A stretch of DNA of 64,000 bases from the IMG/VR virus record IMGVR_UViG_3300033141_001977; one strand, given 5' to 3'. This DNA is from an uncultured virus (IMG/VR IMGVR_UViG_3300033141_001977). Taxonomy: Duplodnaviria; Heunggongvirae; Uroviricota; Caudoviricetes. Shown here piece after piece: positions 1 to 64,000 of the stretch. The position numbers were made by a program, and so were the translations under genes. Every line of letters starts with the position of its first letter. Positions within the stretch are counted from its first letter, which is position 1. Under the pieces are notes generated by a model. It did no database searches, had not been told where the DNA came from, and saw nothing but the letters and a program-made list of their open reading frames with translations.

Positions 1-14
1 ATTATGGTTTTACC

Positions 15-338
15 TTATTTACTTTTGTTTTCTTGTGTTAGTTTTGGTTGTTTTATGTTGTTGCTTGGTTTTTGTTGTTTCAGGATTTTGTTGATTTCTT
101 TTGCTGCGATATTTGCTGCGAGTTTCCCTGTTGCTTGGAGGTGAGCGAGTTGTCCTTTTAGTAGTCCTTTGTAGTGTGCATTTTCGATGGCGCGGTATAT
201 TTGTTCGTGGATAACGTCGATTAGAGGTCGGTCGTCCATTTGGTGGGTGCTCCTTATCAGCGTAGTTGGTCTAGAGTTTGGTGTATGGTGTTTGAGATAC
301 GAGGGTCGTTTTTGTTGATGGCATGTCATTGCCTTCAT
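15..338 (-). CDS. hypothetical protein, paralog of 54118..54381
   Basis: IYRAIENAHYKGLLKGQLAHLQATGKLAANIA aligns with IYHTIETAHVKGTLKGELMHLQMAGSLAADIA; true start may be downstream (MDDRP). Confidence 0.6.
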   Translation of the reverse strand: MKAMTCHQQKRPSYLKHHTPNSRPTTLIRSTHQMDDRPLIDVIHEQIYRAIENAHYKGLLKGQLAHLQATGKLAANIAAKEINKILKQQKPSNNIKQPKLTQENKSK

Positions 339-705
339 CGTTCCGTTCTTGTTCTTGGTTTTGTGCTATCTTGAGGTGGTTGATAGCCCTGTTGATGCAG
401 AAGATGAGTTGGGGTTGTCCGTTTGTGTTGTTGGAGGTCCTCGCTACGTGTAGTGCATCGAGGAGGTATGCCATTGTGATGTCAATTTCGGTTATCATGT
501 GTTCATTGCCTTTCTTTGTGTTGTCTGCATTGAGTTGGTCTATTCGTGCTTGTATGAGTTCGACGGGGAGGGCTGGCGTGATTTTGGTGGGCTGGTGGAT
601 TTCATGTTCGTGCATGACATCTGTGTCAGTCATTACTTGGTCTGGATTCACATATTCTCCTCTATCATCTTGAACAGTGCTTTCTGTGGGTTGTTGGGGT
701 CGCAT
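271..705 (-). CDS. hypothetical protein
   Basis: 144-aa ORF overlapping both neighbours in the leftward operon. Confidence 0.5.
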   Translation of the reverse strand: MRPQQPTESTVQDDRGEYVNPDQVMTDTDVMHEHEIHQPTKITPALPVELIQARIDQLNADNTKKGNEHMITEIDITMAYLLDALHVARTSNNTNGQPQLIFCINRAINHLKIAQNQEQERNDEGNDMPSTKTTLVSQTPYTKL

Positions 706-1145
706 ATCATAGCAAAGCGTTGTCCGTCGGTTGGTTCGAGTATGCCGGCGTGTGCATGGTTGGTGTTTTGGCCGAACACCCGCCTGACTATCCTGAATAT
801 GGACGGCTTTTCTGAGGCCATTGTGATGCAGCCTGCGCGTTCTTGGGCAAACTGGCCGGCTAGGTATGCTTTGCGGACTGTTCTTGGTGTCCAGTTCCTT
901 GTTTTGGCTTCACGGGCGAGCTCCCTTGCGGTTTTGTTCCAGCAGCCCATTTCTACCCGCCCTTTGAGTGCTTTGCGCAGCCGTAGCCGCTCAACTTCGT
1001 CTGGATGGACGAACCACTTATATTTGATTCTCACCGCCTTGACTGTCTTGTCACGGCAGTATTGCTGCAACGTGCGGGTGTTGTAGCCCGTTGTTTTGGC
1101 TGCTTCAGCGAGCGGGATTAGGTCTTGGGGCATCAGTTTGGCCAT
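648..1145 (-). CDS. helix-turn-helix DNA-binding protein (excisionase/MerR-like N-terminus)
   Basis: LIPLAEAAKTTGYNTRTLQQYCRDKTVKAVRIKYKWFV. Confidence 0.7.
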   Translation of the reverse strand: MAKLMPQDLIPLAEAAKTTGYNTRTLQQYCRDKTVKAVRIKYKWFVHPDEVERLRLRKALKGRVEMGCWNKTARELAREAKTRNWTPRTVRKAYLAGQFAQERAGCITMASEKPSIFRIVRRVFGQNTNHAHAGILEPTDGQRFAMICDPNNPQKALFKMIEENM

Positions 1146-1369
1146 CCTCTTTCGGTCAGCGCTCGGTCAATTTCGTCGTCGTGGGGCGCGTTCCCCCACT
1201 TGCTATTGATCTCACCTAGATCATCCCTGATGTATCCCAGGTCTAAATCGTCATCTTTGACCATAAGGTCTTGTAGCCTTGAAGCGATGATACGTATCGC
1301 CCGCTCAATACCTCGTAGCCGCAGCTCTTTGTTAGTTATATTTTCTGGTAGTTTATGTTCGTAGGCCAT
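1133..1369 (-). CDS. hypothetical protein
   Basis: 78-aa ORF with GGAGGAG RBS. Confidence 0.6.
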   Translation of the reverse strand: MAYEHKLPENITNKELRLRGIERAIRIIASRLQDLMVKDDDLDLGYIRDDLGEINSKWGNAPHDDEIDRALTERGWPN

Positions 1370-1417
1370 GTTGTCTCCTCCCTTTGAGGAATTGGCGAGA
1401 GCATATTTCGATAGGTT

Positions 1418-1630
1418 TCATGCCGTCTCCTCCACCTTCCTTGTTTCCATCTTCTTGGCACATTGCTCAGAACATACCCGTGCGTTGAGGTCGTATCTGA
1501 ACCAGGCGGTCTTTTGGCCGCACATGTCACATGGGTATCTACCAAGCGGACTCCTGAGCAGTTTACCGTCTAGTTGTGTATCACTGAGCCTAGCGTCCGG
1601 GAACAGCGTGTCGTATCGGTTCTTAGGCAC
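1418..1630 (-). CDS. small zinc-binding protein
   Basis: CDMCG...VCSEQC; AGGAG RBS before GTG. Confidence 0.55.
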   Translation of the reverse strand: MPKNRYDTLFPDARLSDTQLDGKLLRSPLGRYPCDMCGQKTAWFRYDLNARVCSEQCAKKMETRKVEETA

Positions 1631-1642
1631 TGGCGTCTCCTT

Positions 1643-2599
1643 TCATTGTGGTAATAGCGTCAGCTGCTTGTCCGGGGGGCGCTCAACTAGACACCGTTGC
1701 CCTATTTGGGCTGCCGCCAGCCGGTTTTCTGTTATGGTGATGTATTCTGGGTTCAGCTCAGCGCCGATGTAGTCCCGTAGCAGTTGCTTGGCTACCACCG
1801 CCACCGTGCCTGCGCCCATAAAGGGGTCGAGGATGACGCCGGGGACGTAGGGGACGTTGCAGGAGCAGGATGAGAAGCCAATGGTGATATATTCGGAGTT
1901 CATTCGATGCCCTTTGGTATCATCCTTGATGCAACCATGCGTATCGTCCCTCGTATGATCACACCATGCTGTTCCAAGATGTTTTGCATAACCAGCTGTT
2001 GGGCGTCTCACCCTAACCCTCGGCAGGCCGCATTGGGGGCATACTTCCTTCGGGCAGCCTACTGTGATAACCTTTGCTGCAAGCTTATCTGGGAATGCTG
2101 CAAAATGCGCTTCTGGGCGCGGCTGAGTTGGTATCGACCAAATGTCACCGGGGTTTTCCCCGGCGGGGTTATTTGATAATTCAACAAAGCCCCTCTTCTC
2201 GCATTCCTTCTTTCTGCCCTCTTGTGAGCCTGACCCTGATTTGGTATTACAATCATAACGGGAAGCCCTATCTAACCCGGTCGCTGGCCGCTTCCTCACT
2301 GCATCGACGTCGAAGAAGTAGTTGACGGAACGCCAGTTTGGCCCATCACCTTTCTTATGCTGCATCAGCAACGTCTTCTGGTTGACGTAGAATTGAGCCT
2401 TGTTCGTCTTAGAGAACATGAAAACCGGCTCATAAGAGTTGGAGAAGCGATCGGTTACGCTAGATGGCATCGAGTTCGGTTTGTGCCAGATATTAACGTT
2501 ACGCGCTATAAATTGCCCGCTTTCTGGATATGGGTCAACAGGCTTAAAAAACTTAGATAGGCGCCGGGGGATTTCGTTAGGGAATAACCTAATCTTCAT
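1643..2599 (-). CDS. N4/N6 DNA methyltransferase, C-terminal piece (piece 3)
   Basis: RNVNIWHKPNSMPSSVTDR, EAHFAAFP, LDPFMGAGT (SAM motif I), IGAELNPEY; ATG at 2599 overlaps the HNH stop (TAATG). Confidence 0.9.
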   Translation of the reverse strand: MKIRLFPNEIPRRLSKFFKPVDPYPESGQFIARNVNIWHKPNSMPSSVTDRFSNSYEPVFMFSKTNKAQFYVNQKTLLMQHKKGDGPNWRSVNYFFDVDAVRKRPATGLDRASRYDCNTKSGSGSQEGRKKECEKRGFVELSNNPAGENPGDIWSIPTQPRPEAHFAAFPDKLAAKVITVGCPKEVCPQCGLPRVRVRRPTAGYAKHLGTAWCDHTRDDTHGCIKDDTKGHRMNSEYITIGFSSCSCNVPYVPGVILDPFMGAGTVAVVAKQLLRDYIGAELNPEYITITENRLAAAQIGQRCLVERPPDKQLTLLPQ

Positions 2600-3213
2600 T
2601 ACAATTCCCAAATAACAAACTTAGTATGGTGAAAAATAGACGAGAGTTTGGCATGACAAGCATGACACACGGTAATCAAATTGTCGTTGTCTAATCTAAG
2701 ATCAGGAAACTTACAATATGGTAAAATGTGGTGGATTTCCAACTTGCTACAATTTATCCCACAGACTTGACATAAATAAAAATCCCTCCGTAAAATCTCA
2801 GCCTTCTTTGCCTTCCATACACGGCTATCATAAAACCTTAATCGGTTCACCGTAATACCACCCTGCCAATTCCAATGATTCGCATCACGATGATCCTCAG
2901 CTGAGCAAGAATGCGAACAATACTTCCGGCCCATCTGTGAACGCCCTCCAACAAACGGCTTCCCGCACCGCAAACAATGTCTAGTTGTTTTGAATCGGTT
3001 GTGTAAGCACCGCATGGAACAATACTTAGATACATCCGCGCGGTACTGGTGGATATAGTATTTCTTGCCGCATCGCTTACAAACCAACTGCACTTTCTCC
3101 TTGTAAGCATGATGTTCCGCACCACACTTATTATAGGGGGCCGTGGGGCGTACCCCCCTTTCTCGGAGCGTGCATGATATTTTCTCTGCTTTAGTAAGGT
3201 TGCTTGTATCCAT
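2599..3213 (-). CDS. HNH (homing-type) endonuclease inserted in the methyltransferase gene
   Basis: CQVCG..LEIHHILP..DNDNLITVCHACH; two CxxCGK..KYCSxxC repeats and NHWNWQGG; visibly AT-richer than the flanks. Confidence 0.9.
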   Translation of the reverse strand: MDTSNLTKAEKISCTLRERGVRPTAPYNKCGAEHHAYKEKVQLVCKRCGKKYYIHQYRADVSKYCSMRCLHNRFKTTRHCLRCGKPFVGGRSQMGRKYCSHSCSAEDHRDANHWNWQGGITVNRLRFYDSRVWKAKKAEILRRDFYLCQVCGINCSKLEIHHILPYCKFPDLRLDNDNLITVCHACHAKLSSIFHHTKFVIWEL

Positions 3214-3611
3214 TATTCTATTATCCCAAGTAAGATCAATTCCTTAACAACATATTGTTTTTCTTCTTTCGTTAAATCGTCCCTGAGTTCCCACTTCCGT
3301 AGGTCGTCCATCATGGCTAAAACCAAACGATAATTCTGGAAGGCGAGGCATTTGGCGGGCGCCGGCTTCTCATATTTACGATTGAAGCGGTGGCCTTCCA
3401 TATCCTTATTCCCAGCATACCATTGTTCATGGCCCTTCCAATCAACATGAGCCGTGCCACTACAATAGTTGTCCCCATGATTCCACCAGAGCGTCCCGGT
3501 CGGCTTCAGCACCCGCTTCAGCTCTTTGGTAACGGCTAGCATCTTATCAATAAACTCGGCCAACGTCGGCTCAAGACCTATCTGGCCCTCAACGCCGTAG
3601 TCTCTGAGGCC
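3213..3611 (-). CDS. N4/N6 DNA methyltransferase, middle piece (piece 2); no convincing start codon of its own
   Basis: GLRDYGVEGQIGLEPT..KELKRVLKPTGTLWWNHGDNY; the ORF-track N-terminus (3695-3612) is an alternative frame of piece 1. Confidence 0.85.
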   Translation of the reverse strand, partial: GLRDYGVEGQIGLEPTLAEFIDKMLAVTKELKRVLKPTGTLWWNHGDNYCSGTAHVDWKGHEQWYAGNKDMEGHRFNRKYEKPAPAKCLAFQNYRLVLAMMDDLRKWELRDDLTKEEKQYVVKELILLGIIE

Positions 3612-3615
3612 GCAT

Positions 3616-3729
3616 TTACCAATACGGTGGCGATGTGAATATGCAGTCCACCGAGTCATCGGGGAGCATTTTGAGACGTTCGATAACGTCCCCACATAGC
3701 ACCGTATTTCTAATCTCCTTATTCAACAT
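3616..3729 (-). CDS. N4/N6 DNA methyltransferase, N-terminal 37 aa (piece 1)
   Basis: Translated by hand: MLNKEIRNTVLCGDVIERLKMLPDDSVDCIFTSPPYW* (catalytic motif IV SPPY); too short for the ORF track. Confidence 0.85.
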   Translation of the reverse strand: MLNKEIRNTVLCGDVIERLKMLPDDSVDCIFTSPPYW

Positions 3730-4078
3730 CTACTGGTTTGCCCTCTTCCCTCTCTTTGAGCCATGCCTTGAAATCGGCCTCTTCGACCCACCAGAGCTCA
3801 CAGTACTTCCCCATGAGCGGGTCGCATTCGTGTAGCACGATGATCGAGTAACCGCACACCCTGATTGGCCCGATCTCCGATGGTGCCGGGCGCTTGCATA
3901 GTTCTCTGTATGCTTGTAGCAGGACTTTCTCAATATCATATTGCATATCTTTGAGCTTCGGCCCTTCCCAACGAAAGCCGGTATCGTGGGCGAAGGTTAC
4001 AATTGCAGCCCGTATATCATGGGTATTGGGGTAACGTTCGCGCCAAAACCTCATTGGGACTGGTCTATATTCAGTCAT
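3719..4078 (-). CDS. hypothetical protein
   Basis: Probable start MTEYRP with ATGA overlap to a 55-aa upstream ORF at 4075..4242. Confidence 0.55.
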   Translation of the reverse strand: MTEYRPVPMRFWRERYPNTHDIRAAIVTFAHDTGFRWEGPKLKDMQYDIEKVLLQAYRELCKRPAPSEIGPIRVCGYSIIVLHECDPLMGKYCELWWVEEADFKAWLKEREEGKPVDVE

Positions 4079-4231
4079 TTTTCGTCCCTGCTCATCACTT
4101 TCTCCTTCACCTGGTTGGTAGGCATGTGGTCTGCCTCCTCGTCCGGTGTGGCCAGCCGCCTCTCGATTGAGCCATCTTTCTTGATTGTGATCACATACAG
4201 TGGGAATATGATGTTGAGCCACTGTTGCGGG

Positions 4232-4945
4232 CTAATGTTCATGGTTAAACTCACAGTCCGCCGGGTGCCAAGATTTCTTACCTTCAGCTAAATCAATGAG
4301 AATCCAATGTCCGTCCGCCGCCCGGCAGAAGTCGACTGACCAGTAGCCCTCGAACTTGGCGGCAACCCATTCGGCATAGTTACGTAGCTGCCATGTGGTG
4401 TCTGGCCGCTTGCACGCTATCTGTTGTAACGCCATCCGCTCTCGCCAGTCGGGTGCGGACGGGGCATGTATCGCGTCCTCAGCCCAATACCAATGCTGAC
4501 ACTCGGCCTTCCCGTCGCGGACGAAGAAGCGTATCTCAGGGTTGACGGGCATGTTGCCCCTGAAGGCCGTGAACAGCGTGGCCATCGGGATATATTCCCG
4601 GACGGCGAATGCGTTGATCGGCAGGTCTGCCATCATCGACGCCTCAACCAGGTTGAAAACGCATCGCCCTAACCGCTCATCGCTCTCGACAAAGCAGGTG
4701 TCAGACCATTCATGTTTGGCGGAGAGATGGTCGGTGCGCAGAAACAGCGGAAAGCCCATCCGAATGCAGGCGTCGCGTAGTTTAACTACGAGGCATCCGG
4801 GTGGATGGGTCATGCCATAGATCCAGTTATGTGGCCATTCCCGACCATACTCCCTGACATCAACTATCATCGTCTTCGGCTGCGGTATCGGCAGGTCTTT
4901 TATCCGTGGGAACCAGAACAACATACTGGATTTGTCTTCAGTCAT
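4232..4945 (-). CDS. ATP-grasp domain protein (R2K-like)
   Basis: FLRTDHLSAKH, VREYIP, EIRFFVRDGK, WSVDF..GHWILIDL. Confidence 0.7.
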   Translation of the reverse strand: MTEDKSSMLFWFPRIKDLPIPQPKTMIVDVREYGREWPHNWIYGMTHPPGCLVVKLRDACIRMGFPLFLRTDHLSAKHEWSDTCFVESDERLGRCVFNLVEASMMADLPINAFAVREYIPMATLFTAFRGNMPVNPEIRFFVRDGKAECQHWYWAEDAIHAPSAPDWRERMALQQIACKRPDTTWQLRNYAEWVAAKFEGYWSVDFCRAADGHWILIDLAEGKKSWHPADCEFNHEH

Positions 4946-4980
4946 ACTCTCCTCCTATTCCATCCCGTCGCCAGTAGGTC

Positions 4981-5205
4981 TCACCGCGTCTTCACCGCCC
5001 GCCGGAGCTTCCGCCGTTTGATACGCGAGATATACGCACGGTTCACGCCTAGCTCCGCCGCTATTACCGCCGGCGATGCCGTCCTCAGCATCTTCCGTAT
5101 TGCCCGCACAGTGCTGTCCGGTATCCTAATCCCACCATGTGGCTTGCCCCTGTTGGCACGCGATATTTTACGTTTTGTAGCTTTCAGATGTGGTACGCAG
5201 TGCAT
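4981..5205 (-). CDS. small HTH protein
   Basis: SPAVIAAELGVNRAYISRIKR. Confidence 0.6.
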   Translation of the reverse strand: MHCVPHLKATKRKISRANRGKPHGGIRIPDSTVRAIRKMLRTASPAVIAAELGVNRAYISRIKRRKLRRAVKTR

Positions 5206-5529
5206 CGGATCACCCCTGTTGACATGTTATTCGCCAGTTGTTATCTTTTATATCCCTAATCTCCTGTTGTGGGGCGTCGTGGCGGCACAACACCGTCCTT
5301 CGCCCCTATAATTCACTTCAGTCAGTTGAGGCTTGGTGTCATCACCGTCGAACGGGCTGCGCCGGCTGCTGTGTTGATACAGAACAGCACAAACGCTAAA
5401 ATAGCCGTGTCAGTGCTCAACATCTTACGAATGGCGATAGCACGCTTAGGGTCATCTATGCTGATGCGTGCCAAGACCGATTTAATAATGATAGATGCAA
5501 AGGTGGTCTTCTCCATGTACTTACCTCGT

Positions 5530-5898
5530 CTAAAATGGCAGGCCGTCGTCTTTGCTGCCTGTTGCCCCCGATGTCCCAACCACCTCAATGGCGGTCGCGC
5601 TAATCTGGAGGTTCTTCCATGTTTTGCCGTCCTTCTCCCGCGCGTTGATCTTGATGCGACCCTCGATTACCACAACCGCGCCATCAGTCAACCTGGGCGC
5701 AAGCTCTTCGGCGGTCTCGCCCCAGATATGGATGCGATCAACTTCCACTGGCTCATCACCAACACACTCACCATCGCACCACTTGGGCAACGATTGACTA
5801 AGCGTGAACTGGCAGAAGGCGAAGCCGGAGCTGGTGTTTTGCAGCTCCACGTTGCCGACGATGCGCCCGGTTAGGAATACTCTATTGATGTCGCTCAT
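5530..5898 (-). CDS. ssb: single-stranded DNA-binding protein
   Basis: INRVFLTGRIVGNVELQNT, VVIEGRI, acidic tail DDGLPF. Confidence 0.9.
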   Translation of the reverse strand: MSDINRVFLTGRIVGNVELQNTSSGFAFCQFTLSQSLPKWCDGECVGDEPVEVDRIHIWGETAEELAPRLTDGAVVVIEGRIKINAREKDGKTWKNLQISATAIEVVGTSGATGSKDDGLPF

Positions 5899-6260
5899 CT
5901 GCCCCTCTTCTTGCCCTTTGTTCTGGTTAGCGGCCTTTTAGTAGGCTTTGGGAGGGAACTGACATCGGAACCCTTGATACCTGTGCTCATACTCGTGGCC
6001 GCCTTCGTTGACACCGGCTTTCTCAGCAGCACAAACCATGTGTCTGTCCCGACCTGCTCTTTGGGGGACATGAGCTTGACTATCTCCCAGCCCTCTGCTG
6101 ATTGCTCCGTCAGGAATACTGATAGCCCTCCTATGGGCACACTCTTCTCTTGTTTGAACTCGTAACGCATCTGTTGCTCCTTTCGCGTTGTGGTTTCAGC
6201 GGTCATCAACGTCTCCTCGTTTGAGTGGGATGTATTTCTATATTGGGTTGATGTTATCAC
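5895..6260 (-). CDS. hypothetical protein (DUF4177-like motif)
   Basis: RYEFK..LTEQSAEGWEIV..LLRKP; start uncertain. Confidence 0.45.
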   Translation of the reverse strand: MITSTQYRNTSHSNEETLMTAETTTRKEQQMRYEFKQEKSVPIGGLSVFLTEQSAEGWEIVKLMSPKEQVGTDTWFVLLRKPVSTKAATSMSTGIKGSDVSSLPKPTKRPLTRTKGKKRGR

Positions 6261-6278
6261 ACCAATAATTCATGTCAA
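6251..6278 (-). promoter_or_regulatory. candidate sigma70-type leftward early promoter
   Basis: TTGACA-N16-TAACAT on the minus strand in the divergent region. Confidence 0.5.
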
Positions 6279-6399
6279 ATGCTACGTCTGCTTATCCCTG
6301 CCGGTAGATAGCGGCACAACAGGCTAAAACTATTGGTAAATCGCAGCACCATGTTAAAGGGGATGGCAAGTTCTATCGATACCTCCTCATGGAAGCGCT

Positions 6400-6822
6400 A
6401 TGAACAAAATAACGCAGAATGGGTCATTGGCCGACCGGATAAGAGCGGTCATGGCCGACCTAGGACATGACGTTGAGCTGCAAGAAGTGATGGAGCAGCT
6501 AAAGATGAGCCCTGATAGGCAGGAGACTGTCTCAACAACGTTGGCCTGTCTAAGGTCGATCCCACATGAAGAAGATGTGCCCTCCCATGAGACGCTTACG
6601 AGGGTCGAAATCTACGGCAAGATGAGGGCGCTCCTAGAAGAGATAGAGACCGGCACAGACCCTAAAAAAGTTGCCCGGCTTGGACTGAGGTTGAGGGTGC
6701 TTAGCAAGTTCTACGAGATGGCGTCTGGCGCTGGCTCGGGCGCTGGTCAGAAGGAGAAACATGTCCGTGCGATGAAATTATCAGATCTTGACAATATACC
6801 CGATTACGAGGCGGTAGGCTAA
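6400..6822 (+). CDS. hypothetical protein, possibly small terminase
   Basis: First gene of the virion operon, helical, TAATG-coupled to the portal; function from position only. Confidence 0.4.
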   Translation: MNKITQNGSLADRIRAVMADLGHDVELQEVMEQLKMSPDRQETVSTTLACLRSIPHEEDVPSHETLTRVEIYGKMRALLEEIETGTDPKKVARLGLRLRVLSKFYEMASGAGSGAGQKEKHVRAMKLSDLDNIPDYEAVG

Positions 6823-8186
6823 TGGCCAGCCAACTCATGACGCTAGCACGACGGCTTGGTACACGCCGAGCACCGAGCGAGCCCCCGAAGGTTGAGACCG
6901 TCAAAGACCGCGGCGATGCTATTAACAACTGGTATAGCAGCAGATACGGCGATGGCAACCCTGACGCGGTTGTCCAAAAGGCGGGCGATTACTCGCCATA
7001 CAAGAAGATGCGCTATGACCCGACCGTAAGCGCAGCCATAGCATACCTGACGTACCATGCCATCACAGAGAGCGGCAACGTGGATTGTGGCGATCAGGCC
7101 ATCGTAGATTTCTGCGAAGACAACATCCAGAACCACATGGCCCGCAAGTTTGACGTCATCTTCCGCGACATGACGCACTGGGCAATCGTCTGTGGCAATG
7201 TTGGTGGTGAGATGGTCTGGGAACAGGACGCCGGCGAGTGGTGGTGGGCTGACCTACGGCTGAAGGACCCGGACTACATTGAGTATGACTGCACGGACAC
7301 CGGCAAGGTGCGCAATATCTTGTTCAGACAGAACGGGACGGGCACTGCAACGCCGCTACCCAACCCATATAACTTCCCTATCTTGCGGTTCAACGAAGGG
7401 CTGTCAAATCCTTATGGTGAATCACTGCTGAGACCGGCATATCACATATATTTAGGCCGTGTAGCCCAGTTGAAGAACCTGTTGCTACATGGCGAACGGA
7501 CGGCCTTCCCGACGATCATCGGCTGGTATCCAGCAAACTCACAGCTCCAAGACCAGACGGACTTTCTGGCAGCCATCAAGCAACTGTCCCGGAAGGTTGT
7601 TGCCATTCTCAGGGAGGGCATGAGGATACAGACGATGGAAGCCGGTCAGATCAACCCGGCAATGTTTATCGACCCATTAGAATACATGGCACGAGAGATA
7701 TACCAGGCGATATGTGGCGGCTACCTGATGATTGCAGAGGGCGGCAGCTCCACGAGCTATAACGCTGGCATGATGCACGAATCGAATGTTGACGAGCGGG
7801 TCAAAGCGATCCGTGCAGCGGTTGAGGACTGCATCAATAGAAGCATCCTATTCCAGATTGCACGATACAAGTTTGGCTATGCACGGACGATAGCTAACCC
7901 GCCGAAGTATCGGTTCACGCCCCGACCGGACAAGAACCTGCTGGAATGGGCGCAGGCACAGCACGTGTTGAAGCAGATAGGCGTTGATGTGCCGATCAGC
8001 CATTTCATAATGAAGTGCGACCTGCCCGAGGGCACTAAAATGCTCACCACACCAGAGATGATAGACCATGCGTTGGTGGGCTCTGGTGAAACCAACGACG
8101 GGCGAATTAGCGTCAACCAAAAGATACGCGATGACACCAAGAACATCTCGAAGATTGACCGCTCAGCCGGCGCGAAGGGGATGTAA
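6822..8186 (+). CDS. portal protein (Mu gp29/DUF935-like)
   Basis: KMRYDPTVSAAI, NPYGESLLRPAY, 454 aa, position before protease and capsid. Confidence 0.85.
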   Translation: MASQLMTLARRLGTRRAPSEPPKVETVKDRGDAINNWYSSRYGDGNPDAVVQKAGDYSPYKKMRYDPTVSAAIAYLTYHAITESGNVDCGDQAIVDFCEDNIQNHMARKFDVIFRDMTHWAIVCGNVGGEMVWEQDAGEWWWADLRLKDPDYIEYDCTDTGKVRNILFRQNGTGTATPLPNPYNFPILRFNEGLSNPYGESLLRPAYHIYLGRVAQLKNLLLHGERTAFPTIIGWYPANSQLQDQTDFLAAIKQLSRKVVAILREGMRIQTMEAGQINPAMFIDPLEYMAREIYQAICGGYLMIAEGGSSTSYNAGMMHESNVDERVKAIRAAVEDCINRSILFQIARYKFGYARTIANPPKYRFTPRPDKNLLEWAQAQHVLKQIGVDVPISHFIMKCDLPEGTKMLTTPEMIDHALVGSGETNDGRISVNQKIRDDTKNISKIDRSAGAKGM

Positions 8187-8189
8187 CCG

Positions 8190-9407
8190 GTGATTGAGGA
8201 GGTGGATAGAGTGGCAAACGGCATAAAGACTATCGAGGGCATTGAGCTCTTCAAGACTGGCATACACAAGGCCGGCAATGCAGATGAGGCACAGGCCTTC
8301 AATGCAGCACGGCTCGACCGCTGGATCAAGAATACCAACCTGAAGGGGTTTGATACTGCAATCTCATGGATCGAACATCCGTCAAAGGACTTCGACAAGT
8401 ATCTCTATCACACAGATCGGAAAACGGGGCGGGTAGCGCCGTTGTTTGGCGGGTTCCGCAACTTCCGTCGTGTGGACGGCATGTTGAAGGCCGACGCGGT
8501 AGTCCGCGCAGAATGGGCCGACGCGATGGGCACAGGTAACTCGTTCAGGAAGCCATCGATAGTGGTAACCGGCGAGGAGGATGACGAGGTAATCACATCC
8601 GTTGCGATGTTGGTGCCGGAGATCAACCCGATAGTGAAGGACTTGGCCCCATTGCCAAGCACACAGATCAAGATGAGCGAGTTTGACAAGTATTTTGACC
8701 CAAAAGAGGGAGGTGAGATCAAACGGTTCACACTGACATCAGATTTTTCAGAAGATGAAACGCAACTCCAATTTAGCCAGGAGAAAACCGACATGACTGA
8801 CCTAGGAAAGGAGCTGGCGACCAAGCTGAAGGATGTAGAGAAGAAACTAGAGGCAAGTGATAAGTTGGCACTCAAGTTCTCCCAGCAGCTTACAGACGTG
8901 GACGCCAGACTTCAAATATCGAATGAGCTGAACGAAAAGCTATCGAAGCAGCTCGACGAATCTAAGGCGCGGGCGGAGCTTGCACGCTCCGCCAACATCA
9001 CGGCTACGAATCTCCAGTTTAGCGAATCGCTGAAAACCGGACGCATGGCCCCGAACTTCGTGGAGAAGATTGGTGCATTGACAGAGGCAATGAGCAGAGG
9101 CAAGACAATGCTCAAGTTCTCTGAGCAGGACGAGGAAGCGCCGGTGCTGGAGAAGGTCAAGGCCATCTTCTCGGAGATGGTGAAAGACCCGACCGGAGTA
9201 TTTATGCCTCCGGATGACACTGCTAAGCAGAAGACACCTGAGCATCCTCATGCCGCGAAGGGCAAGGACAAGGATGGCAATACCGCCAAGTTCTCTGAGA
9301 TCGCGGATGAGATCGACTCGAGGGATGCCGCGTGCCTAGACGCACTAAAGCTGTCTGATGACGATCATAAAGAGCTGGCCAATCGTATGAAAGGCGGTGA
9401 TGAGTAA
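8190..9407 (+). CDS. prohead protease/scaffold (Mu I/Z-like)
   Basis: IELFKTG N-terminus, EHP, FRKPS, coiled-coil C-half with repeated FSE; internal ATG at MTDLGKE may give a scaffold. Confidence 0.75.
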   Translation: MIEEVDRVANGIKTIEGIELFKTGIHKAGNADEAQAFNAARLDRWIKNTNLKGFDTAISWIEHPSKDFDKYLYHTDRKTGRVAPLFGGFRNFRRVDGMLKADAVVRAEWADAMGTGNSFRKPSIVVTGEEDDEVITSVAMLVPEINPIVKDLAPLPSTQIKMSEFDKYFDPKEGGEIKRFTLTSDFSEDETQLQFSQEKTDMTDLGKELATKLKDVEKKLEASDKLALKFSQQLTDVDARLQISNELNEKLSKQLDESKARAELARSANITATNLQFSESLKTGRMAPNFVEKIGALTEAMSRGKTMLKFSEQDEEAPVLEKVKAIFSEMVKDPTGVFMPPDDTAKQKTPEHPHAAKGKDKDGNTAKFSEIADEIDSRDAACLDALKLSDDDHKELANRMKGGDE

Positions 9408-9823
9408 TGGCGGACGCAACAGCAGGGCTGCAATGTTACCGGCGCAAAGGCGAGCTATATGGATTTGCGGTAGCAGCGGCTGCCCATCTCTATTATGGCA
9501 CGATTGTTAACAAGAACTCGTCTGGCTATGCCAAGAAGGGTGCGAATGTCTCTGGTGAGAAGGCGCTCGGCATCTGCGAGACAGAGCGCGACAACTCAGG
9601 CGGCGCTGATGGCGCTGGCAAGGCTGTCAACGTTTGGCTTGATGGCATTTTCAAGATTCAATGCACTGGCGTTGCCATAACTGACATTGGCTCGAAGGTG
9701 TATGTCGTTGATAACCAGACAGTTCAAACATCAGCGATGGGTTCCGGCTATGTGGAACTCGGCGAGATCGTCGGCGTTGCGGCCACGAACTACGCTGACG
9801 TCAAAATCAACTACTTCGCGTAA
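9407..9823 (+). CDS. head decoration/cement protein
   Basis: VAAAAHLYYGTIV..DIGSKVYVVDNQTV, immediately before the capsid gene. Confidence 0.7.
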   Translation: MADATAGLQCYRRKGELYGFAVAAAAHLYYGTIVNKNSSGYAKKGANVSGEKALGICETERDNSGGADGAGKAVNVWLDGIFKIQCTGVAITDIGSKVYVVDNQTVQTSAMGSGYVELGEIVGVAATNYADVKINYFA

Positions 9824-9839
9824 GGGGAGGTGATTACAG

Positions 9840-10802
9840 ATGAGTTATGCAAATTTTGGCACTGACGACACAGCTCTTACGACCGCGATGATCCAGGGGC
9901 TACAAATCCATTTTGAGACGACAGCGAAGGACATTATGAAGCAGTCCACGCTGAAGCAGGTGGCCACTGTCACTAATGTCAAGCAGTTGAACCTGCCGAT
10001 GCGTGCCCTTGAGTTCACGCCGACGATGAGACGTTGGGCCTCAGAAAGGGCCTCTCAGGTTGGTCGGACGCTTGAGAAATATGTCAAGTCGTTCAAATAT
10101 GAGATCACACCTGAGATTGAACTGGAGGCGGTGCGTCAAGAGCAATGGGATTTGGTCGCTTCGATGATGGTGGAAAGCGCGGTGGAAGCCGTGCTCTATC
10201 CTGAGTCGGAACTCTACTCTATGATTGCGGCTTCGGATAGCGTGCTCGGCATGGACGATACATATATGTGTTCCAGTAGTCATGCGAACAGCCAGAATAA
10301 CAAAGGTTCAGCAGATTTCAGTCTTGCTGAATTGAAAGCTGGCCGGCTTGCCATGCGCAAATTCACAAGGCCGAACGGACGCCCATTCTTGGTCAACCCG
10401 AATGTGTTGATCATCCATCCGGACAGTGAGGATTTGGCGAACGAGATCATCAATTCACGCCTTCTCATCGGATACGGAGGTGGCTCCAATACCACGGCGC
10501 CGCACATGAATGTTCTCTACAACTCGATTAACACGATTATCAGCAGACCAGAGCTGTCATCCGGCCAGTTCTTCTTGCTCGACAATCGTGGTGGGTTTAA
10601 GCCGTGGCTGTTCAACCAGCCTTATGGTGGCTACAAGTGGGACAAGGAAGGCAACACTGTCAGTAGGTTTGAGCGCGACGTCTACCGGTTTGGGATGATG
10701 TATCACTTCGGCATCAGCGGCACGATGTTCTGGTACAAGTGGTATGGCTCGAAAAACGGGGCATGGCCGACTTATACCGACCCGGAGACGGTTACAGGCT
10801 AA
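9840..10802 (+). CDS. major capsid protein (Mu gpT-like)
   Basis: PTMRRW, RLAMRKFTRPNGRPFLVNPNVLIIHP, FFLLD..KPWLFNQ, WYGS. Confidence 0.85.
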   Translation: MSYANFGTDDTALTTAMIQGLQIHFETTAKDIMKQSTLKQVATVTNVKQLNLPMRALEFTPTMRRWASERASQVGRTLEKYVKSFKYEITPEIELEAVRQEQWDLVASMMVESAVEAVLYPESELYSMIAASDSVLGMDDTYMCSSSHANSQNNKGSADFSLAELKAGRLAMRKFTRPNGRPFLVNPNVLIIHPDSEDLANEIINSRLLIGYGGGSNTTAPHMNVLYNSINTIISRPELSSGQFFLLDNRGGFKPWLFNQPYGGYKWDKEGNTVSRFERDVYRFGMMYHFGISGTMFWYKWYGSKNGAWPTYTDPETVTG

Positions 10803-10821
10803 TCGTTCGACACAGTGAACT

Positions 10822-10849
10822 GGTGATGGCCTGAAGATAGGCCATCACC
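10822..10849 (+). terminator. stem-loop after the capsid gene (terminator or mRNA stabiliser)
   Basis: GGTGATGGCCT-gaagat-AGGCCATCACC, perfect 11-bp stem but no U tract. Confidence 0.5.
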
Positions 10850-10873
10850 CATCTTGAGACAAAGGAGGTTGCA

Positions 10874-11839
10874 GTGTCGAGTGTTAGCACAATAACTGTG
10901 GAGTCTGTTCAAGCGTCGGACAACACCAAGACCGATACAGAGATAGCCGCCTCGCTTGAGCGACGTAGTATCCCTGGCGGTAGTCAGACCGAGGGCTATT
11001 TCCTGAAGCTGCATTCACCGGCTGCTAGCGTAGGCGACATCAGTATTGAAGATGTCTTGGTTGAGATCACGCCTTACGTTGACGCTGGGATAAATGGGAC
11101 TGTTGCAAAGACGCTCTCAGTTCAGAACAGCGGTGTTGTCTCATCGTATTACACATATCTCAGCAGTGCGACATATCTGGCGGTCAAGGTTGACGCTGCC
11201 TGCGATTATACCCCGGCGGTAGGCGATATAGTTGCCATTGCGAGTGACCACAATGGCACTAAACCGGACTACGCGAAGGTCTCGGCGGTTGACAGCACCC
11301 CGGCTGGGGTCGGAGATTATGAGCTGACGTTGGACGCAGCATTCGCGCAGGACTATGCGCGGGGCGCGCCATTGGTGTTCAACCCGGTGCCGTTGAAGGC
11401 TATTGGCTATGACCGCTGGAACGAAGGCATGAAGGTGCAGCTGTCCAAGCCGGGGCCGATAACAGCTATATGGAATGCTGGTGACCAAGAACTTGATGTA
11501 ACCGCCATCACAGACGATGTGGTGCTGCATTCAGGCTGTGTGGTGGTCTTTGTGTCCGATGCAGAATGGACACCGGAGAAGATTGCCAAGATTGACGGGT
11601 TGTTCCCCGACAAGATAGTCGCGGGTAGCAACTTCAGCTCAGATTACAGTATCGGCAGCTTCAGTACTATGAACGGTGGCGAAGCGATTGGCTCTGGCGG
11701 TGTAACAAGATACTTCTTGCCGCTTGCTGTAGCCAACCTGACAGCGGCGCAATGTGCGGTTAGCTCAGCAGGGCTGGGTATGTTCACCGCTATCTTGGGT
11801 GGGCTGCCAACGTCGAGCATCAGCGGGACGATCACATAG
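10874..11839 (+). CDS. putative virion structural protein
   Basis: 321 aa, AGGAGG RBS, beta-rich composition. Confidence 0.55.
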   Translation: MSSVSTITVESVQASDNTKTDTEIAASLERRSIPGGSQTEGYFLKLHSPAASVGDISIEDVLVEITPYVDAGINGTVAKTLSVQNSGVVSSYYTYLSSATYLAVKVDAACDYTPAVGDIVAIASDHNGTKPDYAKVSAVDSTPAGVGDYELTLDAAFAQDYARGAPLVFNPVPLKAIGYDRWNEGMKVQLSKPGPITAIWNAGDQELDVTAITDDVVLHSGCVVVFVSDAEWTPEKIAKIDGLFPDKIVAGSNFSSDYSIGSFSTMNGGEAIGSGGVTRYFLPLAVANLTAAQCAVSSAGLGMFTAILGGLPTSSISGTIT

Positions 11840-12355
11840 ATGGCCGGCTGGACAACGCCAGCAGATGTGCGGGCGGAGAACTCATTGCTGAGGCCTGAGC
11901 ACGGCTATGACGACGTGGCGGTGCAGCGCCATATAGACGCTGTTACGCGCACCATGAAGACCTTACTTAGACCTCGGTGGGCGGCATATTTGACGGCGAG
12001 CGCATGGCTGTCTGACGAGCCTGCTTCTGTGCCACCTGAGTTATGTGACATCTGCCGTGAATGGGTAGTAGGCAAATGCCTGCTCGGCGCATACGGCCAT
12101 ATTGACCAATATGCGTTGCAGGCTTATGACATTATGACAATAGCACGACGGCGTATTGTGGGCGCGAACATAGGCAAGAATACCGAAGAGCTTGGCCTGA
12201 ACCAATCGTTGTCTATCATGGGCGCGGATGGGGTGCTCTGCTCCGGAACATCAGACCTGATCCAAACGTCGGCCTACGAGCCCGGTGGCGCGGATGATGA
12301 CTATCACGACATCGGTGGCGATGACCTTAATAATGCAATGGGGATTGATTACTAG
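11840..12355 (+). CDS. head-tail adaptor (Mu gp36-like)
   Basis: GWTTPADVR..VPPELCDICREW pattern and position. Confidence 0.6.
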   Translation: MAGWTTPADVRAENSLLRPEHGYDDVAVQRHIDAVTRTMKTLLRPRWAAYLTASAWLSDEPASVPPELCDICREWVVGKCLLGAYGHIDQYALQAYDIMTIARRRIVGANIGKNTEELGLNQSLSIMGADGVLCSGTSDLIQTSAYEPGGADDDYHDIGGDDLNNAMGIDY

Positions 12356-12357
12356 CC

Positions 12358-13173
12358 ATGTTTTCTGTTAGCGACCCAGTTATGTCGTCCGATGGTATGA
12401 TGGGCGACCCGGTGGTTGCCACGTTGAAGGTGCTCGATAACGCCGATGATTATATCAATCGCCCTGTTGCGCAGGATATGGTCGAATACGCCAAGAACAA
12501 CATTGAAACGGGTAGCTTCCCGAGCTCATTCGATTCGTCAGGCCGGAACGTGATGTATATGCCGCTGGCGGAAAAGACGCTACGGGACAAGCTAGCGATG
12601 GGTGCTCCTTACATGAAGCCCAACAAACGCTGGGGCACGCTCATAAACAGTATCCATGTGGTGTCTGTGAGTAATGGTGAGATAACGATTATCGCCGACG
12701 CCACACATGGACGGGAGCGGGCGAAAGCGATGTCGGCCTTAGCCGGGCGAGTTGGTGCCACAAAGTATGACCTGCTTAAGCTTAGCCGGTTTGTTCCGGG
12801 CACGGGCATGCGCCACATCTCGCGCGGATGGGACATTACGTTTGGCCCTAAACGACGGTTCACCGCATCTGACGAGGCTAGCCAACTACGCAAGATGAGA
12901 AGCGCGACCAAGCGGCCTGGGTTAGCAAAGATCGAGAGAGAGTTCTATGCCAAAGAGGACACGTTGAGCATAGCGCGCGAACAGAGGGCGGTCTGCTCCG
13001 GCAGAGGCTATCAACGCAGCTATGCCGGCGCTGTTGACGCTACGCGCCCGTTCTTGCGGTGGACAAAAGCCTTCATTGCAGGCCGTGTCCAGTATCATCT
13101 GAACCAAGCACTGGGGCAGTTTGGCGGGGATACAGCACGTTACGCCGAGACAATCGGTGTGGAGGTCAAATAA
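12358..13173 (+). CDS. virion morphogenesis/neck protein
   Basis: PLAEKTL..GTLINSI..RPFL motifs with a long basic insertion. Confidence 0.6.
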   Translation: MFSVSDPVMSSDGMMGDPVVATLKVLDNADDYINRPVAQDMVEYAKNNIETGSFPSSFDSSGRNVMYMPLAEKTLRDKLAMGAPYMKPNKRWGTLINSIHVVSVSNGEITIIADATHGRERAKAMSALAGRVGATKYDLLKLSRFVPGTGMRHISRGWDITFGPKRRFTASDEASQLRKMRSATKRPGLAKIEREFYAKEDTLSIAREQRAVCSGRGYQRSYAGAVDATRPFLRWTKAFIAGRVQYHLNQALGQFGGDTARYAETIGVEVK

Positions 13174-13174
13174 G

Positions 13175-14182
13175 ATGACAACAGCTCTTTACGCCATTTG
13201 GGACGCGATGAGGGCGTGCTTGCAGAAGGATGCTGTGCTGAACGAGCCGGGTTACGGCTCGCTCAAGGTCTATATGTCCGTCCCCGACCCGCCGACAGAC
13301 CAGCATTGCACCGAGGTATGGATTGAGCATCTTAGCTCACCGCCAGTTGACGCTACGCATGTGCAGCACAACTTCAAGATTGTTGTTGGCTACAAATCGT
13401 TGGCGCAACCACATGACTTTGGTGGCGACGGCAAACACCCGCTTGAACGACTATGTGATATTCAGATTGCCATCCGCGATGCCATACAGGATAACACGCT
13501 CGGCGCGACCGTCTCTGGTGGGTGCGTGGTCTCCAGCCAGTCCGGGATCGGTGTGGCCGAAGACCCGCGATATTATACTGCCGATTCGATGATCCGCTGT
13601 CTTGAGCTGTTGAACCCTGATGTGAACGGCCCGGAAATAACCCGGCAATGGCGGCTCTACTACGGGACGCGGGCATACAGCACGGGAGCCTATACCGACG
13701 TAACCGACTGGAAGCTGCTGAGCAAGGACGTGGCCTTCAAGCATCTGCCGACGCTGCCGGGCCGGTCAAAGCTGCAAACAGGGTTTAGGAATGAGACCCG
13801 CTGGCCTGAGAGGGAGAGCTATACAGCAGAAGAGCGGCATATCCTCACCCGTGTTACCAAGAGTGATAACGAGACGTGGGGCATGTATCTCGGCCAGACG
13901 ATAGCTGAGAACGCTGACATGCCGTTAATGCACCACGGGACGGGCTTTATAGGCATCCCGAAGAAGGCGCTGCTGTTGGTCAACTTGCTGTCCGACGGCA
14001 CTTATCTAGTGTTTTATGCTCCGAAGGTGAACATTGTGCCGATGGCGGATATAGGCACCACAGCACCTTACATGACGCTGAGAGGTAATATGCTCGGTGA
14101 TGCTGAGAACCTGGAACCGACCGACCCGAACATCATCGGACATGGGAAGCGATATACATCATTGAGTGTTGATTGGGATTGA
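13175..14182 (+). CDS. tail protein (possible tail-terminator plus tube-like fusion)
   Basis: Start MTTALY after GGAGG; N-half ..IRDAIQDNTLGATV.., C-half ..LVFYAPKV. Confidence 0.45.
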   Translation: MTTALYAIWDAMRACLQKDAVLNEPGYGSLKVYMSVPDPPTDQHCTEVWIEHLSSPPVDATHVQHNFKIVVGYKSLAQPHDFGGDGKHPLERLCDIQIAIRDAIQDNTLGATVSGGCVVSSQSGIGVAEDPRYYTADSMIRCLELLNPDVNGPEITRQWRLYYGTRAYSTGAYTDVTDWKLLSKDVAFKHLPTLPGRSKLQTGFRNETRWPERESYTAEERHILTRVTKSDNETWGMYLGQTIAENADMPLMHHGTGFIGIPKKALLLVNLLSDGTYLVFYAPKVNIVPMADIGTTAPYMTLRGNMLGDAENLEPTDPNIIGHGKRYTSLSVDWD

Positions 14183-14203
14183 GGTTTTAGGAGGTAACGG
14201 ATA

Positions 14204-15145
14204 ATGGCTGAACTACCATGGGAACACACGACAACAGGGCTTGCGCTGAATGTCCAGATGGACAGGTCTGGAGAGGACATCCCGAAGGACTATGCTGGCG
14301 GAATCAATGACCATGCCAGGTCGTTAGGCCGGAACTATTCAGGTGGTATGACCCATGCACACGATACAGGTATTGACGAGACAGACCCTGACGCGCTTGG
14401 GCTGAACATCGTGAGGATTACCGAAACAATAGCGGAGGTGCCATGGCCGGGTAGCCCGATGCAGGTCTCTAACGCAGGCTCGGGCGCGGCGGTGGAGCTT
14501 AACCCTGAGCTGCCGTTCACCAAGTTCTTACAGCCGGCCATCAAGGGCACACAGGACAGTCTGGTCATCATAGCGAGCAACGCGCCGTTGACAGTGGCTA
14601 GTGACGCCGGCATCGACGAGTCGTTCCGCAAGACCAACCTGAAGAAGGGGGTGTTGTTGGGGGGGGTGGACACCATCTATAACTTCCATTGCAAGAGCCA
14701 ACTGCTCGCAGCCTCACAGTTCACGATCATACTCGCTGGTGCTGCGGCTTATGCTCCGGGTGTCTATAAGCTGAAGAGTATCCGGCATGAGTATGACCCG
14801 GCTAACCCAGACAATGTGGAATACACGTTGGACCGGTTCACAGCCAATACCGAGGCTGGCCCAGTGGGGCACGTAGCCCACATGATCGACATCTTACAGG
14901 CCTCGCATGTACCGCCGGTTGAGGACGTATCATCGGGCTTGCCGGCTAAGGCCGACCTGATCATCGGCACAACGGCTGATTGGACAACGGCAGCTGGCGA
15001 GAGCGAGATCGGCAGCGCGGCAGCGTTGACCGCTGACTCAGCATACTTGGTAACGAGGACGCGGACGTTGAGCATCGACGGCCCAGCGGAGGAGAGCTAT
15101 TCACTGATAGTCTGGCCGACCGGCGATTGTGTTGATCCAACCTAA
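14204..15145 (+). CDS. putative tail structural protein
   Basis: 313 aa, AGGAGG RBS, position. Confidence 0.5.
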   Translation: MAELPWEHTTTGLALNVQMDRSGEDIPKDYAGGINDHARSLGRNYSGGMTHAHDTGIDETDPDALGLNIVRITETIAEVPWPGSPMQVSNAGSGAAVELNPELPFTKFLQPAIKGTQDSLVIIASNAPLTVASDAGIDESFRKTNLKKGVLLGGVDTIYNFHCKSQLLAASQFTIILAGAAAYAPGVYKLKSIRHEYDPANPDNVEYTLDRFTANTEAGPVGHVAHMIDILQASHVPPVEDVSSGLPAKADLIIGTTADWTTAAGESEIGSAAALTADSAYLVTRTRTLSIDGPAEESYSLIVWPTGDCVDPT

Positions 15146-15163
15146 CATGAGCAAGAGGGAAGC

Positions 15164-16948
15164 GTGGTACAATCTATTGAGGTTGGTCGATTAGCGGCAG
15201 ACGGAGAATCACTTTCAAAGGCTGGTATCATCCAGCTGTCAGGTATCTTCAGGGAATGCACAAAGGCCGGCGGGGTGGCAGACCATGAGACGGCTGCGTC
15301 TGCATTAGGTATCCACCCAGAGACTGCATGGCGAGCGTTTGAGTATTGGCGCTGTCAGGCTGATGCTAAACATTTCGTCACCCACTATTGCATGGTGCTA
15401 TCCCCTCAGGACGAGGGCGGCATGGTGCACGCCCAGAAGTTTGTGCCGGTGCAGCAACAGCTGGAATACATCGATGCGCTGAACGCTGGACGCCTGCTGC
15501 CAGCTGTCTATGACCCCGATAAGTCGGCTGCCCGCCGTATCCACTTCACCAAGAAAGCCCGGAAAGAGGGCTGGACAACCACTACTGGCCTGTATTTTCT
15601 TCATGCGATGTTGTTCCGTCAGTATGAGGACATCTCGCTGATCTCACTTGACCATTACGGTTCCAAGACATGGCTCTCGGATATGATGAGCACATACGAT
15701 AACCTACCTGATTGGTTGAAGCGCCGATACATCAAGAGGACCGAAGAGGTCATCATCTTCGATAACAATAGTCGTGTCAAGGCATGGCCGGCAGTCCAAA
15801 AGGCAGGTCGCTCACGGTCAACGACTGGCATCGGTATCGACGAGGGCGCAACAATACAGAAAGATGGCAAATGGGTTGGTCTATGGGCGGCCGCGCAGGG
15901 CGCAGGCTCACTTGGCATCATAACAACGGGCAGCACCTGTGATTGTCCCGGTGATAGCGCTTACGCCCGTCAGGTTGACAGCTCTAGCGGTGGGCACAAA
16001 CGTTGGATGTATCACGAATGGCCGTGGCATACATTGCCCTGGCATACCCCGGAATGGTTGCAGCAGCAGCGTGAGGAATGCGGGAACGAAGCGCAGTTTC
16101 AGACAGAATATATGATGCGCTGGATGGGCACTGGCGCGCCAATCATGCCGATTGAGATCATCCAAGCGCGGATAGATACGCTCATGGAGACCGAGCCTGA
16201 GTACGATATTACGTTCGCCAACGCATTTATCCCATCGATTAACCCTAGCGGCTCTAACTCTAGCATAGCTGGCAAGCATATAGTCAAAATGTGGCGGCCA
16301 CCTCGGCCGGGCACACAGTATGTCCTTGCGGTTGATACATCGTTCGGCTCGGAAGGCAAAGACCGCTCGGCGATGGTGTTGCTCGACCAAGAGACACGTG
16401 AGGTGCCCCTGACCTATCACTCGTCGCGCAACGACCTACGACTGGTCGTAACGCACGCATACAAAATCTCTGATATTTACGGTGGATGCCCAATCTGCAT
16501 GGAGCGTAACGGGCTTGGTATCGCGGCGTTGCAATATGCTGAACAGTTTGGGCTTGGCCGGCTATGGAAGCAGGATATTGCTGTGCAGGGTATCACGCCG
16601 TTCCCGTCGTTCGACAATGCGCATAAGCAGCAGGAGCTCCAGCCGCAGGATTATGGGTTATGGATCACCAACGATCGGAAGCTGGAGGCATATCAAAAGA
16701 TATATGACCTACTCATCCGGGACATGCTGGTGATCTACGACCCGGCAATACTGCACGAGCTGACGAATATCACTATGGACCGGAACAAGCGTGTCCATGC
16801 TGGCAGCGGCCATGACGACCTTGCGGACGCGCTGGCAATCGCCGTCTTTATCTCCAACCTTGAGTATGCGGCCAAGATAGATATGGCACAGCAGGTCTAT
16901 ACCGAAACGAGCCAAGTAGAACGTGCAATGGCGGATTGGGTAGCATAA
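15164..16948 (+). CDS. terL: terminase large subunit
   Basis: Walker A-like KKARKEGWTT, GRSRS, Walker B IGIDEGA, nuclease motifs VDTSFG..D, MERNG, HDDLADALA. Confidence 0.9.
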   Translation: MVQSIEVGRLAADGESLSKAGIIQLSGIFRECTKAGGVADHETAASALGIHPETAWRAFEYWRCQADAKHFVTHYCMVLSPQDEGGMVHAQKFVPVQQQLEYIDALNAGRLLPAVYDPDKSAARRIHFTKKARKEGWTTTTGLYFLHAMLFRQYEDISLISLDHYGSKTWLSDMMSTYDNLPDWLKRRYIKRTEEVIIFDNNSRVKAWPAVQKAGRSRSTTGIGIDEGATIQKDGKWVGLWAAAQGAGSLGIITTGSTCDCPGDSAYARQVDSSSGGHKRWMYHEWPWHTLPWHTPEWLQQQREECGNEAQFQTEYMMRWMGTGAPIMPIEIIQARIDTLMETEPEYDITFANAFIPSINPSGSNSSIAGKHIVKMWRPPRPGTQYVLAVDTSFGSEGKDRSAMVLLDQETREVPLTYHSSRNDLRLVVTHAYKISDIYGGCPICMERNGLGIAALQYAEQFGLGRLWKQDIAVQGITPFPSFDNAHKQQELQPQDYGLWITNDRKLEAYQKIYDLLIRDMLVIYDPAILHELTNITMDRNKRVHAGSGHDDLADALAIAVFISNLEYAAKIDMAQQVYTETSQVERAMADWVA

Positions 16949-17337
16949 TGGCGGTAACAAGCAGACATCGATATGCAATATGGCCCCGACCTGTTGACGA
17001 TCTCTCCGGGCCGAGGCGTGGCGCGGACGGCAAGGCCACCTACGAGGTGCTTGGCCGCAAGTATTTCCTGGTGATCATACTGAAGGAGATGGTCGATGCG
17101 TCTATCGACGAGGAAGAGGCGCTGTATCTGACGAGCCGTGCTGCTGGGCTAATCGAGGATGGCCGATGTAAGGCATTGCCAGTATCAGCAGACGAGTCAG
17201 AGTGGCCGTGCCCCTACGCGGGCTGCCCTGCGCTGAGCGAGTTCTTGATGGTCGGCTCAAAGACGTTCCCGTCGTTTCAAGACGATGTTCGATATGTAGT
17301 ATCACACTTCTATTTTGAGGCCTATGTAAAGGCCTAA
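16936..17337 (+). CDS. hypothetical protein
   Basis: 133-aa ORF in operon. Confidence 0.55.
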   Translation: MGSIMAVTSRHRYAIWPRPVDDLSGPRRGADGKATYEVLGRKYFLVIILKEMVDASIDEEEALYLTSRAAGLIEDGRCKALPVSADESEWPCPYAGCPALSEFLMVGSKTFPSFQDDVRYVVSHFYFEAYVKA

Positions 17338-17362
17338 TACATACACAAAAGGGAGAAACAGC

Positions 17363-18028
17363 ATGAGTAACGACTTGGAGATCATCCATTTCGATGACCT
17401 GACAGATGAGCAACGTAACGAGTTTGCCGGGCATATCCCGGACGTAGCGTTGCTGAAGAAGAAGGTCTTGTTCGGTATCGGCAAAATTGGCATACCCGTT
17501 GTGGAGGTAGAGATACCCAACATGGCGGCGGCCACATTCCGGAAAGAGATGGGGCTTAACCGGATACAGGGGATGGAATGGCTTGCTATCCACCAGAATG
17601 ATGAGGCAACCGCCGCCTTCTTATGGGCGATTATCACGGCCAAGTATCCGGACAAGGACACCCGCCCGTTCAAGAGCCAACAGTCTGTCTTGCAGGCCAT
17701 GACACCCGGCCAGTGCAAGACCAACTATGCTACCGCGTGTCGCATCGCTTACTTCCCGACGGAGGACATGCCGGAGGAAGGGCGGGATTTTTTCTTGATC
17801 TTCGCGCTCGGCGGAGGGTTGTCCCCGCTGGTCGAGACGGTGCAGATGCTGAAGTCGATGCCGGCGCTGTTCTATCAACTGTCACAGAACAGCCAGAACA
17901 TCGACAAGATAGCCGAGCGGGTGGGCGTGAAGATCGACACACCGGGCGACGAGCCAAGTGGTCAACCCACAAAAACATCAAGTCCCTCCAGCTCTGGGCC
18001 TACGCAACCCACAGAGGCATCAGAATAA
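17363..18028 (+). CDS. tail assembly chaperone (G-like)
   Basis: Two ORFs upstream of tape measure, low-complexity C-terminus, overlapped by a -1 frame ORF. Confidence 0.55.
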   Translation: MSNDLEIIHFDDLTDEQRNEFAGHIPDVALLKKKVLFGIGKIGIPVVEVEIPNMAAATFRKEMGLNRIQGMEWLAIHQNDEATAAFLWAIITAKYPDKDTRPFKSQQSVLQAMTPGQCKTNYATACRIAYFPTEDMPEEGRDFFLIFALGGGLSPLVETVQMLKSMPALFYQLSQNSQNIDKIAERVGVKIDTPGDEPSGQPTKTSSPSSSGPTQPTEASE

Positions 18029-18639
18029 AGGACGCGATCAATGAGATGGAGCCTTACGAGACGATGGTCATGGCACAAGCGCTGACAGCCGCTATCGATA
18101 TTGGCAAGCATGTCATAGCAGAGGCCATCGGACTAGCGTTCTTCGGTGACCCAGAGGCCGATAGCCGCAAGCCTGATAGACCAGACGTAGGCAAGCCTCG
18201 TAAGCCGCCTAAGCCCAATAAGGATTATGCCGGGCCGCTTGTGTTCCCCGACGAGATACCGCTGGTAACGTTTGGCGAGCGCCATGCAGCGGCTAACGAC
18301 AGGCTGGTAGCCCGGTTGCGGCGACTGCTGTCGGAACACGGCGAGCCAACCTACGAGTCGATCTCCGACAAGGATTGGAAAGGTATCCAATGGGCGGATT
18401 TGATCCATCTCTGGACACCACACCGGCAGGAGCTGTCCCGTGATTCGGGCCGGCTTTATCGTGCAGTAGCGTCACTGTCAACTATATGGAGCTACTACAT
18501 GGCGAACCCTGAGGCCGACAGGAAGCAGCTGGTGAAGGTCTATATGCAGCGGAAGCTCAAGGCGGACGACATTACCGAGGCCGGTTTCTACCTGTTGCTT
18601 GACCATGTGCTTGACTACGTGAAAGGGTCTGCGATTTAG
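17970..18639 (+). CDS. tail assembly chaperone extension (GT-like, -1 frame); 5' limit uncertain
   Basis: ORF 17623..18639 is in the -1 frame of 17363..18028 and ends 2 nt before tape measure. Confidence 0.5.
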
Positions 18640-18640
18640 G

Positions 18641-21388
18641 ATGGCCATCGCTTCGACCACACACAAGATAATTTATGAACATGACTCCATCTTGCAGGCT
18701 CAGCAGGCACAAGAGCAGTTCCGGCAAGCAGGGGTCACCGCCGCCAGCGATCTAACAAAAGCGTGGGCTGGCCCCATAGCTCAGATATACCTGCTGAACC
18801 GGACTATCGGCGAGAGCAGCCGGAACATCATCAGCGCAACAGACAAGGCGGTCAGCCATTTCAACCGTGTGATCGAGCGCGGCATGTCCAGCGCCACCGC
18901 TGCCGTTGGTGGGTTTACATCGAAGTTTATCAAAGACTTCGTGGACATGGGCAAGGCCGTCGAGGGCTGGCGCGTTGGCATGAAGGTTGCGTTACGCGAC
19001 GCTGAGAAGGCGCAGCAGATGTTCGCCTATGGCAAGGCGGCCATGTTCAAGACACCGGCTCAGATACCTGAAATCATGGGCACGCTGAAGTATATGACGG
19101 TGGCCGGCATACCGACTCAGAACAAGCAGGGTGGTTATCACGGCACAGGTGGGTTCTTCGATGAGATAGCTGATACACACGCTATGTTCGCCTCAGAAGG
19201 CATCTCAATGCGCCAAACGGCATATATGGTCAACATGGCGCGGCAGGGCTACTGGCGGCGTGCAATGCGGTTTGGCTTCAACCGTTCCCAGTTCTCCGAA
19301 TGGGCCGAGGGCCAGGGCTATACCGATATGTTCAAGGGCGGCAAGGTTAGCGGCGGGTTGACCGGTCAGGGCGACCTAGCGCTTGAGGCATTCTTGAAGA
19401 ACAGGTTTGGTGGTGGTGCCGAAGAGACCATGAACACCTTGATGGGCGCTATGTCAGTATTGAAGGATGTTGCCAACCGATTCAAGATGGATATGGTGCA
19501 GTATGAGGGCGGCGCTTACGACACTTGGAAGGACATGGTCATCCGTGCGCGTGAGGCTGGCACCAGCTGGGCGGCAGGTGGTGGCCCGGAGAAGTACATG
19601 GCCTTGATCAACAAGGCCGGTGTTGGTGGCCTGCAGCTCGGCGAGCAGGCGCTCATGGGCGCTGCTGACTGGTTTGGTGGCCGGTTCAAGAAGAATCTAA
19701 GGGGCGAAGAGCCGGTTGATTATGCTGCTGCGCTTGGAATAACCGGGATACAGGGCGTCGGCGGACTTGCTACGATGGGGTTGACCGGGTTGACCAAGAT
19801 TATCTCCGGCGAGGACAAGAGCGCGATGGCCGAGGCCATGCGTGAAGTATGGCGTGCCGGTGTCGATGAGATGCTGACGTTCTTGAAGAGCCCGGAACTC
19901 GCCGGGGCAATCAACGCGCTCGCATCGGAAATATTCCCCAACCTGATCAACATCTATGCCGAGCAGTTTGCCACAGTGTTTGCGGCACGGATGAAGGCCG
20001 GCATCACAATGGCGACAGAAGCGCCGTTGGCAACTTTGTTTGTGCTTGGCAAGAAGATGCTTGCCTCGATGGGCGGGTTCACTGCGGGTGGATACGCGGG
20101 TTACAAAATGTTTGGCAAGGCCGGGGTTATACCGGGTGCGCTCGCCGGCGGCATCGGTGTTCCTGCTCTTATGGCGGCTCCTCAAATCGGGAAGTCTATG
20201 GGCATGTTCCAACATGGCGGCCCCATCGGCGGCACTGGTGAGATACCTATCATCGCGCATGGTGGCGAGTTTATGATGAACGCCACCGCGACCAAGAAGT
20301 GGCTGCCAATCCTCAAGGCCATGAACGCACAGAGCTTGGCGGATGGCGGAATCGTTGGCAAAATATGGGGCGGGATGGGCGGAGTAAAGCTCACGCGAGA
20401 CCCCGGTTCAGCACTCAATCGCCTAGCTACTCGCCGTGAGATATATTACAATGAGCTATTCACGCCAGAATATCCTTATGAGACTCCATCAGTTGACTCG
20501 TTCCGCCTGGGTGGCATGAGACCGGGCGATGCTTCTAAGATAATGCACGCATCATGGCTCAAGAAGATGATGCTCCGTATGAGAGTAAATCGTGGGTTCT
20601 TTGGAATGTTCCCATCTGGCGTCATGGGCAAGTGGGGGAGATGGGGGAAGATTGGTCGCGGCATAGGAAGAGCCGGAATCTATCATCTTGCCGAGACCGG
20701 AATCAGGGCTGGCGGAGCAGCTACATGGGCTGGCGCAACAGCAGAAGGCAGAAGACGCTATTACGAGCAGTATGCAGACCAGGGATATGGTTACGACATG
20801 TCAGAAGAGTGGGGCGATTTTCTTGCTGCCCCATTTGCGAAGCCATATCAAACATTCGTGGCGCGCAATATCATGGCGGACGAGGGCGATGTCCGGTCGT
20901 GGGGCATGGGTGATTTCATTGCAGCTGCGGGCGGCAGAGCGTGGGGTGGCCACGAGACATACGGCAATTTCGGCGGATGGATGCGCCGTGCTTCCGGTAG
21001 TGCCACGCAGATGCAGGAATTAACTCGTTATCGGGGCAGCCAACTTGCTGATGTGGTTATCAGGCAAGAACAGGAGTTTGCTCGTAGGCGGCATATACGT
21101 GATACAGAGGGCGATGATTTTGTTCGCGTGCCGGGCGGACTACCACTTGGCGGTGAGGTGGGCGCGGGCATGGGCGTTGATACGTCAGCGGGCGTGAACC
21201 ACGCGATCAAGAGGATAAAGTCTGACATGGCCGCGATATTCGGCACGCCAGGCGTTGCCAGAGCTGGCGAAGGCCGCGTCATTACTGGAGGCCCTTATAG
21301 TCGCGTCTATGATCCGACCGCGTCGCTTAACGCCGCCCGCCAGCCCGTCCACTCGGAGGTCAACGACATATCTTGGGTGGGGTATTAG
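18641..21388 (+). CDS. tape measure protein
   Basis: 915 aa, A/G-rich helical; AMFKTPAQIPEI, LKNRFGGG and HGGPIGG..IIAHGGEFMM motifs. Confidence 0.85.
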   Translation: MAIASTTHKIIYEHDSILQAQQAQEQFRQAGVTAASDLTKAWAGPIAQIYLLNRTIGESSRNIISATDKAVSHFNRVIERGMSSATAAVGGFTSKFIKDFVDMGKAVEGWRVGMKVALRDAEKAQQMFAYGKAAMFKTPAQIPEIMGTLKYMTVAGIPTQNKQGGYHGTGGFFDEIADTHAMFASEGISMRQTAYMVNMARQGYWRRAMRFGFNRSQFSEWAEGQGYTDMFKGGKVSGGLTGQGDLALEAFLKNRFGGGAEETMNTLMGAMSVLKDVANRFKMDMVQYEGGAYDTWKDMVIRAREAGTSWAAGGGPEKYMALINKAGVGGLQLGEQALMGAADWFGGRFKKNLRGEEPVDYAAALGITGIQGVGGLATMGLTGLTKIISGEDKSAMAEAMREVWRAGVDEMLTFLKSPELAGAINALASEIFPNLINIYAEQFATVFAARMKAGITMATEAPLATLFVLGKKMLASMGGFTAGGYAGYKMFGKAGVIPGALAGGIGVPALMAAPQIGKSMGMFQHGGPIGGTGEIPIIAHGGEFMMNATATKKWLPILKAMNAQSLADGGIVGKIWGGMGGVKLTRDPGSALNRLATRREIYYNELFTPEYPYETPSVDSFRLGGMRPGDASKIMHASWLKKMMLRMRVNRGFFGMFPSGVMGKWGRWGKIGRGIGRAGIYHLAETGIRAGGAATWAGATAEGRRRYYEQYADQGYGYDMSEEWGDFLAAPFAKPYQTFVARNIMADEGDVRSWGMGDFIAAAGGRAWGGHETYGNFGGWMRRASGSATQMQELTRYRGSQLADVVIRQEQEFARRRHIRDTEGDDFVRVPGGLPLGGEVGAGMGVDTSAGVNHAIKRIKSDMAAIFGTPGVARAGEGRVITGGPYSRVYDPTASLNAARQPVHSEVNDISWVGY

Positions 21389-21564
21389 TTGATGAGAACC
21401 AGCAACAGCCCTAGCAAGAACCAGCATACCCCTACTATGAATGGTGATAGCAATATCAGCAGCACTATGGTCGCAATACCACTCAATCCAGCCCCACAAT
21501 GCGGGCATGTAAATGTGGATGAGTCGATCATCCCGCCACATTTCTTGCATGGTTTCAAAGCCAT
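21385..21564 (-). CDS. zinc-ribbon membrane protein (antisense moron)
   Basis: MALKPCKKCG..CPHCG plus hydrophobic tail; AGGAGA RBS. Confidence 0.7.
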   Translation of the reverse strand: MALKPCKKCGGMIDSSTFTCPHCGAGLSGIATIVLLILLSPFIVGVCWFLLGLLLVLIN

Positions 21565-21598
21565 ATCCAATCTCCTTTTCAAGCTGATATTGGTACAG

Positions 21599-21626
21599 AT
21601 GTTGAACGAACGCACGGTTTTGTCAA
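21599..21626 (-). promoter_or_regulatory. candidate promoter of the moron gene
   Basis: TTGACA-N16-CAACAT, same spacing as 6251..6278. Confidence 0.45.
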
Positions 21627-21636
21627 GTGAGCGCCG

Positions 21637-24201
21637 ATGACGATCAAGAAGATTAGCACCCGGCAGGTTTATACAGCTGCGTTGGCAGACGAGGATGTGT
21701 TCCGGTTCTCATACAACGCATTGGGCCGCGAAGCTAGCGAGGCGGCAGAGCTGACGGTGGCGGCCACCAAGTTTGCTGACCTGAACCCTGACGATGACCC
21801 TGTTATCTGTGTCCAGTTCACATCCGGCCAAAAGATGTATTTTGACATAGAGGACAGGGGCCTCGACATTGACGATCTGGGCACTGAGCTGACAATCAGC
21901 GTTGTGCCCTCCTCATATCGGCTCTTAGAGCTCGGCCAGAACAAGCTGCTGGCCTACGTCTATTGCACCAAAGAGGACTTTGAGCTCTGGCAAAATACCA
22001 CAGCAGGCCGTGAAGAGATGAGCAAACAATGGTTTGGCGCCACAGCACCGGGCGTGGAATATGAGATACGTGAACGGCTCAAATACCAGGATGACCCATG
22101 GACAGACCGGGAGATACTTGAAGACCTATCCGACATACATGGCATAAGCGTTTGCATAACAGCGACGGAGCGGACAGTTACTAAGACAAAGCCCGTGACA
22201 ATCGACTGGACAGAAAACTTCTTTGCTGTTGTCAAGTCGCTCTATAACGGCCAGTTTGTCTCGGTCAAGTATGACAGCCTAGGCGACACTCTGTTCGTCA
22301 TCGACGTGTTCGATGAACCGGCTTCATACCTCTCGATACTGGAGAACAAGCCGCTTGCTTCCCTCGACTTTGCCCATCCACAGCTGAAGGATGACGCCAT
22401 ATTTGAGCTGATGGGCGGTGAGGTAGATTTCAAGGCCGAGGACTACAAATGGGGTGAGACATGGACACAACCTCTTGACCCCGGACGGGCACGGCTGCCG
22501 ATACACAATACCTACCTCCGGCGGCTGATGAGCGGCAAGGCCCCATATCCCGAGGACTTCTTTGCAATCGGCCAGATTGGGGTGTTGCTGAAGGCGAGCG
22601 CTGACCCGATCTACTCTGCGCTATCGCCTGCTATCCAGAAACGCATCTCGGACTTTTATCGGATCTTGCCGCATGACAATCGGCTGTTCAGATTGGCGCA
22701 GGACAAGTCGAAGGAGCTCAAGGTCTGGGCTGCTACCCGTCCCTTCTACTTCCGGCAGCTGAAGCGGCAGCCAGACATCTCTGACGCTGACCCGACCTCT
22801 CATGTAGTCAAGGAGGTGTGGAACGCCTCCAACTCGGTCGGCGAGGACATGGGCGTCATGGTCTATGCCCGCGAGCGGCGCTACGAGGCCGAGGATGACG
22901 AAGAACCACTGAACGGCACAGCAACCAGCAAGGGCAAGTTCTTGAAGGAGCTGCGAGAGACCATCACGTTCTACGAGGGCATGGTTCCGGGCGTGGCAAA
23001 GCCGGTCGCCAAATGCAAGATAACGATGATAGGCCGCCGGCTGGTTGAACTACGCCCCGCCGGGTTTGATGCTCACACCGCTGTCTCTGCTCAATACAAT
23101 GAGTGGTATCATGAGAACGGCAAAGAGTTTGGGCATAGGGCGTCGTTTTTCAACTCAACGGCAGCGGCTGCCGCTAACTCCACAGGTTCAACAGGCTGGA
23201 CACCGCAATGGGTGTGGGAGCCGAACGCAGGTATGGAGATCGAGGCATGGTTATACGACGAGCGTGGCTACCCAGTATGGCAGACCAAACGGGTGTTCGG
23301 GGTCACATACGAAGAATCTGGCGGAGAAGGTAACTCTGGCATCGACGATTACAACACACGCCCCCCCGAAGATTATGCTGTCAAGAGTGAGAGCGGAGAC
23401 GGCAAGACCACGATCTATAACGACGCCTTTTATGAGAGGGGCAACAGCGGTGATTACCTAGGTGGTAATGGCGGGTCGTTTGGCACCACGTCCGGCACAG
23501 CTGGCGCGGCTGCCGTTGACAGCCAGAACAAGGGGAACGCCCACAAGCGCTATGAGCTCTCGCGTATCCAGAAGCTCGACAAGTATTCTGGTATCTCAAA
23601 CAACACGTTCCACTGGATGATCCTGACCAATGACGGCTGGACGCAAGACCCAAGGTGCCTCGTATCCGCGACGGACACCTTCTACATGCCCATCGACAGG
23701 AGCATGATGCAGGTAATCGCCATGAATAAGGCGCTAGTCAACGGGCTGATGGTCAGCTGGCAGGATGAGCATGGTGTGCCCAACAACCAGCTGACGAAGA
23801 GCAAGGTGGAGATGATCCAGCAGAAATGCTATTATAACGTGAACTTCCCGGAGCCGGGCGACTCGCTGGAGGTTGTGAACGCAGGCCAACGTGTGGGAAT
23901 GGCGCATCTGACTGATTGGGAGCTGGTAGCGGATATTGGCGCTCGGCTACATGCGCAGAAGACATCGTTACTGAACTCATATTCGATAGACCTGCACGGC
24001 TCGTTCCTCATCCCGGCTGGCACACGCATGAAGTTCACGACCCCGCAGAGGGAGATTATCCGGCATGGTGGCCGCAAAGAAACGTTATCAGAGACAACAT
24101 ATAAGGGCACGGTAGAGAATATGCGCATCTCACCGGACAGCAAAGGCTCGATGACGGCGAATATCGCCATGCGCGACTTCATAGGCCGGGGATCAATCTG
24201 A
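21637..24201 (+). CDS. minor tail/baseplate hub-like protein
   Basis: 854 aa directly after tape measure. Confidence 0.55.
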   Translation: MTIKKISTRQVYTAALADEDVFRFSYNALGREASEAAELTVAATKFADLNPDDDPVICVQFTSGQKMYFDIEDRGLDIDDLGTELTISVVPSSYRLLELGQNKLLAYVYCTKEDFELWQNTTAGREEMSKQWFGATAPGVEYEIRERLKYQDDPWTDREILEDLSDIHGISVCITATERTVTKTKPVTIDWTENFFAVVKSLYNGQFVSVKYDSLGDTLFVIDVFDEPASYLSILENKPLASLDFAHPQLKDDAIFELMGGEVDFKAEDYKWGETWTQPLDPGRARLPIHNTYLRRLMSGKAPYPEDFFAIGQIGVLLKASADPIYSALSPAIQKRISDFYRILPHDNRLFRLAQDKSKELKVWAATRPFYFRQLKRQPDISDADPTSHVVKEVWNASNSVGEDMGVMVYARERRYEAEDDEEPLNGTATSKGKFLKELRETITFYEGMVPGVAKPVAKCKITMIGRRLVELRPAGFDAHTAVSAQYNEWYHENGKEFGHRASFFNSTAAAAANSTGSTGWTPQWVWEPNAGMEIEAWLYDERGYPVWQTKRVFGVTYEESGGEGNSGIDDYNTRPPEDYAVKSESGDGKTTIYNDAFYERGNSGDYLGGNGGSFGTTSGTAGAAAVDSQNKGNAHKRYELSRIQKLDKYSGISNNTFHWMILTNDGWTQDPRCLVSATDTFYMPIDRSMMQVIAMNKALVNGLMVSWQDEHGVPNNQLTKSKVEMIQQKCYYNVNFPEPGDSLEVVNAGQRVGMAHLTDWELVADIGARLHAQKTSLLNSYSIDLHGSFLIPAGTRMKFTTPQREIIRHGGRKETLSETTYKGTVENMRISPDSKGSMTANIAMRDFIGRGSI

Positions 24202-25631
24202 TGGCCGGGCCACCGCGCAGCAAGCACGAGATTATGGGGCATAAATTGATTGACGGCGTTCCTGTGCCCTTGAGCCAGATGACGCCGGATGATAAGACGG
24301 CCTACGACCTGACGCCACCACCGTTACGACACGGGCAGATAGCAAGCCGTCTGCAAGGTGGTGAGAAAGCGCTGAACCTACTCGGGCGCTGTAACGGGAT
24401 AACGGGCGGGCTTGAGAGCATGGAGGTGGTGGAGTTCATATCAACGTTGAGATGTAAGCCGTTGCCTGCCGAGCGGCTTGGCATGAACACCGACATCGAC
24501 GGATACGAGCAATGTGCGCACTCAGTTGATTTTGGCAGTATCTTGCAGGGCTACTTCCCGGCGGCATGGAACCATCTAACTGACACATTGCGCATATTGT
24601 CTTTTTTTCCTTTTGCAGAGGATGGCTGGTTCCAATGGGCGTGTCAGGAGTGGTTGGGCTCCTCCGCTACTACGTCGGCTGCCCAGCCGGCCATCCTCAC
24701 CTATCGTAGGGGCAAGGAACACGGCACAATGAAGAGTTACATGGGTGGCGCTTGGCCCACAGAGGATGCTGCTACCACCATGCCTCACCGGATCGTGGGT
24801 TTCTCCCAGGGTCGAGCGCTGCTCGATACACGACAGCTGCTCAACGATGATGGTGAGGATATTATTACCCGTGGCGCAGCTGGGGCCATAGAAGGTGTGG
24901 AATGGTCGAATGTATCGTCTGTGTCGGGTGGAATCGAGCTCTGGCATGTAGCGAACCAAAGACGCATATCTGTGATATGGGAGCAGGAGGCTCCGATCTA
25001 TCGCAGTGATTCCTTCCCTGACGAGAGCATACCGCCGGTCCGCACCGAGATTGGCGAGCGGGTCATCTCTGCTACGATGTGGCATAGCAAGGTGGTGTTG
25101 CTCACGCACCAAATTACGAACGTCGCTGTTGGGAGACCTGCCGCAGACAACCTGATGCTAGAGGTTACGTATCGGCTGTATCTATACAATATCCAGACGG
25201 GCGACTTCCAGCAGGTCTATCCTGAAGGGGTGGCAACTGACAAGATATGGGTGCGCTATACCTCACATGGGACGGAAGGCCCCGACGATGTAACGCCACA
25301 TCTCTTCGCTGCTGATACCCCGGAGGGGCTTTATTATGCCGGCGGGCGAACAGGCTCAGGCTTTGCGATTCAATGTTTGTTGCCCAACTCCAACGACGGG
25401 CTGCTCTATCTTCCGTTGAACTACGTGGAGCACGAAGGGGTGTTCACAACAGGCTCGTTGGCCGGCACTCTGATGACACAATCAGCTATCAGGCTCTATG
25501 CGTATGGGCTGATCCCGGACGAGAACGGCACGCTACCGTTCAAGGGATACGTTACCGGTCCCTACGGTGAGGCAGACAACATCGGGTTTTACAATGCCGC
25601 CCACAGCTTTTGCAATCTGACCGGAGATTGA
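24201..25631 (+). CDS. putative minor tail protein
   Basis: 476 aa, TGATG-coupled to the previous gene. Confidence 0.5.
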   Translation: MAGPPRSKHEIMGHKLIDGVPVPLSQMTPDDKTAYDLTPPPLRHGQIASRLQGGEKALNLLGRCNGITGGLESMEVVEFISTLRCKPLPAERLGMNTDIDGYEQCAHSVDFGSILQGYFPAAWNHLTDTLRILSFFPFAEDGWFQWACQEWLGSSATTSAAQPAILTYRRGKEHGTMKSYMGGAWPTEDAATTMPHRIVGFSQGRALLDTRQLLNDDGEDIITRGAAGAIEGVEWSNVSSVSGGIELWHVANQRRISVIWEQEAPIYRSDSFPDESIPPVRTEIGERVISATMWHSKVVLLTHQITNVAVGRPAADNLMLEVTYRLYLYNIQTGDFQQVYPEGVATDKIWVRYTSHGTEGPDDVTPHLFAADTPEGLYYAGGRTGSGFAIQCLLPNSNDGLLYLPLNYVEHEGVFTTGSLAGTLMTQSAIRLYAYGLIPDENGTLPFKGYVTGPYGEADNIGFYNAAHSFCNLTGD

Positions 25632-25658
25632 TATAATGCCAGCAGGAGAGAAATTGAT

Positions 25659-25850
25659 ATGAGCCAAAAAGAACGAGTGATACACGAGGACAAGGCAAGG
25701 CGGATGAACGAGGCGCACTTCCCGAAACGTGAACGGCGGCCACTTGGCTTCAGCCTGTTTATGCGCGACATCTCGCCACAACCAAAGTTCGGCAAGAAGG
25801 ACACTATCCTCATGCCGAGCGCCAGATTTGGGCAATGGGTAGGGGTATGA
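25659..25850 (+). CDS. hypothetical protein
   Basis: AGGAG RBS, 63 aa. Confidence 0.45.
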   Translation: MSQKERVIHEDKARRMNEAHFPKRERRPLGFSLFMRDISPQPKFGKKDTILMPSARFGQWVGV

Positions 25851-26128
25851 AAAAAACGATATTCAAGACAACCTTCAGTTGGGCTAAGCGGCTATGGGAC
25901 GTCCTCAGACGGACGGCCAAAGCTGCGCCGGGATACATGATGGACGCCACCAAGGCGCTGATCCCGATAGGGATTATTGGGCTGGCGATATGGCGGGTCT
26001 TCTTTGCGGCAACACCCTCCGCCGCTATAGACTGGGCATGGTCGTTTGTGATCCTGTGCTGTGGCGTTCTGTTCCTGGTGCTAGCGGTCGTGGTGCTCGA
26101 CCATGTGATCGCGCGGTTGAAGAGATAA
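25847..26128 (+). CDS. membrane protein (two TM helices)
   Basis: Two hydrophobic segments; ATGA overlap with the previous ORF. Confidence 0.55.
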   Translation: MKKTIFKTTFSWAKRLWDVLRRTAKAAPGYMMDATKALIPIGIIGLAIWRVFFAATPSAAIDWAWSFVILCCGVLFLVLAVVVLDHVIARLKR

Positions 26129-26133
26129 CGCTG

Positions 26134-26409
26134 ATGGCAGACTCAAGCACATTTATCAACGCGCTTGCTCCTGATGAGGTGGCAGTCTGCACCAGCGTCA
26201 TGGATCGGTGCGGCGTGCATATCAAGGCGGACGGATATGCGCCGGACGGACGACGCGCCATTATCTTCTGCCGGAAACGATGCGCCTCGGACGGGAACTT
26301 TGCCCCAGCGCTTCAGCCAGTGTCCCAAGCGTTTGTGAGAGAAGATGAGGCTCGCAAATGGCTGGAGTGGCTTGACAGCGCAGTTAAGCGGGCGGGGGGC
26401 AGGGTATGA
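26134..26409 (+). CDS. hypothetical protein
   Basis: MADSSTF.. portion of ORF 25894..26409; ATGA overlap with the methyltransferase. Confidence 0.5.
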   Translation: MADSSTFINALAPDEVAVCTSVMDRCGVHIKADGYAPDGRRAIIFCRKRCASDGNFAPALQPVSQAFVREDEARKWLEWLDSAVKRAGGRV

Positions 26410-27908
26410 CGATTATTCACGGCGATTGCCTAGCCAAGATGCGCGACATGGATGCGGCGAGCATTGACCTCGTGGTTACAGACCCTCCGTACGGTGTGGT
26501 GTTCATGGGCAAGGCGTGGGACAAAGCCGTGCCGGGTATTGACGTGTGGCGAGAGTGCCTGCGGGTCTTGAAGCCGGGCGCGTTCGCGTTTGTTATGAGT
26601 CTCCCTCGTCAGGACTGCTTGGCTCGGATGATATGTAACATTGAGGACGCTGGATTCTCAATAGCCCAATCAAGCATCTACTGGGCGTTTGCCACAGGAT
26701 TCCCAAAGCTGCACTCAGTGGGCAAAGCCATCGACCGCAAGGCTGGCAAGGAGCGAGAAGTGGTTGACCGTCAAAAGCGAAAAGGCTCTGCGTTTATGAA
26801 AGAGGGGCAGAAGTGGCAATCTAATGGTAAAGCAATAGATGGGCGAAGCTCTGATCTTATTGCAATTCGTGTTGAGCAAATGTCAGCAGATGGCGTCCCC
26901 ATCACCGCCCCCGCGACCCCCGAAGCCGCCCAGTTCGAGGGCTGGTGTCCTGCAAGTTCCCTGAAACCGGCAGTAGAAGTAATCATTTGTGCGCAAAAAC
27001 CGATGAGCGAGAAGACGTATGCAGCCCAAGCGTTGGCTAGCCTTGAGGACGAGCATGTTGCACCGGGCTGTCTTAACATGGAGGCGGCGCGGATACCGAT
27101 AAATGGAGATGATGGTCAAAACTTCCGTGAAGGAAGATACGAACGAAATACTGATAATGCGGCTGTGCCATTTGGCGCAAAGCCTGGAGAACGCCCAAGT
27201 TATACGAAACATCAACATCCCCAGGGCCGCTTCCCGGCTAATTTGATAGTGGAATCAGACGTGCTTAACGACGGGCGGGTGAGAGTATCTTGTTGGGGCA
27301 AGCATTACGCAGGAGACCGACGTGGCGGGGATAGCCATGTGGACTTTGCACATAATCAGAATGAGGAGCAGATAGCAAGACAAAACGCTTTAATTGGTGA
27401 CTCCGGTTCCTTCAGCCGCTATTTCTCGCTGGATCAATGGTTCGCCAAGCGCCTCTCCGAGTTGCCCGAAGGCGTGCAGCGGACGTTCCCGTTTCTTGTG
27501 TGCCCCAAGCCCAGCAAGCGTGAGAAGAATAAGGGCTGTGAGGGGCTGGAAGAGAAGCCAGTATCAGAACGCTATCAAGGTGGTGGCGAAATAAAGACTT
27601 GGATAGACCGCAAGGATGGCAAAGGCAAAGTTGCAGTGAATGCTAAAATGCACCCAAGAGCCAACCACCATCCGACCTGTAAGCCCGTCAAGCTCATGTC
27701 TTGGCTCATAACCCTCGGCAGTCGTGAAGGCCAACTAGTCCTTGACCCGTTCATGGGCAGCGGAACTACAGGGGTGGCGGCCAAGATGCTCAACCGCCGT
27801 TTTGTGGGCATTGAGATGGAGCAGGAGTATGTTGACATAGCTGAGGCGCGTATCGAAGCGCACGCCACCCCGGCGCAGACAGAGATATTCTCCGGAGCAG
27901 CGGTATGA
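26406..27908 (+). CDS. N4/N6 DNA methyltransferase
   Basis: IIHGDCL, TDPPY, HPTCKP, LDPFMGSGTT. Confidence 0.92.
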   Translation: MTIIHGDCLAKMRDMDAASIDLVVTDPPYGVVFMGKAWDKAVPGIDVWRECLRVLKPGAFAFVMSLPRQDCLARMICNIEDAGFSIAQSSIYWAFATGFPKLHSVGKAIDRKAGKEREVVDRQKRKGSAFMKEGQKWQSNGKAIDGRSSDLIAIRVEQMSADGVPITAPATPEAAQFEGWCPASSLKPAVEVIICAQKPMSEKTYAAQALASLEDEHVAPGCLNMEAARIPINGDDGQNFREGRYERNTDNAAVPFGAKPGERPSYTKHQHPQGRFPANLIVESDVLNDGRVRVSCWGKHYAGDRRGGDSHVDFAHNQNEEQIARQNALIGDSGSFSRYFSLDQWFAKRLSELPEGVQRTFPFLVCPKPSKREKNKGCEGLEEKPVSERYQGGGEIKTWIDRKDGKGKVAVNAKMHPRANHHPTCKPVKLMSWLITLGSREGQLVLDPFMGSGTTGVAAKMLNRRFVGIEMEQEYVDIAEARIEAHATPAQTEIFSGAAV

Positions 27909-28864
27909 CGATAGCCCTCGATGTCTTTGATTGCTACCCACCAGCAGAAGGGACGTGTGGCCGCCAGCAGGTCAACTTCCGGTTCAAGTTGGCTAACACT
28001 GCCTCAACCTACACATGGGACATCGATTGGGACACGGTGCATATCTACTTCAAGGCGGACGGCGGAACCTACGAGGCGATAGTCGATGATGGTGCTGTGG
28101 CAGACAAGCATTCTGACTACGTGCTGTTCTGCAAGAGCATGATTACCGCCAACACCTTTGCGGCTAACCAATGGGCGTGCGGCCATGCCCATACCCAAGG
28201 CGCATTTGTCTGGGACTTGCCAGCAGGCTTCCCGGACGGCAAGACGTATTGGCTCAAGATAGAGTTTGACGACACCAACGGCAGCTCGTATTCCGAAGAG
28301 TGGTGGTTTACAACAGCTGCTGCGTCGGACATCGGCCCTCGGAAACTCAGGTGGCTCGACACCAGCGATAACAAAGCCACTCAGCGCTTCGGGATATGTC
28401 CTTATGGTGGGACGGTCAGCATCCCTGCTCGGTTGAGCTGGGCTGCGGACAACCCATACGCGCCCACGGCCTATCATTTATGGGTCGAGCCGCTTCATAT
28501 CCCGACTGAGACTACCGTGCGGCTCAAGATAGCGAATAGGGCTTATATGCCTGTTACGGGCACCTGGATCAAGATAACCTTCGATCCAAACGATGCTGAC
28601 GGGTTGCCTATCCCGGCGCAGGGCTACATTGATGTTGAGCTGCAACTCACGTCCAACTCAGCGGACAGCAAGCCAGTGTTTGTAAGCCTTGCGTTTCATG
28701 TGTATGGTAAGGCAATAGCAAACCAGTTTGCGGCCAGCTCGTATGCCGCCAACGGGATAGCGAAGATGGACAGACTGAAACTGGACTTCTCCGCCGAGCT
28801 CTTCTCTAAAGAGACCGGCGATTACTTCAGGGACACATTAGGGATAAGTATGGAGGCATCATGA
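27905..28864 (+). CDS. putative virion protein
   Basis: 319 aa, beta-rich, coupled on both sides. Confidence 0.5.
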   Translation: MTIALDVFDCYPPAEGTCGRQQVNFRFKLANTASTYTWDIDWDTVHIYFKADGGTYEAIVDDGAVADKHSDYVLFCKSMITANTFAANQWACGHAHTQGAFVWDLPAGFPDGKTYWLKIEFDDTNGSSYSEEWWFTTAAASDIGPRKLRWLDTSDNKATQRFGICPYGGTVSIPARLSWAADNPYAPTAYHLWVEPLHIPTETTVRLKIANRAYMPVTGTWIKITFDPNDADGLPIPAQGYIDVELQLTSNSADSKPVFVSLAFHVYGKAIANQFAASSYAANGIAKMDRLKLDFSAELFSKETGDYFRDTLGISMEAS

Positions 28865-29421
28865 GTGAGAACGAGAAATCTGAGATGGCTAACATCCAAC
28901 AACGAAAAATAGTTGAGAAAGAGAAGGCGCTAGAGCTCTTGGTATCCAAGTATAATGTCATGCAGCAACAGATTGATGTCTTGAGAAAAGACATTTGCCA
29001 GCAAAGGCAAGACATTGGTGGACTAGTAGCAACCACCGACATAAATCTCGATGAGATGATTAGCAGATTGTGGGGCGAAATCCATGATTCCCTTAACGAT
29101 GCCCGCACATTGCCGCTATGCAAAACACCGAATAGCTGGACAATCGATAGAATACGAGATGCGGTCAATCGGTGCCTTGCCATTATCCGCGACGGGGAGA
29201 GCTATGCAGAAGTCATAGTCCCGTTAAGCGGAGGGGATAATATCCCGGTTAGGTCATTTTCGCTGCGAGTATCCGCTATCTGCAGGCGACCCTATGAAGA
29301 GGCGAACATAGAACAAGAGATATTTCTTACGGGAACGTTGGTGCTTGGATGCACGAGTAAGTATTTCTGTTGGATGATAGCATGAGTGAGAACGAGAAAT
29401 CTGAGATGGCTAACATCCAAC
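28860..29421 (+). repeat. perfect 41-bp direct repeat (28860..28900 and 29381..29421)
   Basis: CATGAGTGAGAACGAGAAATCTGAGATGGCTAACATCCAAC occurs twice. Confidence 0.95.
28861..29385 (+). CDS. hypothetical protein between direct repeats
   Basis: GGAGG RBS, coiled-coil N-terminus. Confidence 0.6.
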   Translation: MSENEKSEMANIQQRKIVEKEKALELLVSKYNVMQQQIDVLRKDICQQRQDIGGLVATTDINLDEMISRLWGEIHDSLNDARTLPLCKTPNSWTIDRIRDAVNRCLAIIRDGESYAEVIVPLSGGDNIPVRSFSLRVSAICRRPYEEANIEQEIFLTGTLVLGCTSKYFCWMIA

Positions 29422-29529
29422 GCGGCAGATTGGTTATATGACGGTCAGAGGGAGTGTCCACCAAAGGAGAATTGTGAAGAAGTGCGACCTAACGTATGAC
29501 AAATGGGCTGCGGCAGCAGGGCTTACAGC

Positions 29530-30297
29530 ATGAGAATAATCCATCTGTCCGACCTACACCTGACTACTGACGAGAAACACCGGAATAACCAGAACGCATG
29601 GCGGCTGGCGGAGCATATCATCAGCAAGTATGCTACTGCTCCCGGTGAGACGGTCGTTGTGGCGACCGGCGACCTCACTGACAACGCTCTTGAAGATGAG
29701 CGGCGTGCTCTGATTGCGCTCTTGGCGTTGTTGCGGATGCACTTTATTGTTTTGTGCTGCCCCGGCAACCATGACTACGCCTGCCGCGGTATTGACTTCA
29801 CGCCGGAGTCCGTCCCGCTGTTCAGGAAGGTAGTCCGCATGGACGCTCCGCCTATCGTATGGCAATCAGAGCATGAGCCGATAACGTTCATCGGCCTCGA
29901 TAGCGCTGATCCGCAAGACAATGTGTGGGTTGCTCGTGGCATCATCGGCAAGCAACAGCTGGCCGGGCTGAATAGGCTGCTTGACCTTCATAAGAAACGA
30001 GGGCGGGTGGTTGTGGTCTATCTCCACCATCATCCGATTGTGCATAAGGTCGGGTGTGCGTTGAAAGACAACATCGCGCTTATGAACCGTATGAAGGGGC
30101 GCGTAGCTGCTTGCCTATTCGGGCATAATCACGAGTCGGGCGCTTACATCGACCAATTTGACGGGCTACCGCTGCTCTTGGCTAGTGGCATGTCCACTGA
30201 ACCTGATCAGAACAACAATCTCTCATATCGGGTCATCCTGACCCACGGCGGGCGGGTTGAACAGGGCGTTTATACCGAGACAATAAGGGGAACATAA
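29530..30297 (+). CDS. calcineurin-like metallophosphoesterase
   Basis: HLSDLH, TGDLTD, PGNHD, HHHP, FGHNH. Confidence 0.9.
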   Translation: MRIIHLSDLHLTTDEKHRNNQNAWRLAEHIISKYATAPGETVVVATGDLTDNALEDERRALIALLALLRMHFIVLCCPGNHDYACRGIDFTPESVPLFRKVVRMDAPPIVWQSEHEPITFIGLDSADPQDNVWVARGIIGKQQLAGLNRLLDLHKKRGRVVVVYLHHHPIVHKVGCALKDNIALMNRMKGRVAACLFGHNHESGAYIDQFDGLPLLLASGMSTEPDQNNNLSYRVILTHGGRVEQGVYTETIRGT

Positions 30298-33149
30298 TGG
30301 CAGAGCCAACAGTCATACCAGCACAGCGGACTTGGGTCGCACGCACGGGCACAAGCTACGAGGTGAGCGGTGAGACACATACCATAACCGTAACTGCACT
30401 TAGCTTTGAGCTCAACGTATCGCTCGACGAGACCAAGAAGAACCTCATCGTAGCTAGCTCCAGCGGCACTGGGGCGCTATCAAAGATATATTCTGGCAGC
30501 CCGTCGTCGGGGCAGATACTCATTAACCACAACAACAATACCTGCACCTGCCATGCTGACGATGTGGGCACAATCACGATCACCTATTGGGGCGATGGCT
30601 CACATGTTGGCGCACAGGCGCTAAACGACATGGTGGAGGCCACCGAGAAGGCGTATAAAGCAGCACGGCCCGGCCATATTTCCAAGACGGATGGTGAAGA
30701 CAACAAGTTTGATGTGGACGCTGGCAACTTCTATTCAGCGTCCACTGACATTAGCGGTATGAGCTATGCGGGTGATACGGACGTTGACCTCGACCTCATC
30801 TGCGATGCGCATGGCACAGCGGCAAGCAAGTGGGTAAAGATACTACTCGGCATTACCGAGAACACACCCGGAGTGGGGAAGCTATCGACGTCCGTTTCCG
30901 CTGATTGCGATACTGAGGGGGCTGCGGAGGTTGTTGCTGTCATAGCGATCGCCAACTGTGTGCCTATCGGCCATATCATCTACCGGAACGACCATGCGCT
31001 GATTGACGATGCAGACCATATCTGCAACTATGATGGCCGGGTATTCGGTAGCGATAGCGCCGGCAAGACGGTCATCGAGAATGTGACCGTTGACGAGGGT
31101 GATAACGTGCGCGGCCAGCAAGTCTATTTTGACAGCGATAATCATGTATCCAAAGCTGTCAATACATCTGAAGCAACGCTTGCCGATGGCATCATCTCGC
31201 TGGTTACGGGCACAACAACATGTCAAGTGCAAACAGGCGGCTCGTTCACATACGAGACTGGCGACATTGACCACAACGTGTTCATAAATGCCACCGCTAA
31301 GATGTATCTCACGGCCAATGCTGGTCATGCGTCAGAGGATCAAGACATCACAGCGGGGCGGTGGACACAGAACATGGGCAAGGTCTTCGATACCAACTAT
31401 GTTGACCTAAACTATCCCGGCTTCATCTCGTTGAACGATGGTGATGATCCGATTGAAGGTCAATATCGGCACGATGGGTCAGCAGCGCTCGGCGAATCGA
31501 TGCGGCCAAAAGTATCTACCGATGACGAGAAATGGGTAGAGCAGGCCGATTCAGATGATGGAGTCAACATTGATGCCATAGGTGTTGTAACGGCGGTGGA
31601 CGGTAACTATTGCACGGTCAAGGACCGGTTCTTATGGAAGACAGCTGACTTCGGCGGCACAAAGCCATGTTCTCTAAATGGCGGTGGCGCAGGCGACAAG
31701 TTCTTCATGCACACATCTGCCGGGCAGGGCACATTCACCGAAAATATCGCCCCCGATATATGGAATCAGGAGATGGGCTATCAAAAGAATGCGGGCGAGA
31801 CTTTGTTCGAGATATACATGAAGCCCGGCAGCCTTGGAGGCACAGAAGACCCATACGAATTTGAATGCTCATCTGTTGACAAGCACGACGCTGTCTATGC
31901 TCACCCGTTAACTGGCGTCCTGTATGAAGCAGAGAGTGATAACGATGATCATGTCAACGTGGTTGGCATAGTGAAGAGCATTAACGCGGCGGGCACACGA
32001 TGCAACATTTATAGACCGGGTGATGTAGTCCCTGATGGCAACAACTATGTGGGCAAGCTATATCTTAACCCCGATGCGGCAGCAACGCCAAATTATAGCG
32101 TGAACGAAGACAAGCAGCCTGGCAACTGGAGCATCTTGATAGGCCAGCCGAGAGGCGCTAACGAGACTGGGTTCCTCGTGGATATTCAGACAACGGGCAT
32201 CTATGGCAAGAATGGGCGAATTGGTGTTGGCAAGGAAGGGTGTGTCCGTGCGTGGAGCAATCCGGCGGGCATCGCGATGAGTAAGGCCGTTGATTTTGGG
32301 ACTGTTGATCCTACGATGGAACATTATTATGTGCAACTGACGAGCAGAACCAGTGCCAATCGTATCAGGGGTGTTGCAGAAGAAACGTCGGTGGTAGATT
32401 ATTGGAACACGCAGGGTCGTGGCGCAGATGACAATAGAGAGATTGTTCTCGTACGTGTTCAGGACATTCACTTCAACCCTGCCGTCACGTGGCCCGACAT
32501 TGGGACATATTTCAGCTCCACATTAGGTGGGTTTGTCGCTGCGGTAGCGCCGGGGTCGTGGCAGAAGCGGGTGTGTACCCGCGCCGAGAATGATCACACC
32601 ATTCTTGTATGTCCTGAGATGCAGGGATGGATCCCCGCCGATGGCCCCTGGGAACCTGTAGCTGAGAGGAGCTACATTGCCCCATGCGACCCTCCTGCCG
32701 AGCCACATGGGTATGACCCGATGCGGTCTTGGGATACATCGGACGCGGTCTCCAAGCTAACGAACAAGTTCACAAGTAAGCATATTATCATTCAGGCAAC
32801 GACAGCTATTGCAAGCAGTGTGCTATGCTTTGCTCAGTCAGTTGGGGTAGGGGCAACATCTTACACAGAGTTCGACCTGCGTAAGATACATGGCGCTGCT
32901 GACGAGTCTGTCCTCTCCACGACAGGGAAGCTTGTCGGCCTTGCTGACGCGCCACGAGGTAACACAACGGACGATGCGACTTATGGCACGGGTGCAGGGC
33001 ATATTGCCGCCGTGCTTGATGCGACCAAGTTCCCGCTCGTCAAGGGCGATGTGCTCTACTGGACAGCCGATCCTGATGGCGGGGATGCGCATGGAACAGA
33101 CCCCTATGGTGTCGGCATTTTACTCAATATGTATGGGATAAAGAGCTAA
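30297..33149 (+). CDS. tail fibre/receptor-binding-like protein
   Basis: 950 aa G/T/D-rich with several internally repeated ~125-aa modules (..A.SD.D....AIGVV.. / G.W.Q.MG). Confidence 0.6.
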   Translation: MAEPTVIPAQRTWVARTGTSYEVSGETHTITVTALSFELNVSLDETKKNLIVASSSGTGALSKIYSGSPSSGQILINHNNNTCTCHADDVGTITITYWGDGSHVGAQALNDMVEATEKAYKAARPGHISKTDGEDNKFDVDAGNFYSASTDISGMSYAGDTDVDLDLICDAHGTAASKWVKILLGITENTPGVGKLSTSVSADCDTEGAAEVVAVIAIANCVPIGHIIYRNDHALIDDADHICNYDGRVFGSDSAGKTVIENVTVDEGDNVRGQQVYFDSDNHVSKAVNTSEATLADGIISLVTGTTTCQVQTGGSFTYETGDIDHNVFINATAKMYLTANAGHASEDQDITAGRWTQNMGKVFDTNYVDLNYPGFISLNDGDDPIEGQYRHDGSAALGESMRPKVSTDDEKWVEQADSDDGVNIDAIGVVTAVDGNYCTVKDRFLWKTADFGGTKPCSLNGGGAGDKFFMHTSAGQGTFTENIAPDIWNQEMGYQKNAGETLFEIYMKPGSLGGTEDPYEFECSSVDKHDAVYAHPLTGVLYEAESDNDDHVNVVGIVKSINAAGTRCNIYRPGDVVPDGNNYVGKLYLNPDAAATPNYSVNEDKQPGNWSILIGQPRGANETGFLVDIQTTGIYGKNGRIGVGKEGCVRAWSNPAGIAMSKAVDFGTVDPTMEHYYVQLTSRTSANRIRGVAEETSVVDYWNTQGRGADDNREIVLVRVQDIHFNPAVTWPDIGTYFSSTLGGFVAAVAPGSWQKRVCTRAENDHTILVCPEMQGWIPADGPWEPVAERSYIAPCDPPAEPHGYDPMRSWDTSDAVSKLTNKFTSKHIIIQATTAIASSVLCFAQSVGVGATSYTEFDLRKIHGAADESVLSTTGKLVGLADAPRGNTTDDATYGTGAGHIAAVLDATKFPLVKGDVLYWTADPDGGDAHGTDPYGVGILLNMYGIKS

Positions 33150-33259
33150 TGCGATATGAACCACCGCTCATAATCACGATTGACAATGCCGTGTTGGCAG
33201 CTGCGATTGGGCCGAGCATCTCATGCACGGGCTTCGGCGGCGCTGTGAACTGCGACTGA
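33149..33259 (+). CDS. 36-aa leader/core-type peptide
   Basis: MRYEPPLIITIDNAVLAAAIGPSISCTGFGGAVNCD; TAATG-coupled to the fibre gene. Confidence 0.55.
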   Translation: MRYEPPLIITIDNAVLAAAIGPSISCTGFGGAVNCD

Positions 33260-33275
33260 ATATAGGAGATAAATC

Positions 33276-33335
33276 ATGCTGACAGCAGAGTTGATGATCC
33301 GAGATTATTCATGGGAGATGACAACTGGATGTTAG
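33276..33335 (+). CDS. 19-aa peptide
   Basis: AGGAG RBS then MLTAELMIRDYSWEMTTGC*. Confidence 0.3.
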   Translation: MLTAELMIRDYSWEMTTGC

Positions 33336-33366
33336 CCAAGACAGGTAAGCCGCCGGAGGTAAAGTA

Positions 33367-34149
33367 TTGATAGCCGTAGTCATCACCACATACGCTGAGG
33401 ATGCAGAGGTTACCAAGTGCATTGATGCCATCCTAAAACAGACCGTATTCAAGCAGCTCAAGATTGTTGTTATCAACAACAATTCCTGTTTCGACACCTT
33501 TCAGCATATTGCGCCATACGTGAAGCACGGCATCGACGCCATCGGGCTGCCACAAAACATCGGCAGGATACGAGCCCCAGACCTAGCGTTCCGGTATCTT
33601 GAATTGCAGGACAAGTATTCCCATTTTGTATCAATCGATGCAGATATGCTCGTGGAGCCTGACACGCTTGAAAAACTGCGAATACTTATGTCCGCCAACC
33701 CTGTAATCGGGCTCCTCAGTCCAATGTATATACGCGGCACCGATCACAACAACATCCTTGAAGATGCAATCTTCATTAAGGGCAAGGCCAAAGAAATACC
33801 GTCGCTAATACCCAACTTCATGCGAATGACACCGCGCGTAGTCGAGGCCTGTTTCATGGTATCCAGAGCCTGCTATAAAGCCTTCCAGATCAAGCATCAA
33901 GGCATCTTTATGACGACCGTTTCAACCCCATATTCGCTGGCCGGTGGTCAGGGCAACGACTTCATGCGACATCTGAAACCGATGGGTTTCCAATTCGGTT
34001 ATCATAAAGACGCCTTTGTGCAAGCCATAAAGAACAGCTGCGACACGGGGGGGCCAAACGGGTACCTCGCATGGAAGCGCAAACATCGAGCCAACCGGGG
34101 CGCGGTCACAGCGCCCGTCCCAATAGGTGAAGGTTTCTATGATGCTTGA
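33367..34149 (+). CDS. glycosyltransferase family 2
   Basis: VVITTY..CIDAILKQT..IVVINNNS, QNIG, DxD motif IDAD; GGAGGT RBS before TTG. Confidence 0.85.
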   Translation: MIAVVITTYAEDAEVTKCIDAILKQTVFKQLKIVVINNNSCFDTFQHIAPYVKHGIDAIGLPQNIGRIRAPDLAFRYLELQDKYSHFVSIDADMLVEPDTLEKLRILMSANPVIGLLSPMYIRGTDHNNILEDAIFIKGKAKEIPSLIPNFMRMTPRVVEACFMVSRACYKAFQIKHQGIFMTTVSTPYSLAGGQGNDFMRHLKPMGFQFGYHKDAFVQAIKNSCDTGGPNGYLAWKRKHRANRGAVTAPVPIGEGFYDA

Positions 34150-34301
34150 TCCATATCTCTCAGACTGCAACAACCGGCGACGGATATATGCCACTCGACC
34201 CAGGAACAACACTTCACATCGTAATGACCCGCAACGGCATATTCACCGAAGAGGGTTATGGGTTTGGAGTAGAAATCAACAAGTACGGCGTAAAAGCATA
34301 A
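34146..34301 (+). CDS. 51-aa ORF resembling the C-terminus of the tail fibre
   Basis: ..PLDPGTTLHIV..EGYGFGVEINKYGVKA* vs fibre ..PLVKGDVLYW..DPYGVGILLNMYGIKS*; TTG start overlaps the GT2 stop. Confidence 0.5.
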   Translation: MIHISQTATTGDGYMPLDPGTTLHIVMTRNGIFTEEGYGFGVEINKYGVKA

Positions 34302-34316
34302 ACGAAAGGGATTAAT

Positions 34317-34589
34317 ATGGCTACATGGGAACTCGAAGTAACGCCGATTGACGTTGAACGCAAAGAGGTAAGCGTTACCGCAACACGGACTGATGGCGCT
34401 GATGTGCGTGTCTTCAGGATCATAACCGCCCTGCTGGACAGCGAGAAGAACAAGCAGGCGATCAAAGACCACATCTGGGCACAATACGCCAAAGATGTTG
34501 CCAAGAAGGAAGACTGTGAAGGCTTCATCGGTGATTTTGCAGCAGCAGCGAAGGCCGAGCTAGAATCAAAAGAATCGAAGGAGGCGTAA
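34317..34589 (+). CDS. hypothetical protein
   Basis: 90-aa ORF with RBS. Confidence 0.6.
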   Translation: MATWELEVTPIDVERKEVSVTATRTDGADVRVFRIITALLDSEKNKQAIKDHIWAQYAKDVAKKEDCEGFIGDFAAAAKAELESKESKEA

Positions 34590-35000
34590 ATGTCAGACAT
34601 AAGCCAAAATTGGGACGCGTCTTTTAGCGTCATTGACGCAGCTATTACATTGACCGAAGGCGTAACTGAAAGCAACACATCCGCAGAACTCGACCTTGAC
34701 GGCAAGTCTGTCTCCATTGTTACAATCGATGCAGATTATTCCGACCACGCCAAAGCGACCGGTGGGCTCGTAATAAGGATCATCCGCGCCATCGACGCCA
34801 GCGACTATGAGTCTGACGACGGGGCAGCGATAATGTTTGAAATGCCATTCACACAAAATGGCACCGAGCGCAAATCCTTCCCGCTGAGCGCAAATCAGTT
34901 CAGCAAGTTCAAACTGAAAATGGACTGGTTGAACTCCACCAGCGGCTCGTCTGTCACCATTGCCACCGCCATCAAATACGCCGTCGGCCAAGTGGTGTAA
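34590..35000 (+). CDS. putative virion protein
   Basis: 136 aa, AGGAGG RBS. Confidence 0.6.
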   Translation: MSDISQNWDASFSVIDAAITLTEGVTESNTSAELDLDGKSVSIVTIDADYSDHAKATGGLVIRIIRAIDASDYESDDGAAIMFEMPFTQNGTERKSFPLSANQFSKFKLKMDWLNSTSGSSVTIATAIKYAVGQVV

Positions 35001-35005
35001 ATCCC

Positions 35006-35743
35006 ATGCTGAAACCAGTATTAGGGACACAACTCAACCATGGCCATCCGCTCGCTCAGGGGCTTGTCGGCTGCTGGTTGCTGAACGAAGGGTGCGGGGA
35101 TAAAGTTTATGACCAGAGTGGCAATAGCAACATAGGCACTCTAACCAATATGGCCGGCACATCCGCGTCAGGCTGGAGTCTGGGGGATAATGGTCTTGCG
35201 TTGGCATTTGATGGGAACGATGACTATGTGAACATTACCAACAATATCTTCAATGCTACCCCAGCGGGCACTATCATCGTGCGGTTCAACATCAACACCG
35301 GGGGGGTAGTCAATTACTTCTATTGTGGAGGTGAAACGAATCGTTTGAGGTTCTACTATGGCAGCGACGGCAAGATTTATGCGTATGCCGGTTCTTGGGT
35401 GCTCGGAACATCAACGATTTCTACTAACACATGGTACACAGCAATGCTTGTATGGGATGCGCTTGGAGCCAGGATACATCTTGACTACAGTTTGTATAGC
35501 ACAGGCGGAACACCCGGCGGCACTGCCGGTCACACTGACCGAGAACGGTTTGGTGCTGACGAGGCTGGTGCAAACGCTATGACGGGTAAGATTAGCCATG
35601 TATTGACATATCTCAGGGCACTCACGCCCAACGAGATATACAGCGTAGTAGCAGCCCCCTTCGCCATGTTCGACCAGCGGCGGATATGGGCGGTGGCCCC
35701 TTCTGGCCATGTCCCATACTTTTTACTAATTAGGAGAGCATAA
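35006..35743 (+). CDS. LamG/concanavalin A-like domain protein
   Basis: GLVGCWLLNEG..DQSGNSNIGTL, LAFDGNDDYV, YLRALTPNEI. Confidence 0.85.
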   Translation: MLKPVLGTQLNHGHPLAQGLVGCWLLNEGCGDKVYDQSGNSNIGTLTNMAGTSASGWSLGDNGLALAFDGNDDYVNITNNIFNATPAGTIIVRFNINTGGVVNYFYCGGETNRLRFYYGSDGKIYAYAGSWVLGTSTISTNTWYTAMLVWDALGARIHLDYSLYSTGGTPGGTAGHTDRERFGADEAGANAMTGKISHVLTYLRALTPNEIYSVVAAPFAMFDQRRIWAVAPSGHVPYFLLIRRA

Positions 35744-37065
35744 TGAATACAAATCCGATCCCGGCGGTTGCGAACGTCCGGACTGCCGACCTGGTGGCGA
35801 GGGCAGATGGCTCTCCTATTACGGCTGGCACAGTCAACTATTACGTCAGGGCCAAGACCGGTGCTAACGCCACAAAATGGTTTAAGACCTCCGATGGTTC
35901 GTGGGATGCGGCAGAACAGGTTGCTGGCAGCATGACTCACATGGCAGATGGCCATTGGCGGGTCAGTATAGATGCAGCTTGTTGGATAGATGGCGTGGAA
36001 TATGTCGAATACGCCAAAGAGGATGGGGACTTACATGTTCCTGTTAGTGCTGATTCTGTCTGCCATTATCGAGAGAGCATCGATTCGAGTGGTAATGTGG
36101 CAGCCGACGTGGTTGAGATTAGTGGTGACTCAGGCGCGGCGAACAACCTTGAGCTGGACTATGACGGCACGGGCTACGCGAAGGTCAACTCAACTATTGG
36201 GACTACTACCACTAATACCGACATGCGAGGCACGGACGGGGCGAATACAACTACCCCACCAACGGTAAACGAGGTACGAGATGGCATCCTTGACGACGCT
36301 ACACGCTTCAGCGGTGGTAACATCGATGTAGCTATATCGACTAGGGGCACATCTGCCAATCAGGTGACCATCTTGAATAGACTTGGCTCATGGACAGGCA
36401 CGGGCATCAACACGGTGCTCGGCGCGTTCACAGCCATCTTCAGCAAAGTAGCGAGCAAGCCGTCTGACATCACTGGCACGGGTGATCCCACCACAGATAG
36501 TCTTGAGGCCATACGAGATACTGCCCCAATGGGTAGCACTATGGTTGGAACGGATGGTGCTGCATTGGCAGCGAATTACACGGGAACAAGAGCTGGTTAT
36601 TTAGACAATATCTCAGCTGGTGCAGTCGCACTTAACTCAACCGTCGCCAAGAATGCAACAGTAGCTCTGGACGCCACGGTAGCCAAAGATGCCACGGTAG
36701 CCAAAGCAGCGGCGCTGGCCACGGTAGATGGTAACGTGGATGCCATCTTGGTTGACACTAACACCACAATCCCAAATCTTATCGCGGCATTAAACGACCC
36801 AACATCTGCGGCAGTCGCAACAGCAGTCCTCGAGAAGGTGCTTGCGACCCACAAGGGTGTATCAGGGTCGCTTGCAGAGGCTCTTTGGTTTGTGTTTAAC
36901 ATGAAGAAGGGCACGAAGGAAGAGGTTGTGGAGAGTGCGCCCAACTATCAACGGAAGTTCTATGACAACGATGGCAACCTGCTGGCAACAAAGAATCTGT
37001 TTGGTGTTGATGGGAATCCTGCCGACCCATCAACAACGGCAATAGCCAAGACGGAGACCGTGTAA
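35743..37065 (+). CDS. putative tail/virion protein
   Basis: 440 aa T/A/G-rich with (ATVAKD)n repeats. Confidence 0.6.
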   Translation: MNTNPIPAVANVRTADLVARADGSPITAGTVNYYVRAKTGANATKWFKTSDGSWDAAEQVAGSMTHMADGHWRVSIDAACWIDGVEYVEYAKEDGDLHVPVSADSVCHYRESIDSSGNVAADVVEISGDSGAANNLELDYDGTGYAKVNSTIGTTTTNTDMRGTDGANTTTPPTVNEVRDGILDDATRFSGGNIDVAISTRGTSANQVTILNRLGSWTGTGINTVLGAFTAIFSKVASKPSDITGTGDPTTDSLEAIRDTAPMGSTMVGTDGAALAANYTGTRAGYLDNISAGAVALNSTVAKNATVALDATVAKDATVAKAAALATVDGNVDAILVDTNTTIPNLIAALNDPTSAAVATAVLEKVLATHKGVSGSLAEALWFVFNMKKGTKEEVVESAPNYQRKFYDNDGNLLATKNLFGVDGNPADPSTTAIAKTETV

Positions 37066-37250
37066 TGGCAGCTACTGTTCAATTACTGTTGGAAGGTTTA
37101 AGCGGCAGTCCAGGCTACATGCTGCTTGATGGGCTATCCGCTGCTACCGTTGGTGCTGAGACGCCGGGCGACAGGACGTTGGACATCGAGTTCTATAACC
37201 GCACGATGGATATAGACGAGTCTGTGCGCACGATGGACATCGAGTCATAA
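37065..37250 (+). CDS. hypothetical protein
   Basis: TAATG coupling; three RT(L/M)DI repeats. Confidence 0.55.
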   Translation: MAATVQLLLEGLSGSPGYMLLDGLSAATVGAETPGDRTLDIEFYNRTMDIDESVRTMDIES

Positions 37251-37263
37251 AGAGGAGCAGGAC

Positions 37264-37542
37264 ATGAGTTTTGAGTCGTTCGCCAAAGCCCCGCACGCTA
37301 TGTTAGACTTTAAGTTTAACTGGGCATACGGGTATCTAGAGGATGGAGAAACCATCACCAGCTATAGCATAATTGCTGATGGCGGAATAACGGTCGACAG
37401 CTCCAGCAAGTCAGGCAACAAGGTAATAGTCTGGCTGTCTGGGGGGAGGGTAGGCCACAATTATAACGTAACCTGCCGGGCTATTACATCCTTTGGCCGG
37501 ACAGATGACAAGACTATGCAAATCAGGGTGAGACAAACGTAA
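37264..37542 (+). CDS. phage fibre-tail adaptor-like protein
   Basis: KAPHAMLDFKFNW..VWLSGG..YNVTCRAITSFGRTDD. Confidence 0.65.
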   Translation: MSFESFAKAPHAMLDFKFNWAYGYLEDGETITSYSIIADGGITVDSSSKSGNKVIVWLSGGRVGHNYNVTCRAITSFGRTDDKTMQIRVRQT

Positions 37543-37568
37543 AACCACAACACTTTATGGAGGAAGCA

Positions 37569-38093
37569 ATGAGAAGAACAATTACAGTCCTGCTGCTTGC
37601 GGCGGCCATCATGGTTGCCACGGGCTGCTCAATCAAATGGCTTGGTGACAAGCGCAACCTACAGCAGACTGGCGACTTGGTGCGAAGCACGGCCTCGACA
37701 TCGATGGTCTTGGCGCATCAGCAGTGGCCGGACGAAGGTGACTGGGAGACGCACGTCTGCTCGACAGCAACTGTGGTGCTCGCGGCGCTCGATGGCGACG
37801 CTACTGCTGTTGCAACGGTCAACCAGATGTTAGCCGAAGCTCAACCGGCGGCGCTGTTGGTGGGCGGCGAACAGATGACGATTGAGATGCGAAAATTACT
37901 GCTAGGGCTACTCGCACATATCGCTGTCCAATATGACCTTGAGGGGTGGGGCGCGGTCATTGCAAGCGCCATTGACTTCGCCGACACCTACTTGCAGGCA
38001 GAGGTCACGACGGATTACGAGGTCTGGTATCTCATACGACAGCTCTTTACGGGTATTGTCGAGGGCTGCGAACTTATCAACGGAGGTGAATAA
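37569..38093 (+). CDS. lipoprotein (lysis module)
   Basis: Signal MRRTITVLLLAAAIMVATG-C with lipobox. Confidence 0.7.
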   Translation: MRRTITVLLLAAAIMVATGCSIKWLGDKRNLQQTGDLVRSTASTSMVLAHQQWPDEGDWETHVCSTATVVLAALDGDATAVATVNQMLAEAQPAALLVGGEQMTIEMRKLLLGLLAHIAVQYDLEGWGAVIASAIDFADTYLQAEVTTDYEVWYLIRQLFTGIVEGCELINGGE

Positions 38094-38094
38094 C

Positions 38095-38406
38095 GTGGAC
38101 GCAGCATCAGTTCTCACGATAATGGCGGCGGGCATAAAGGTACTCAAGGTCTTGATCCCGCTTGCGATCAAAATCTATAACGCGGTCAAGGACAAGAATG
38201 AACCTGAGTTCACAAAAGAGAACGCGACGGACAAGCTCATTGAGATGGCTAAGGCCAACGGCAAGGTGATCGGGCATACCGAGGCGAAGATTGCGATTGA
38301 GGCTGTGCATTTGGCTACTGCAAAGGCCACGCGGGTGAAGGCGCTTGATACAACGCCGGTGGTGAAGGACAAGAAGGGTGCGGGATTAGGGAAGGTGAAG
38401 AAATGA
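38095..38406 (+). CDS. possible holin
   Basis: GGAGG RBS, GTG start, hydrophobic N-terminus, basic C-terminus, before the endolysin. Confidence 0.45.
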   Translation: MDAASVLTIMAAGIKVLKVLIPLAIKIYNAVKDKNEPEFTKENATDKLIEMAKANGKVIGHTEAKIAIEAVHLATAKATRVKALDTTPVVKDKKGAGLGKVKK

Positions 38407-38429
38407 AACCAGATATAGGAGTGCATGTC

Positions 38430-38558
38430 ATGGGAAAGGATACTCGCGGGAAGCGAGATGGCACTGGGCCACACAAGGATAGTTACCAAAAGCGGAGCGG
38501 CAAAAAGGGCAAGCGGCAAGAGCGCGGCGAGCCATGTCCAAACAAAGGGGGGAAATGA
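38430..38558 (+). CDS. small basic protein
   Basis: MGKDTRGKRDGTGPHKDSYQKRSGKKGKRQERGEPCPNKGGK; AGGAG upstream. Confidence 0.45.
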   Translation: MGKDTRGKRDGTGPHKDSYQKRSGKKGKRQERGEPCPNKGGK

Positions 38559-38565
38559 GTCCACT

Positions 38566-39024
38566 ATGCTAGACACCCGCATCCGCAAATGCCCGGAGAA
38601 CCATCACGTCATACTGGGCAACTTTGAGTTCCCGCGCGAGTTCGCGTGCAAGTGCGGTTGCGGGGCGTGCGATATTGACTGGCGGGTTTGGTACGTCTGC
38701 CAGCTGATACGGATACGGTTCAATGCGCCGGTTACCGTGCGCTCCGCTTGTCGTTGCGATGCGCTCAATCAGCACATCGGCGGCAGCCCGCGCAGCGACC
38801 ATCTCTACGGCTGGGCAGCGGACATCGTCGTGCAGGGCATCAAGCCGGACGACGTGGCCCGTTTTGCGGCGACGCTCGATGGGGTTAAACGAATCGGCGT
38901 CTATGAGCCCGGCGGCAAGAATGGCGCGTCGGGCTTCGTTCACACCGGCGTCAAGGACAGAGGACAGAATACGTGGCGGAGCTGGCGGTTTGACCCGCAG
39001 CGGAAACTAATCGAATGGAGCTAG
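38566..39024 (+). CDS. endolysin, peptidase M15A family
   Basis: NFEFPREFACKCGCG, SACRC..N..IGGSPRSDHLYGWAADI, FVHTG. Confidence 0.9.
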   Translation: MLDTRIRKCPENHHVILGNFEFPREFACKCGCGACDIDWRVWYVCQLIRIRFNAPVTVRSACRCDALNQHIGGSPRSDHLYGWAADIVVQGIKPDDVARFAATLDGVKRIGVYEPGGKNGASGFVHTGVKDRGQNTWRSWRFDPQRKLIEWS

Positions 39025-39416
39025 CTGAAGTGGCAAACGGAGACATGGAAAGCGCGAAACAGAACGGTATGCGCTTTGGTCGGCTGGAGCAAGGACTAGA
39101 GGATACTACCAAGCGACTTGACCGACGCTCAAAGGAATGCGGGGACAAGTTTGCCGACATATTCGGACGCTTGAATAATCTGCCGGATCAGATTGCAACG
39201 GCGGTCAAAGAGCAGATTGCAACGGCGGTCAAGCCAGAAATACTGCTCGCCGTCAGAGATGAAATAGACTCCGTGCTGAATGGACGGCAGACCAATCGCA
39301 CTCGGCTAAGCAGGTATGGTCGGCCCGCCGTTCTTTGGACTGCCGTCGCTGTGATTGTCAGCGCGGTCGCAGATTTCCTTGCGCCAGTTTTAGACAAGAT
39401 GTTGAGTAACCCATGA
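39015..39416 (+). CDS. membrane protein with coiled coil and C-terminal TM
   Basis: C-terminal hydrophobic helix; 24-nt tandem duplication (QIATAVKE/QIATAVKP). Confidence 0.55.
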   Translation: MELAEVANGDMESAKQNGMRFGRLEQGLEDTTKRLDRRSKECGDKFADIFGRLNNLPDQIATAVKEQIATAVKPEILLAVRDEIDSVLNGRQTNRTRLSRYGRPAVLWTAVAVIVSAVADFLAPVLDKMLSNP

Positions 39417-39658
39417 TGGCAGATAGCGAAATGCAGATGCGGCTCGCGGTGCGCATCAAGAGCCTTATGAAGGCAGACCAGATACTACTCGGCCTCCGTT
39501 GGCAGGAGGGGCTGACCGTCTCGGAGGTTGCACAGGTGTTAGAAAGACCGGAAGACAGCATCCGCGCAGAGTTGGATAATCTATATAGAAAACTATTCAA
39601 GGGACTTGAAGGAGAAGAAACGTATGACACAAAGGATATACAGACGATACACCATTGA
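39413..39658 (+). CDS. sigma-70 region 4-like HTH protein
   Basis: ILLGLRWQEGLTVSEVAQVLERPEDSIR. Confidence 0.7.
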   Translation: MMADSEMQMRLAVRIKSLMKADQILLGLRWQEGLTVSEVAQVLERPEDSIRAELDNLYRKLFKGLEGEETYDTKDIQTIHH

Positions 39659-40025
39659 CCCGGTGCTTGCTGCGGCAACAGGGACTGGCAAGCTCTCGTT
39701 AGGGCACAAGGCGGGGATGATACGGCAGATAGCTGCTGCATGTGACTCAACCGACTTCGACCTACGGCTCGGCACAAAGACTGCGTTTGCCGATGACGAC
39801 ATATCTCAGGTCTTTCGCAGCCTGACGATCAACAAATGGCTCGTTGACAATGACCAGCCGGTATTCTTTCACAACACGTATGCAGCGGAGCCGGCTGATT
39901 GCCTCACCGAGCTATATTACAGGGTGAAGAATGACGACGGGGTCACGACGGGCGATATTGAGCTGATATTGACCATCGACATTGAGCCGGCCGTACTGGA
40001 GAGCGGGACTGCTACTGCGGACTAG
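39606..40025 (+). CDS. hypothetical protein
   Basis: Last rightward ORF; its stop overlaps the groES stop. Confidence 0.55.
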   Translation: MKEKKRMTQRIYRRYTIDPVLAAATGTGKLSLGHKAGMIRQIAAACDSTDFDLRLGTKTAFADDDISQVFRSLTINKWLVDNDQPVFFHNTYAAEPADCLTELYYRVKNDDGVTTGDIELILTIDIEPAVLESGTATAD

Positions 40026-40642
40026 TCTCCGAATACTCCGAGCACTTGATCACGGTCGAGCATCAGGTGCTCATGCCCGTCAAGCGTTAGCCTGATGCCT
40101 GCGCTCTGCGAGAACATTATGCGGCTGCCTTTGGTGAACTCGTTATCGGCTGGCTCGCCGTTGAGCATCACCTTCCCGAATGCTATCACCGTGCCTGAGC
40201 TTGCCCGGCGTCTGGCCTTGTTAGGGATGATGATCCCGCCAGCGCTTGTCCCTTCTGGCGCGTCAACGGTAACAAGCAGCCGGTCGTAGAACGGGGCGAA
40301 CTCTTTGGTTCCGTCTGTGCCCTCTCGTATTTCTCCGTGGATGCCACGCACCGAGATAATCACGTATTTCTCGCCCTCCAATTCACACGGCATTGCGCCG
40401 GCTCTGGTATAAGCGACCTTCATACCAGTCCGTGCCAGCATCTTGACGAATGGCGTGAACGGTCTGTCCTCCTGTCGTGCGAGGTCGTAGCGCGTCTCAT
40501 AGACGGTGCAATCATGGCCGACAGCAACGACTGTGCCGGCCATCGACGCATCTTGGGCGCTCTCTGGGATATGGATGTGCCCTTTCATTGAGGCGCGCTC
40601 GCCAGGACGGATCAGCACAAGGTCTCGCGCGGGTTTAAGCAT
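40022..40642 (-). CDS. groES: co-chaperonin with two tandem GroES/Cpn10 domains
   Basis: LKPARDLVLI..HIPESAQ..GTVVAVG, then FAPFYDRLLV..TSAGGIIIP..GTVIAFG..QVLGV. Confidence 0.85.
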   Translation of the reverse strand: MLKPARDLVLIRPGERASMKGHIHIPESAQDASMAGTVVAVGHDCTVYETRYDLARQEDRPFTPFVKMLARTGMKVAYTRAGAMPCELEGEKYVIISVRGIHGEIREGTDGTKEFAPFYDRLLVTVDAPEGTSAGGIIIPNKARRRASSGTVIAFGKVMLNGEPADNEFTKGSRIMFSQSAGIRLTLDGHEHLMLDRDQVLGVFGD

Positions 40643-40832
40643 TAGTCATTCTCCTATGTCTGTCGTTAGTGGATAGAATTGTCCACACTTGTTGATAAGT
40701 ATAGGCAATTCTATACATATTATCTTCACTGCCCCTTATCTTCACGACACCGAACTTTTAGCCACATCACATCGCCCACTAGGAGCAAGATGTAGGCTGC
40801 GACCCCGAACTCCACGGCGTATTCAGATAGCA

Positions 40833-41105
40833 TTAACACTCAGATAGCAGAATAATCGCTTTGTCAAACATCTTTACGCCGGCTGCCCAAGTATCGGGCG
40901 GCTGTATTTCTACCCACTCGTGGCGGCACGTCTCGCATCGATGGCGAGTTAGGCTACCGTCATAAAATCCTCCGCGCCCTTCGCCACAATGGGCTGTAAA
41001 TTGCGCGTCATAGGTTTTAGATATAATCTTGTTCATCTCGCCACACCAGTAGCAGATTGGATCGTCCCAGCTGTGCTTCTTCTTGTCTGTCATTTTACAG
41101 CCCAC
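40833..41105 (-). CDS. zinc-ribbon hypothetical protein
   Basis: CYWCG..CETCRHEW. Confidence 0.5.
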   Translation of the reverse strand: MGCKMTDKKKHSWDDPICYWCGEMNKIISKTYDAQFTAHCGEGRGGFYDGSLTRHRCETCRHEWVEIQPPDTWAAGVKMFDKAIILLSEC

Positions 41106-41170
41106 ATTTCAATTTTATACCCATCATAAGGGGGGGCGATCCCACCTTTCACGTCTCGTTGTTTTCATTC

Positions 41171-41524
41171 TTATTCTCTATAGTGAGAAGGAATGTATAT
41201 CGTGCCAGGCCCATTACACACTTTGCATACATCCAGATACAACGCCAGCAGGTCGCAATAGTTGGCCATGTCGATAACAGAATCTAACACCGGCTCGTTC
41301 TTTGGCGGCGTGCGTTGCTCAAACAGGTTTGCCAGTCGCGTCAACTTAACCGCGATCATCGAGAGTATCGTCTGCTCCGGTTTCCGCAAAGTGGCTCCTG
41401 CCATCGCCTTGAAGTTCCAGAACCTGTCCTCTGGCCGGGCGTAGTCATCGGACTTGCCACGCATCAAGGCTAGCTTCCGCTGCTGCAAGTCGGCGAATGC
41501 TGTCTCAAACTCTGCCCAGTTCAT
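41171..41524 (-). CDS. nucleotide-modification-associated domain protein (DUF1599-like)
   Basis: KSDDYA..NF..KLTRLANL..NEPVLDSVIDMANY. Confidence 0.75.
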   Translation of the reverse strand: MNWAEFETAFADLQQRKLALMRGKSDDYARPEDRFWNFKAMAGATLRKPEQTILSMIAVKLTRLANLFEQRTPPKNEPVLDSVIDMANYCDLLALYLDVCKVCNGPGTIYIPSHYRE

Positions 41525-42784
41525 TCATCTTCCCTCACCATGACCCCGCGGGGGTATAATAGGCGGTCTGTGGTGTCTGTCATAGGTCTCTCCCTTCGTC
41601 TTTCCCATATCCAAAACTGTGTCTGCCGAATCCCACAGTTCGGACTCCGGCGCTACAACAAATATCGTGCCACGTCTTTTCGCTAGTCGCTTCAACATCG
41701 CCCCCAGCCGGTCCAGGGTTTCACCATCCATCATCGATAGATCTGACGCCACATCGTAATAAGCAACATGATCATTCTCGCCCACCACGTCCGCTAATGC
41801 AAATGCTGACGCAAATTGGATACATACCCGGTCGGTATGGTTGAACCGGTCCGGCGGGGGGGACAGAACGATTGCTGCCCCATGATGGGTGAACTCTATC
41901 TGTATAGGCGGTCTCAGCTGCCAAAGATACATCCACAGCCGGGCGTTCAAACACTTGCAGATGTGGTTCAAGCGTTTGGCCGGTATCGCCGAGCCGTATG
42001 CAGTATGCCAGAACTTGTATATCTTGTGCTGCCTCTCCAGCGCCTCGATTTCCTTGTCAACATCTGCTATCCGCGTCTCGCAAGCACGCTTTGCCTCAAG
42101 TTGTATCTTGAAGGCGGCCTCAGCTATGCTCAGCCCTTCCCCGCCGGTGCTGGCGGTGGCCTTTGCACGGTCCACTTTGTCGTATGCTAGGCGGATAGCC
42201 TGCTGAAATGTCCTCAGCTTCCGTTGGTGGTCGAGCTTCCGGTATTGTGTCATGTTAATCTGTTTTTTCACAGCGTCGCCTAACGCTTTGGCGCGAGCGG
42301 CCCTCTTTTCCATCATCGTGCCACCGATCAACAAGGCAGTTATCAATTTACGTCTCATTATGGTGCAATTTACATAATTCTGGAAGATTGTATTGCTCGT
42401 CCAGATATGCAGACACCCTAACATCATCGGAGAACGCTCAAATGCAGAGGCCGGCTCCACGCCCTTGCGGTTGTCCTGTGATGTTGGCTCGTTATACCCG
42501 GCGGCTGTCGGGATAATTCTGACGGCGTTCCTGGCAACTATACGGTGCTCGTAAGTGGTGGTGTCAGTGACGAACTGCACCGTGGGGATGAGACCGGGTC
42601 GTTTCAACGAATTCGTGCCGCTCGCGTCCGCCATGTGGGCGCTGAACCCCCAGAATAGCGCCTTACCGAGTAATGTCTTGCCGGAACCGCGCTCGCCTGT
42701 TACCACGACCAGCCCGCTATCACTGAAATGTTTGATAGACAGGGACAGGCAGCCAAAGTTCCTGATGTTGACCTGTTTGATCAT
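41525..42784 (-). CDS. SbcC/Rad50-like ATPase, degenerate
   Basis: MIKQVNIRNF, Walker A TGERGSGKTLL, coiled coil; signature and Walker B altered. Confidence 0.7.
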   Translation of the reverse strand: MIKQVNIRNFGCLSLSIKHFSDSGLVVVTGERGSGKTLLGKALFWGFSAHMADASGTNSLKRPGLIPTVQFVTDTTTYEHRIVARNAVRIIPTAAGYNEPTSQDNRKGVEPASAFERSPMMLGCLHIWTSNTIFQNYVNCTIMRRKLITALLIGGTMMEKRAARAKALGDAVKKQINMTQYRKLDHQRKLRTFQQAIRLAYDKVDRAKATASTGGEGLSIAEAAFKIQLEAKRACETRIADVDKEIEALERQHKIYKFWHTAYGSAIPAKRLNHICKCLNARLWMYLWQLRPPIQIEFTHHGAAIVLSPPPDRFNHTDRVCIQFASAFALADVVGENDHVAYYDVASDLSMMDGETLDRLGAMLKRLAKRRGTIFVVAPESELWDSADTVLDMGKTKGETYDRHHRPPIIPPRGHGEGR

Positions 42785-43524
42785 TTGCCAGCCGATGTCT
42801 CAAAGAGTGTGCCGTCGGCGTGGTTGCAGCTTTTCATTTCGGGTGCGGGCTCGCTACTGAACTCGGCAGTCAGCCGTTTGAACACATCGCTAGCGTTCTC
42901 CGCGTGATATGCCCCCATGCCCTTAAACTTATGACAGCCGCCACAGCCCGCCCACAACCACTTGATGTCCCACAGCAAGGCCCGCAGTTTTACGATCCGC
43001 TTGAATAGAGATTTGTTTGCCGTAGATTGAAGGTGGGCGATCTCTTTTGCCAGCGAGCAGATTGTCCCGGCCATATCCCTGCCTACGGGATAGCCCTTCC
43101 ATGTCTCAAGGCCGGCGTTAGGGTTTCGTGTAGCCCGTCTCTTAATCTCGACTAGCGGCAATTTCGTCCAGCCGTTTATCGCCTTTGGATGGTGCGACAG
43201 CAACCCCTTGCCTTTGTATTTGGCGTCCTGCATCAACAATAGGATTTTGTCAGTGAGCTTGGCGGGAACAATGTAGTAGAATAAGTGTGGGGCGTTTTGT
43301 CCCCATCCGCCATAATCCAGGTTCTTGGCTTTCTTGGTGTCGGCCTTGAAGTCGGAAACTGAGACCTTGATCTCGATTTCCGTGGCGCGCCCGTCAGCGC
43401 GAATGCCGAATACATCGGGGCGTCCCCATATCGTCTCAGGGCGCTCAAACAGAATCGTATCGCAATGCTGGTCATAGCGTAACCACGCCGCCGCTATCGC
43501 CCTGAGTGCCGTTACTCCAATCAT
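42781..43524 (-). CDS. PD-(D/E)XK nuclease-like protein (MmcB-like)
   Basis: RPDV..EIEIKVSVSDFKAD..FYYIVP. Confidence 0.7.
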   Translation of the reverse strand: MIGVTALRAIAAAWLRYDQHCDTILFERPETIWGRPDVFGIRADGRATEIEIKVSVSDFKADTKKAKNLDYGGWGQNAPHLFYYIVPAKLTDKILLLMQDAKYKGKGLLSHHPKAINGWTKLPLVEIKRRATRNPNAGLETWKGYPVGRDMAGTICSLAKEIAHLQSTANKSLFKRIVKLRALLWDIKWLWAGCGGCHKFKGMGAYHAENASDVFKRLTAEFSSEPAPEMKSCNHADGTLFETSAGK

Positions 43525-43609
43525 TTGACCTTCTTGACTAGCGGGCCTAGCTCGCAACCCGCGAACGGGTTCGCGGACAATTCCGTCCATGGGATGGCTG
43601 TTTTATGTG

Positions 43610-44074
43610 TCATAATTCTACTCCCATGTCGTCGAGGGCGGCTCTAAGCTCATCGAAGTCTTTCTGTGTCTCAGGTTGATGGCGGATGAGGGCCTGGGCT
43701 ATATAGACTGCGGCATCACAAGCGATTGTATCCGCCGCCTCAATCAGCCGCTCGACCTTCGCGTCGTCATACCGAGGCGTTTCGCTGGCGTCAACAACGT
43801 GATCAGGTTTGACCTCTGGCGGTGCTACCTGCGTGCAATCGTCGAGGTTGTTGGCTATCCTACGTCTGTCGTCAGGGCACTCTTGGTGTAACATTCTTAC
43901 TCCGTCGATCATGGTGTTGGTTTTGTGGGAGGCATCAGGAACACAGCCAGACCCGTCGCATGTTCCGCAGCGGCTTTCGGGGTGTGTATGATAGCCAGCG
44001 CCGCCACATTCAGGGCATTCGACCATATTGCTGACGCCAGCAACATGGTCAACCGTGTCTTTACGTTCGCTCAT
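43610..44074 (-). CDS. CxxCxGxG zinc-finger protein
   Basis: CPECGGAG, CGTCDGSG. Confidence 0.6.
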   Translation of the reverse strand: MSERKDTVDHVAGVSNMVECPECGGAGYHTHPESRCGTCDGSGCVPDASHKTNTMIDGVRMLHQECPDDRRRIANNLDDCTQVAPPEVKPDHVVDASETPRYDDAKVERLIEAADTIACDAAVYIAQALIRHQPETQKDFDELRAALDDMGVEL

Positions 44075-44307
44075 CTCGCCACCGCCTTTATGATATATCC
44101 AGCGCCTCCACACTTACTGCACCATTCTTGACCTGGCGGGTTTGGAATGAAACCTATGCCCGTGTCGTTACACTGATCGCAATTCTCAATCACGTCATTG
44201 GAGTCATTATATGCAGGCTGGTTAACCACATCACGCAAAATGCTACGCGATATGCGACGATTGACTGATGATCTACCTGTAGGGACAATTATTGTTGATA
44301 TGCTCAT
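44071..44307 (-). CDS. CxxCxGxG zinc-finger protein flanked by 21-bp direct repeats
   Basis: CDQCNDTG, CSKCGGAG; repeats at 44069..44089 and 44302..44322. Confidence 0.6.
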   Translation of the reverse strand: MSISTIIVPTGRSSVNRRISRSILRDVVNQPAYNDSNDVIENCDQCNDTGIGFIPNPPGQEWCSKCGGAGYIIKAVAR

Positions 44308-44762
44308 CTCGCCACCGCCTTTCCGGCAACGATATGGTGAGTGAGTGCGTGTCCAACCCTTGAGATACTACCAATTCCAAATCGTTGTTCTAGACCATAT
44401 AAATCATCCCCGTAGTCAGAACCATACCCGCTACTCCATAAACCTACTGTCCACGAATGTAGATCGTTTGACCACTCCAGCATCTGAACACCAATGCTGC
44501 AATCACAATCATCGCTCGTCGTAAGCAAATCCCCTTGGCAGAACTCATCCGTTACCTGCTCGCATACTATACACCGCACATCGTCCGGGATGTTCTCAGG
44601 GTCGAGGTCGCGGAGCATGACGGCTTTAATATAACCATGGAAGCTGTTTTCCATTTGAACCCATATATCACTATTCCAAAGGTGTTTTACGCTGTTCCAA
44701 TTACCGAGTTCCCATGGGCTATTCTCAGTATCTCGCACATACACACTATATCGCTTGCTCAT
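44304..44762 (-). CDS. hypothetical protein, RD(I/L)DPENIPD family (YopX-like layout)
   Basis: Paralog of 44746..45288 and 53226..53456. Confidence 0.6.
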   Translation of the reverse strand: MSKRYSVYVRDTENSPWELGNWNSVKHLWNSDIWVQMENSFHGYIKAVMLRDLDPENIPDDVRCIVCEQVTDEFCQGDLLTTSDDCDCSIGVQMLEWSNDLHSWTVGLWSSGYGSDYGDDLYGLEQRFGIGSISRVGHALTHHIVAGKAVAR

Positions 44763-45288
44763 TTACCTCTCCGTCATTCATTACGTGTCCCCTTTTTCGC
44801 ACTACCCCATTACTAAGGCTGTCTGGGCCTTCGTGATGCAATATCAGATTGGAGACGGGATGTTCTCTCGGTTTTATGATTTCGTCGATGAGAATATGGC
44901 CGACTGGATCATCAAACTCAGATGTAACTTCCCAATGGTCAAAGATAGATAGCACGAGGGGGGCTCTACCAGCCAACGCACCGCACTTTGCTTTAATGAG
45001 GTGTACATCTTTTTCGTCTGCTACAATATCACCCTCAAAGATGCCGTCTGGGGCATCTGGTAATTGTGCACACACCACACACCGCACATCATCCGGGATG
45101 TTCTCAGGGTCAATGTCGCGGAGCAGGGCGGTTGATATGTCAGAGTAGTATCGTGGCGCTTGCATATTAGGCCACAGGGTCACATGCTCTAAGCCGGATT
45201 TTGTGAACCAAATGGTAAAGTTCTCAGTCCATTTCTTGAACGGGCTGTTCTCGTTATCCCTTACATACACGCTAAATTGCTTGCTCAT
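44746..45288 (-). CDS. hypothetical protein, RD(I/L)DPENIPD family
   Basis: MSKQFSVYVRD vs MSKRYSVYVRD; GIFEGDIV. Confidence 0.6.
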   Translation of the reverse strand: MSKQFSVYVRDNENSPFKKWTENFTIWFTKSGLEHVTLWPNMQAPRYYSDISTALLRDIDPENIPDDVRCVVCAQLPDAPDGIFEGDIVADEKDVHLIKAKCGALAGRAPLVLSIFDHWEVTSEFDDPVGHILIDEIIKPREHPVSNLILHHEGPDSLSNGVVRKRGHVMNDGEVNEQAI

Positions 45289-45878
45289 TATTTGCCCTCC
45301 GTTAGTCGTTGTTGTTCCATGACCCTGCCCCACTGCTCGTCTGACACACCATCGGGTCGGTCGGCGTCAGTGATGGTGAAAATGCTGCCGAGGATAATAG
45401 TGGGAGATGATTGTGTTATTCGCCACAATGTATCAAGATGCCTATTAGTGAAAATGAAATGCCAAGCACCCTCTAGCCACTTTACTGTACCAACACCAGC
45501 GAGAGACCCAATAGCATTATGCCTAACCCTTAGTATGTCCCCCGGATAGATCATGGCAAGGACGTAGCCAGTGCCGCCGCAGATAAGACAGTCAACTATG
45601 TTGGTATTGTTGCCGGCTTGGTTCACAAGTTGCCATTTGCCCTTGCCGTAGCACTTACTGCACACCTTCTTGCCCCAGACACCGGTCGGGCGGAGAATGG
45701 TAAGGCCCTCCATCAATTCCCATTTTTTGTTGTTGCCGTCCCAGATGTAGGTTTCCCGCCCGTCGGGTCCGATACCATCAAGGATTGGGACGTCCAATAT
45801 CATTTTGTCCTCTGGTATATACGCCCTCAGGGGCCATTGATTGCCGGGGTGTTCGCCGATTACATCTTGGATGCTCAT
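45288..45878 (-). CDS. YopX-like protein with inserted zinc finger
   Basis: LRAY..KM, PTGV..[CSKCYGKG..CLICGGTG]..IYPGDIL, ILGSIF. Confidence 0.6.
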   Translation of the reverse strand: MSIQDVIGEHPGNQWPLRAYIPEDKMILDVPILDGIGPDGRETYIWDGNNKKWELMEGLTILRPTGVWGKKVCSKCYGKGKWQLVNQAGNNTNIVDCLICGGTGYVLAMIYPGDILRVRHNAIGSLAGVGTVKWLEGAWHFIFTNRHLDTLWRITQSSPTIILGSIFTITDADRPDGVSDEQWGRVMEQQRLTEGK

Positions 45879-46672
45879 CTCACTGTTCCTCCCTTGATTC
45901 GTTCAAACGCCGAGGCCGCCGAGGCCTCGCTGATTTCGATGCCGATTGAGCGCCGGTTCATTGCCCTCGCTATGACGCTGGTTGTGCCGCTGCCGAGGAA
46001 GGGGTCAAGGACTAGGTCGCCCTCGTCCGAACAGGCCGCGATGACCCGCCGCATGTAGAGTTCGGGGATTTGGTTGGGATGACCTTTTCGGCGCTCCTTG
46101 TTGTTGCCCTGGATACGCCCTAAGCCCCTCCCATACCAAACGTCTAACGGAACCCGCTTGCCCGGCCTCCGCGTCTCTTGAGTTCGCTTGTCGTTGTATT
46201 TGGATGCCCTGTCGGTCGGCACGAGTATCGCGTCGGGGTTCCACGTGCGCCGCTTGATGTCGCGGGCGAAATACAGGGCGTGCGTGTGGCTCGATATGAA
46301 GCGAGAATCGTTGCACTGGCCGAAGCGGTAGTGCCAGATGCACCAGTTGACGAGAGTTAGGCCTTCTTCGTAGTCCGTCATAATGTTGTTCACAAGGACT
46401 GCCATGCTGTCGGGGACGTTGACCCACATTGAGCCGGTCGGCGAAAGGATGTTAAGGCAGGCCAGTATCCAGTCGGTTGTGAAATCTACGTTGTCGAGTG
46501 CCGATTTGTGGTCGTCGTATCCGATGTAATTTTGCCCGATCCCAAACGGCGGGTCGGCGAAGATCAGGTCGGCCTTGACGCCTGATGACGAAAGTTTTCC
46601 AAGAATCTCACGACAATCGCCGACGTAGATTTGTGTGTGGGGGTCAGCGAGTTGATGTGTTGGGCCGCTCAT
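45875..46672 (-). CDS. N4/N6 DNA methyltransferase
   Basis: YVGDC, ADPPF, HPNQIP, LDPFLGSGTT. Confidence 0.92.
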   Translation of the reverse strand: MSGPTHQLADPHTQIYVGDCREILGKLSSSGVKADLIFADPPFGIGQNYIGYDDHKSALDNVDFTTDWILACLNILSPTGSMWVNVPDSMAVLVNNIMTDYEEGLTLVNWCIWHYRFGQCNDSRFISSHTHALYFARDIKRRTWNPDAILVPTDRASKYNDKRTQETRRPGKRVPLDVWYGRGLGRIQGNNKERRKGHPNQIPELYMRRVIAACSDEGDLVLDPFLGSGTTSVIARAMNRRSIGIEISEASAASAFERIKGGTVR

Positions 46673-47259
46673 TCTTCCTCCAACTGTTGCAGATTTGGCA
46701 AGAGTTCAAATGTGCCGGTTTTGGTATTCGATTTAAGACTTGCGAGGTTTATGTCGCTTGCTACTTCATCCCCCCAACAGTCCCAATTATCAACCCTTGT
46801 TCTGGCAAATAACTCAATGCGCGGTTCAGGCGAAAAGCGCTCAATCAATTCACGAAACTTGTGTGGTTTCTGAGAATGTTTGGATGTTGGGGACGCCAGC
46901 CAGTTGAGAGTGGCCTTCTCGTGCCGACCTATACTTTTCGTTGCTCCACGCGATGCGATGATAAGGTGTTCGGTTGCATTTCTTGGATGGCCGCCTATCC
47001 CGTTGTTCTTGCACCATGTCCACAACATCCGATATTGAAAGCCCCAGAACTGGACTATGCCGAGCGCTTCGGGCAGGAACTGATTGGTCGTCCAGAGGTA
47101 TAGGTTGCTTAGGTCGTCCGCAATTTCTTTCACAGGCAGAGCGCATAGCTGGGCGATTGTCATCGTCCGATATTGCAGTGGCTTGGTTCCGATTGATGCA
47201 CTGCCTTGCCATTTGATAGGCCACGGCGGGTCAGCATAGATGGTCTGATAATGCTTCAT
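46669..47259 (-). CDS. MT-A70 family adenine methyltransferase
   Basis: YADPPW, LYLWTTN, HSQKP, RIELFAR, WGDE. Confidence 0.92.
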   Translation of the reverse strand: MKHYQTIYADPPWPIKWQGSASIGTKPLQYRTMTIAQLCALPVKEIADDLSNLYLWTTNQFLPEALGIVQFWGFQYRMLWTWCKNNGIGGHPRNATEHLIIASRGATKSIGRHEKATLNWLASPTSKHSQKPHKFRELIERFSPEPRIELFARTRVDNWDCWGDEVASDINLASLKSNTKTGTFELLPNLQQLEEE

Positions 47260-47608
47260 TCTTCCTCCAGTTGCCGTGTGTCCGGCAAGAGTTCAATGTC
47301 CACGTGTCCCTGCTCGTCTAGCACGGGTACCCGACAGAATGCGTCAGTATCGTCGTATGGGGATGCCCAGACCAATAGAACTATAGGTAGGGCGCATTAT
47401 CCCCCAACCCATAGAAATGGCTCATGGCGAGTGCTGTGCGTGCTCTGTGCCATTCGGCAATTGAGTTTGCATCGCCGGCATTGAAGTCGGATGTCGGCAT
47501 GTCGAGCGAGTGATATTCATGCTCAATGCCGGCGAGGCGTAGCTGCTCGCGGAGTTCCGCACATGCGCCGCAAAGTTTGCGTCCGAAAACGACGAGTTGG
47601 TCAGTCAT
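47256..47608 (-). pseudogene. glutaredoxin-like gene with a -1 frameshift near 47390
   Basis: VFGRKLCGAC; after GCG CCC the -1 frame reads LPIVLL..QLEEE* and couples (ATGA) to MT-A70. Confidence 0.5.
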
Positions 47609-47888
47609 TTATGCCCTCCTCCAGCGCACAGTCGTCGCATAGGTTACGTTGGGATAATATACTCGGCGCGGCCTCGGGACGCCCACACTTGTCGCAGAAG
47701 CAGGCCTCGGGTTCGGGCGTTTCATTGGTCGGGATTAGGTCTGATGCGTCGCGTAGGCAGTCGAGGCAGATCTCGTGTGCTAGGTCAGGATAGTCTCCGG
47801 GAGCACAATAACGGAAGCCGGGTTTCTCTTCTTTGTCGCACCAGTCGCACGCAACTATTCTTTCAACGTACTTACCCTTGAAGCTCAT
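47601..47888 (-). CDS. cysteine-rich hypothetical protein
   Basis: Four CxxC pairs. Confidence 0.55.
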   Translation of the reverse strand: MSFKGKYVERIVACDWCDKEEKPGFRYCAPGDYPDLAHEICLDCLRDASDLIPTNETPEPEACFCDKCGRPEAAPSILSQRNLCDDCALEEGIND

Positions 47889-47997
47889 TTTGGGCCTTCC
47901 TCAGCGATTGGTTGGGCCGCGCCCGCCACTGCTGTGTGCATTGGGAAATACTCTGGGGTGAGTATAGGCGGGTGCAGGGCGGACGCGGCGTTGTTGT

Positions 47998-48849
47998 TCA
48001 TTTTTGTTTCGTTTCCCCGCCCAGCAGGGCTATCAGCTTTTTCAACTCACGAGAGATATTGATATAGGCATCGCATGTTGGGGAGCCGGTTTCATTATCT
48101 CCATAAGTGGCACCGGTGTAGCCGAAGCCGGGATCGTCCTCGAAAAACTTTGCTATCTTCTCCAGCGTCGGCATCATCTGCTCGCGGAGGTGAGTCTGGT
48201 AGCGGAGTATGGTATTGCCTGTTGAGCGGTAGTTATCAAGGTGCACGTTAGCCATGATAAACAGGTCGTAAGCCATGAAAAGAATTGGGTCAGTTTCGGA
48301 TGCTATCTTTAGGCGAAGTGCTATACAGATTGCTTCACTGTATGCTATCCTATGATACCCCATCTCCACGTCCTCAATGTAGAGCAGGACTTGGGGGATG
48401 GGATTGCTTATTGTGCCCAAGCCGTTACATTTTGGACACGGGGTTAAACGGAATACGCCATCCCTCCGGCTGGCAACATAGGGGGCACCGTCTAATCCGA
48501 TAGCTTTGTAAGAGGTTCTGCCTTGTTGTTTGATGTTACAAGTGCCCCCGCAAGTCGGGCAAGGTGTATGGGAATACACCGCCAGCCACAGCGCCACGCT
48601 TTTGCTCCGGCCTCTAGGATGCTTGCCGCCTGTGCCGTTGCATACCTGACACGTAATCGTTTCTGTGTATTCTGATGGGGTTATACGCACATCTTCGCTG
48701 TCAATGTGATGCTGACCGCGCCCATTGCAGATAGGACACACATCCGCCCCCCTCATCCGGTCGACGGTGTCGGGCACGATCAAACCTTCAGACTTGGCCT
48801 TCTGGCGGATGGCTGTGCAGGCTATGGCGTCAAGGGTTTGTGTGGTCAT
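47998..48849 (-). CDS. protein with four DnaJ-type CxxCxGx(G) repeats
   Basis: CPICNGRG, CQVCNGTG, CPTCGGTC, CPKCNGLG. Confidence 0.65.
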   Translation of the reverse strand: MTTQTLDAIACTAIRQKAKSEGLIVPDTVDRMRGADVCPICNGRGQHHIDSEDVRITPSEYTETITCQVCNGTGGKHPRGRSKSVALWLAVYSHTPCPTCGGTCNIKQQGRTSYKAIGLDGAPYVASRRDGVFRLTPCPKCNGLGTISNPIPQVLLYIEDVEMGYHRIAYSEAICIALRLKIASETDPILFMAYDLFIMANVHLDNYRSTGNTILRYQTHLREQMMPTLEKIAKFFEDDPGFGYTGATYGDNETGSPTCDAYINISRELKKLIALLGGETKQK

Positions 48850-48997
48850 TGACTTGTCTCCTGTTTTCTTTTTTTGTCATCATCGAGCAATAGCTGCCAT
48901 GCGAGGGAAACCATTTGTATGAGAGAATCGATGTCAGTGGGCGGGATTTCCTCAGCGGATTGTTCAAGTGCGTACATAATTCGCGAGTCATCATTAT

Positions 48998-50913
48998 TCA
49001 TGGCGTCTTCTTGAACTTGGCGAGGGCGGCTTGTGCATAGGCGAGACTATCTCGACCATAGCTGGTGTCGTAGTAATCGTCATTCTCAACTATGAGAATC
49101 AACCGTTTTAATGCTGCGGCCATTTGTTGTATATCCGCCGCCGGGTCAGCGAGACCGACGCAGGCGTTGTGGTTCATTAGTTCGCATACGAAGCCTAGCA
49201 TGTTTATGAACCCGAATTGTGCAAGCCAAACACTTTTACCGTTAGCGTCCCTGATGGTATATGTAGAGACGCCAGGTTCTTCTCGAGGTTCCCACGGTGT
49301 AGGATGTTCCTTTAGGAGCCGTTCCCATTCTCCGAACTTGGCCTTCTGGCGGATAGCGAGGACGGCTAATTGGTCGAGAGTTTGTGTGGTCATGGCGTCT
49401 CCTTTGTGTGAGTATATGTCCAAACGTAATAGCCGACAGACAAGATGCTTATTACTGCAAGCATGATTGATAAAATAAAAACCATGCCCAGCCCCTCACC
49501 CCTTATCGCTACCCATATCCATGCTAGCATTAACGCGGTGGCACATGCCCCTGATGCTGGCATAAATGTTCGTGCTGCTTTCTCAGTTTTGCTCATGGCG
49601 TCTCCTCCTTACATTCGGGGTTCATACAAACACCATAGTGCTGATGTTGCGTCCGTCTATGACACACGGGGCACACCTCGGCGTGCCGGCCAGCCTGTTC
49701 TTCTGGGGTGCAGGTGCAGGTTTCTATAAGCTGTTGATATTGATCGGTTTTATCAATAGAGGCCGCTGCTTCACTCCAACACTTCTCACAGGATGGCATT
49801 ATGTTACCTCCCCGAACTTGGCGAGGGCGGGCTTTGCCTCGGCGGTGTTGTCAACTTCATCTGCTGGTGGCTCGGAGGCGAGAGCCCGAGAGATGTCATC
49901 TTTAAGTGATATATCCCACTCGTCTCCGGTTGTCGATAGAATGTAATAGTCATTGACAAGGCTCATAGCCATCTTCAGCAGTTCTCGCGTTGTTTCATTA
50001 ATCATTTGTCATCCTCCTTGAACTTGGCGATGGCGGCCTCTGCGTTGGCGACCATTTTGTTAATTTCAGACATTGGCCTGATACCAGAACATGCCCAGAT
50101 TAGACCTTCTGTCGCATCCACCAGCTCTTCTATATCCGCCGCCGGGTCAGCGAGTCCGGCGCAGGCGTTGGTGCAGTTGATGGCGCGGGCGAGATCTGAA
50201 ACACTGATAACTCGCCAATTACTCTCTTCGTATTCGTCTGAATGTGCAGTCTCGGAGCCACATTTGGTGAAATCATTGTCATTCCACGGCTCGTTGAACT
50301 TGCCCTTACTCATGGCTGGCCTCCTGTGTGGGGTGGCGTCGAGTGCGTTACTGATGTCAACTCGTAGCTCGTTGGCGTCAGTATGAAATGCGGCTGTCCC
50401 AACATGACCGTCTCGGAATTGTATGAGTAGAGATTTGATTCGCTTTAGTAGCTCGCGTGTCTTCTCGTCAATCATTTGTCATCCTCCTCGAGCTTGGCGA
50501 GGGCGGCTCTCATCGCATAATCTACTATAAGATTCGCCGCCTCTATTAACTGCTTCACATCCGCCGCCGGGGCAGCAAGGTTGTTAAGGCGCTGGGCAAT
50601 GTCGTTATATAGGCGGTTGGCGGTAGTTGAGTTGCTATGTCCGATCGCAATGTCGCCAATATCATCTATAAACTGCATTGTCCTCGTCAGTAGGTCTTGT
50701 GTCTTCTCGTCAATCATTCTTCGGCTCCTTTGGTGGTGTTGTGATTGGGTTGAATCTCACGCCATACCATTTCTCGCGGGCTATGGTCGCGGCATTAAAG
50801 GCCGCAAGACAGCTGATCATGAACTCTGCCAGAATGTAGTCCGGTGTGTTGGATTCGTTTTCAGTTGATTCGTAGTTGAGAAGAGTTGAAAGTTTGCGTT
50901 GTAAATCACTCAT
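48998..50913 (-). other. array of small, mostly translationally coupled ORFs (48998..49393, 49390..49596, 49593..49799, 49799..50005, 50002..50475, 50472..50717, 50710..50913)
   Basis: Shared starts (MTTQTLD, MIDEKT/MINETT), middles (NACxGLADPAADI) and ends (AALAKF..), conserved at DNA level. Confidence 0.75.
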
Positions 50914-51070
50914 CTTGATTATCCTTTTCTTTATTGGGTCCTCTAAATAGGTTCCCGGATTGTTCGTTCTGTTGTCGTTGTTCTTGTTGATGCTGTGCCT
51001 TGTATAGCCGCTTCGCCCGTTTTAGCAGCGCTTTCTGCTTTGCACATGGTGATTGGGGTTATGTGGCGCA

Positions 51071-51547
51071 TCAGAAGCCTCGACCTTCTTCTGGCGAGTT
51101 GCTGGCGTCTAGCTCAAGCCGCCGCAAGAATGTGTAGTTGACATATTCGTTCTCGCCCTTGACGGTGGTTCTCTTCTTGACCTCGACTTCCACATCAAGG
51201 ACTTGTTCGCGGACGTGTGGCTCGCGGAGGTCACCAAGCTTCTGAGGCTCACAGCCACAGAGCTTGAGGCGGCTCTTTATGAAGCTCAGTTGCAGTTTCT
51301 TTGTCTCCGCATCATCCCCATGGATAACTTGGTTGTCGAACACCTTGCGGCCTTCGTGGGTCGGCCCGATAACTTCAAGGCCCCATTTGACCATTGGCTT
51401 CTGGGTGTTCTTAGTCCGGGTCAGCTCCATCGAGGCTACCCGCATCTGGTACAGGCCGTCCGGGATCGGTGAGTTGAGATCATCATCAGCATTCACCCAG
51501 TCGGGTTGCAGGTCGTCTAGGTCGGAAAAGTCGTCATACTCAGGCAT
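51071..51547 (-). CDS. DUF669-like phage SSB-type protein
   Basis: PIPDGLY..GPTHEGRKVFD; downstream of the AAA recombinase gene. Confidence 0.7.
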   Translation of the reverse strand: MPEYDDFSDLDDLQPDWVNADDDLNSPIPDGLYQMRVASMELTRTKNTQKPMVKWGLEVIGPTHEGRKVFDNQVIHGDDAETKKLQLSFIKSRLKLCGCEPQKLGDLREPHVREQVLDVEVEVKKRTTVKGENEYVNYTFLRRLELDASNSPEEGRGF

Positions 51548-52313
51548 TCTTGGCCTCCTTCGGTGTGTCTAGGGCCGCCGGCTTCTTAGGGGCAGCTCTG
51601 TTGTACGCTTCGATAAACTTGTCATAGTCGAGTGGCAGCTTTGCTGGCAGCCGGCCTGTGCGGTCCTTGGCCTCGTAGAACTTGTTGGGTGTCGTGCGGA
51701 TGATACGCTCGTCTCGGATAAAGTTACCGTCCTTGTCGTGCTTGGCCTCAGTCTCAGCGTAGAGAACCATGTCTGCCATCGGCAGGACTACCTCGTAGGA
51801 AATCTTCTCGCTAAGCGCCGGGACCATCTTGGTGTATTTGCCGGTGCGGGAGTCCTTTTCCTTCTCGCGGCAATGGGACGTTAGGATGAGGCCGCATGGC
51901 AGTTGGGCGAACGCGACCAGCATCCCTCTGATGCGGTTTTTGGCCATCGCGTAGCCCTTGCCATAGCCAAGATCGCCGGCGTTGATGCTTCTCTCGTTAA
52001 ACTCGTTGCAGACCACCTCCTCACAGAACAGGTACGCGAGGTCAATCGTATCGATGCAGATGGTATCGAAGCGAGGCGCGTCGCTTTGCTGGTCAACTCG
52101 AATGTCGTCGTACGCCGTCTGTAGCGCCGCCCAACTATTGATAGGCATCTGGTATGCCTCAAGCCCCTTCAGGCCAGGCTCGGTAGCCAGGAACAGCACG
52201 TTGGGGAATTTGTGGGCAAATGTGGTTTTGCCGACGCCCGGCGGCCCATAGATGAAGATAGTCTGCTTTGCCAGGCTCAGCTCTGGCGGGGTCATTGTCT
52301 CAGGTAGTGGCAT
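51540..52313 (-). CDS. Sak4-like AAA ATPase/recombinase
   Basis: IYGPPGVGKTT, TICIDT, YGKGY, TSH, EAKDR. Confidence 0.85.
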   Translation of the reverse strand: MPLPETMTPPELSLAKQTIFIYGPPGVGKTTFAHKFPNVLFLATEPGLKGLEAYQMPINSWAALQTAYDDIRVDQQSDAPRFDTICIDTIDLAYLFCEEVVCNEFNERSINAGDLGYGKGYAMAKNRIRGMLVAFAQLPCGLILTSHCREKEKDSRTGKYTKMVPALSEKISYEVVLPMADMVLYAETEAKHDKDGNFIRDERIIRTTPNKFYEAKDRTGRLPAKLPLDYDKFIEAYNRAAPKKPAALDTPKEAKNA

Positions 52314-53235
52314 GGGGGGTATCCTCTTGAGTTAATTCACTATGAGCGGCTTTATGCTCATAGAACTCGTTTAGCACGTCCTCACTGTCGCGGGACGAGC
52401 ACAGCTTAAAATAGGAACATGGCTTGTTGAACCGGAAGCAGGCCTGCCGGTCTTGGAGCCACATCCCGGACCGCGTACATCGACGCCAGCGGTTGGTCAG
52501 TTCCCAGAGCTCGGCCTGAAGTCGCCGCCGGTCATTCATATCGTAGAGAAACGTGAACCGCTGGAACGCGTCAGGCTCGGACAGCTTCTCGGCAAGCCGC
52601 GCTTGAAACGCCTCGTCTGTCTCAGGCTCTTTGCGGCGCTGGTTGGCCTCGAACTGTCTGATAGCCGGCTTTTTGAGTAGGTTGTAGATGACGCCCACCG
52701 GGCTGTCACCTGCAACGTTAGAATAGATGTCGGCCTGTAGCGACAGGTTCAGCCCCTCGATGTAGGCCGCGTCAATGGTGGCCGCGGTTTTGTGCTCAAC
52801 CACATAGGCCCGGTCATTTACCATGACTGCTAGGTCAATCTTGCCGCATAGCCTAAAGGTATGAGAGCCCCAGCCTGTTGCGGGGTTTTTGAGCGGCTGG
52901 TCAAACTCATGCTCAATAGCGACTACCCCCCAGTTGTCGAGGACATAGCGATTCATGTAGGCCAGCATCATGGCCCGCGCATAGTGCCAGTGCTTGCGCG
53001 CCGTCGCGTCGTAATGCCTCTCGGTATAGTTGTCATCGATGAGCGCTAGAACGCTTTCAGAACTGCCGTCCTTATACCACGACGCCAAACACTCGTGGAT
53101 TAGCGAGCCGAACGTCAGGGCGTCATCCAGCCGCACCGGAACCATCTCACGGATATATCGCCAGTATGCGCGGCGCTCGCAGTGCAGGAACGTTGACCAC
53201 ATGGTGTAGGTGGAGATTTGTTTATTCATCCGCAC
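52300..53235 (-). CDS. PD-(D/E)XK (RecB/Cas4-like) exonuclease
   Basis: FLHCERR, FGSLIH, GKIDL, VEHKT, QADIY, C..PCSY..LC. Confidence 0.85.
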   Translation of the reverse strand: MRMNKQISTYTMWSTFLHCERRAYWRYIREMVPVRLDDALTFGSLIHECLASWYKDGSSESVLALIDDNYTERHYDATARKHWHYARAMMLAYMNRYVLDNWGVVAIEHEFDQPLKNPATGWGSHTFRLCGKIDLAVMVNDRAYVVEHKTAATIDAAYIEGLNLSLQADIYSNVAGDSPVGVIYNLLKKPAIRQFEANQRRKEPETDEAFQARLAEKLSEPDAFQRFTFLYDMNDRRRLQAELWELTNRWRRCTRSGMWLQDRQACFRFNKPCSYFKLCSSRDSEDVLNEFYEHKAAHSELTQEDTPHATT

Positions 53236-53456
53236 AACTCATCCGTTACCTGCTCGCATACTACACACCGCACATTGTCCGGGATGTTCTCAGGGTCAAT
53301 GTCGCGGAGCATGACGGCATTGCAAGCGTCTCCGCCAATATAGACGAAAATCACTCCATCGCCGTAGAACCGCACATTATCAACCAGGCCTAACTCGCAC
53401 TTATACCATCTAGGGTCGTTGTCAAATCGCCTGAATACTTGCCACATCTTACTCAT
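53226..53456 (-). CDS. truncated RDIDPENIPD family member
   Basis: Ends just after the 83-bp repeat. Confidence 0.55.
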   Translation of the reverse strand: MSKMWQVFRRFDNDPRWYKCELGLVDNVRFYGDGVIFVYIGGDACNAVMLRDIDPENIPDNVRCVVCEQVTDELCG

Positions 53457-53517
53457 CGTTATCCTCCATTGTCGCCTCTAATGAACGTCAGGCTGTTTAG
53501 ACTGATAGTGATGTTGT

Positions 53518-53910
53518 TTATTTCGTCTCCTCTGTGTTGAGAATATCGCCATACTCATCGATTATTTGCTTGGCTTTGCCGATTTTACTTTTAGCTTTGC
53601 TGGCAAGATCACAAAGCTTTTTTTGGAGGGTATCGAGTATTTCTTTCTTGAGGGCAGCGCCAAGTGCATCAGCTGCCTTGCTGCATGAGCCATTGATATA
53701 TGCAATGTTGACCATCTCCGTCAGGGGCGTCTCTCCGATCTCGATACTATCATTAGCCCGTGTTTGAAAGGCTCTTACATCCTTCGGGTAAACTATGAAG
53801 CAAGTTTTCTCGCATTGTTCCAGCAACCACTTGGTAGCAGCCAGCTTATCAAGTATGTGCATCGTTGTCTCCTCTGTGTTATTGGGTTGCTTGTTCATCT
53901 TCATATCCAT
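53518..53910 (-). CDS. hypothetical protein
   Basis: 130-aa ORF. Confidence 0.5.
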   Translation of the reverse strand: MDMKMNKQPNNTEETTMHILDKLAATKWLLEQCEKTCFIVYPKDVRAFQTRANDSIEIGETPLTEMVNIAYINGSCSKAADALGAALKKEILDTLQKKLCDLASKAKSKIGKAKQIIDEYGDILNTEETK

Positions 53911-54117
53911 TTTCGCGCTCTTCGCAGTCTAGCTGTGGGCAGTCTTTGCATTCACCGTCACACAATGTCCGCTCTAACCAGTAGGGCATTTCGGCGTCAT
54001 AGCCGATGTTGTTCTGGTCGCTCATTCGGGTATCTCTGTGATGCACACCTTGACTATGCGCTGAACCGGCCAGCGGGCACTCCACTCCGGTATACGCTCG
54101 TTTCATAGTAGCAGCCA

Positions 54118-54381
54118 TTATTTGTCCTCCGCGGCCTGTAGTAGCATGGTGATCTTACTCGCGGCTATGTCTAGTATCATGTCGATCTTACTCACGGCTA
54201 TGTCCGCCGCAAGGCTCCCGGCCATCTGTAGGTGCATGAGCTCGCCCTTGAGCGTGCCTTTGACATGCGCCGTCTCGATAGTGTGATAGATGCGCTCCCG
54301 AACGCGCCTTGCCCAATCAGTTTGCTGTAGTTGTTCTACCACCATTGGTTTCCTTTCGTGTTGGAGGTTGTTGGTTGTCAT
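54118..54381 (-). CDS. hypothetical protein, paralog of 15..338
   Basis: Peptide similarity; internal 33-nt-period duplication (DIAVSKI/DIAASKI). Confidence 0.6.
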   Translation of the reverse strand: MTTNNLQHERKPMVVEQLQQTDWARRVRERIYHTIETAHVKGTLKGELMHLQMAGSLAADIAVSKIDMILDIAASKITMLLQAAEDK

Positions 54382-54815
54382 TTGTTATCTCCTGTCAGTA
54401 GCGTATTGCCGACGCGGGTGAGTCGTGATTCGGCAATATCATGTAGGCATTGGGATAGAGGGGCATTCTTGTCGAGAGGCAATAGACAAAATGCCCCTCG
54501 CCGCCATATAATTTCACAGTGTTCCCTCAAATAACTGTCGAAGACTATATCATTCTCCCACAGCTGGTTGCCGTCCTTGTCCTTGGCGCAGTCGACTTGG
54601 TGCTGGAATTCGATGTGCTGTAGCCGAAAACTATAATCGATGATACGGATGTCTTCGTAGCCATCTCTGTTGTTATATTCAACCAAGTTGAGTCGTCCGT
54701 TTGGGCCTATAAAGACCTCTGTTGGCGGCTCAAAGGAAATGAAGATGCGCCCGTGTTTGTCTGGCTCGAATGCCTGCTTGACCAGCGTATCAACTACCCT
54801 AAATGGTAGGTTCAT
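54378..54815 (-). CDS. YopX family protein
   Basis: LPFR, KDKDGNQLWENDIV, RVGN. Confidence 0.75.
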   Translation of the reverse strand: MNLPFRVVDTLVKQAFEPDKHGRIFISFEPPTEVFIGPNGRLNLVEYNNRDGYEDIRIIDYSFRLQHIEFQHQVDCAKDKDGNQLWENDIVFDSYLREHCEIIWRRGAFCLLPLDKNAPLSQCLHDIAESRLTRVGNTLLTGDNK

Positions 54816-55002
54816 TCTTGAACTCCTTCTTTGAATCGTTCACGTAGAAGCCCGGCCCTCTAAATATTAGGACCGGGGCGTTCCATAGTCGTTTGAGAAC
54901 TCCGCCGCATACGCAGCAGCGTTCGGGGCATTCGTCTGCGCTGTCGTGCAGGTATTGCTCGACGCGGTTGCAAGATTCACACTGAAAGTCAAAGAGCGGC
55001 AT
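54799..55002 (-). CDS. FmdB-family zinc ribbon protein
   Basis: MPLFDFQCESC..CCVCGG..FRGPGFYVND. Confidence 0.85.
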   Translation of the reverse strand: MPLFDFQCESCNRVEQYLHDSADECPERCCVCGGVLKRLWNAPVLIFRGPGFYVNDSKKEFKNEPTI

Positions 55003-55354
55003 GGCTACCCTCCTTGTGTAACGCCGCGTCCAGAGCGTCCAGCGCTTGAGACCGCCTCAGTTGCGGGTCATGGCTGCATTCGATTATCCTGCACATCACA
55101 GGGCGATGTTCATAAATGAGGCATTGGCCGTCTTTGTAGGCGGCGCAGAAGCCGTCGGCCTTCATCTTCATGCTCCAGAACTCGACTGCAACGTCACCAA
55201 TTTTGATGTGTTCGCAGGTGCGATATTGTTCAGGGACAGATGCGACATCTTCGTCAAAGATGACCACATCTGATTGACAGCATGATCCACATCGGCTGCA
55301 TTTCCAGTTTGACATAACTACTCCTGTCAGTTCAGTTGTCTTGGCATACTTCAC
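54989..55354 (-). CDS. YkgJ-like CxxCxxCC protein
   Basis: CSRCGSCC..C..CLIYEHRPVMCR. Confidence 0.8.
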   Translation of the reverse strand: MKYAKTTELTGVVMSNWKCSRCGSCCQSDVVIFDEDVASVPEQYRTCEHIKIGDVAVEFWSMKMKADGFCAAYKDGQCLIYEHRPVMCRIIECSHDPQLRRSQALDALDAALHKEGSHAAL

Positions 55355-56438
55355 GATGCGCCTCCTGTAATGCTTCTCTGTCTAGGCCTCTCGCATGGGC
55401 GCTGGCGGAGTGGATTGCGGCCTCCTCATCAAGCGTCGGTCGCACAAACCTGAATTGCAGCTGTCCGACCGACCCAATGATGGACAAACTTCTAACCTCA
55501 TCCACAATAAGCTCCTCGATCTGAGCGTATGTCATCCGGGCCTCGTTGATCACCTGCACATACTTGTCGCGCAGATGGCCGGGGCGAACCATTTTGCCGG
55601 TGCCATCATGCACCAAGAGCCGCTTATACCGATTTGCGAGAATGGTGGCGATGACCCTGATATGCCGTGGCGAGGGTAACTCGACAATCCCGAGCTCATA
55701 GAGGTCAGTCGAGCCGGGCGGCCAGAATGTAGCGGTTATCGCAGCCCGTCCTTCCTTGCTATGGTCATAACCATAAGACCTGAGTGAGCCTGCAACGATG
55801 ACCTTCTTGTCCACCTCGCATGGTCGGTCATGACCGCCGATGACAATCAGGTCATAAGAGCCTAGCGGTAGTGAATCCATCCCTATCGAGAATAGTGATG
55901 GTGGGTTGTCTAGCCCTGTTATTCCGAGTGTGCAACACAATATCGCCGGACGATAGCCATCTCGGCGCTGCTCACATTCGGCGAGTAGTTTGCTCCATTT
56001 TACCCGGCTGGGACACCAAGAGATACAGGATAGGTGGACACCGTTAATCAGCTCGGAGAATATGGGCTGCGCTACTTGACAGCCAAAGAACCGATATGTC
56101 CCCAAGTATGCGCTATCGTGTTGGCCCCGCAGCTTCACTATGGGCGTCTGCCCGCCCCGATCGCCGGCGGCGAACATCAGTTTCATATCGAGCGGCGGCA
56201 TCCATTCTAGCGGGGCGCATGACACGCACTTCCGTTGTCTGAACCCATGATAGTCATCGCCAAGTGTAACAACACAACGCGGACGACTGGATACCCGCCT
56301 AATATGGCTGGCTATCTTGTCATAAGCCGCCTTAATGTCTTGCAGCTCTAACGGGATACCGTCCTCGTCAAACGGGGCGGCCATACGGGCGTGCGCCCCA
56401 CCAAAGAAACAGAATGTGGTGCTGTCGTCTAGCGCCAT
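55332..56438 (-). CDS. SbcD/Mre11-like metallophosphoesterase, degenerate
   Basis: GGAH, LGDDYH, RGQHD, GGHDR, AGSL in the expected order. Confidence 0.6.
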   Translation of the reverse strand: MALDDSTTFCFFGGAHARMAAPFDEDGIPLELQDIKAAYDKIASHIRRVSSRPRCVVTLGDDYHGFRQRKCVSCAPLEWMPPLDMKLMFAAGDRGGQTPIVKLRGQHDSAYLGTYRFFGCQVAQPIFSELINGVHLSCISWCPSRVKWSKLLAECEQRRDGYRPAILCCTLGITGLDNPPSLFSIGMDSLPLGSYDLIVIGGHDRPCEVDKKVIVAGSLRSYGYDHSKEGRAAITATFWPPGSTDLYELGIVELPSPRHIRVIATILANRYKRLLVHDGTGKMVRPGHLRDKYVQVINEARMTYAQIEELIVDEVRSLSIIGSVGQLQFRFVRPTLDEEAAIHSASAHARGLDREALQEAHREVCQDN

Positions 56439-56441
56439 GGC

Positions 56442-56663
56442 TCACCATGGCGCTTTCATAAATGCGACTATACCGACCAGCGCTAGCGCGGCGGCCACAC
56501 CTATGACGCACCCCACGATTGCATGTGCGGCCTTACTCGACCATCGCCTTTGCTCCTGATACCAGAACTGAACGACATGGCCTAACCCGTTGCTGAAATA
56601 AGCGCTGGGTATTGGCATAGGCTCATTTCTATTCATCCTTATCCCTCCTGTTGATGCAGCCAA
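56442..56663 (-). CDS. small membrane protein
   Basis: C-terminal TM helix. Confidence 0.45.
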   Translation of the reverse strand: MAASTGGIRMNRNEPMPIPSAYFSNGLGHVVQFWYQEQRRWSSKAAHAIVGCVIGVAAALALVGIVAFMKAPW

Positions 56664-57550
56664 GTAGTTGGCGGCGGGTTGATCATCCTCTCTCTATATT
56701 TCTTTATGACGGCAACAGCCGGTGGTGGTAGTCTAGGGATCGCCAGCGCCCGCTCTCGCACCTCATCTTCTAAGACTGGTTCAAAGCGCTCATCCTCATC
56801 AATGTTGACCAGCCGGTTCCGAAACCATTCTTGGGCATAGAGCCTATCCCAGTCGTAAGGTGTGCTTTCCTTAAACCGGCCTAACGGCAACGATTGAATG
56901 TTCCATGTGAGCCGGCGGCCTAGCTTCACAACCGACAGGACACGAGCATATTCGGGGTCGAAAATGTTACGTTTAGGGTTGATATGGTCAAGCACCTCAC
57001 CGTAACTGTTCTGGCACATATACCCGTCTAGCACATCGTTCTCAAACGAGCGGGCGGAGTTTGCTGTGAACAGCTGTGGGATGAGCTGATAATCGGACGG
57101 CAGATGGCGGTCGTGCTGGATACCGCGCACCATGTCATGAGAGCTGATTAGACAGACGTTGAACATCACTGCGCCGCGTGCCGTGATATACTGCCTGTTC
57201 AACGCAGCCTGAAGCTGACGTCGGTCTGCCCGTTCCTCTAAAGTAGCCCGGCCAGCCTGCATATCTACGGTGAGCTGGTTTAACAATTGAAGGGCCGGTT
57301 CATATTCGTCGCAATAACAGGGGCCTACTTTATGCTTCTTAGGGCAGGCAAACAGCCATGTCCGCATCTGCTTATCGACAAGCCGGTGGAGGTAGGCCAC
57401 TCTATATCCGATGGAGCCAACGTCGGGTCTATATGCCCAATGGACGGGCAACAGCCGGTAGCTGAAGCCTTGTATTATCCTAATCTTCCGGGGCACGCCG
57501 GCTGTGATCAACTTGGGGTCAACGACCGGTAGCTGTGCGGGCTTATTCAT
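56639..57550 (-). CDS. hypothetical protein, possibly a diverged T4 gp32-like SSB
   Basis: YRLLP..H..FACPKKHKVGPCYCDE..NIFDPEYAR pattern. Confidence 0.35.
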   Translation of the reverse strand: MNKPAQLPVVDPKLITAGVPRKIRIIQGFSYRLLPVHWAYRPDVGSIGYRVAYLHRLVDKQMRTWLFACPKKHKVGPCYCDEYEPALQLLNQLTVDMQAGRATLEERADRRQLQAALNRQYITARGAVMFNVCLISSHDMVRGIQHDRHLPSDYQLIPQLFTANSARSFENDVLDGYMCQNSYGEVLDHINPKRNIFDPEYARVLSVVKLGRRLTWNIQSLPLGRFKESTPYDWDRLYAQEWFRNRLVNIDEDERFEPVLEDEVRERALAIPRLPPPAVAVIKKYRERMINPPPTTWLHQQEG

Positions 57551-58109
57551 ATATCCTCACCGCTGCCAGCGCATGTAAGGCAAGACCGGTCGCGTCGGAA
57601 TACCCGCTCTTGGTATAGCTATACCGCTGCTGGAACTCTGGGCACGTCGGAAACCGCGCTCTGACGGTAGCCCAGACGTCGGGCTTCACGTCCGTCGATT
57701 TGCGCTTCATGTTGCGTAGCTTCTCGTTCTTGTCTTTACGCTGAGACCAGTTGGCAACGCCGATTGAAGAGCGCCATACCTCTGGTTTGACCACCAAGTG
57801 TGGGATGTCGAGATATGTGAGCGCTGCCCACCACAGTAACCAGCTGGCAGTCTGGGTGCGCATCGTCTTAGGGCTGCCGATTATCCCGGCGATTGGTGGT
57901 TCCTCAAGCGCGACCATATCAATCGGCTCCCGAGATCCGAGCAGCTGTAAGAGTTTAACCATACCTTTGAAGTCGAACTTAAATGGCCCGGCTGCCCTCG
58001 TCAGCGGAATGTCCTCAAACCGAAGACAATGGTTGTTGTTCCTGTATTCAAGGACGGCTATGCGCCCGTCCTTACTACCTGGGTCAATGCCTACTACGAG
58101 CATGGTCAT
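57543..58109 (-). CDS. RuvC-like Holliday junction resolvase
   Basis: VVGIDPG, ALEEP, VKPEVW, SDA; GGAAGGAG RBS before 58109. Confidence 0.75.
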   Translation of the reverse strand: MTMLVVGIDPGSKDGRIAVLEYRNNNHCLRFEDIPLTRAAGPFKFDFKGMVKLLQLLGSREPIDMVALEEPPIAGIIGSPKTMRTQTASWLLWWAALTYLDIPHLVVKPEVWRSSIGVANWSQRKDKNEKLRNMKRKSTDVKPDVWATVRARFPTCPEFQQRYSYTKSGYSDATGLALHALAAVRIYE

Positions 58110-58129
58110 CTCCTTCCAACTAGTATTTA

Positions 58130-58260
58130 GCGGGAGTGCCGGGACTTGAACCCGGCTGCGGAGGTGATGGTTATGACTCTTGTACACGTGCTATAAGCAT
58201 CATATCGTCCATCAAGTCTCTCCAACTGACTGACTACCAGCGCTCCGTCTATACTCCCGC
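58130..58260 (-). ncRNA. tRNA-like RNA with oversized variable region
   Basis: Terminal stem GCGGGAGT/ACTCCCGC, T-arm GCCGGG-TTCAAGT-CCCGGC, D-arm-like GAC..TGGTA-GTC. Confidence 0.55.
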
Positions 58261-58429
58261 TCATTTTGTCGCATTTGCCGTAATCGTGAATTGATACGTG
58301 CCCAACAATCCTCGCAAACGAAATGACCCCAGAGGATTACACCACGCCTACTTTGACACCATTCGCCAAGCGAGCATGACTCTGGGCTGTTACTTACTAT
58401 CTTCATGTTGTTAGTCCCTTCGTCTTCTC

Positions 58430-58666
58430 CTACTCTTTGCTTATACGGCCATATTTAACAAGTAGTCTGATACAGGCCTTACATGTGATTGGTTTCTTAA
58501 CTCGTGTGAATCGCTGAGGCCGTCCACATAATGTTTCATAATCGCCATCACAGTATGACTTAACGTGAACTTTGCCATGCGGCAATCGCTGTGCTCCGTA
58601 AGCCTTCCATTGAGGATTAATCTGCGAAATCTCTATGCTGGTCGGCATATCTTTTTTCTGGGTCAT
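58430..58666 (-). CDS. hypothetical zinc-binding protein
   Basis: KVH..TLCG..TCKAC; AGGAG RBS. Confidence 0.5.
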   Translation of the reverse strand: MTQKKDMPTSIEISQINPQWKAYGAQRLPHGKVHVKSYCDGDYETLCGRPQRFTRVKKPITCKACIRLLVKYGRISKE

Positions 58667-58922
58667 CGTCTTCTCCTATTCTTTACGAGGGGCAAGGCAC
58701 ACCGGCGGCGTAGAGATGTGTTATTCGCCAGTGGCACACAGCCTTGCCCCTCATCGTTTGCTGCCAATCCCAAGCTCTCGACGCTTGAACTGCAGGAGCT
58801 GTGTGGCGTACTTGATTTGGGTCTTATCATCGTCTCTATAAACTGCGGCTAAGCATTTCTTGTGTGCCCGGCGCACACGCCATGTATAGTATCTACGTAT
58901 CAGTGGGTTCATAATTTTGTCC

Positions 58923-60305
58923 TCATTTTACCCAGTCTGGCACATCTACTTCGTCCTCTACTTCGTCATCTACTTCGTCATCATCGCTTTTCGGCACAGC
59001 GTCCTTAAACGTGGCGCTCGACCCGTTAAATATCAGGTCGAAGGTGCCTAGCGGGCCGTTCTTATGTTTAGCCACAGTCCCTTTAATCCTTATGTTACGA
59101 TGAAGGTGTGTCCGCTTTTGTGGGTTGTGTAAGAATATCACCTTATCAGCGGCTTGTTCAATTTCCCCGGATTCACGGAGGTCCGACAAACCAGGAGTCT
59201 TGAGGCTAATCCCTTTCTCTGACCGTCTCAACTGGGACAGCGCTATGACAGTAATGTCTAACTCGCTCGCTATCTCTTTGAGTCGGCGGGCGATCTCAGC
59301 AACGTCCTGCTGTCTATTCTCAGCCGTCTTCTTAGGGGCCTTAATCAACTGGAGGTAGTCAACAATGAGCACGCTGATATTATGCCGCTGCTTGATTACC
59401 TTAGCCCGCGAGAAGAGCTGTTGTATCCGCAAGGAAGCTGGTGAACCGATGTAGATCGGGAGTGCTTCAAGACTTTCCTTTATGCGATGCACAGCAGCCC
59501 TACGGTCTTCATTGAGTAGCCCGCGATGTAGGTTATGGAGTGATACACCTGCCTTCGCTGCTATGAGCCTATGCGTGATTGCAGACTTGGACATCTCTAA
59601 CGAGAAGTCGAGGACACCATATCCGGCAGTTGCGACATGGCGGGCAATATCCAGCGAGATGGTCGTCTTGCCGACTGATGTTCGCGCCCCTATGATCACT
59701 AATTCGCCGGCGTGTAGCCCGCCTATTATCTTATCCAGCTCGTTGAAGCCCGTCGGTACACCGGGCACTATCTGGTCACCAGCTGCTATCGCGTCCATCT
59801 CGGCCACGCTACTCTGCACCAAATCACGTAGATCGCTGATAGTACTCTTGGCTGATACGTCGATAAGGTCAGAAACGCACCGCTGCGCATACTCTACCTG
59901 CCCGTCGGCTTCGCCAGCCTCGTCATAACACCGGTCCATGACTCGGCTGCACACAGAAATTAGCCGCCGAAGTAGATACTTGTCCTTGACAATACCGGCG
60001 TAGTGTGTGATGTTCGTTATGGCCGAAACCTCTGTGAGTAATTTGGAGATATAGGCCATCCCCCCAACCTTGTCGACGTGTTTGCGCTTTTTGAGCTCAT
60101 CCCCCAATAGAATGAAATCGACCGGGATGTTTTGCTCGTGAAGCGCTATCACTGCCCTGTAAATCAATCGATGTGCAGAAAAATCAAATGCCTCAGGCGG
60201 CAAGATACTTGCAACCGTATCGATATAGGTGTTGTCGATAAGCAGACCACCTAAGACTATCCGCTCGGCCTCGCGGTTATGAGGTGGGACGTTAATGGTC
60301 ATCAA
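58923..60305 (-). CDS. dnaB: replicative DNA helicase
   Basis: PPHNREAE, GARTSVGKT, FSLEM, VDYLQL, ALSQL, DLRESGEIEQAAD, KHKNGP. Confidence 0.95.
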   Translation of the reverse strand: MMTINVPPHNREAERIVLGGLLIDNTYIDTVASILPPEAFDFSAHRLIYRAVIALHEQNIPVDFILLGDELKKRKHVDKVGGMAYISKLLTEVSAITNITHYAGIVKDKYLLRRLISVCSRVMDRCYDEAGEADGQVEYAQRCVSDLIDVSAKSTISDLRDLVQSSVAEMDAIAAGDQIVPGVPTGFNELDKIIGGLHAGELVIIGARTSVGKTTISLDIARHVATAGYGVLDFSLEMSKSAITHRLIAAKAGVSLHNLHRGLLNEDRRAAVHRIKESLEALPIYIGSPASLRIQQLFSRAKVIKQRHNISVLIVDYLQLIKAPKKTAENRQQDVAEIARRLKEIASELDITVIALSQLRRSEKGISLKTPGLSDLRESGEIEQAADKVIFLHNPQKRTHLHRNIRIKGTVAKHKNGPLGTFDLIFNGSSATFKDAVPKSDDDEVDDEVEDEVDVPDWVK

Positions 60306-61183
60306 TCTATTCCGTAGATGTCAAGTGTGTCCTTCAATCCAAGTAGCAGTTTGGACTTCAGAAAGTTGTTGGTCTCAAAACGTGTAGTAGTCTCACGGGC
60401 AGCCATCGCCATTGTGCAGACAAGCAGCTCATGATCGCAGATAGGGAGCTTCTGCCATTTGTAGGTCAACTGCTTGCCGTCGGCGAGCGCCACAAGTTCG
60501 ATGATGATGTTGCGGAGGGCGCTGGTATCACTCATCGTGCCATTATCCTTGAAGGCCTGGCGCTTAGTTGGGGCAAGAGCACAGGCAAAATACTCGATGA
60601 GGTATTTCAACTCTTTCTTCTCAAACCGTTTTAGGAACTTACGTGCAAGCTCTTGGGCGGTTACACCAGACTCACATTGTCCCTGCACTCCACTTTTGGT
60701 GGAGTTGGTGGGGACAGAGGTACTTCTTTTATCTTTCTTCTGTACAGACTCTTTAGAGTCTTCTATATCTATATCTATATCTGTCGCGCCGATTTTGCGC
60801 CGATTTTGTCCCAATTTAGATGAGCCTAATCCATCATCCCTTACTCTTAGATTAGCGTTCCTTTGCTGCTTCGCAAAGTCTGGGAAGCCCCACGCGCCGT
60901 TCTCATCTTGACACATAAGCCCTTTTTTTGCAAGCACATCGAGTACTTTTTGCGTTGCTTTTACATTGCGTCTGCGAGTCATATTGCATATCTCTTGCAA
61001 TGTCGCCGGCTGATCATGTTCGTATAGAAAGCCCCGGCGGATGCTCGGTTGGGTGAGAGATGCCCAATCATAGAGCCGTCGATAGAAGCCTTCTTGAGAA
61101 AGAGATAAAGAGAGCCACCTTAACGACGTGAGTGCTTTTGCTGGATGCCATTTATACCACGAGTATTCATTCGGCGACGGCAT
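60302..61183 (-). CDS. phage replication initiator/replisome organiser
   Basis: WYKW..LSLSQEGFY N-terminal winged-helix pattern, DIDIDIE linker, directly upstream of dnaB. Confidence 0.65.
   Translation of the reverse strand: MPSPNEYSWYKWHPAKALTSLRWLSLSLSQEGFYRRLYDWASLTQPSIRRGFLYEHDQPATLQEICNMTRRRNVKATQKVLDVLAKKGLMCQDENGAWGFPDFAKQQRNANLRVRDDGLGSSKLGQNRRKIGATDIDIDIEDSKESVQKKDKRSTSVPTNSTKSGVQGQCESGVTAQELARKFLKRFEKKELKYLIEYFACALAPTKRQAFKDNGTMSDTSALRNIIIELVALADGKQLTYKWQKLPICDHELLVCTMAMAARETTTRFETNNFLKSKLLLGLKDTLDIYGID
60746..60817. repeat. candidate iteron/origin region inside the initiator gene
   Basis: GCGCCGATTTT x2 (60786..60807), degenerate GTCCCAATTT, (CTATAT)x3, dyad AGACTC-ttta-GAGTCT. 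Confidence 0.5.
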
Positions 61184-61636
61184 CTTCGGCTTCCTTGTTG
61201 CCGCCTTTAAGTGTGATAGAGCCGGCAGGTATTGATGCAGCAAGGCCGCAGTCAGGGCAGGGAAGGCATAGTTTGCCAGTTGGCATAAAGCCAAGAGTGA
61301 TAATCTTCCATGTTCTCATGGTGATCTCCTGGAGGGGAATACGGGGCCGCGGGCTGCAATGCCTAAACCAACGGAGTTGGGAGGAAACCTTTGGCCCCGG
61401 AATTGTTTTACGGAAGTTCTTAATTTAAGCATTGCAAATCCACTGTTATCATACCCCGTTATCGGATGTCAAGCGGTAATCTTCTACCGCTTTATCTGGC
61501 CGCGCCGTTCGAGCCGGCCTATCTCGCGTTTCGCCGTCATAATCCTTGCCGTCCGGAGTCTCCATTGCGGAGGCCGCTACCCCTCCGCTTTCTCTAGCAG
61601 TCGTATCCTTGTATATCATCGTGGTCTCTTTCTCAG

Positions 61637-61936
61637 TTACTTCGCCTGGCGCTTGCGATAATGCTCCACAACAACATCGCGCCAGCCGCGCGCCGCCCTG
61701 AAGCGCATGGAGCACGAGGCCGGTATCCGCGTCCGTTCGCGGGTATAGACGTTATAGCCCTTGCGGGTGCGGATGTTGGACAGATAGAACCGCCCAACAC
61801 CTCTGATTGTGATATTATGTCCAGCCTTCAACTGCTCTTGGATATGCCCAAAGACAGCCTCTATGGCTAGTTTCGCCTGTGGCTGTGTGATAGCGGCCTC
61901 TGTTGCGACGTATCTGACTATTGGTAATGCTGACAT
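61637..61936 (-). CDS. HU/IHF-like DNA-binding protein
   Basis: ITIRGVGRF..RTRKGYNVYTRERTRIPA..RFRA. Confidence 0.85.
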   Translation of the reverse strand: MSALPIVRYVATEAAITQPQAKLAIEAVFGHIQEQLKAGHNITIRGVGRFYLSNIRTRKGYNVYTRERTRIPASCSMRFRAARGWRDVVVEHYRKRQAK

Positions 61937-61937
61937 G

Positions 61938-63817
61938 TTAATGTCCCTTTCGCTTATATTCCAGCCATGTAATCAGCCCCACCATACACATGAGAATTAC
62001 CGTTACAGCTATTATACCGTTCATACTGATGTGTCGCTCACGATTTCTCTCCTTTTGGTTTGGGTTTCTGTGGGATGGTGGTGCTATCGCCCTTATGCCA
62101 CCAGCCCGTCGCACAGCCACATTTGCCGCAGACGGCTTTGTCGCTGGACAAGAACTCCTTGGTGGTCATGCCAACCGGAATAGAGAACGGCTGCCTCCGG
62201 GTCTGAAAGCAACTTGAAATCGTATTTGCCCGCGCCGTTCACCGCGACGCCGAACCGTTTTGGCAGCCGCGTCAAGCCCCGCATCTTCGTTGCTCCTCTC
62301 TTGGGTGCATGAAATTGTCAACTATGGCGTGATACGTCCCGGCCTCTTTGGCCGCGACCTCTTCGTCTGGGTCGGCAAACGGCCAGCCCGCAGCACACAA
62401 TTCCTCGTCAAACCGGAATGTGCATTCCGGGCAATCCTCATCGCAGTATAACGGCGGCTCCGGGCCAGGGCAGGCGTCAAAGCCTATCAGATAGCCATAC
62501 TGCTCATCGCCTACTCTACTGGGCATCCTCCCTCCTTACTTATTAGTTAGCTGTCGGTGGTAATGAGGCATACCGTCTCTATGATGTCTATCCCAATCGG
62601 TTGCCCGTCCCAGCCCGCAAAGAACAAGAGCCAGATGCTGCGCCCGTTCGCGGCTTGTCCGAAATAGGCGCGGCCCATGTAGCTACGCCTGCTAGCTAAT
62701 AGCGAGAACTCAATGTCAACGGCAGCCCGCAGGCTTGAGTCAACACCGGTATACGGCAAACCAGGATAATGATGTGCTAGATTCTCCTCAAGTTGGGTCA
62801 ACAGGTTGTCAACAATAGCTGTCATAATAGATTCCTCCGTTAAGGTTGTTTAACTGCTTGGGATGTTACTACTATAGCGTGGCGGGCCATGCAAGAGGAG
62901 ACAAACACAGCCCGCCGAAATGCCCAGCATGCGCCAGGCGGTATGATACCTACTATTTGAAACGAGGCGGCCTGCCCTTCGTCAGACCGCCAGAAGTGTT
63001 CATGGAACTGCTAATGAACGCAAACAAACAGCCGAAGAGCGATGTGAACAGCACCGTTAGGATGCCGGTGGGGCGACTCATATCTCTCCCTTCTTTGTCA
63101 TTCGCGCCATTACATTACTATACATTATTACCCGGCCCCTCAAGCCGGTTGCATATTGGCCGCCCAACTGTATTCCCCGCTTCATAGCGGCCCCCAATGT
63201 TCTGGCAGTTCTATGGTTAGCAATCGGCCTTCTCTGTGCACCATGCCACGCCCGTGCTCAATCGCGTCTATTGCCGCAACGCTCAAATGGCCATTCCACT
63301 GCTCCAGCATTTCTATGGCACATGCGATACACGTGTTGTAATCCATCCGGCCATATAACGAGTGCCCAATAGCAGTGCCTCGTGATACGTGGGCAGTAGG
63401 GCATTTACAATTACGCCCTGCCGTTGCTAACGTGGAAATTGCGTCATCAAGACATGCGTTCTTTTGTGCTGTCATCCTCATAGTCTGTCTCCTCTCATTG
63501 TGAATAAAGCAGCATGATCGCCGCACAGATGAGGAGCGCCCAAACCACGAGCGCCCCAAGATAGTCCGAGCGGGCTTGTGGGGTCACGGCGCTGTCTCCA
63601 TTAGCCCGGCAACAAACCCGTTGAGAAATATCCGGGCCTCACGGATGCTGCTTGCCGTGAATAATGACTCTGACCCAACTCGTGTGGCCAACATAGCCTT
63701 GTGGCATAACCTATATTGCCGCCTATGTGTGAGCGGGTGTTCACTAATCCATACCTTGAGACCTATATCGTCCGCGCTAGCACAGAGCTTCGCTAAGCTG
63801 TCTCTAACCTGACTCAT
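61938..63817 (-). other. run of small leftward hypothetical ORFs (e.g. 62272..62526, 62547..62825, 63182..63559, 63584..63817)
   Basis: Short ORFs, several with GGAG/GAGG RBS; no recognisable family. Confidence 0.45.
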
Positions 63818-64000
63818 ACCCTCGCTCCTCTCGTCAATTCCCTTGCCTGTCGCAACGCCTCAGCCCAGTCCATACCGGACCGCTCCAACAGTCCTGCTAT
63901 GCTGCTTGCCGCCACATCAGTCGACGGGCAGCATGTTTCTCTGATATACTGTTCGACCGCAAGCCGCACCTCATTCGCACGGTTGTGCGCCAACAGGTGG

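What the first reader, a model, noticed from the sequence alone, without database searches (positions are those of the whole stretch)
1643..3729. Methyltransferase gene in pieces: an HNH element that seems to carry its own re-joining peptide tags instead of splicing
Seen: a beta-class N4/N6 methyltransferase is cut between ..NYRLVLAMMD and QFIARNVNIWHKPN, which are normally almost contiguous. The AT-rich insert of about 800 nt is wholly coding and coupled by two TAATG overlaps. It adds about 29 aa to the upstream piece (LRKWELRDDLTKEEKQYVVKELILLGIIE*), then the HNH gene, then about 28 aa on the downstream piece (MKIRLFPNEIPRRLSKFFKPVDPYPESG). There is no non-coding room for a group I/II core and no intein ends, yet the catalytic and SAM motifs remain intact. 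Known: in phage Aeh1 the HNH gene mobE splits nrdA into pieces that reassemble as proteins. Inference: the two tags are a split docking module carried by the element, letting a homing nuclease invade genes without RNA or protein splicing, a third route beside introns and inteins.
Basis: partly seen in the sequence, partly recalled or inferred. Interest (0 to 1): 0.88.

Follow-up and report, generated by a model that had tools for sequence, protein, structure and literature searches.

The report
Nuclease cassette with paired tails splits methyltransferase
A selfish nuclease gene has cut a phage DNA-methyltransferase gene in two, and the two short peptide tails at the cut belong to a conserved pair that recurs at four different break points in such genes, probably to hold the enzyme halves together without any splicing.

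Summary
The described anatomy is real: on the minus strand a beta-class N4/N6 DNA methyltransferase is cut by a 204-aa HNH gene, with a TAATG stop/start overlap at each junction and extensions of 30 aa and 28 aa. A 7-nt insert just after motif IV (SPPYW) puts a stop and a frame shift between the first 37 codons and the rest, so this copy may be dead or need recoding.

The tails are not private to this insert. A profile of them found 11 representative proteins, all methyltransferase pieces. Contigs show the same pair around three kinds or orientations of HNH gene at four sites of the enzyme. The pair also occurs with a 14-nt spacer and no nuclease, and fused in frame as a 58-aa insert. Carriers are scattered on the methyltransferase tree. 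The tails are better conserved than host or nuclease (dN 0.2-0.4, dS saturated), oppositely charged, and predicted (pLDDT about 80) to fold together.

No intron or intein fits. Docking itself is not shown. The principle is published for phage Aeh1 NrdA (PMC3045599); what is new is a portable homologous tail family. Earlier notes of this scan report the same cassette on other DNA.

The parts
3616..3729 (-). Methyltransferase piece 1a: 37 codons plus TAA, carrying catalytic motif IV (SPPYW)
   Evidence: ORF list; sequence; aligns with the N-termini of homologs
3612..3618 (-). 7-nt insert TAAATGC between the Trp codon and GGC of GLRDYG. It brings a stop and a +1 frame change. A UGG and a UGC codon flank the stop.
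   Evidence: Homologs read SPPYW-GLRDYG without a gap. Similar small inserts sit at the same spot in L034, L092 and L095.
3306..3611 (-). Methyltransferase piece 1b core (GLRDYG .. QNYRLVLAMMD), in another frame than piece 1a
   Evidence: Pfam N6_N4_Mtase 31.7 bits against cut-off 26.7; PHROG 67; alignment
3213..3305 (-). N tail: 30 acidic codons (net -2, pI 4.9) plus stop; core motif RDDLT..E..Y/F-V/I...EL
   Evidence: Homologous tails end the N pieces of L004, L095, L096, L100 and L082 and of P0127, P0129 and P0130.
2599..3213 (-). HNH endonuclease gene, 204 aa: CxxC zinc-ribbon repeats followed by the HNH core. Start and stop overlap the neighbouring genes in TAATG.
   Evidence: Pfam HNH 1.4e-7; PHROG 1271 9.9e-27; H161, H162, N178 and H187 invariant among relatives. 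It is the only HNH match with E below 0.1 in the window.
2516..2599 (-). C tail: 28 basic codons (net +3, pI 10.0); core motif IP..L.K-F/Y-FKP
   Evidence: The same tail starts P0005, P0066 (L004), P0124, P0125 and P0128 and the C pieces of L095 and L100; weaker in L096 and L082.
1643..2515 (-). Methyltransferase piece 2 core (GQFIARNVNIWHKPN .. DPFMGAGT ..) plus stop
   Evidence: Pfam N6_N4_Mtase 93.3 bits against cut-off 26.7; 597 homologs

Best explanation
A mobile cassette sits in a surface loop of the phage's beta-class DNA methyltransferase, between the helix ..QNYRLVLAMMD and the strand GQFIARNVNIW. The cassette reads: acidic tail, stop, HNH nuclease gene, start, basic tail.

The two enzyme halves are translated separately, coupled to the nuclease gene through TAATG stop/start overlaps (shown). 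The two tails are the halves of one conserved module of about 58 aa, predicted to fold as strand-helix / strand-strand. This module moves among methyltransferase genes together with homing nuclease genes and is kept by selection on its peptide sequence (shown by comparison).

Its likely job is to clasp the two halves, or otherwise make the break harmless, so that the nuclease gene can live inside a coding region without RNA or protein splicing (inferred). This is the principle shown for the mobE-split NrdA of phage Aeh1. When the nuclease gene is lost, the tails stay behind, either as a two-gene junction or fused into an in-frame insert.

The window's copy has a further 7-nt insert at motif IV. 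This copy is therefore either inactive or needs a short translational hop.
For: Anatomy.

Distribution of the tails:
- An exhaustive profile search of 1.84 billion representatives gave 11 hits at E <= 1e-3, all methyltransferase pieces. Two are fused; five have the C tail at residues 1-30; four have the N tail at the very C-terminus.
- Only 3 of the 120 listed homologs of the C piece carry the module.

Contexts:
- L004: both tails, a 14-nt spacer with GAGGAG, no nuclease gene.
- L005/L006: tails fused in one 505-aa ORF.
- L095: tails around an unrelated 172-aa ORF at the same site. L097 is the same locus with a 209-nt deletion in that ORF.
- L100: tails around a window-type HNH gene at another site.
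- L096: tails around a window-type HNH gene on the opposite strand at a third site.
- L082: diverged tails around an HNH gene with a different N-terminal half at a fourth site.
- Alignment A14 maps the four sites.

Tail HMMs, built without these loci, against 6722 ORFs: N tail scores L095 2.9e-9, L097 1.1e-7, L096 2.2e-7, L082 0.03. C tail scores L095 and L097 0.0067, L082 0.42. L096 is not among the 7 top rows shown (E 3.2 or better).

Tree of 122 C-terminal parts: the 7 carriers need 6 changes, at least 4 of them forced by well-supported branches. The window is sister to module-less P0002/P0003 (support 99), and P0005 groups with module-less P0011/P0021 (support 97).

Selection: the tails are 70-73% identical between loci whose flanks are 32-43% identical. 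dN is 0.20-0.41 with dS at least 1.08 or saturated over 35 core codons. The nuclease genes between the tails are only 27-41% identical where they match at all.

Composition: the tails share the low GC3 of the HNH gene.

Charge: N tails pI 4.8-5.3; C tails pI 9.3-10.0 in 4 of 5 loci.

Fold: AlphaFold2 of the fused module alone gives mean pLDDT 79.7 and pTM 0.56, with strand 4-7 and helix 13-26 from the N tail and strands 32-34 and 46-49 from the C tail. In the whole L005 protein the linker at the split point (161-163) has pLDDT below 50.

Precedent: PMC3045599.
Against: - No binding or activity test exists. The function of the tails is inferred from conservation and a moderate-confidence model.
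- In Aeh1 the tails were not needed for the two fragments to pair; they were needed for a higher assembly (PMC3045599, discussion). 'Clasp' may therefore be the wrong picture.
- All carriers are methyltransferases of one superfamily, so a host-specific role of the module is not excluded.
- The tails persist without a nuclease gene and around unrelated ones. 'Carried by the HNH element' is a history inferred from patchy distribution, not an observed transfer.
- Synonymous sites are saturated, so no recent transfer is visible.
- The L082 case rests on marginal scores (E 0.03 and 0.42) plus position. L096's C tail is recognisable by eye only.
- Only 7 independent genomic contexts could be read. 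The contigs of P0005, P0123-P0125 and P0127-P0130 were not retrievable.
- The window's gene has a frame break at motif IV, so the cassette here may sit in a dead gene.
Confidence: 0.62

Rival explanations
1. The 58-aa module is a native insertion domain of one methyltransferase lineage with a role of its own, for example oligomerisation or DNA contact. Nuclease genes merely landed in its floppy linker. On this reading the tails are not part of any mobile unit.
For: Fused in-frame forms exist (L005/L006, P0123). All 11 profile hits are methyltransferases. L004 has the split without a nuclease gene. Different nuclease genes occupy the same junction. Synonymous sites are saturated.
Against: The pair stands at four different positions of the enzyme core. 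Carriers are scattered on the tree, each next to module-less sisters. In the window the tails have the GC3 of the HNH gene rather than that of the host.
Confidence: 0.15
2. The tails are translated ends of the insert that only supply the stop, ribosome-binding site and start. Their peptides do nothing, and the two enzyme halves find each other through the native fold.
For: In Aeh1 the tail-less fragments still formed the heterodimer (PMC3045599, discussion read). No binding data exist here.
Against: Peptide-level selection is strong: dN 0.20-0.41 with saturated dS. The tails are more conserved than the host flanks and than the nuclease genes. The charge pattern is conserved. The motif is kept across loci whose N tails are encoded by visibly different codons.
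Confidence: 0.1
3. The window's methyltransferase is a recent pseudogene. The 7-nt insert at motif IV killed it, and the cassette is now a passenger in a decaying gene.
For: A stop plus a frame shift follows SPPYW. The landing codon for a hop is only a 2-of-3 match (UGG against UGC). No in-frame start with a ribosome-binding site lies nearby.
Against: The other 448 codons are open and the tails and motifs are intact. Three further independent loci carry small inserts at exactly this spot with the rest of the gene open. In each, same-tRNA codons flank a stop: L034 CTT TAG CTA, L095 TTG TAG TTG, L092 TAT TGA C TAC. Random decay would not produce that pattern.
Confidence: 0.45
4. An unrecognised self-splicing intron or an intein removes the insert.
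For: Homing nuclease genes usually live in introns or inteins. L004 does carry an intein elsewhere in the gene.
Against: No Rfam match on the insert at E <= 10. The insert is coding from end to end. The same tails occur 14 nt apart and also fused. Pfam finds nothing in the module. The tails are 24-30 aa long and lack the Cys/Ser or His-Asn junction residues.
Confidence: 0.02

Closest known systems
Phage Aeh1 nrdA-a / mobE / nrdA-b, 'genes in pieces' with insert-derived tails (Crona et al. 2011, PMC3045599; abstract, introduction and discussion read)
   Same: A free-standing HNH gene splits an enzyme gene in a loop of the fold. C- and N-terminal tails absent from uninterrupted homologs sit at the break. 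The tails carry opposite charges. There is a GC dip over the insert. No RNA or protein splicing is involved.
   Different: In Aeh1 the tails are unique sequences, and the authors expected such tails to escape similarity searches. Here the tails form a homologous family found at four sites, around different nuclease genes, without a nuclease gene, and fused. The charge polarity is reversed (N tail acidic here). Function is shown for Aeh1 and not shown here.
Fractured genes: split intein halves flanking a free-standing nuclease gene (Dassa et al. 2009, PMC2677866; abstract and section outline seen)
   Same: Same gene order: host half plus peptide, nuclease gene, peptide plus host half. Found mainly in phage metagenomes.
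   Different: Those peptides are split inteins that ligate the halves. The tails here are 24-30 aa with no intein or Hint match, so the halves should stay separate.
T4 mobA / gene 60 cassette with the 50-nt translational bypass (Manning and Atkins, bioRxiv 10.1101/2022.08.31.505936, abstract seen; review PMC5009743, passages read)
   Same: A nuclease-associated insert lies inside a coding region and is neutralised at translation. A stop codon follows a take-off codon that has a matching codon downstream.
   Different: The inserts at motif IV here are 6-7 nt, not 50 nt. No bypass has been shown, and in the window the landing codon is only a near match.
ShiLan domain / hidden HNH in actinophage methylases (Arsenault et al. 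2025, PMC11855218, abstract read and passages searched; Gosselin et al. 2023, PMC9957025, abstract read)
   Same: Phage orphan methylases are hot spots for HNH genes, inteins and other inserts at conserved sites, with a patchy distribution.
   Different: There the host frame stays open through the out-of-frame HNH gene, giving one polypeptide. The paper's main text holds no 'split' or 'fragment'. In the window the gene is cut into separate ORFs with tails. Phage BUCT618 (L003) shows the hidden-HNH layout.

Membership tests
Beta-class N4/N6 DNA methyltransferase (Pfam PF01555) | Profile match above the curated cut-off | tested here: met
   N piece 31.7 bits and C piece 93.3 bits against a cut-off of 26.7
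Beta-class N4/N6 DNA methyltransferase (Pfam PF01555) | Motif order of the beta class: (S/D)PPY near the N-terminus, SAM motif FxGxG near the C-terminus | tested here: met
   SPPYW in ORF 3729..3616 and DPFMGAGT near the end of 2599..1643. Motif IV is out of frame with the rest. The motif names are recalled.
Beta-class N4/N6 DNA methyltransferase (Pfam PF01555) | Fold like solved beta-class enzymes | tested here: met
   Tested on the fused relative L005 only: Foldseek matches M.BceJIV 5e-14, M.MboIIA 1.1e-12, M.RsrI 2.2e-12
HNH homing endonuclease | HNH core with catalytic His, Asn, His and zinc-binding Cys pairs | tested here: met
   Pfam HNH 32.0 bits against cut-off 21.4; PHROG 1271 9.9e-27; H161, H162, N178, C183, C186 and H187 invariant in alignment A8
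HNH homing endonuclease | Cuts the insert-free allele and is copied into it | not testable with these tools
   Only indirect signs: patchy distribution, a GC island, a decaying copy in L097
Insert-derived assembly tails (Aeh1 NrdA type) | Tails at the break that uninterrupted homologs lack | tested here: met
Insert-derived assembly tails (Aeh1 NrdA type) | Tails required for activity or assembly | not testable with these tools
   Needs expression of the pieces with and without tails
Group I / II intron | Structured RNA core | tested here: not met
   No Rfam match on the insert at E <= 10. The insert is wholly coding. The same junction is 14 nt long in L004.
Intein / split intein | Hint blocks and junction nucleophiles | tested here: not met
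   No Pfam family in the 58-aa module at E <= 0.01. Tails are 24-30 aa. No Cys/Ser at the start of the N tail and no His-Asn plus Cys/Ser/Thr at the end of the C tail.
Translational bypass / stop-hop | [quoted passage not shown] | tested here: inconclusive
   Window: UGG UAA A UGC, a 2-of-3 match; the hop would give the consensus WGLRDYG. L095 (UUG UAG UUG), L034 (CUU UAG CUA) and L092 (UAU UGA C UAC) match better. Translation was not tested.

The most novel reading that the evidence does not exclude
The tail pair is a portable, self-sufficient two-part mini-domain that travels with homing nuclease genes. It makes their insertion into almost any loop of a host enzyme harmless by clasping the two halves. 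That would be a general, heritable alternative to introns and inteins, and a natural counterpart of engineered split-protein tags.

The same genes may also hold the first natural 'stop-hops': 6-7-nt inserts at the nuclease target in motif IV that ribosomes skip between matched codons.
Probability: 0.35. Interest if true: 0.85.

Novelty: new variant of a known kind. Interest (0 to 1): 0.7.

Why it matters
Tails that rescue a nuclease-split gene were shown once, for phage Aeh1 NrdA. They were thought to be one-off sequences that similarity searches could not detect. A conserved tail family that recurs at four break points, around different nuclease genes, and survives nuclease loss as a 'healed' in-frame insert would turn that single case into a general mechanism. 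It has a traceable life cycle and is directly testable by deleting or transplanting the tails. It would also offer small natural heterodimerising tags.

The recurrent tiny inserts at motif IV, each with matched codons around a stop, give candidates for natural short translational hops. A 2016 review said no natural in-frame case was known (PMC5009743, passages read).

In the open-access library I found no description of tail-bearing split methyltransferases (searches; PMC11855218 checked).

Tried and rejected
- **Complex prediction of the two 30-aa tails** (alignments A10 and A11): no verdict. Score 0.30 against a mark of 0.32; controls were not run.
- **Fold search of the 58-aa module model** against 48,161 solved chains: best Z 3.7 (UreE). 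Nothing stands out.
- **Family searches on the module and on L095's ORF.** Pfam on the module: no family. Pfam, PHROGs and NCBIfam on the 172-aa ORF of L095: nothing significant. The protein atlas gave only a lead to HNH clusters (score 0.95; 41% of members carry PF01844).
- **Sequencing runs:** no RNA holder is listed. The one DNA run held a single 229-nt contig (3245..3473), so the reads say nothing about the motif IV insert or about splicing.
- **Similarity searches that gave nothing.** blastn of 1400..4000 against the phage collection: no match. tblastn of the C tail against phages: one chance hit. Word-indexed search restricted to residues 1-40 of the C piece: only itself. Both genome-contig scans with the tails: nothing.
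- **P0005 contig** was not found in viral contigs. It did not turn up in the tail scan of metagenome contigs either.
- **L001, L008 and L093** are the window's own sequence, so they are not independent. **L007** is a cyclophilin with a chance 11-aa look-alike and was dropped.
- **Of 79 loci with HNH relatives**, only L082 carried both tails.
- **L100 rows of the dN/dS table** were dropped because I gave a wrong frame.
- **TAG=Q reading of L095**: joins the two N-terminal ORFs and adds one in-frame TAG in one other long plus-strand ORF. The other plus-strand ORFs of 100 aa or more need no TAG (one minus-strand ORF carries two). General recoding is unlikely, but read-through is not excluded.
- **A +1 slip at UGG UAA** was considered and rejected by eye, because the shifted codon would not pair.
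- **The LAGLIDADG reading of the L082 insert** rests on E 0.093 only.
Full report
**1. What is in the window**

All genes of the region lie on the minus strand.
- A 37-codon ORF (3729..3616) encodes the N-terminus of a beta-class N4/N6 DNA methyltransferase, up to motif IV (SPPYW), and stops at TAA.
- Seven extra bases (TAAATGC, 3618..3612) separate the Trp codon from GGC CTC AGA GAC TAC GGC (GLRDYG). The enzyme therefore continues in another frame.
- That second frame runs to 3213. After ..QNYRLVLAMMD it adds 30 residues that uninterrupted homologs lack.
- Its TAA overlaps the ATG of a 204-aa HNH gene (3213..2599). Support for the HNH call: Pfam HNH 32.0 bits against a cut-off of 21.4; PHROG 1271 at 9.9e-27; catalytic His, Asn and His invariant among relatives.
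- The TAA of the HNH gene overlaps the ATG of the 318-aa C piece (2599..1643). This piece begins with 28 extra residues before GQFIARNVNIWHKPN and carries the SAM motif (93.3 bits).
- The insert is AT-richer than the host gene. GC3 is 0.40, 0.46 and 0.47 for N tail, HNH and C tail, against 0.59-0.63 for the methyltransferase core.
- No Rfam family matches the insert at E <= 10.

The contig is viral. An IMG/VR contig is identical over 7213 bases. It sits in a 4.1-Mb binned assembly.

**2. The tails are a family**

The C tail turned up at the start of a distant homolog, P0005 (34% identity overall). I built a profile of both tails from the window, L004 and the fused L005 form and ran it over 1.84 billion representative proteins. 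It gave 11 hits at E <= 1e-3, all of them methyltransferase pieces:
- two fused forms (P0122, P0123);
- five C pieces with the tail at residues 1-30 or 1-26;
- four N pieces with the tail at their very C-terminus.

Of the 120 listed homologs of the C piece, only 3 carry the module.

**3. Contexts**

| Locus | Site | What lies between the tails |
|---|---|---|
| Window | A, after helix ..MMD | window-type zinc-ribbon HNH gene |
| L004 | A | 14 nt holding GAGGAG; no nuclease gene |
| L005 / L006 | A | nothing: one 505-aa ORF, tails fused in frame |
| L095 | A | a 172-aa ORF unrelated by BLAST to the other nucleases |
| L097 | A | as L095, with a 209-nt deletion in that ORF |
| L100 | D, after WLNLGSS | window-type HNH gene |
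| L096 | C, after GLEPTPD | window-type HNH gene on the opposite strand |
| L082 | B, after WGLRQY | HNH gene with a different N-terminal half; tails diverged |

- L004 comes from a 188-kb viral contig. Its N piece also holds an intein at motif IV.
- The L095 ORF reads like an HNH core by eye and by language-model neighbours only. L097 is 99.7% identical to L095, so the deletion marks a decaying nuclease gene.
- Alignment A14 against the uninterrupted P0007 shows where each native sequence stops and resumes.
- Tail HMMs, built without these loci, were run against 6722 ORFs. The N tail scores L095 2.9e-9, L097 1.1e-7, L096 2.2e-7 and L082 0.03. The C tail scores L095 and L097 0.0067 and L082 0.42. 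L096 is not among the top rows.
- In an earlier run over 6341 ORFs of 79 HNH loci, the top hit of each HMM was one of the two ORFs that flank the L082 nuclease gene, at the correct termini. Only this 1 of the 79 loci had both tails.

**4. Evolution**
- On a tree of the C-terminal parts (122 rows, 249 columns; module columns excluded by trimming), the 7 carriers need 6 changes, at least 4 of them forced by well-supported branches. Shuffled labels did as well in 53 of 500 trials, so the carriers are not clustered.
- The window groups with module-less P0002 and P0003 (support 99). P0005 groups with module-less P0011 and P0021 (support 97).
- P0130, an N piece, matches P0011/P0021 over its first part, but near the break it shares QNYRGILKM with the distant fused P0123. 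By eye this looks like a conversion tract.
- Between window, L004 and L005 the tails are 50-73% identical in protein where 60-codon flanks are 32-50%.
- Over 35 core codons dN is 0.20-0.41 and dS is at least 1.08 or saturated (L100 rows dropped for a frame slip).
- The nuclease genes between the tails are 27-41% identical where they match at all.

The tails are therefore old, selected as peptides, better kept than host or nuclease, and patchy in distribution.

**5. Likely mechanism**
- The N tails are acidic (pI 4.8-5.3). The C tails are basic (pI 9.3-10.0) in 4 of 5 loci; L082's C tail is acidic.
- AlphaFold2 of the fused 58-aa module alone gives mean pLDDT 79.7 and pTM 0.56. A strand and a helix come from the N tail and two strands from the C tail.
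- In the whole L005 protein (mean pLDDT 77.4) the linker at the split point has pLDDT below 50. The protein matches solved beta-class enzymes.

I infer that the tails form one small domain across the break. Shown: the anatomy, the homology of the tails, the four sites, the selection. Inferred: docking, the need for it, and movement together with nuclease genes.

**6. Second break at motif IV**

Besides the window (+7 nt), three independent loci have small inserts at the same spot while the rest of the gene stays open:
- L034 / L091: CTT TAG CTA, in frame.
- L095 / L097: TTG TAG TTG, in frame.
- L092: TAT TGA C TAC GGC.

In each locus a codon for the same tRNA flanks the stop (in the window, UGG and UGC). 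Skipping the stop and the landing codon gives the consensus protein; in L092 the result lacks the Trp.

This is the design of the 'stop-hops' made with synthetic constructs. A 2016 review knew no natural in-frame case (PMC5009743, passages read; a search found no later report).

The rival readings are scars of nuclease cutting, read-through, or a real split with restart. L004 has an intein at this spot, and L082 has its cassette four codons further on. In L034 and L092 an HNH gene lies directly upstream. I cannot decide between these readings. For the window I put the odds of a dead gene near one half.

**7. Comparison with what is known**
- Crona et al. 2011 (PMC3045599) showed that tails which arose with the mobE insertion are essential for the split NrdA of phage Aeh1. 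They proposed this as a general answer to fragmentation and expected such tails to vary too much for similarity searches.
- Dassa et al. 2009 (PMC2677866, abstract) described the same gene order with split inteins in place of tails.
- Gosselin et al. 2023 and Arsenault et al. 2025 (PMC9957025 and PMC11855218, abstracts) described inteins and hidden, out-of-frame HNH genes in actinophage methylases. The 2025 text holds no 'split' or 'fragment'.
- Searches found no paper on tail-bearing split methyltransferases. Supplements were not consulted.
- Notes of this scan report the same kind of cassette on other DNA. I read them after my own analysis. They gave me the lead to the ShiLan papers. I could not check whether their peptides are the same family.

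**8. Verdict**

This is a real feature. The principle is known; the new variant is a conserved, portable tail pair. The docking function is unproven, and the window's own copy may be inactive.

Noticed in passing
window 3612-3621 (minus strand); L034 2856-2876; L095 1640-1660; L092 3078-3100: Four independent methyltransferase genes carry inserts of 6-7 nt exactly after motif IV. In each, a stop codon is flanked by codons for the same or nearly the same tRNA, and skipping it restores the consensus protein. They are candidate natural stop-hops or scars of nuclease cutting.
   Followed up: partly
L003 (phage BUCT618, OM735461) 2489-4351: The annotated 621-aa methyltransferase ORF stays open through a 201-aa HNH ORF (2902-3507) lying in another frame. 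This is the published 'hidden HNH' (ShiLan) layout. The HNH is 31% identical to the window's.
   Followed up: partly
L011 1818-3761: A TDPPYG-type methyltransferase lies in three ORFs, with a window-like HNH gene (40% identical) between the second and third. It has no tails of this family, but both pieces have other extensions at the break.
   Followed up: no
L004 4163-5986: The N piece of this split methyltransferase also holds a LAGLIDADG-type intein inserted right after SPPYW. That is the same spot as the window's 7-nt insert.
   Followed up: partly
L082 3084-3671: An in-frame insert of about 190 aa sits at the window's break point (between helix and strand). It has only a weak LAGLIDADG_1 match (E 0.093). 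It may be a nuclease domain carried as a loop.
   Followed up: partly
L034 2099-2773: An HNH ORF is fused in frame to a duplicated first 27 codons of the methyltransferase. A second complete start of the methyltransferase follows, overlapping the HNH 3' end.
   Followed up: no
L097 3076-3058 region compared with L095 2108-2316: A 209-nt deletion removes the N-tail stop and the 5' half of the inserted nuclease-like ORF, between two contigs that are 99.7% identical. It is a snapshot of nuclease decay.
   Followed up: yes
window 3719-3729: The methyltransferase start overlaps the end of the upstream 167-aa gene by 11 nt. Genes are tightly packed all along this strand.
   Followed up: no
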